This document shows, piece by piece, positions 1-64,000 of a stretch of DNA of 64,000 nt (positions are counted from its first letter, which is position 1; the number at the start of each line of letters is the position of its first letter). The stretch is from Amoebidium appalachense (taxonomy: Eukaryota > Protista > Ichthyosporea). The stretch lies in the NCBI GenBank assembly GCA_963693365.1, contig CAVNZM010000009.1:10606243-10670242 (forward strand), written 5' to 3'. A program made the translations under genes and the position numbers. The notes below the pieces were generated by a model. That model was not told the DNA's origin and searched no databases. It saw nothing but the letters and a program-made list of their open reading frames with translations.

Positions 1-98
<98 letters not shown>

Positions 99-539
99 TG
101 TGTGTGTGTGGTTTGTGTTTAAGCACGCACGCGCGTGCGTGCACACGCGCACGAGTGTGATGTGTGCATGTGTGTTTTAACATGGACATTGGTGTGGGTG
201 TTGGTGTGCACATGTATGTGGTCATACACGTGTGTGCTGGTATGTGTGGGTGTGTGCATGGTTGTGTTAGAAACGAATGTCAGGATGTGTCGGTATGATG
301 ACAAGGGTCGAAGCAAGCAGTCACCACCCAATAAACTAACTTAAAATCTATCAACACATATCATTCTAATAATCACACAATGCGACCTGATATCGTCGTA
401 AATTCAATGCATAAGCTGGCCCTCGACCTCCCCCCCCCCCCCCCCCCCCCCCCTCCCCCCTCTCCCCCCGCCCACACACAAAAAAAAAAGAAAGAAAAAA
501 AAGGAAAAGAGAAAGAAAAGACAAGAAACCACCACCCAC

Positions 540-19715
<19,176 letters not shown>

Positions 19716-20305
19716 GGTGTCACTTTGCTTCGCGGCAATACAAACTTGGTGAGGTGAGGAATACTAATATAGCTGTAGGATGGGTGGGTTTGGTGGAATA
19801 AAACATGAACGAATATTAGTACTTCTCCGCCGGCGCCTAGGCTCTGTTGAAAAGTTGACGTGAGCAAGGCCAAAATGTTGGGTGCTGTTGATTGCATACA
19901 AATGCAATTTGGCGGGAACGACAGCTAATCACATGAGGCTCATGGATTCGTGAACGTCAGCAGGAATTGGCGAAACCATTGTAGTTTAGGTCTTCTCTAA
20001 TTAGTTCAAAAAAGTTTTAAAAAAACTTTATAAACCAAAGATGTATTTGATTCGTGATCTATCAATATGTTATTTAGGCCGCAATTGTCTTTCGTTTTGA
20101 ATACATTTTTCAGTACGTACCGAGTGCTGTCTCCCTGAGGCCCGGCTCAACATACCTTGTATGTTGCCGCAGGCGACAAGTAGTGCTCAGCCACTTACGT
20201 AAGCCAGTGGGTACATAGCCTTGGAGACTAGTCAGCACATAGCCTTGGAGCCTAGTCAGCACCATCAGCACCACAATCAGCACCATCCACCTCCACTTAG
20301 TGTGC

Positions 20306-20528
20306 CACACACACCAGTTTAACCGGTCATGTATCGCCAAATGTAGTTTGATAGACCACATAATACCGCAACACACACACGTCACATTCACAACAGACAC
20401 CCAGAAAGATAGCCTACCTGTAAATTACAACATCCTTGATTTTATACTAAACACACGTAACTACGACCTGTTTATTAGATGTATTGATTGGCTTGAGAAA
20501 CACATCACTACAAAATTATAGCGCGCGC

Positions 20529-20595
<67 letters not shown>

Positions 20596-20627
20596 CCAGC
20601 TGATACCGAGTGTCCCGAGGGAAGCCC

Positions 20628-20668
<41 letters not shown>

Positions 20669-20862
20669 ACGGGGAACCCCAACTAATTGATTTCTCCTTG
20701 TAGTCTTTATGGTGTCTCGTAGAGACAGTAAACCCTGATATATAGTCACCACCCGACATCTATGTACGTGATCATGATATACCGCTGAGGGGATATTCCG
20801 AGCAAAACCCCCCCCATACCTGAGACTGGTTCTCTTTGCCTCGAGTAAACAGCGTAAACCCC
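20306..20862 (+). mobile_element. 5'-truncated copy of the non-LTR retrotransposon at 26791-31441
   Basis: Near-identical to about 30885-31441: last ~70 codons of ORF2 (HTHQFNRSC..HITTKL*), (CA)n, internal A-run and 3' UTR through CAGCGTAAACCC. Confidence 0.92.
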
Positions 20863-21751
20863 CCGCATGCATATATGCGCACGTATATATGTACCATACA
20901 TTTGTGGTACTAGTGGGGTAGGCCATTTAACAGATTACTATTAAATCAGTTTTACATTACCGAGATCCCCTATAACATCGAGCACGGACTCACGAAATTC
21001 CCTAGTGTAACTTCCAGCCAAAAAACACAAGTCTCTCGACCGTTCCAGAGTTGGGATATACAGCTCACCCAGATGCTCAAACAAAACCAACCCAACCGAA
21101 GTTGTACGAGTACGATCGGTAAGACAGTTTTTCTTCTGCTTGAACCTTGTGCAGTTCTTCTACCAAAACGTTTGCCTCTTTCGGTGAAGGAATTGTTTCA
21201 ACACTACTGGGTTATAGATCCCGTTTCCGTACACTGGGGGAAGGTGGATTTTCTTGTGAATAATACTGATATAGCCGGACATTCTGCGACGGTACACTGC
21301 GGCACGTTCCTAGGATAGTACATAGGTTTACCGTAGGTTCTGCTGTGTTTTGAAAACGGAAAAGAAGGGGTTGATTTTTTTTTTTCGAGCTTCCTTGCAC
21401 GTTGACCCGGCATACCATCGGGCCGGGCCAGTACCCAATTTGACTTCTCGATCAATGATTGGTGGAAGAGTAGTGGCGGGCAACGGCCAAACGGACACAC
21501 ACAAACGGTCATCGATCCGTGGTGTTTAGTTTAAAATTGCAGCCCACTTCAACCAGCACGTCACAGTTTCCCACAGAAGTTAAACACTTCACAGCTCATA
21601 TCTCAGCTAGAATTAGGTGTGTCTTAGCCTCACTGAGCGATCTGCCAACGTGGGCGTCTCTAATTATAGTCTGGTGCCTGCCAGTCTCCCAGTTGAGAAG
21701 TACCCACCAAAGGGCATAAAGCCTGATAAAAGCCACGAGGGTAATCCGTAG

Positions 21752-21997
21752 AAACACACATTGATTTGGGAGGTGATTGGTTTGTAGTTCAGGCCCACGA
21801 TGGTGACATGGATGTGTACCAGTTGCGGTCGCTTTGCGAGTTTGATGAAGGTTGGGATGCCAAAAGGGCACCAGAGAGTTTAACCAAGGAACCCACGGTG
21901 GGCAGCACTGTGTACATCCCCTGGGTGCAGATGAACGTCGGTACGCTGCAGTGGTTCCAGGGAGAAGTTGTGTCCAGACTCCCCGCTGCTGTTGCTG
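21752..21997 (+). CDS. Probable upstream exon (Tudor/SH3-like aromatic motif) of the BEN-domain gene; link to downstream exons not resolved
   Basis: AG acceptor at 21751, GTAAGG donor at 21998, open frame ..PTVGSTVYIPWVQMNVGTLQWFQGEVV.. resembling Tudor-like V-x-x-x-W...W-F-x-G-x-V patterns. Confidence 0.4.
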
Positions 21998-22375
21998 GTA
22001 AGGGTCTCAAAAGTCACTAAACGTGTGTAAAAAGACTAGTTTTGTCTGCCATAGAGGAAGGCTTATCAGTGTGTCATAAGTATACGGAGACCACACCTTG
22101 TCTTTATATGAACAGAACGAAAGACAAGTTATCCCAAAGAGGACAACCCCCCCCCCGCCGCCTTTTTGTTTTGTGCAGGAGGAGAAGTGGGGGAATGCAG
22201 GAGGAGAAGGGGGGAAGGAGGTGGGGGAGTGGGGTGGGGGGTTCACCTAGGCAAAGATTGTACAGAGGAAACAAAAGTAGTCGCCACCGTGACCTACTTT
22301 TTTTCGCCTTGTAGTTACTCTCTGGTTTAAGGGCTCTCTTCACGGGTTTTCTTGTCTTTGTGGTACTTACACACA

Positions 22376-22418
<43 letters not shown>

Positions 22419-22800
22419 ACACACACACACGCACACACACTCGCACTCGTGCGCACACACACACAACGGAGAACGGCTAGCACAACAAACCGGGGGGAAG
22501 AATTGCATACCTTTAGTATTGCAGGCCGGTACCCAACCTACACACACACACATACACACACACACACAGACAGACACGTACATGCACGTGCGCACACACA
22601 CCACTTCCCCGTTTCCTCCTAATCAAACAGCCAAACCAACCAACCAAACATGGTGGTGCACGATGATGTAGTCTTGAAACCACGTAAAACCACGTAAGAA
22701 AGCTTCGTGTTAGGTGAGCAACATTTTAATCTTTCGGCACTTCCATATGTTAACAGTCCCCCCCCCCCCCATCCTCCCTCCCTTTCTCGCTTTACCACAG

Positions 22801-23639
22801 GCTGCATTCACCAAAAAGGCCGTGCGGGCTGCCTGGAGTGCCAACAAGCCCACCATATCGGCAAGAATTCTTACTGATGACATCTTTACAACCGATGAGC
22901 TGGTCAACAACTCGTTTGTGTGTCACGGGAAAACAGCTCGCTTACTTGGAGTGGACACGGTCGGGCAGCTTGATCCCGCCAAAACTCACCTGGTGTACCG
23001 TACGTGACCATACTAGCACGCACATACACATGCACGCACATATACGTGCCGGCACACACACACACACACACACACACATACTCATACACACACACACACA
23101 CACACGCACACGCACACACACACACACGCACACACACAACAGTGGTGAAAACACACAGGGAGGCAAACAAAATAAATTGGTGCACACTCACTACACCGGT
23201 ACCCACACACACGTTTACATGCAGGCGCACGCACACATGAACACACACACAAGCACACCGAGCGCAAATCTGTGTGCACATACACACAGACACATATATC
23301 GGGCACACACATACACACACCTTCTGATATGCCCCTTTGCCCTTCTCCCTCACACCATGCACAAACATGCACATGGGCACACATACACACACAGACATAT
23401 CATCAGGCACACACACACACACACACACACACACCCACACATACCACACATACACACACACCCACACACACACACACCGGTGAAAGCACACAGGGAGGCA
23501 CACAAAATATATCGGCACACACTCACTACACTGGTACCCACACACGCGTTTACATGCATACGCACGCACACATGCACACACACACAAGCACACTGGGCAT
23601 AAATCTGCGCGCACATACACACGTAGACATATACATCGG

Positions 23640-23679
<40 letters not shown>

Positions 23680-23732
23680 TTTCTGATATGCCCCTTTGCC
23701 CTTCTCCCTCACCCCGGGTAGTTGTCTCCCTT

Positions 23733-23787
<55 letters not shown>

Positions 23788-24208
23788 ACACACCATTACC
23801 ACCACCACCACCACCACCACCACCACCACCAACCCTACCCTCATCTTCGACTCCCTTATTCCCATCCCCACATTCATTGCCACCCAATTCTTTTTGCCTT
23901 CCGTAAGAAGGCCCAAGCTCCTCTGCATCACTGTCATCCCCCCCCTCCCCCCCCCCCCCCTCCCCCCCCCCCCCCCCCCCCCTCCTTCCCTCCCTTCCTC
24001 CCTCCCACCCCCCTCCCCACTCCTTTCAGTCATGACCAACTACCTCGTCACTGGATCCCTGGACCCTGCAACCGATGCTGTCTACAAGGCCATAAAGAGG
24101 GGGGGGAGCATCGCCTGCGACAATGCACGCAAAGGCTTGCGTAGTCATTTGGCCACAGCAAAGGAAAACAACACCCGTCAATACGCGGCTCGGGAATCCA
24201 GAGAATAA
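22801..24208 (+). CDS. BEN-domain-like protein, last two exons (22801-22999, 24030-24208); 5' part unresolved or decayed
   Basis: Phase-1 intron GT 23000..AG 24029 gives [24 protein letters not shown]...[16 protein letters not shown]...[17 protein letters not shown], matching the BEN pattern AR.L...F+..EL...S..G...LDP...I...C.NAR. Confidence 0.6.
23143..23712. repeat. Two diverged tandem copies of a CA-rich unit, period about 335 bp
   Basis: GGTGAAA..CACAGGGAGGCA.ACAAAATA..CACTCACTACAC.GGTACCCAC..TCTGATATGCCCCTTTGCCCTTCTCCCTCAC at about 23143-23353 and 23479-23712. Confidence 0.85.
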
Positions 24209-25040
24209 TTAAGGTACTGGATGCATGCCCTCCCCCCCCGACCCACCCATTCCCGCCCGCCCGCCTGCCCCAACCTCCTAACCCCCCACCCCTCTCCATC
24301 CCTTCCCTCTTCTCGCCACACTCATTCACTCACTCACTCACTCCCACCACTTAAATGAAATAGACCACTCGAAGACACGATTCTTAAAACTCACATGTAC
24401 ACATGTACATACGTCTCTCATCTTTTTACCTGGTCATATCACATCTTTTTTCCCTCCTCCTGCATCTGCTCGGATGCAGAGAGCGCGGTCCCCCCTACAC
24501 ACACAGACACATATCCCTGTGTTTGTACGACTTATCAAAAAATGAGATATGCACCTAGTGCATGTGATAGGTCCATAGTGGAATGTTACGTCGTGCAGCA
24601 AATACTGAACCTTCTTCATAGAGGCAATAAAAAAAAATAAAAAAAAAGAACTTAATACATACACCAGAAGGACGTGAGGCCATTAAGGGAATATGTCATT
24701 TACATGTGTCTATTAAGGAATATATCATTAACATGTGTGTTTCTTTGCAGAAACGATGACAGCGGTGCTCGAATTTACTTCCGGTACTCTACTGTGGCTT
24801 CTTCCGGACATCAAATTAAACTGCAGCAATAACCTGGACCGCGAAGACCTATAGGTGATTTTATAGTATTTTCATACATGTTCATTGCTTCCTCACTTGT
24901 TGTTGGCATGCATGTTGGAGTTTCGATTACCTGCAGGTACACGGACTAAGCCATATAACATTTGCCATACTGTAGATGGGTGTAACACCCGAATACACGT
25001 GCACTATATACAGTATATGATATGTACGTGTGTATGTATG

Positions 25041-25086
<46 letters not shown>

Positions 25087-26790
25087 TACGGACGGCTCCA
25101 TGTTTTTATAGTAATAATAATAATAAAGCTCGGGGCCCGGGGCCTCGACGCCGGACAACTGGATATTGCCCCGCATCAACCCCTTGATATCCGCCGCATT
25201 TAATTGGATGACCGACAACCCATATATAGCTAATTTCATGTCGATTCTACTGCACAGAATTGGCCAATGATTTTTATCATATTGGCTAGCCTTTTTTGGA
25301 AGCGCCGCTAACCAATCCGATCGGGCCCAAAACAAACCAGATTTGATCGTACGGCCCCAGATTTTGGCGCACTATGACTCGAATTGGGATGATACGATCA
25401 AATCTGTAGGGCGCTGGCAGTATGCCGGCGACAGCGTACGATCACATCTGGATATCTCAGATTTAACCAGCGCGCTTCGTCAGCTTCCGTAATATTTCAG
25501 ATTTCATCTTTTGAAAATCACCTGGGCATGTGGGCCCGGCCTCTGCAGCAAAGGCAGCCCCCGATGGGTTACGTATACCCACTTGTACTCCCCCGGGGTC
25601 TCCCAAGTTCATACCCACGACGAACCCTAAGGTGTACTGCACTACCGTGGACGCCAAGACCGTGTACGTATCCGAGAAAGTCAAAACGTATGCAGAGTCG
25701 GTGGCCCAGACCCACGGGGCTACCCAGGCTATGGCAGCCCTTCAAGTTGCCGCAGCTGTGATCGGCCCTGCACCCAACCCGCCGCCCTCGGGTGGCATCT
25801 GACCCTGCACCTGAGGGTACCGATGTTGTTTTGTGTGGGTAAACGGAGAAGCAGAGAGCACAGATGGGTGTTATGTTATACACAACACAGAGACACACGG
25901 GAGAAACACAACCGGAGAGGTGGAACGATTTCTGGGACCATAGGAAATGATTTCAACTGCTTGATATTTATTTCAAGATGACATTCTTCTAATGAAAGTA
26001 CGGAAGCATTTAACAAAATGAAACCACTTATGTATCTATTAGTTCACATCATATATTTATACATGTTCTTAACATAACACGTCTAAATATAAGTATTCCT
26101 AATAGTTGGGGAACATAGAGCAATTCTACGTCGTGGGAAAAGAAGGAAAAGGAATGAGGATAGAAAGGAATGGAATGGGAAAGGAATCGAATAGAATTAA
26201 TGAGGAATGTAGGTTACTATATTTGGGACAATATAACGAGCTCTGATTGGATGACTTATTTAGACATTGACGCAAACAACAATACGTCTGCGCGGGCTAA
26301 ATAGCTCGATGTGTACACAGATCTAAGATATCTGTGCACACGGAAACGGAAAGGAAAGAAAGAAAGGAAGAAAGGAAAAGGGAAAAGGAAACGAACAACA
26401 ACAAACTAATAAACATGTATAAAAACTCAACCTCTAAGTCTTGCCGTTAATCATGGGAAGATGACATCCCCACTCAAGGGTTGGAAGTTGGGTTCTCGTG
26501 AAGTTTGTTGATGCGACCGTTGATGTCAATACTCTCACACATGTAGAAGCAGGTGCCGTGACGTCACAGTCAAGTTTCCCCACTCGAGAAGACAAATGGA
26601 GAAGACTTGAAGTGGCAATGTTGTAATACGTAGTATTTACATATGGTAAGATCTTCTCAGTTTGTGTTATGTTTCAGTTCATATGCTTAGTGTAATGCCA
26701 CACTCCCATTATGTAAAGTGTAGCATCGATCTCCGATATGCTTGTATACTTGTAATCGTGTTGTATCGGCTTTAATCGTGTATCACACAT

Positions 26791-27912
26791 GTGCGACCAT
26801 TAAAACGTCCAGCAGATACACCTACCACAGATGCACAACCAGAAAAACATCGCCTTAGACTAAGCGCAACACCTATTTACAATACACTACCCATTCAGAA
26901 TAACACCACACCACTCCGTAGAAACACAATAACAACCATGCCGAAACTTTCGGTTGATACAGTACTGGCAGAACTTGCCCTCGTTAAGAAACAGCTAAAT
27001 GAGCTGTTACCACTCAAGAACATGATAGAAAAACTCCAAACAGAAAATACCCAACTCAAGCTCACCATTGATTCACTCACAGCCCAGCTAAACATTAGTG
27101 GATCGCAAAACCCCAAAACTCATGAGCAAACATCTCGCGACGGAGACATTTCCACCCCAACACAAAACAACACAGGACCGGAAGCACAGCTCCCGGCAGA
27201 GTTCCTAGAATATGCGAACTCTCGTAAAACACCCGAGCTCCGCCAAATTGCCAAGGAAACATATGCCAGCATTCTTGCAGGCAACGAGTACCGCCGCAAC
27301 TCCCCTCCCAAACCGCCGGCTAAGGGGAACACCCAAGCAAACGGTAACATCAACATCCCACCCAAATACGAGAGGGTGTATTTCAAAGTCAAGCACGGCA
27401 GACGCCCACACAGGGCCATGTGGTCCATCTTCAAGGCTCTCGGCTTCCGGTGCTCTCGCATCCTTTGTCTGTCCTTCATTGGATACGATGTGCTGGAAGT
27501 AGCAGTACGGGGCGACTATAACCGTGCGTTCATCCGTGACGCGACAAAGGGGTGTGGAAGCTTCTTCACCCACCTCCCAAGCTACGACCCATGCGCGCCG
27601 GAAAACATTCAGAAAGCAGACAAAGAACGTAAAGTGTCTGCTAAGAATGCGTGCGCCACACGTTGTCGTGTACGCATCAGCAAGGCAAAAGAGTTCCTCG
27701 CAAAGTTGGAAAACGATGCTACGAGCGTGATAGACACGGACACGAAGGAACCAATGTTTTCTGGTGAGAAACTGCTCGAGCGCAAACGCCGATGCGAGAT
27801 GGAAATCGAGCTCTTCTGCGAACTGTTCGCGCTGGCGGAAGGTCGTGCATACGACCCCGTAAGCGACAAGTGGGAACCAACCCCACAGGTGTCGGACCAA
27901 ACCGATGCCTAA
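26791..27912 (+). CDS. Retrotransposon ORF1 (coiled coil plus RNA-binding-like domain); first ATG at 26938
   Basis: 373-codon open frame directly upstream of ORF2 with 8-nt overlap (ATGCCTAA); heptad segment LKNMIEKLQTENTQLKLTIDSLTAQL. Confidence 0.8.
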   Translation: MRPLKRPADTPTTDAQPEKHRLRLSATPIYNTLPIQNNTTPLRRNTITTMPKLSVDTVLAELALVKKQLNELLPLKNMIEKLQTENTQLKLTIDSLTAQLNISGSQNPKTHEQTSRDGDISTPTQNNTGPEAQLPAEFLEYANSRKTPELRQIAKETYASILAGNEYRRNSPPKPPAKGNTQANGNINIPPKYERVYFKVKHGRRPHRAMWSIFKALGFRCSRILCLSFIGYDVLEVAVRGDYNRAFIRDATKGCGSFFTHLPSYDPCAPENIQKADKERKVSAKNACATRCRVRISKAKEFLAKLENDATSVIDTDTKEPMFSGEKLLERKRRCEMEIELFCELFALAEGRAYDPVSDKWEPTPQVSDQTDA

Positions 27913-30900
27913 TTTATCCTTCTTCTTCTGGAATGCTCGGACACTGGGCCCCCAAAAGGGCCTCCCCCCCGGGACACTCGACGATAAAATCAGCTACATA
28001 CAACAACAGACAAACAACCACACGTTTACAGTGATTTGCGAAACACAGTTTAAAAACCACCACAAATTCAACTCTACATTGGTCGACACATCCACACACC
28101 CCGGTTACGCGAAAAACCGAGGCATTATTGTACTTGCCGCACCACACGTGAGAGTGAAGTGCAAACCGGTAGCAAAAACGGAATTCTCGGTTTCTATAGA
28201 GTTTCTTTCTAATGTTTTTACTTTTGTATATTACCCACCATCTATGTCGGTTGTCGAATTGACTCACGAGTTGTCACAGTTACCAATGTCCACTGTTATT
28301 TTAGGTGATTTTAACACGCGACTCCACCACACAGACACACTGCAAGTGAGTGTCGGGTACCCATCTAAGCCCCCGGAGCGTGCTATCCCTTTAGCAAGGT
28401 ATGTCCAAAGTCACACTTTGCGGTTCCCTCAAATATCCCATGCCCACAACACCGACTGGGGAGTGGCCTTTTGGCCATCAACCATGTCAAAACTCTCTCT
28501 CCCTCCTAACCTCTCTAGGTCATCTGACCACTCTCCTATCCTTTTCCTACCTAAGATCTCCCTTGATCTGCTCCCCCCTCCCCCTCCCACCTTTCGCCTC
28601 CGTCTATCCCAGCTTAAGTCACAGTGGGGTAGAGTTGATGTATGTGTATGCTATGCTACGAAACACCCTATATATATGCGCCTATTAGAATCTGCACAAG
28701 CCAGGCCAGATTCACATCTCGTACTAGATACATGCACTAACTTTATTGTTGATGATTTGATAGATCTCGGTGATTATGCTGGCGGTGGTAGGAAGGAATA
28801 CCCCGATGCTCTCTTGTTACCAAACACCACTCCCGCTAGACTAGGTGAACCCCTGTCTCAAAAGGAAAGCTTGCGCCGGCTTGCTAGTATGAATCGATTT
28901 GGCCCCCCTGCTCGTATTATTGGTGATACCACTGGAGACCCCCTCATAGACTCTGATAAGTATTTCTCGGAACTGTTTAAAGATAGGACCCCCGCTCAGA
29001 AACCTATTGTGTGGCCTGTAGACCCATCTATCCCCATAGAATCGATCCTCCCCTTTTTCAGTCCCGATGCCATATGGTCTGTGATATCTAGTTATAGCTC
29101 TAGTAAGTCTTGTGGACCTGATGGACTCCCTGCTGGGTTTCTTAAAATCCTTGTTCCCTCCTACCCACAAAAGGAAAGTGATCGTGCTATTAAACCTGAT
29201 CTTACTATCATGTTAAGCTCTCTCTTTTCTTGGTGTGTTAAATGTGGACATGTCCCGTCATCTTGGTTAGATACCTTAGTGATCCCCATAGTTAAGAAGG
29301 ACTCTGAGGGCCCCATATCATCCTTTCGCCCCATTACACTAACCCAGGTTGTTCGTAGATTCTTTGAAGCTTGCTTACTTAGGTTATTTGCACATCACCC
29401 TAGGTTTCAATCTATTCTTCACATACACCCATGCCAATCCGCTTTTCGTAAAAACAATTCATGTTATGTTCAAATAATGGCACTGCACGATTCTATGCAA
29501 GTTGGTGCACAATATGTTGGCTTTATTGATTGGAAAACTGCTTACGATTCTGTCTCCCCTGGTCTCCTATGGGAAAAGCTTGCTGCACGGGGTGTACCAC
29601 ACTGCATTGGTGTTCTGTTAGAAGCACTCTTGTCTCAAACCTATGGTAGAGCTGTGGTTAATGGGCATCTTTCATATGGTTTTGCTCGTACTAGAGGTCT
29701 CTTGCAGGGTTCATTGCTTAGCCCCTTTTTGTTTAACCTATTTATAGATGATTTGGCTGTCAAGATTTACGCCGAAAACGATGACCCTATTAATAACTTT
29801 CCGCCTGCACTTCTCTATGCTGATGATCTGTCCCTCCTTGCCCGTACCCCTAGACGCCTGCAAAGATTGTTCGATGTAGTGTCAGAGTGGTGCAAGGCAA
29901 ACCTTATGATCCTTAACATAGACAAATGTGGTGTTCTTGTACCTGATATAGCTAACAATTTACACACATTTACATTATCATCTAAACCTGTACCTATAGT
30001 TCCAGAATACAAATATCTTGGTGTTCCGGTTGATTCTGTTGGTGTTATGTTTCCCCATATGGTCGAAAAGAGGGTAGAGTTGGCTCGTAAGCGGTTAGCT
30101 TTCTTCTCGGCTAATATTTTTAAAGACACACCCCTCCATCCTTCTATTAGACTTACATTTATTCGCACTTTTGTCTTCCCGGCATGTGAATATGGTTTAC
30201 CCCTTCTCGCCGCTTGGATCAAGAAAGAGAGAACTAGAGCGCTTAAACCCTTGGCAAATTTCCTTGAAGCAGAAGTTGCCTCCTTTCTATCTAACAACTG
30301 TTGTAAACCTGGGCCTGTAACGCTCTCGATATATGGTCTGGTCCCAATAGCTGCTAGAGTATCCTATCTCGCGCTGAAATTCAATAAGCACATAAGCCGC
30401 TTAAAGAAGTATTTGCCCTCCCACCCTCTCTTCTCTATCCGACCTGTCCCCTCCTCACCTCTCCCCTCTTTCCTCCCCTCTCTCTCCCCTTCTCCCCTGG
30501 GCACAAATACAAATAAACCCCGCAATAGTGTGTGTGTGACTTTGGACTGCCACTTACTTATTAAACATGTACACAATCACAAGATAATCACGCAATATAA
30601 CAAATGGAAAAAGATACCACACGACACTAGACCCGATGAAAGCATACACCTTGAAAAACTAAGCCTTATGTCTCGTTTTATATATACTGACCGCCTCAAC
30701 CATATTGCCAAATATGGCACTCGCAAGTGTATAACACCTAAATACATATTACCTTCCTGTAGAACTGGTCTTTCTCTAGCTGATGGTATTATTGATCAAT
30801 TACCACGCTTTTACTGTACACGTGCTATACAGTGGAGATCTAATAAGTATAAGGTGGCATCATTTGCATGCCCAAACAACACACACACACACCAGTTTAA

Positions 30901-31099
30901 CCGGTCATGTATCGCCAAATGTAGTTTGATAGACCACATAATACCGCAACACACACACGTCACATTCACAACAGACACCCAGAAAGATAGCCTACCTGTA
31001 AATTACAACATCCTTGATTTTATACTAAACACGCGTAACTACGACCTGTTTATTAGATGTATTGATTGGCTTGAGAAACACATCACTACAAAATTATAG
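27905..31099 (+). CDS. Retrotransposon ORF2: apurinic-like endonuclease plus reverse transcriptase
   Basis: APE motifs FWNAR, VICET, ILGDFN, SDH; RT motifs GPDG, FRPITL, QSAFR, FIDWKTAYDSV, GLLQGSLLSPFLFNLFIDDL, LYADD, YKYLGV; 1064 aa uninterrupted. Confidence 0.97.
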   Translation: MPNLSFFFWNARTLGPQKGLPPGTLDDKISYIQQQTNNHTFTVICETQFKNHHKFNSTLVDTSTHPGYAKNRGIIVLAAPHVRVKCKPVAKTEFSVSIEFLSNVFTFVYYPPSMSVVELTHELSQLPMSTVILGDFNTRLHHTDTLQVSVGYPSKPPERAIPLARYVQSHTLRFPQISHAHNTDWGVAFWPSTMSKLSLPPNLSRSSDHSPILFLPKISLDLLPPPPPTFRLRLSQLKSQWGRVDVCVCYATKHPIYMRLLESAQARPDSHLVLDTCTNFIVDDLIDLGDYAGGGRKEYPDALLLPNTTPARLGEPLSQKESLRRLASMNRFGPPARIIGDTTGDPLIDSDKYFSELFKDRTPAQKPIVWPVDPSIPIESILPFFSPDAIWSVISSYSSSKSCGPDGLPAGFLKILVPSYPQKESDRAIKPDLTIMLSSLFSWCVKCGHVPSSWLDTLVIPIVKKDSEGPISSFRPITLTQVVRRFFEACLLRLFAHHPRFQSILHIHPCQSAFRKNNSCYVQIMALHDSMQVGAQYVGFIDWKTAYDSVSPGLLWEKLAARGVPHCIGVLLEALLSQTYGRAVVNGHLSYGFARTRGLLQGSLLSPFLFNLFIDDLAVKIYAENDDPINNFPPALLYADDLSLLARTPRRLQRLFDVVSEWCKANLMILNIDKCGVLVPDIANNLHTFTLSSKPVPIVPEYKYLGVPVDSVGVMFPHMVEKRVELARKRLAFFSANIFKDTPLHPSIRLTFIRTFVFPACEYGLPLLAAWIKKERTRALKPLANFLEAEVASFLSNNCCKPGPVTLSIYGLVPIAARVSYLALKFNKHISRLKKYLPSHPLFSIRPVPSSPLPSFLPSLSPSPLGTNTNKPRNSVCVTLDCHLLIKHVHNHKIITQYNKWKKIPHDTRPDESIHLEKLSLMSRFIYTDRLNHIAKYGTRKCITPKYILPSCRTGLSLADGIIDQLPRFYCTRAIQWRSNKYKVASFACPNNTHTHQFNRSCIAKCSLIDHIIPQHTHVTFTTDTQKDSLPVNYNILDFILNTRNYDLFIRCIDWLEKHITTKL

Positions 31100-31119
31100 C
31101 GCACGCGCACACACACACA

Positions 31120-31172
<53 letters not shown>

Positions 31173-31204
31173 CCAGCTGATACCGAGTGTCCCGAGGGGA
31201 GCCC

Positions 31205-31247
<43 letters not shown>

Positions 31248-32765
31248 GGGGAACCCCAACTAATTGATTTCTCCTTGTAGTCTTTATGGTGTCTCGTAGA
31301 GAAAGTAAACCCTGATATATAGTCACCACCCGACATCTATGTACGTGATCATGATATACCGCTGAGGGGATATTCCGAGCAAAACCCCCCCCCCATACCT
31401 GAGACTGGTTCTCTTTGCCTCGAGTAAACAGCGTAAACCCCATTGTAATATCAATTAGATTATTTATATGTGTGTACACGGATCCACCCACTCAGGGAGA
31501 GACGTGTACATGTTTGTGTGTACATAAATATCTCTGGTTATAGTTATACTATTACTATCTTGTTTGTTGATCTGTGCTCTCTTTTCCTTTCTCTTTCTCC
31601 TTCCTTATTTTCTTTTCTTTCTCTCCTTGTCTTCATGTGTATAATCGTATTTCTTTTCTACTAATATATGTTAGGTAGATTTGTGTTACGTAATATGTGT
31701 TGATTGGACGGTAAAATACTTAGGCTACACTTAGAATAGCATGTGTGATTAGACTTCATTAATTTACTTTAGTTTTCATGTGTTGCCGGGCTTTAACCAA
31801 TCATCAAGGTTAAGTGTGATATGTCTGAGTCTTTGCAGTGTGTCATAGGTTAGAACTTCCTTGATGATGACACGAGTTGATCTTAACTAGTGTCTGTGTC
31901 CTATCATGTACGTCTCCGCGTACCAGATCTCTCTGAAAGCAATTGGTTCTTAGTGATTGGTTTCTATTAGAGATAGATCTGATTTCCGATTGGTCGAAAA
32001 TCATGTATGAATTAGACTTAGAGGAATTTAAGGTATTTATTCGGAGATCAAAATAAATTGAGTTCAGTCGTGTCTAAACATTGATATCTGTTGTGTACAT
32101 ACACTGCTCCGATCGTTCCGTGTTTTGTTGTTGTGTGTTTGTGGTGTTTTCACACTGCACCACTGTGTCTCTGCCTACATCCCAAATACTTATACAATTT
32201 TACAGGCAAGCAGGGGAAGAAAACCAAAACGGAAGAAGCACACAACGACGGTTGCCTCGGAAGACTCGGAACATGACGGTAGCCAGCGATGATATATATA
32301 AAAGAAAACACTAGTGTATGTGTGACGTGTTGGTGGCTAATATTTTATACTGGGGCCCACCCAGATAAACACAAGGCATGAACATCTTGTGGACAGATTT
32401 ATAGACTGGTGGTCAACCAGTTAAGACACGGGGAAGTTACGTCCCGAGGACTAGGTTTAGAATGGCAGTCAACCAGCACGCCATGGCTATAGAAATTTAT
32501 TTATACTGGGACGCCATCCCAGTTCGACATATACATAAGTCGAATATCAAAGAAAACCAATTTAAATGGTGGTGTATAAATAAACGACGGATGGTGCCAG
32601 AAAGAATTCCCCACTGAAGATGCACACACTGAAGATCGATGAAGACAGCAGTAGACTTTCGTTGGGAGGTGTCCCTACACGGTGATGTGTAGACCACTGG
32701 CCAGGGCCCCAACCTACTTGAAGACCACTGTAGATGAAGGGGGGGGGGGGGGGGGGGGGGCACAC

Positions 32766-33792
32766 TCAGTCACGAAGACTGGGGGATGCACGGTGCTGTT
32801 CGAGGGAGGGCCCAGGCACTGGCCTTGGTGAAGATGTCGGCCACGTTGTCCTTGGTGGACACGTAGGTGACGACCACATCCCCACTCTTGATGTAGTCCT
32901 TCGTGTTGTGGTACCGGACGGCAAAGTGTTTGGTCCGGTGCTTGATGCTGTTGGTGTGCAGGAGGGCAATGGTGGGTTGATTGTCACAATAGACGGGGGT
33001 GGGGTTGGTCATCGGGTAGCCGAGTTCACGGAGGAGATCACGGTGCCAGATGACGTTTTTTTGCAGGGCACGTGCTGTTCGGACGGAGGAGGAGGACCCG
33101 GACCCAGAGCCGATGAGACCTTCACTGATCTCTGCAGCTCGGATGTCACTGATTAGACGTTTGTAGGTCTCGTAGCTGATGTTACGACGGAAGTAGTCGG
33201 CAATCATGGCCTGGATGTCGGAACAAACTAACTTACGGTTCTTCTTGAGGTGGATGACTCGGAAGAAGTTATCAACCATGGTCTTGTGAGGGATGGGCTC
33301 TTCGAGGATGTGCAGGGTAGTGCACAGACGGCCCCGGGCGTGCCATGGTGAGGTAGGTCGTAACGGTCTTGAAGTCCTTGAGTTCAAGCTCATGGTAGTC
33401 GAGGAGGATTTGACGAGCACGATCTTCACGTTCAGCCGCATAGGTCATGCGGAGGTTGTGGAAAGCTTGGGCAGGTGACACATCATCGTGGATTTGACCA
33501 GAGTTATACAGCTCATCATTCGAGACGAGTTGAGTAAACATCTGTTCAAGGAAGTTGGAAGCCTCGGTGTAGGCCTCCTCAGTGTCATAGCCATGCCACT
33601 CGTTCTCGTCGGAAGGGTCGACCCACTCGGGGCCTTGATGACGGGCACTAACTTGGCCGCGGTGGTAGTACGTAGGTCCTGGAAGATGACGGGTTCCCAC
33701 TCATAATAGGTGAGACGTTTGCCGGACTTCTTGTCCGTGGTGTCCTCCCCTCTCCAGGGGGTGAGGTTGAGGTACGCAGGTTTCTCCGACAT
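32766..33792 (-). pseudogene. Internally deleted Ty1/copia gag-pol: gag N-terminal half joined to the RNase H C-terminus, with frameshifts
   Basis: Copia RNase H end motifs WHRDLLRELG, VYCDNQPTI, RTKHFAVRYH, YVSTKDNVADIFTKA; upstream gag-like helical segment over three frames; no protease, integrase or RT motifs in between. Confidence 0.85.
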
Positions 33793-34935
33793 GGTGATCA
33801 ATCAGTCAGATGATGCGCGAGAGAGGAATCAGATCGGTATTCAAATTTGAATATTTTTGATTGCAGCTAGAGTATGTGTTGCGAGAGCGTGCGAAAACGG
33901 GCCTTTAACCTGTTGTTTTGTACGGGTCTAAGGGAGCAGAGTGCACAGAGGTGTCATGTAAAACACGACTAACACCGTGAATAAAGAGAGGGCAATCGGA
34001 GTTGTTCACGAGACATTTGAAATCTGTATGTGTTGTGAGAGCGTGCGAAAATGGGCCTTTAACCTGTTGTTTTGTATGGGTCTAAGGGAGCAGAGTGCAC
34101 AGAGGTGTCATGTAAAACACGACTAACACAATAAAGAGAGGGCAATCGGAGTTGTTCACGAGACATTGAAAGATTTCAAACAACAATGGATCCTTTATTG
34201 TGCTCTCAGGTTCTTTTTTTTTTGAACTTGCGACTTATCATCTTATCACAACTAAAGAGGGAGAACCAATCGGTTCTATCAGAAGATAGAAAAACTCATT
34301 CCGACAGAGCATACGCATTCCAACTTCCGACTTAACTAGAGTTTAAAAACTCGTACTTAAATAAATTAAGTAATTACTTATACATCTAGTCACTATTAAC
34401 TCACATATATATTTATATTCGTCTCTATAAAGAAACTCGTTTAAATACATATATCTCCTAATAGTCGACACTCTCAAAGTGAAGACACATTGCAATAAAC
34501 CGAATTCCATATGTATCTATTGTCCAATCACAACACATATATTTATAGACAGGAATGCACAACACCGTGACGATCTACAGATGTACTCGCTCGCGACTAT
34601 TGGCGAGCCATCCTATTGAGAACAAAACTAAGCCATTTTGAAATAAAAGAAAGACAACGAATGTAGCTAGCCAATCACGCTACCTCTCAGATAAACAGAG
34701 GAGAGCAAACAGAAATAAAATACAATAAGTTCTTATCAGGCAAGAGAGCCAGGTGTGCACAGATCTACAGAAATCCGTGCTCACAGAAACAAGGGAGAGA
34801 GAGATAGGGGGGGGGGGGGGGGGGGGGAGACAGAGAGAGAGAGAGAGAGAGAAAAGAGAAAAAATACAAACAAAGCTAAGACACATACATACTTCGAAAG
34901 GCTCTTGCTGTCATACGTAGTGACGTATTCCAACA
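32766..34935 (-). mobile_element. Defective Copia LTR retrotransposon (5' LTR 34065-34935, duplicated U5-PBS, no 3' LTR seen)
   Basis: LTR on the - strand starts TGTTGGAATAC and ends CAAAACAACA, followed by PBS-like GGTTAAAGGCCC; about 155-bp tandem duplication at 33872-34020 and 34026-34170. Confidence 0.85.
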
Positions 34936-35326
34936 GGAACTCGCACAGCAAATACGTGAGATGGGAAACCCCGAGCCAGATGACAGGGTGCGTAGATGTG
35001 ACCCCCCATCCCAAGCCCTGGCGTTTGACTTTACAAATGAAAGGTGGGTTTGCAAACCAGTTGTGGGCCACCTGCTGGGCAAGCTGTTGCTCCACAACCC
35101 AGACGGCTCTAGCAAGGGACAAAAGCTAAATCTGTCCACCGACATATGCGAAAACCTTGATACACAAACAAGAGAGTTCATGGTGTGGAGGCCCTTCAAA
35201 GATGGAGATCCCGAAGACGAGCTTCTGTGCAAAGACACTGTTCAAATGGGCCGCCGTCATGCTCCCCGCCAGCCACCACCCATGGAAGCGCCCTCTTCGC
35301 ATCCAAGGAAACGGCGCAAGATTTTT

Positions 35327-36078
35327 TGTTGTTTTGTACGGGTCTAAGGGAGCAGAGTGCACAGAGGTGTCATGTAAAACACGACTAACACAATAAAGAG
35401 AGGGCAATCGGAGTTGTTTACGACACATGAATGATTTCAAACAACAACTGACCTTTTATTGTGCTCTCGGGTCTTTTTGTACTTGCAACTTATCATCTTA
35501 CTAGTATCTCAACTAAAAGGGGAGAACCAATCGGTTCTATCAGATGATAGAAAAACACATGCCGACAGAGCATACGCATTCCAACTTCCGACCTAACTGA
35601 AGCTTAGAAACTCTTACTTAAATGACTTAAGAATTAATTATGATCTTGTCACTATTAATACACATATATATTTATACTCGTCTCTATAAAGAAACACATA
35701 AAAGTACATATATTTCCTAATAGTCGACACTCTCAAAGTGAAGACACGTTACGATAAACCGAATTCGATACATCTCTATTGTGTCCAATCATAACACGTA
35801 TATTAATAGACAGGAATGCACAGCACGATCTATAGATGTACTCACTCGCGACTATTGGTGAGTCATTTTATTGTGAACTAAAACTAAGCCACTTTGAACT
35901 AAAACAAAGACAACGAATATAGCTAGCCAATCACGCTACCTCTCAGATAACCAGAGGAGAGCAAACACAGATAAAATACTTTGGCAATAAGTTCTATCAG
36001 GCAAGAGAGCCAGGTGTGCACAGATCTACAGATATCTGTGCACACAGAAACAAGGGAGAGAGTACTAGTAGTAAGATA

Positions 36079-36146
<68 letters not shown>

Positions 36147-36266
36147 AGAAAGGGGGAGAGGGGGGAGAGCACAAAGAAGGAGAGCAGACACGAATACAAA
36201 CAAAGCTTAGACACATACATACTTCAAGACTCTTGCTGTCCTACGTACTAGTGACGTATTCCAACA
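35327..36266 (-). mobile_element. Solo LTR of the same Copia family (diverged from 34065-34935)
   Basis: Colinear similarity over the full length, TGTTG..CAACA termini; no PBS/PPT adjacent and flanks do not form a matching TSD. Confidence 0.88.
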
Positions 36267-36384
36267 TTCATAGCAGCCACGTGACTGGCTGTGTGGATAG
36301 TATTGCACCCAGTGGTGCAGCCACAGCTCGTCTAACCGCTGACCTGTGGGCCCGCAGCAAGCGTGTACCCACCGCACCAACTAG

Positions 36385-36490
36385 CCACTCCACTGTCTTG
36401 TGTCATCTTTCTCTTTCCCTGCCCCACCTCCGTCCTCTTTACTCAGACACACTGCCAAACCATACCCAGACACAACTTGAGCCTCCCCCT
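36385..36490 (+). repeat. Short dispersed repeat (also at 49849-49950)
   Basis: CCACTCCACTGTC.TGTG.CATCTTTCT..CCGTCCTCTT.ACTCAGA..CACACTGCCA.ACCATAC.CAGACACAAC.TGAGCCTCCCC shared. Confidence 0.85.
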
Positions 36491-36527
36491 CTCCCCTTCC
36501 CCTCCCCTCCCCCCTCCCCCCTCCCCT

Positions 36528-36559
<32 letters not shown>

Positions 36560-36733
36560 ATGGGAAGATGACACCCCCCCACTCTCTTTATGGCCTTCAA
36601 CAACATGCCACTACACAAGCATATGATCCTTACAACCTAAGTCACACTCAAGCAGCCCGGACCTCACACTGCCCAACCCCTCCCCCTCCCCCCTCCCCCC
36701 AACTATGACTAACGGGGTTAGTCATAGTTGTTT

Positions 36734-36772
<39 letters not shown>

Positions 36773-37084
36773 GCAGAGGGAGGGGTTCCTGCCGGAGGGC
36801 CCACGGCCAGGAAGGGAGGGTAGGGGGGTTGGTATTACCAGGACCCCGGCACGTGACCGTTGGCAATTGTACGTGATGCTGTACATGCTTGTAACAGTAA
36901 TTTAGAAAAAAACAAGGGAACGGGGGATAGCTTAAGCATTAGGGAGGGGCGGGACTCAGGGTTCAAATTTTTAAAATGCCATAGCAAAATGCCAGGTGTA
37001 CACCGTGATCGGGTCTTTATAAATCTGTGCACAGTAACACGTGGAGGGGGGAGCCTCATGGGGAATGTACTGGGTAAGGGGCGA

Positions 37085-39066
<1,982 letters not shown>

Positions 39067-40285
39067 CTCAGAGGAGCCGGGGAGAGATCCACTTTTTTCC
39101 AGTTATCGGCACCCTGATCAGGGGATTGTCTCCCGGATTCATGGCCATATATGGTTGCAACCGACCCCCCCCCCCCCCCCCCACCCCCCCCCTCCCAAAA
39201 AAAAAAAAAGAAAAGAAAAAAAAAACTTTGCGAGGTCGCGGCAATTTTTTTTCTTCCCCTTGGTATTTTGACCCCGATGTTGCCTCATGGGTGGGGGGGG
39301 TGGGGGAGACTGCGTTCGAGGGCTTATTAGCTGTTATTTGTGGGCCGCTCTTCACACTTCAAGAATCGTTAAGGCTTTCTCCTTTTTTCTATTTCATTTC
39401 TTCTTCTTCTCGTTTTTTTTGGGGGGGGGGGGAGGGGGAGGGGGTGGGGGGGTTGGGGGGGTGGGGGGAAGATCAACTGAGACGTCGCCAATTGTGACCA
39501 TTGCCCACTGATGGGGACCCGAAGGAAAAGATAGTTGCAGTATCCGGAAATTTCTTTTTTCTGTCCATTCCTCATGCCATATGTGTGTGTCTGTCGCAGG
39601 CACCACAGGGGAGGCCCTGTGATGTGTGTGTGGGGAGGACGAAGGGGAAGGCGGGGAGTGGGCGGGCAAGGGAGGGGGAGGCGGCTGAGCTCGAGGGGAA
39701 CGGTTACGTTGGTGTTTACACTTAGGGACTTTTGGGACCCGGTTGGGAAGCTTCTGGCATGAAATCTGCCTTCAGTCACATATCAAATTGAATCGATGCT
39801 GCCAGCAGATGACACATGGGGAGTGCACGTTCTCCCAACTTTCGATACATGTCTCTTTATTAAACGGTTACGGAGAGAGTCACTTTCTCAGTGGTCGGAA
39901 ACTCTTGAGACTTATCATACAAGGTATAAAGTGAACAGAATGATTCTCTATTTCCCAGCGAATAACCGTTCATTTCAATACCTATCCGGAGACACATATA
40001 TATAGCGTCCGACGGCCCTGGCAGGGACACATCGACTTTGAGCTTGACACGGCCCACCATGAGCTCAGTACTAGTGTCCGCATCTGCGTTACATACACTC
40101 AGGCTACTGCACACCGAGCAACTACAACTCATCATGATATGAACTCACAAATACAGTAGCGCTCGGTGTCAATAGCTCACATCACCGGATACATCACTGA
40201 CTGAGATAGCCAGTGTTGAAATAGTAAACACATAAACAGCGGGCGTATGGTCTCTGGCCGGCCCAGCCCCTCCCAGGGGTCACGT

Positions 40286-41102
40286 CTAGTAGTCCTTGTG
40301 CCAGTCATCCCCGCCATATGCCTTCTCCTGCATCTGATGGGTATTGTGCCGCATCCTGGCAGCCTCCCCGGTACGGCCACCTACGGGCCTGTACTGCTTA
40401 TTATGGTTGCGCATGTATATCTTAGCCTCGCTCTCCTCCTCAGGTCTGTACTGCTTCCCACCGTGGTTGCGCATTGATATCTTAGAGTCGGTCTCCTCCC
40501 CGCGATCCTCGGGCTTGTACTGCTTCCCGTCCCAGAGGCTCTTACTGAATGACGGAATCTGCTCCATGGGCAGAGGTGTCACGCCCGGGTCCATAAAGGG
40601 GAAATCTCCCGTGTAGTAAGCTTCGCTCTCCATCACTCGCTTCTCATTCTGGTCCAACGAGCAGTAATCACTACCGGTTGAGCGTGTATCGTCCATGGTG
40701 TCACATGACCCCAGCACTATCTCTCCACTGGGCAGCGTCTTGCCATACTTTGCGTGGCACGAAGGAGTCCCGTCCTCGTCATCCCCACAGAAACCGCAGT
40801 TCAGGAACCCACACTGGTAGGCCCAGGCGTAGCCAAGAAACCTCATACCGTCCGGCATCTCATCATACATGTTGTGGCCGAAAGTGTACAAAGAGTTGTC
40901 GGGGGAAGCACCCAGCCCTCGCACGGTTTACGCTCGTGGAAATTGGGTCGGATACCCACGTGCAGTTCCGGTGGCCGTAGACGCTGGGATCGCAGGCCCA
41001 GCACTTGAGCAGGCAGTCGTCACACTCGGCACGCACGGGCGGCGCAAGCAGTGCCACGCATGCAGCCAGGGCGAAGACACGGAGTGAGCTGAAGGCACCC
41101 AT
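40286..41102 (-). CDS. Intronless secreted Cys-rich protein with C-terminal KQY(R/K)P repeats; one frameshift near 40925 (pseudogene or sequence error)
   Basis: Signal-peptide-like MGAFSSLRVFALAACVALLAPPVRA then CDDCLLKCWAC (ORF 40863-41111) continues in a second frame (ORF 40286-40924) with coding-like GC-rich sequence. Confidence 0.6.
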
Positions 41103-42203
41103 GGCGAACAATGTTTCTGCGACCCGTGTTTAAAGGTGATGTTTGGACCCGCAACTGAGCCTGCCACGCAATTTATACGCCGCCGTACCGTCAGCCCCGT
41201 GGGCCGTGAGCCGGCAGACTCACCTGTACATTGCCCGGGCCGATGGTCACCAATCACCATCATGGTCAGTCGTGACTGGCGCGTGCACAAAGTTATGATC
41301 ATTATGATTTGCGGCTTGGCCATGTGTAGCCATGTTGAATCAGGCTGAGGCCCATTGCAAGGTTATCATTGGAGGAGGAACATATTCGCCCTAACATGTT
41401 GCATTTATAACCTACTGTGTGGTAACTTGGGCATCATATACAGTCGGCAGGGGCCACGGCCCACGCCGCCACGCGCCAACTCATGAGCGCGCACGGGCCT
41501 GGTTGAACCTGCCTTGCCCGTCACCGTCGTCCGCGTCGTACGTGTGCGGCTCACTACCGGACCACAGTGTGGTATCCAACACATTCCAGAGTTTAAAAAG
41601 TTACCAAACATGGTTACTGCTCTCCGGCACAGTTTTAACCTGTTGGCAAGCAGGGGTTGAATTACGACTCACTGAAATCGTCGTATCATGTACATTTAGG
41701 GTCAATACAAGTAGCACTGTGGGGTGCTGTTTCGGTTTATCTTAGCAGCCAAATAGACCACAATAGTCAATTTTTTGGTGTGTTTTCATACGGAAATGGG
41801 CGTTTTTCTAGGGAAAAGTGATCAGGTGAGCATTTTGGCACTCCAGTGTGGAATATAATAAAGCCATATGTTTGCCAATCGGGGTGTACAAATGCTAACG
41901 GAGTGTATAAGAGATATAGCCTAGTTCGTTCGTACGGGGTCTATACGAGTCGTAGATGAGACTGTTGGAGTGCAGACTTACGCTCACTCCACAATATGTG
42001 TATGTTAGCTTTACAATTGGTTCCGTGTACACAGACACACGCTGACACTCGATCACCACATGCACATCTGCATAGTTGAGGAATGTTGCCAATTGTGTTT
42101 TGACTGCAAACGATTGGTTCACTGGTCCCAGAGATCTCTAAATGAAAGTAACCAATCCGATTAGCACCTGGCATCCGGATTACATTCCAGACTGCTGCCC
42201 CAC

Positions 42204-42215
42204 GGGTATATAAGC
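42204..42215 (+). promoter_or_regulatory. Putative TATA box in the TRIM LTR (repeated in all four LTRs)
   Basis: GGGTATATAAG with an upstream CCAAT (AACCAATC near 42150), about 25 nt before the 13-bp array. Confidence 0.55.
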
Positions 42216-42236
42216 CACGTCTCTGCCAGGTGCAGT

Positions 42237-42323
42237 CATGGAGTTCAGTCATGGAGTTCAGTCATGGAGTTCAGTCATGGAGTTCAGTCATGGAGTTCAG
42301 TCATGGAGTTCAGTCATGGAGTT
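42237..42323 (+). repeat. 13-bp tandem array (CATGGAGTTCAGT) inside the LTR; also at 42903-43067, 43228-43301 and 43963-44049
   Basis: 7, 13, 6 and 7 copies respectively, counted from the sequence. Confidence 0.92.
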
Positions 42324-43142
42324 AACACACTGAAAGCAGTAAAAAAAAACGGGTCAGCGCCCAAGCGCGCCACGACGACCCTAGTCACAGCGGACTCTAC
42401 TTCCAACAGGGTTATGGGCCCAGACACGACACCGCGGCCTCTAACTTCATTAGAGACTTTCGCTTCCACAAACTCCATCCGCAGCAGCCTGCGACATCAA
42501 CGTCAAGTATTCCACTTCATTGGCGGGGCACGCACCACAGTGGAATGCACACCCCGGTCTACCCTGCAAGTAGCCACACTCACTCTCTCTTCTCTAGTGG
42601 TGTGTACACTTCTCCAATTGGGTAGGGGTGTTGGAGTGCAGACTTACGCTCACTCCACAATATGTGTATGTTAGCTTTACAATTGGTTCCGTGTACACAG
42701 ACACACGCTGACACTCGATCACCACATGCACATCTGCATAGTTGAGGAATGTTGCCAATTGTGTTTTGACTGCAAACGATTGGTTCACTGGTCCCAGAGA
42801 TCTCTAAATGAAAGTAACCAATCCGATTAGCGCCTGGCATCCGGATTACATTCCAGACTGCTGCCCCACGGGTATATAAGCCACGGCTCTGCCAGGTGCA
42901 GACATGGAGTTAAGTCATGGAGTTCAGTCATGGAGTTTAGTCATGGAGTTCAGTCATGGAGTTCAGTCATGGAGTTCAGACATGGAGTTCAGTCATGGAG
43001 TTCAGTCATGGAGTTCAGTCATGGAGTTCAGTCATGGAGTTCAGTCATGGAGTTCAGTCATGGAGTTAACACACTGAAAGCAGTAAAAAAAACGGGTCAG
43101 CGCCCAAGCGCGCCACGACGACCCTAGTCACAGCGGACTCTA

Positions 43143-44323
43143 GTTGGAAGTAGAGTCCGCTGTGACTAGGGTCGTCGTGGCGCGCTTGGGCGCTGACCCG
43201 TTTTTTTTTTACTGCTTTCAGTGTGTTAACTCCATGACTGAACTCCATGACTGAACTCCATGACTGAACTCCATGACTGAACTCCATGACTGAACTCCAT
43301 GACTGCACCTGGCAGAGACGTGGCTTATATACCCGTGGGGCAGCAGTCTGGAATGTAATCCGGATGCCAGGTGCTAATCGGATTGGTTACTTTCATTTAG
43401 AGATCTCTGGGACCAGTGAACCAATCGTTTGCAGTCAAAACACAATTGGCAACATTCCTCAACTATGCAGATGTGCATGTGGTGATCGAGTGTCAGCGTG
43501 TGTCTGTGTACACGGAACCAATTGTAAAGCTAACATACACATATTGTGGAGTGAGCGTAAGTCTGCACTCCAACACCCCTACCCAATTGGAGAAGTGTAC
43601 ACACCACTAGAGAAGAGAGAGTGAGTGTGGCTGCTTGCAGGGTAGACCGGGGTGTGCATTCCACTGTGGTGCGTGCCCCGCCAATGAAGTGGAATACTTG
43701 ACGTTGATGTCGCAGGCTGCTGCGGATGGAGTTTGTGGAAGCGAAAGTCTCTACTTCACGGAAATACGCTCGCGGGTGTAGGGTACAGCCTAGAAGTCGG
43801 TTTCTGGGCTCCTCCGTTCAAGGCGTCGTAGGGGACGTGAAGTTAGAGGCCGCGGTGTCGTGTCTGGGCCCATAACCCTGTTGGAAGTAGAGTCCGCTGT
43901 GACTAGGGTCGTCGTGGCGCGCTTGGGCGCTGACCCGTTTTTTTTACTGCTTTCAGTGTGTTAACTCCATGACTGAACTCCATGACTGAACTCCATGACT
44001 GAACTCCATGACTGAACTCCATGACTGAACTCCATGACTGAACTCCATGACTGCACCTGGCAGAGACGTGGCTTATATACCCGTGGGGCAGCAGTCTGGA
44101 ATGTAATCCGGATGCCAGGTGCTAATCGGATTGGTTACTTTCATTTAGAGATCTCTGGGACCAGTGAACCAATCGTTTGCAGTCAAAACACAATTGGCAA
44201 CATTCCTCAACTATGCAGATGTGCATGTGGTGATCGAGTGTCAGCGTGTGTCTGTGTACACGGAACCAATTGTAAAGCTAACATACACATATTGTGGAGT
44301 GAGCGTAAGTCTGCACTCCAACA
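43143..44323 (-). mobile_element. TRIM-like element B, inverted relative to A (5' LTR 43879-44323, interior 43576-43878, 3' LTR 43143-43575)
   Basis: Reverse complement of A with the same PBS/PPT; interior 83 bp longer. Confidence 0.92.
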
Positions 44324-44697
44324 GAGACAACTGCCAATACCATTTGGTCTGTTTGGTCTGCTGTTGGTCACTTGTTGAGTTGCGTCATTAATTACGAGAG
44401 TAAAAAATTGACTCTCTTGTTATAACTTATCAGGTTGTTTCTTTTGTTTGTCGGGCGCACCTGAACTAAAACTCGGCAAAAGGCTTCCGACCCAGCCCCT
44501 CCCAGAACCGTGCCATGAACGGGCTTTCCCATTCGCTGCCTAGATTAATATTATATTGGCGCATGCGCGACGTCTGCTCCCCTTCTAGTCTCTCTCCTGA
44601 AACCGAAAGGCTTCTCTCAGAGGCCCTCCCGGGCCCCCCCCTCTCTCTCTAGCTGGATCTAGATAGATCTGTCTCTCCCCCTCTCTCCCTGGCCATG

Positions 44698-44743
<46 letters not shown>

Positions 44744-44805
44744 AGTCTCTCTCGCTCTCTCTCAGCTCTCCCCCCCCCCCCCCCCCCCCCCCCCGGGCCC
44801 CCAGT

Positions 44806-44870
<65 letters not shown>

Positions 44871-44888
44871 CCCCCCCCCCCCCCCCGA

Positions 44889-44943
<55 letters not shown>

Positions 44944-44944
44944 G

Positions 44945-45002
<58 letters not shown>

Positions 45003-45005
45003 TCC

Positions 45006-45359
45006 TGTTGGAATACGTCACTACGTAGTACAGCAAGAGTCTTGAAGTATGTGTGTGTGTCTTGGTCTTGTTTGTATTCGTGTCTGCTCTTCTTCTTTGT
45101 GCTCTCCCCCTTCTCTCCCTTTTGCTCTCTTCTCATCTCTCTCTCCTCCCCCCCCCCCCCCCCCCCCCCCCCCCTGTATCTCTCTCCCCCTTGTTTCTCT
45201 GTGCACAGATATCTGAAGATCTGTGCACACCTGGCCCCCTTGCCTGATAGGACTTATTGCATTTTATCTGTGTTTGTGTTTTGCTCTCCTCTGCCTGATA
45301 GGACTTATTGCATTTTATCTGTGTTTGCTCTCCTCTGTTTTTCTGAGAGTAGCGTGATT
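45006..45359 (+). mobile_element. Partial LTR (5' ~350 bp) of the Copia family at 34065/35327, opposite orientation
   Basis: Starts TGTTGGAATACGTCACTACGTA; reverse complement of about 35930-36266; carries an internal duplication of TGCCTGATAGGACTTATTGCATTTTATCTGTGTTTG. Confidence 0.88.
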
Positions 45360-46033
45360 AAGGCACTTTAACGAATTTTTTGAGGCAAATTTACATTTAC
45401 TAAGTAAAATTGTATAACGTTATGCAGGTTTGAGCATAATGCACGTTTCAAAAAATTAAAAATGGAATAACTGTGGTTTCCGGCTCGAAACCTCAGTTCG
45501 TATCAACGAGTAGTAGATATGTTTGTAGTTAGATTTCAGTAATGAAACTAATATAAAAATATATACGAGTTGTACAAGTGAGAGATAAATAATAGTTTAT
45601 CATTTCTGAGCTGTTGGATTTATTTTCATTGCTGTCAGAGAGTTGTTTTGAGAGATAATGCTATTTCTGTTCAAATATCTTCTGGTTTGTTTAAGACAGC
45701 CAAACCTAGAGTGTGATTGGCTGTCGTGTCTAACAAGATGTCATAGACGTTGAACCGTGCCCTGCAGGCAAAAAGGTCGACGTCTTCGAGTAATACATTG
45801 AATTGTTTCCACAGTTGTTTCTGTGCAAGTCGGATGAACTCCTTGGTTGTGTCAAGCATGTAGCGTCTCCATCCTTGTGCTGAAGTTGTGTTCAGTCACA
45901 ACACCCTGTGCACTCTGTTAGATACCACTCATCAGTCAAATAGAATTTTGACACTCTCTCTAGATCTCTAGCTCTCAGGCTCCCTCATCTATAGCTAGCT
46001 GGATCTAGATCTCTCTCTTTCCCCGTCTAGCGG

Positions 46034-46104
<71 letters not shown>

Positions 46105-46181
46105 CCTCTCGCTTTCTCTCCCCCCCTTCCCCCCCCTCATCCCCTCCCTCCTCTCTCTCTTTCTCTGTGTGTGTCACAGTA

Positions 46182-46276
<95 letters not shown>

Positions 46277-46517
46277 ACGCGCGCGGGCATTGCGCAGTAC
46301 ACGACTGAGAACACAATACAGATGTTGCAGAGCACACGCGTACGCAAGTAAAGAAATTATGCCTTGAGTAGTTGGAGCGGAGGAGCCCACGATCCGGCAG
46401 CTCACTCACAGGAAGCGACGGTACCTGAGGCTGTATTTCGACCCATTCACCTTGGTCAACACATCCCAACGTTAACTCACGTGTGTGTGTGTGTGCGTGT
46501 GTTAGGGGGAAAGGGGG

Positions 46518-46549
<32 letters not shown>

Positions 46550-46935
46550 ACAATACACCAACGAGCTGTTACAGCGACCACATTATTTACTGTCTTCTTT
46601 TCTCCGGACATATGCACCACCATCGCCCATGATCCAACCACATTAGATACAGCAGCTTCTTTCGTGTTTTGTTTCTAGAAGTTCGTTGTTTCAACTCGTG
46701 TAAATGCAGTATTGGCGTACAACTCCATTCCGTGCTCCTCAATCCCAGACAATCATAACACATTTTTTTCTCTATTTACTTTCTGTGACACAAGCTCACA
46801 CCTAAAAACGAACATTTCACATTTGACAATCTCCAAAATATACAAACAACCTTAACAATCACGCCCCCACCACCCTCCCATGTTCCCACTACCCATGAAC
46901 TCTCTGGAACCTTCTAGACCCCACGTGTGTACTAA

Positions 46936-56823
<9,888 letters not shown>

Positions 56824-58509
56824 GGTGCGTGTGGGCACAGGACCTAGCCTACCATAGAGAGGAGGAGCGAGGGATGCGTGAGTTGGATCTGAGGGTAGTT
56901 AGTGCACGCAGGGGGTTATGCAAACGGCGTAAAAGGGTGGCATAAACAGGCGAGGCTGAATAATAAGGTAACTTGAAAGAGTGCTTGCAGGCTAGGCTAT
57001 AACCTCTCTGCAAAGAAGCAACTATAAGGCAATTACCAAACACAGTTTTGTTCAGAACAGGGGAAAACTGAGGGCCTCGGTCTCTTGATTTTTGTTTTTT
57101 TTGGACCTACGAACGAAGAGATGTCTCCCTAAACCGCATGGCTCATGACTCAAGATCATTCACCTGATCTGGCAAGAGAAGGAGAGATGACAGACTTGAA
57201 ACAGAGTTATAAGTGATAGAGATCCCTATCTCCTTACATATAAAGAATAAAAAATATGTATGGTAAGTTGCTAATATATTGCAATATGACACTAATAGGC
57301 ACTTAGAGTTAAGTTTAGAAAGTGGCGTTAGGTTGGCGACGATTGGTCCAAATGGCACACTTGTAGAATCCCCAAGTCACAAAGCAAAATACCTACGTAT
57401 GAAAATCGTTTTGATACCAAACGAGAAGTGAAAAGTATACAAAATAACACAAAAAAATAATAATGATGCAGAATAATCAGTTGAAGAGATAAAATAGTTT
57501 TGCTTACTGTCGGAACGAGCCTCACTTTGCAATGTGCCTAAAGCCAAATTCCATCAATCAACTTCTTCGCTCACTTTCTCCCCAAATCAAGGAGGACGCT
57601 AAAATCACAAAGATGATATTGCGGAAGCTGAGCACTGGCATCTGGCCAGAACTCGAGCACCCGGCCTGGCCAAGCACATAGCCAATGTAGCAGGGAGGAA
57701 AGGAGGGAGAAAGGGAGAAACTCAAGGAGGGGGAGAGGGAGGGAGGAAAAGGCATAAGGAGTGAGGGAGAGAGGTACGGAGATAGGGAGGGAGTGGGGAG
57801 GTACTAGTGAGGGAGGTAGGGTGGGGTTGGAAGGGAAGGAAGGTTATCAGGAAGAAGTAAGAGAGAGACACGAGACATGGCATTAGGGGAGGGAAGGGAG
57901 GGAGAAAAGGGGGTGGAGAGGGAGGGAGGGAGGGGGATAGGGTGGGAGGTAGAGAGGTAGGGAGGTAGGGAGGGAGTGGGGAGGTACTAGGGATGGACGT
58001 AGGGTGGGATTGGGAGGGAGAGAGACAGTTCAGGAAGGCGCTACGGAGGCAATACGCGTTGCTGTTAAGCTGGGACAGTTTTGTTGTATTCTTTCGTTTG
58101 AAGGAGCGCCGTACCTTGAATCCAATCCGACACATCAATCTCTTCGTGTATAGGCCCTTGTGTTCTTAACTGTGGGTTGCTTTGGTGATAAAGGCGTATA
58201 CACTGTGCATTATTTACACACGGTCTGGATTAGAGGATGGGGACATAAAAAGGTGCGTGCATACCGTATGAGAAAAGGTGCGAATAAATCAGGATCTATT
58301 TGTTCAGGTTTCGAGTCTACCTTGGTAGTAGAAACTGTCGTGTCTGGTCGGTGAAACCTGTGACTACTATGTCTGGGCAGGGTTAACTACAATAAACAGC
58401 CTTTTTAGTGGTCTTTTTGTGGCTTCTTGCTCAGCTCCCCGCAGGTCTTGCGCATGCAGGTGGTGTCTGCAGCAGGCTACGTGCATGCACGGCACGGCTC
58501 GCACGTCCA

Positions 58510-61168
58510 CTAGCCTGCTGAGGGTGTGCCTGAGGGTGGCTGTGTGCTCTCAAAAGGTGGCTGGGGTACGTCACTGTCGTTACGAGGGCGCTTGGAGTGG
58601 CGATCAAACCCGCACACCTTGCAGGTTGTGACTGTGGCCGGCAACCACCACCGACACACACTGCAAACCCACTGCTCCACTGCTGCTTGACCGGAAAGTG
58701 AGTGGCCTTGGGGGTTTGTCGTTTGTTGGTCCGGGTCACTTTCGTCGTGGGGACGTCGACGCTTGGCTGCCAGCGGCGGTGTGGGCGTGTCTGTGACAGC
58801 CCTGTTGTCTTGCCCTGCCAAAGAGAGTGAACCGGAGTGTGTGTTTGTGGTGGTGGCTGCAGTCCTAACGTCCCAGTAACCAGTGGCTGGTCTGCTGTTC
58901 ACTGTTGTGCAGGTCCGTTCCGAGGACATGCCAGTGGTCTGGGCAACGGCTGTGGTCGTGTTGGTGGCTGCACCCACAGAGCCAGAAGACCCACCAAACC
59001 TTCCAAAGGGAGGAGTCGTGCCAAAGGACGTATTGGTGTTGTTGGAAGGATTGGATCCGAAGGCCTGCAATCTCGTTGGGGAGGTGGGCACGGGTGCATA
59101 CTGGTAGAATTCTCCGAGACCATGGGCAAAGGGCGAGTTTGAAGGAGGTGCACCTCGGTTTGGGTGTGTCCCACAGTGTTGGGGAACGGACGGGTTCTGG
59201 GGGATTCCGAAGGACGGGAACGGTCTCACGGTAGGTGGTTGGGTGGTGGGGAAAGAGGGGAACGGTGTCACAATAGATGGTTGGGTGCCGAGGTTAAAGA
59301 AGGGGAACGGTGTCACGGTAGGTGGTTGGGTGCCGAGGCTAAAAGAGGGGAACGGTGTCACGGTAGGTGGTTGGGTGCCGAGGCTAAAAGAGGGGAATGG
59401 TGTCACGGTAGGTGGTTGGGTGGCGGCGTCTCTGGAAAGCGGCTGTGTGGTAGTCGTGGAGAACCCAAACCCCCCAAACCTACTTGCTCCAGCAGGGGCT
59501 TCACCAAACAAGCTGCGGGGGGGTGACCGTGTGTGCCCAAAACCAAAACCAAAAGCAGCTGGGCGCTCACCCAGTGAGGGTGTTTGCTGGGTAGAGAAAT
59601 GGTCGATGGCTAGCAATTGCACGGTGTCTGGGAGAGGGTCACGAGTCACTGAGGGAGGGTGGCGCAGGTTCTGGTCGAGGGTGGAGCTGCTTGACGAGTT
59701 TATCCCCGAGCCTACTTGTGGTGCAACGTGCCAGTTAGCTGTAGATCTCTCACCACAACTCAGTTTTTTGGATCAACATATTTGGGCTCAGTTTCTTGGA
59801 CCAACATATTTGGGCTGCCCTCTCCCAACTAATGAGCCTGCCCCCTATCCAACCTTCTTGCACCGAAGCCCTTACTGAGCTTGGCTTCTTTGGTACATAC
59901 AATAATAGAAACCGGAAACAGCTCCTTTACTTGGTGCCTCTGTGACCTTGCCAATGACCCACTTGTCAGATGCGCATGCTCCAACATGCACATCCCACCT
60001 TCTATCAAGATCCTCATATTTCAAACCTTGCACCACTCGTATTTTCGAGACACAGCTGTTGTGCTTCTACAATATGTGCACGCACACTGTCGTAGCATGC
60101 ACATTACACGCAAACACACACGACCAGAAACCTCTGGCCCCAGATACCTACGTGAAAGTCTCCTAGTCAGTCTGTCGTTTTCGAAGGCCAGGCGCTGGTT
60201 CTGCTTGTTGGCCCTCTCCAGTGCATCCATCAGCAACTGCACATGCTCTTCTTGGGCCTCCTTCATGTGTGTCCCCACTTCGCTCCGCACAAGATCCTCC
60301 ACTTCACAGCCCTCAACAGGGCAGGGCACATTCTCAGAGGCGCACGCCTGGCTGTGTTCTGTGTGAGTTTAGGGGTTAGCTCTTGGTGACATGTACAAGC
60401 AGCAGATCTCGAAAAAAACCACTTGCTTGAAAAACTATCCGGAACCAGGACTCTGAAAACTCCATTTCTCTCATCCCCGTGTCAGGCAATTATAATGCTT
60501 TCAAGCAAGACTGGTTTGCAAAGCTCAAGGTGCTGAGGGCTCTACCCACCTTCGAGTTCACGGCGGGGCACCTGGCCGTCACACAGGGCACACGTGACGA
60601 GCTGGAACGTGCACGTGCGTTTGTGGTCTCCCAGGCGCTCCCTCTCAAACACCTCGTCGCACTCTTCTGCTGGGCAGGGAACGAGCTCCTTGGGACACAC
60701 ACGCAGGTGTTCGCTTAGCGCACCCAGTTTGCAGCGCACTTCACAGCCCTCGTCTTTGTTGATGCAGAACACGTCCAGGTGGTGGTGCAGACGGCGGGCA
60801 AACGGACCAAGTTTCTCTGGTGCTGAGCCTAACTTTACGGGCTTGTTGTCTATGGGGCACACACGGTTTTGCTTGAGGGATTTGTCAATGCATGTCTTGC
60901 AGAACACGTGGCCGCATTCCCGCAGTTCACGGGCGTGGTCAGCAACTGGCACCTCAAGACAGATGACACATGTGAACTCCTCTGCACGAGACTGGTCAAC
61001 AAAAAGCTCGAGATCCAGACTTTCCAAGTTTTCGGTGTATGTTGTTATGGCCATGTTGCCTGTGGGTGTAGGGCTCAGTTGTGGGTTGCTGGTGTTGCTT
61101 GGTGCCTCGTGTTCATGACGTCCAGCACCAGACCGCCCACGAAGGCGAGCTCCCAGAGCTAGGAACAT
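58510..61168 (-). CDS. RING plus TRAF-type zinc-finger protein (probable E3 ligase) with coiled coil, FG-rich tail and C-terminal RanBP2-like zinc finger
   Basis: Exons 60550-61168, 60152-60358, 58510-59738 (both introns phase 1). C3HC3D RING CVIC..CGHVFCKTC..CPID; TRAF fingers CINKDEGC..EHLRVC, CPAEEC..DHKRTC, CALC..EHSQAC, CPVEGC..HMK..H; tail WVCSVC-x10-CKVC. The splice into the last exon is inferred. Confidence 0.8.
59215..59421 (-). repeat. In-frame 45-bp coding repeat (TQPPTVTPFPSFSLG), about 5 copies
   Basis: Seen in DNA and in ORF 58510-59649. Confidence 0.85.
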
Positions 61169-61565
61169 TTGAAATGAAGTCAAAACTGCTACAGTATCCG
61201 TGCACAGGCTCCTAGCAAGAAAAGTCAGTGTGGGGTTTTATCAATGTCGTAGTCGGCGCACATGTAGTTTTCAGTGAACGATGAAAGGTGAACTCATCAC
61301 TGAACTCACCAGGAAGTTTTTGCCCTGCTCCTAGAGCGGTGCGATCCGGATCAATCACGTTGAATCTCTTTTTGGCGCGCAGCCGGCAGATCTCGAGGGC
61401 AAATCACGTGCACGAAAGGTTCACCATGAAAAAAAAATAATTTCTAATGACTTTATAAGGAAAAATCCGGCCATTTCATGCGGCAATAATTCAAGTAGCC
61501 AAAGCCTCCTTGATGATATCCGTACTTTTTTGAGTGTTTGTGTGTGTGTGTGTGTGTGCGCGCGC

Positions 61566-61625
<60 letters not shown>

Positions 61626-61934
61626 ACGTGTGTGTGCGTGTGTGTGCGTATGTGCGCGCGTTTTTGTGTTATGTCTGTGTGTGTTTGTGTGCGAGTGTGT
61701 GCATCCGGCTATTAGAGAAGGGGTGTGCCGATATGGTTCCACAGTTCCCGGACGTGTACACGTGCCTTAACTAATATATTCCCTGGCTCTATGCGCCTTT
61801 CTGTACGAAAATGTGTGCATATATCTGTGTTGGCATTTGGATTTAAAATTTGTGTTCGTTTGTCACTGCCGTGTGTGTGTGTGTGTGTGTGTGTGCACGA
61901 CGTGTGTGTATGTATCACAATGTGTGTGTGCACA

Positions 61935-61976
<42 letters not shown>

Positions 61977-62457
61977 CACGCGTGTGTGTGTGTCCGAGTC
62001 ACGGTGTACGGGGTGTGTGTGTGCCAACCTCCCCCCCCCACACGTGCACGTACACACACACACACACAAAAAAAAAAGAAAGAAACCTCGAACACAGCCC
62101 AGAAAAAGGAACTACTGGCAGAACCGGGGGGGGGGGGGGGGGGGGGGGGGGAACGGGGCCCGGGGAGGGGGAGGGGGGATGGGGGGGGGGGGGGGGGGGG
62201 GGGGGGGAGGGGGGGGGGGGGGGACCCGGGGCTGTGCGAATGTGTGCATGTTTTTGTGTGCGTTTCTGAAAATTTGGTTTTTGTGTTTGTTTGTCATTGG
62301 GCGATTTTGTGTGTGTGTGGTGTGTATATGTGTGCACGTGCGTGTATCACAATGTGTGTGAGGTGTGTGTGTACGTGACACTGTGGCTCACTTGCCCACC
62401 CTCCCCTATCCCATCCCCCTGTTTTGTGAATCCTTTCTCTGGTCTGGCGTTTTTTTT

Positions 62458-62504
<47 letters not shown>

Positions 62505-62741
62505 AGGGGGGAGGGGGGGAGGGGGGGGCAGGGCGGGAGGGGGAAGGGGAGGGGGCTATGCGAAAATGTGTGCATGTGATCGTGTGTACATTCGGATTTT
62601 GTGTCCGTTTTTCGTTGGCCGGGTGTGTTTTTGTACATGGGTGCATGGTGTTTGTGTGCATGTGTGTAATACAATGTGTGTGTGTGTGTGCGCGTGTGTG
62701 TCCATGCCATGGCGCATGGTGTGTGTGCCCCCCCCCCCCCC

Positions 62742-62782
<41 letters not shown>

Positions 62783-63517
62783 GAAAAATAATCCCGCAGC
62801 CCAGGAAAAAAAAAAGGGGGGGGGGGGGGGGGGGTAAGATAATGAACCCTATTTAGCCGAAACTCCTTCAGATTTTAGACCCTAAGCCGTGTATCATACC
62901 TGTTATCTCAAATGTGAGTGACCCCTGTACTGTTCCGCTTGGAGCAAAAAATAATCTGCCAAAAGCAAAAAGCAGGATTACTCTAGCTGCCAGGTTAATC
63001 TATTGAAAATAGACTATTTCTGCGTAAGAAGCTTCGGGCCATTTTTTTTCCTTCTGCCGTGGGGTGCATGATTCTGTGTTTTTGCAGAATAATTCTACTA
63101 ACAGCAGAATAATTCTGCAAACAGCAGAATATTTCGGCTTCTGGCAGAATACTGTTTCCGTTGAGCAACTTGAAGTCGGTATATATCCCTGATGTGCATG
63201 TGTAAGTCTTGCGTGTGTCATTATGCCGGTGTCCGTATACACGTGTGCGTATGTGTACCGCGCATGCCAGTGTGTGTGTGGTGGGTGCGTAGGTTAACAG
63301 TACACATGTATGTACCATAATGATGCGACTGTGCTGACGTCGCCATGGGATTAATTAAATTTACACTGTGGGTTTACACGTCCGCACACACGCGTTTGCG
63401 CCATATTATGTGTCCTAGCATCTGCAGCTGTTACATGTCTGTGCAAATGTATGTGTGTGTATATATGATCGTGTGCACGAATAATCTCGTGAGTGTGTGT
63501 GTGTGACTGTGTGTGTG

Positions 63518-63576
<59 letters not shown>

Positions 63577-64000
63577 CGGCAGTCGTAGCGTGCATTGTGT
63601 GTGAGATGCCACGGTCAGCCGTGCGGTGTGTGTGGATACAGCTCGATGCATATGTGCGTGTATGTATGTGTCTCAGTGCGTGCGCAAGGGGCCACATTTG
63701 ATTGTATTGTTAGCTGCAGCGGTGACAGGAAGCACGGGGCAGATCCACTGGCTCAAACTCGAAATGTGACGCATGCCTTGAAAAACATGGGCTGATTGTG
63801 TACATTTTTCCCTGACCTGGTCGCACATATTCTCGTACAATCGTAATGATGCAAATACTAACAGTATTATTATGGTGTCCACGTGGCTGACTCGTGACAT
63901 ACCACTACACACATGCATTTGTGCACCAAATACCCATGTTATAATACACACAATCATACTTCATTGCCAGTGTGCACATCACCATGCATGGTGCCCGTCG

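What the first reader, a model, noticed from the sequence alone, without database searches (positions are those of the whole stretch)
41958..44328. Tail-to-tail dimer of two miniature LTR retroelements with one shared 5-bp target-site duplication
Seen: element A (41963-43142, +) and element B (43143-44323, -) form a 2.36-kb quasi-palindrome. The outer flanks are the direct repeat GAGAC (41958-41962 and 44324-44328). Both outer termini are the U3 end of a 5' LTR. At the centre the two U5 ends are fused with 9 nt and 1 nt missing. Established: Ty1/copia integrases make 5-bp TSDs and normally use one U3 and one U5 end of a single cDNA. Inference: two separate cDNAs each gave a U3 end to one integration complex and the free ends were joined by end-joining, or a pre-ligated inverted dimer was integrated. 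The product resembles a foldback/TIR element built from retroelement parts and should transcribe convergently into long dsRNA.
Basis: partly seen in the sequence, partly recalled or inferred. Interest (0 to 1): 0.85.

Follow-up and report, generated by a model that had tools for sequence, protein, structure and literature searches.

The report
Back-to-back mini-retrotransposon pair, one insertion
Two small non-coding jumping-gene copies sit tail-to-tail inside a single five-letter target duplication at a site that is empty in a related organism, likely because one integrase complex inserted two separate DNA copies at once; such inverted pairs are already reported in maize, so this is a clean new example, not a new kind.

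Summary
Two copia-type mini-elements (TRIMs), A (41963-43142, +) and B (43143-44323, -), are fused at their U5 ends (9 and 1 nt missing) between one GAGAC repeat. One run from a related organism holds the empty site: one GAGAC, nothing lost. Two runs from different studies hold both outer U3 junctions; one holds the centre junction at about single-copy depth. These junction contigs fall short of the tool's 31-letter bar, and no long read was available. A and B are different templates, so this is not a fold-back copy. Best reading (0.68, inferred): integrase used the U3 ends of two cDNAs and the leftover U5 ends were end-joined, before or after insertion. The architecture is published: maize 'two inverted TRIMs' with one 5-bp TSD, 6 of 93 tandem TRIMs (PMC4717578). 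The additions here are an empty allele, a base-level centre with no TSD in it, and two distinguishable partners. No sign that the dimer moves as a unit. dsRNA is predicted but untested. The scan's look-ups returned no earlier finding of this element.

The parts
41958..41962 (.). left copy of the 5-bp target-site duplication (GAGAC)
   Evidence: single copy in the empty allele of run X8
41963..42408 (+). element A 5' LTR, 446 nt, TG...CA, 7-nt terminal inverted repeat, TATA-like box at LTR position 245, seven 13-bp repeats; equals B's 5' LTR but for one A in a run
42409..42423 (+). primer-binding site of A; 15 of 15 nt match the antisense of the internal (anticodon-arm) part of initiator tRNA-Met
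   Evidence: oligonucleotide printed in PMC1797187
42409..42628 (+). internal region of A, 220 nt, non-coding, lacks 83 nt that B has
42620..42628 (+). polypurine tract of A, next to the 3' LTR
42629..43142 (+). element A 3' LTR, 514 nt, last 9 nt missing; 13 repeats; private substitutions at LTR positions 204 and 258 plus four variant repeat units
43085..43208 (.). central palindrome: 58-bp perfect arms (43085-43142, 43151-43208) around an 8-nt spacer; U5-U5 joint between 43142 and 43143 with no microhomology and no TSD copy
   Evidence: X3 contig over 43113-43170
43143..43575 (-). element B 3' LTR, 433 nt, last 1 nt missing, six repeats
43576..43584 (-). polypurine tract of B
43576..43878 (-). 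internal region of B, 303 nt, non-coding
   Evidence: contig of depth 379.5 against 19.4 for the flank in X8
43864..43878 (-). primer-binding site of B
43879..44323 (-). element B 5' LTR, 445 nt, intact TG...CA, seven repeats
44324..44328 (.). right copy of the target-site duplication (GAGAC)

Best explanation
This is a young tail-to-tail pair of two different non-autonomous copia-type mini-retrotransposons inside one 5-bp target duplication, likely inserted in a single step by an integrase complex that held the U3 ends of two separate cDNAs, with the two leftover U5 ends likely joined by host end-joining. Shown: the anatomy, the empty site, the two templates, and intact outer ends with a trimmed centre. 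Inferred: a helper element's integrase acting in trans; two cDNAs, probably from one particle; end-joining either before strand transfer (pre-ligated dimer) or after it (repair of the break). The 9+1 nt loss came at joining or by later trimming of the palindrome. All four LTR promoters point inward, so read-through from either 3' LTR would fold into a hairpin of about 150 bp.
For: Empty allele with one GAGAC and nothing lost. Outer ends are perfect TG/CA joints, while the centre is trimmed on both sides with no microhomology and no GAGAC. A and B differ by 83 nt inside and by 4 aligned mismatches. Both internal types occur in run X16, which has no cover of this locus's flanks (records 10 and 15), so both likely exist elsewhere. 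A's 5' LTR carries B's letters at every site where A's 3' LTR differs (six private changes all in one of four LTRs, p about 0.001 if independent), although a fresh cDNA should have identical LTRs (PMC6894440 passages). This fits plus-strand transfer between co-packaged templates. Retroviral integrases join ends of separate DNA molecules in concert in vitro and linearise the target (PMC11054761 passages). Ty1 integrase needs little more than the terminal TG/CA and makes 5-bp TSDs (PMC2939329 passages). X1 holds a head-to-tail LTR-LTR joint with a 3-nt spacer, not a 5-nt TSD, a weak hint that this family's cDNA ends get ligated. Maize has 6 direct and 6 inverted four-LTR pairs (PMC4717578 Table S3), the 1:1 ratio expected from random pairing of ends (my inference).
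Against: One locus only; the history is inferred from the end product. The LTR sharing could come from later gene conversion between the inverted arms, and the six private changes need not be independent. The head-to-tail joint has only 23-26 letters on its short side and is listed in 1 of 4 runs. Central deletions arise readily in palindromes after the fact (PMC8701086 passages), so the lack of a TSD in the centre does not exclude a double insertion. No paper showing two-cDNA integration in vivo for a copia element came up. No autonomous partner could be retrieved.
Confidence: 0.68

Rival explanations
1. One element integrated normally. A second cDNA was then captured in reverse at a break, or by nested integration, within the last few bases of its LTR, using the 7-nt terminal inverted repeat as microhomology on the outer side and blunt joining in the centre.
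For: The LTR's two ends share a 7-nt inverted repeat, so the outermost 7 nt cannot be assigned to U3 or U5. Other copies appear broken or rearranged at the same U5 spot: a contig in X1 and X2 leaves the LTR at the same -9 position, and an X2 contig has a short inverted insert there. Integrase-independent insertion at existing elements is documented for Tf1 (PMC11042837 passages).
Against: It needs a break in a window of about 10 nt, or two extra precise deletions, in a very young insertion. The Tf1 passages read describe direct tandems sharing one LTR, not inverted pairs. No single-element allele is listed in the 3 runs that cover the flanks.
Confidence: 0.14
2. Two successive integrations used the same 5-bp site in opposite orientations, giving TSD-A-TSD-B-TSD. 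The near-perfect palindrome then lost 15 nt at its centre, including the middle TSD.
For: Double insertion is documented for inverted LTR tandems in Drosophila, with a target motif in the junction (PMC5932611 passages). Small asymmetric deletions are the usual fate of palindrome centres.
Against: No GAGAC remnant in the centre. With no site preference, the expected number of such pairs is 0.00001-0.02 per genome for assumed values of 100-2000 copies and 50-500 Mb. No intermediate allele is listed. It does not explain why A's 5' LTR carries B's letters.
Confidence: 0.12
3. The dimer is itself a mobile fold-back-like unit that is copied as a whole.
For: It has long terminal inverted repeats (386 bp perfect) ending TG...CA and its own TSD.
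Against: The centre contig in X3 has depth 64.8, below the single-copy flanks (98.3 and 151). No coding capacity. A transcript cannot regenerate this structure by the normal LTR pathway (established pathway).
Confidence: 0.02
4. The arrangement is an assembly or fold-back read artefact.
For: No long read was available. The junction contigs have under 31 letters on the short side. The centre piece is listed in only 1 of 3 DNA runs.
Against: Both flanks join U3 in two runs from two studies and the centre letters are present in X3's contigs. The arms are not identical copies and the flanks are not mirrored. Hairpins amplify poorly by PCR. In X1 and X2 another contig shares letters with the joint, which would cut the junction piece below the listed lengths (my inference).
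Confidence: 0.04

Closest known systems
Inverted tandem-array TRIM (class R-L4I2) of maize Zma-SMART and Cassandra; Gao et al. 2016, PMC4717578 (section 8, passages and Table S3 read; figure image not available)
   Same: Four LTRs, two internal regions, the two TRIMs inverted, one 5-bp TSD. The example spans 559 bp against a 280-bp monomer and was among the PCR-checked structures. 6 of 93 maize arrays are of this class.
   Different: Whether the maize pairs are tail-to-tail or head-to-head could not be seen. In the parts read, no junction sequence, empty allele or specific mechanism is given; the preprint ascribes arrays in general to homologous recombination, which does not readily give an inverted pair. 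Here the partners are distinguishable variants and the empty site is in hand.
Inverted LTR-retrotransposon tandems of Drosophila melanogaster (Rover); McGurk and Barbash 2018, PMC5932611 (passages; most supplements not readable)
   Same: Two LTR elements directly adjacent in inverted orientation.
   Different: There a target motif sits in the junction, read as double insertion. Here the junction has no target copy and both U5 ends are trimmed.
Two-molecule concerted integration by retroviral integrases in vitro (PMC11054761, passages and figure legend) and relaxed end specificity of Ty1 integrase (PMC2939329, passages)
   Same: Ends of separate DNA molecules are joined across one staggered cut; terminal TG/CA is enough for a 5-bp TSD.
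   Different: Shown in vitro or with overexpressed integrase. Here it would be a natural, inherited product.
Half-tRNA-primed Ty1/copia elements such as Drosophila copia and yeast Ty5 (names and their priming mode recalled, from no call)
   Same: PBS matches the internal part of initiator tRNA-Met, TG...CA ends, 5-bp TSD.
   Different: No coding region, so superfamily placement rests on cis signals alone.
Fold-back / MITE-type DNA elements (recalled)
   Same: Long terminal inverted repeats around a short asymmetric centre, flanked by a TSD.
   Different: Built wholly from LTR-element parts, no transposase, apparently one copy.

Membership tests
TRIM (criteria of PMC4717578) | under 1500 bp with two direct LTRs | tested here: met
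   A 1180 nt, B 1181 nt
TRIM (criteria of PMC4717578) | no retrotransposon proteins | tested here: met
   7 of the 17 open frames of at least 60 aa overlapping the dimer were scanned in Pfam: no retroelement family; only a sub-threshold ApbA match in 2
TRIM (criteria of PMC4717578) | at least two complete copies with different TSDs | tested here: inconclusive
   No genome held. Many other LTR-flank loose ends, and B-type depth about 20 times the flank in X8, show a multi-copy family, but no other TSD could be read
TRIM (criteria of PMC4717578) | PBS and PPT next to the LTRs; 4-6 bp TSD | tested here: met
   the TSD flanks the pair, not each monomer
R-L4I2 tandem-array TRIM | four LTRs and two internal regions, the two units inverted, one flanking TSD | tested here: met
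R-L4I2 tandem-array TRIM | same polarity (tail-to-tail) as the maize cases | not testable with these tools
   figure image and maize sequences not available
Ty1/copia superfamily | 5-bp TSD, TG...CA, initiator-tRNA-Met primer site | tested here: met
Ty1/copia superfamily | integrase before reverse transcriptase in pol; RT phylogeny | not testable with these tools
   no coding region; autonomous partner not retrievable
double insertion at one target site (PMC5932611) | target-site copy kept inside the junction | tested here: not met
   centre has no GAGAC; later deletion not excluded
fold-back / TIR DNA element | the whole unit recurs at several loci | tested here: not met
   centre contig depth 64.8 against flanks 98.3 and 151 in X3, the one run where it is listed; depth is a rough measure
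fold-back / TIR DNA element | mobilised by a DDE transposase that recognises the TIRs | not tested
   none encoded in the frames scanned; genome not held

The most novel reading that the evidence does not exclude
Integrase synapses ends of two co-packaged mini-element cDNAs in trans in living cells. This would be a regular route to inverted LTR pairs, more frequent for short elements, and would explain the maize inverted TRIM class. Each such insertion would be an instant hairpin-RNA locus able to silence its own expanding family.
Probability: 0.3. Interest if true: 0.65.

Novelty: new member of a known kind. Interest (0 to 1): 0.38.

Why it matters
Inverted LTR pairs under one TSD are on record but, in what I could read, without a worked mechanism. 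This locus supplies what a test needs: an empty allele, a base-level centre and two distinguishable partners. If two-cDNA integration is real in vivo, one cDNA per integration complex is not a strict rule for small elements. It would also mean that a burst of copies can create, in one step, hairpin loci of the type that trigger silencing, and fragile palindromes. As a single accident in a high-copy family it matters little to the host unless small RNAs or an effect on the neighbouring gene are shown.

Tried and rejected
No whole genome is held, so other dimers, TSD lengths and the autonomous partner could not be counted. A 20-nt U3 pattern found 0 matches in metagenome contigs. No other copy of the element is in the window. 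Rfam and ARAGORN found nothing in the window. No RNA holder on record. In the one RNA-guess run laid (X13), 8 contigs fit the U5 arms and none spans the centre; this is no evidence for or against transcription. Host lineage not established: a homologue search with the RING/TRAF exon against longer proteins gave no hit at E 1e-10. Fold-back copying of one element was rejected because the arms differ. Summed depths over the LTRs were not used as copy numbers. Contig end points suggest hundreds of copies in X1 and X3 (rough). Paper searches for a tail-to-tail LTR dimer with mechanism: 1 review, listing only; 7, listing; 1 read in passages; 'U3-U3', 0 papers; 155 papers, 25 listed, 1 read in passages; 11 listed, 2 new ones read in passages, not relevant. 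The library lacks most subscription papers, including the older Ty1 integration work. PMC4528315 (one section) and PMC13570524 (passages) gave no inverted pairs. 13 of 17 supplementary files of PMC5932611 were not searched; its Table S2 lists inverted tandems and may bear on novelty. Earlier findings: 2 Penelope notes without bearing, none by place or sequence.

Full report
Observation. Element A runs 41963-43142 on the plus strand: 5' LTR 446 nt, internal region 220 nt, 3' LTR 514 nt lacking its last 9 nt. Element B runs 44323-43143 on the minus strand: 5' LTR 445 nt, internal region 303 nt, 3' LTR 433 nt lacking its last nucleotide. Each has TG...CA ends with a 7-nt inverted repeat, a polypurine tract, and a primer site whose 15 nt match the antisense of the internal part of initiator tRNA-Met as printed in PMC1797187 (one passage). 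Half-tRNA priming as a copia/Ty5 trait is recalled. GAGAC flanks the pair on both sides, exactly 5 nt; the chance of such a match is about 0.002-0.003. Seven of 17 open frames were scanned in Pfam and none matches a retroelement protein.

Is it real? No genome is held, so I used contigs of public runs (22 listed, 20 holders). Four were laid on 41300-44600. X8 (organism C; 7 substitutions and 11 gap letters over about 935 nt of flank) has one contig that skips 41958-44323 with five shared letters. This is the empty site, with one GAGAC and no loss, and it passes the tool's bridging bar. X1 and X3, from two studies, each join the left flank to 26 nt of U3 and the right flank to 25 nt of inverted U3 without mismatch, and list no empty allele. 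X16 covers no flank. Four runs were then laid on the centre. X3 has a 58-nt contig over 43113-43170, no mismatch, depth 64.8 against 151 and 98.3 for its flanks. None is listed for X1, X2 or X13, with 503 pieces not shown. In X1 and X2 another contig shares letters with the joint, which would shorten the junction piece below the listed ones (inference). The filled-site pieces have 25-30 letters on the short side, under the 31-letter bar. That is about the most a short-word assembly can give next to a high-copy repeat (inference), but no read spans the whole structure. X3 or X1 may be the sample behind the window, so they exclude an assembler error better than they show independent biology.

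Two templates. A lacks 83 nt of B's internal region, and the two differ at 4 of 1088 aligned positions. Both internal types are seen in X16, which has no cover of this locus's flanks (records 10 and 15, depths 5.5 and 13.3). B's type alone is well covered in X8, at about 20 times flank depth. So both variants likely exist elsewhere, and the pair is not a fold-back copy of one element. A's own LTRs differ: its 3' LTR has two private substitutions upstream of the repeats, four variant repeat units and 13 repeats, while its 5' LTR equals B's 5' LTR but for one A in a run. A fresh cDNA should carry identical LTRs (PMC6894440 passages). Either A's 5' LTR was copied from a B-type template in a shared particle, or it was converted later by the inverted arm. 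B's LTRs differ only in repeat count and A-run length, so the insertion is young.

Mechanism. The outer joints are perfect and carry a real TSD, the mark of integrase. The centre is trimmed on both sides, has no microhomology and no target copy, the mark of end-joining. The shortest history is one integrase complex holding the U3 ends of two cDNAs, with the free U5 ends ligated before or after strand transfer (0.68). These two orders give the same product. Retroviral integrases join ends of separate molecules in concert in vitro (PMC11054761 passages), and Ty1 integrase accepts DNA with only terminal TG/CA (PMC2939329 passages). A head-to-tail LTR-LTR joint with a 3-nt spacer in X1 (depth about 118, short side 23-26 letters, 1 of 4 runs) hints weakly that this family's ends get ligated.

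Rivals. Capture of a second cDNA at the tip of an existing LTR through the 7-nt terminal repeat (0.14) is helped by other copies broken at the same U5 spot. Double insertion at one site followed by a 15-nt central deletion (0.12) has precedent for each step (PMC5932611; PMC8701086; passages), but 0.02 or fewer such pairs are expected per genome without site preference under assumed copy numbers and genome sizes. An artefact (0.04) and a mobile fold-back unit (0.02) are unlikely; the centre is at about single-copy depth.

Consequences. All four promoters face inward. A transcript starting about 25 nt below the TATA-like box of A's 3' LTR and crossing the centre folds into a stem of about 150 bp with an 8-nt loop (407 nt, -342 kcal/mol; start site inferred). 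No RNA evidence bears on this. The host, and whether it has RNA silencing, are not known. A gene start that looks like a signal peptide lies 856 bp to the left, reading away from the insertion.

Known or new. Gao et al. 2016 (PMC4717578; section 8, passages, Table S3) show a maize array of 'two inverted TRIMs' with one 5-bp TSD, 559 bp against a 280-bp monomer, among PCR-checked structures, and count 6 such arrays in 93. Inverted LTR tandems are also reported in Drosophila. The architecture is therefore known, and this locus meets the tested features of that class; I could not see the polarity of the maize cases. In the parts of those papers that I read there is no empty allele, junction sequence or specific mechanism, and my searches found no paper showing two-cDNA integration in vivo, in a library that lacks most subscription journals. 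The maize table's 6 direct to 6 inverted four-LTR pairs is what random pairing of ends from two molecules would give (my inference, small numbers).

Verdict. A real, young, apparently single-copy inverted TRIM pair with a verified TSD: a new and unusually well-resolved member of a known kind. Interest 0.38. It would deserve about 0.65 if two-cDNA integration proved to be a regular route that yields silencing hairpins (probability 0.3).

Noticed in passing
window 26776-31250 (+): LINE-type element with two long open frames; the second (27863-31099, 1078 aa) has a reverse transcriptase domain (RVT_1, E 6e-28) and is followed by a CA repeat and a poly(A) run. Looks intact.
   Followed up: partly
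window about 32770-33800 (-): By eye, a decayed copia-like RNase H end (label recalled; no Pfam hit). No DNA match to the mini-element.
   Followed up: partly
window 41102 leftwards (-): Open frame starting with a signal-peptide-like stretch and a cysteine-rich segment, 856 bp from the left TSD, so the pair sits in its upstream region.
   Followed up: partly
window 60545-61237 (-): RING finger plus TRAF-type zinc finger exon; no longer homologue at E 1e-10.
   Followed up: partly
run X1, joint 43576 to 43878: Head-to-tail U5-U3 joint with 3 nt between, depth about 118 against 38-48 for the flanks: possible two-LTR circle junction or direct dimer. Short side under 30 letters.
   Followed up: no
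runs X1, X2, X3 around window 43139-43152: Other copies leave the LTR at or near the same spot 9 nt from the U5 end: one runs into a GAG repeat, one has a 5-nt inverted insert, one shares 4 letters of the joint and then unique flank. Possible weak point of the U5 end.
   Followed up: no
runs X1 and X16, loose ends at window 43866; X16 record 14: A different internal sequence follows the same primer site, and a 5043-nt contig carries a related PPT-LTR border: candidates for the autonomous helper.
   Followed up: no
window 43754-43843 (B internal): The 83 nt missing from A are bounded in B by an 8-nt inverted repeat, so the deletion may have come from skipping a hairpin.
   Followed up: no
all four LTRs, from LTR position 271: A 13-bp tandem repeat just below the TATA-like box varies from 6 to 13 units.
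   Followed up: partly
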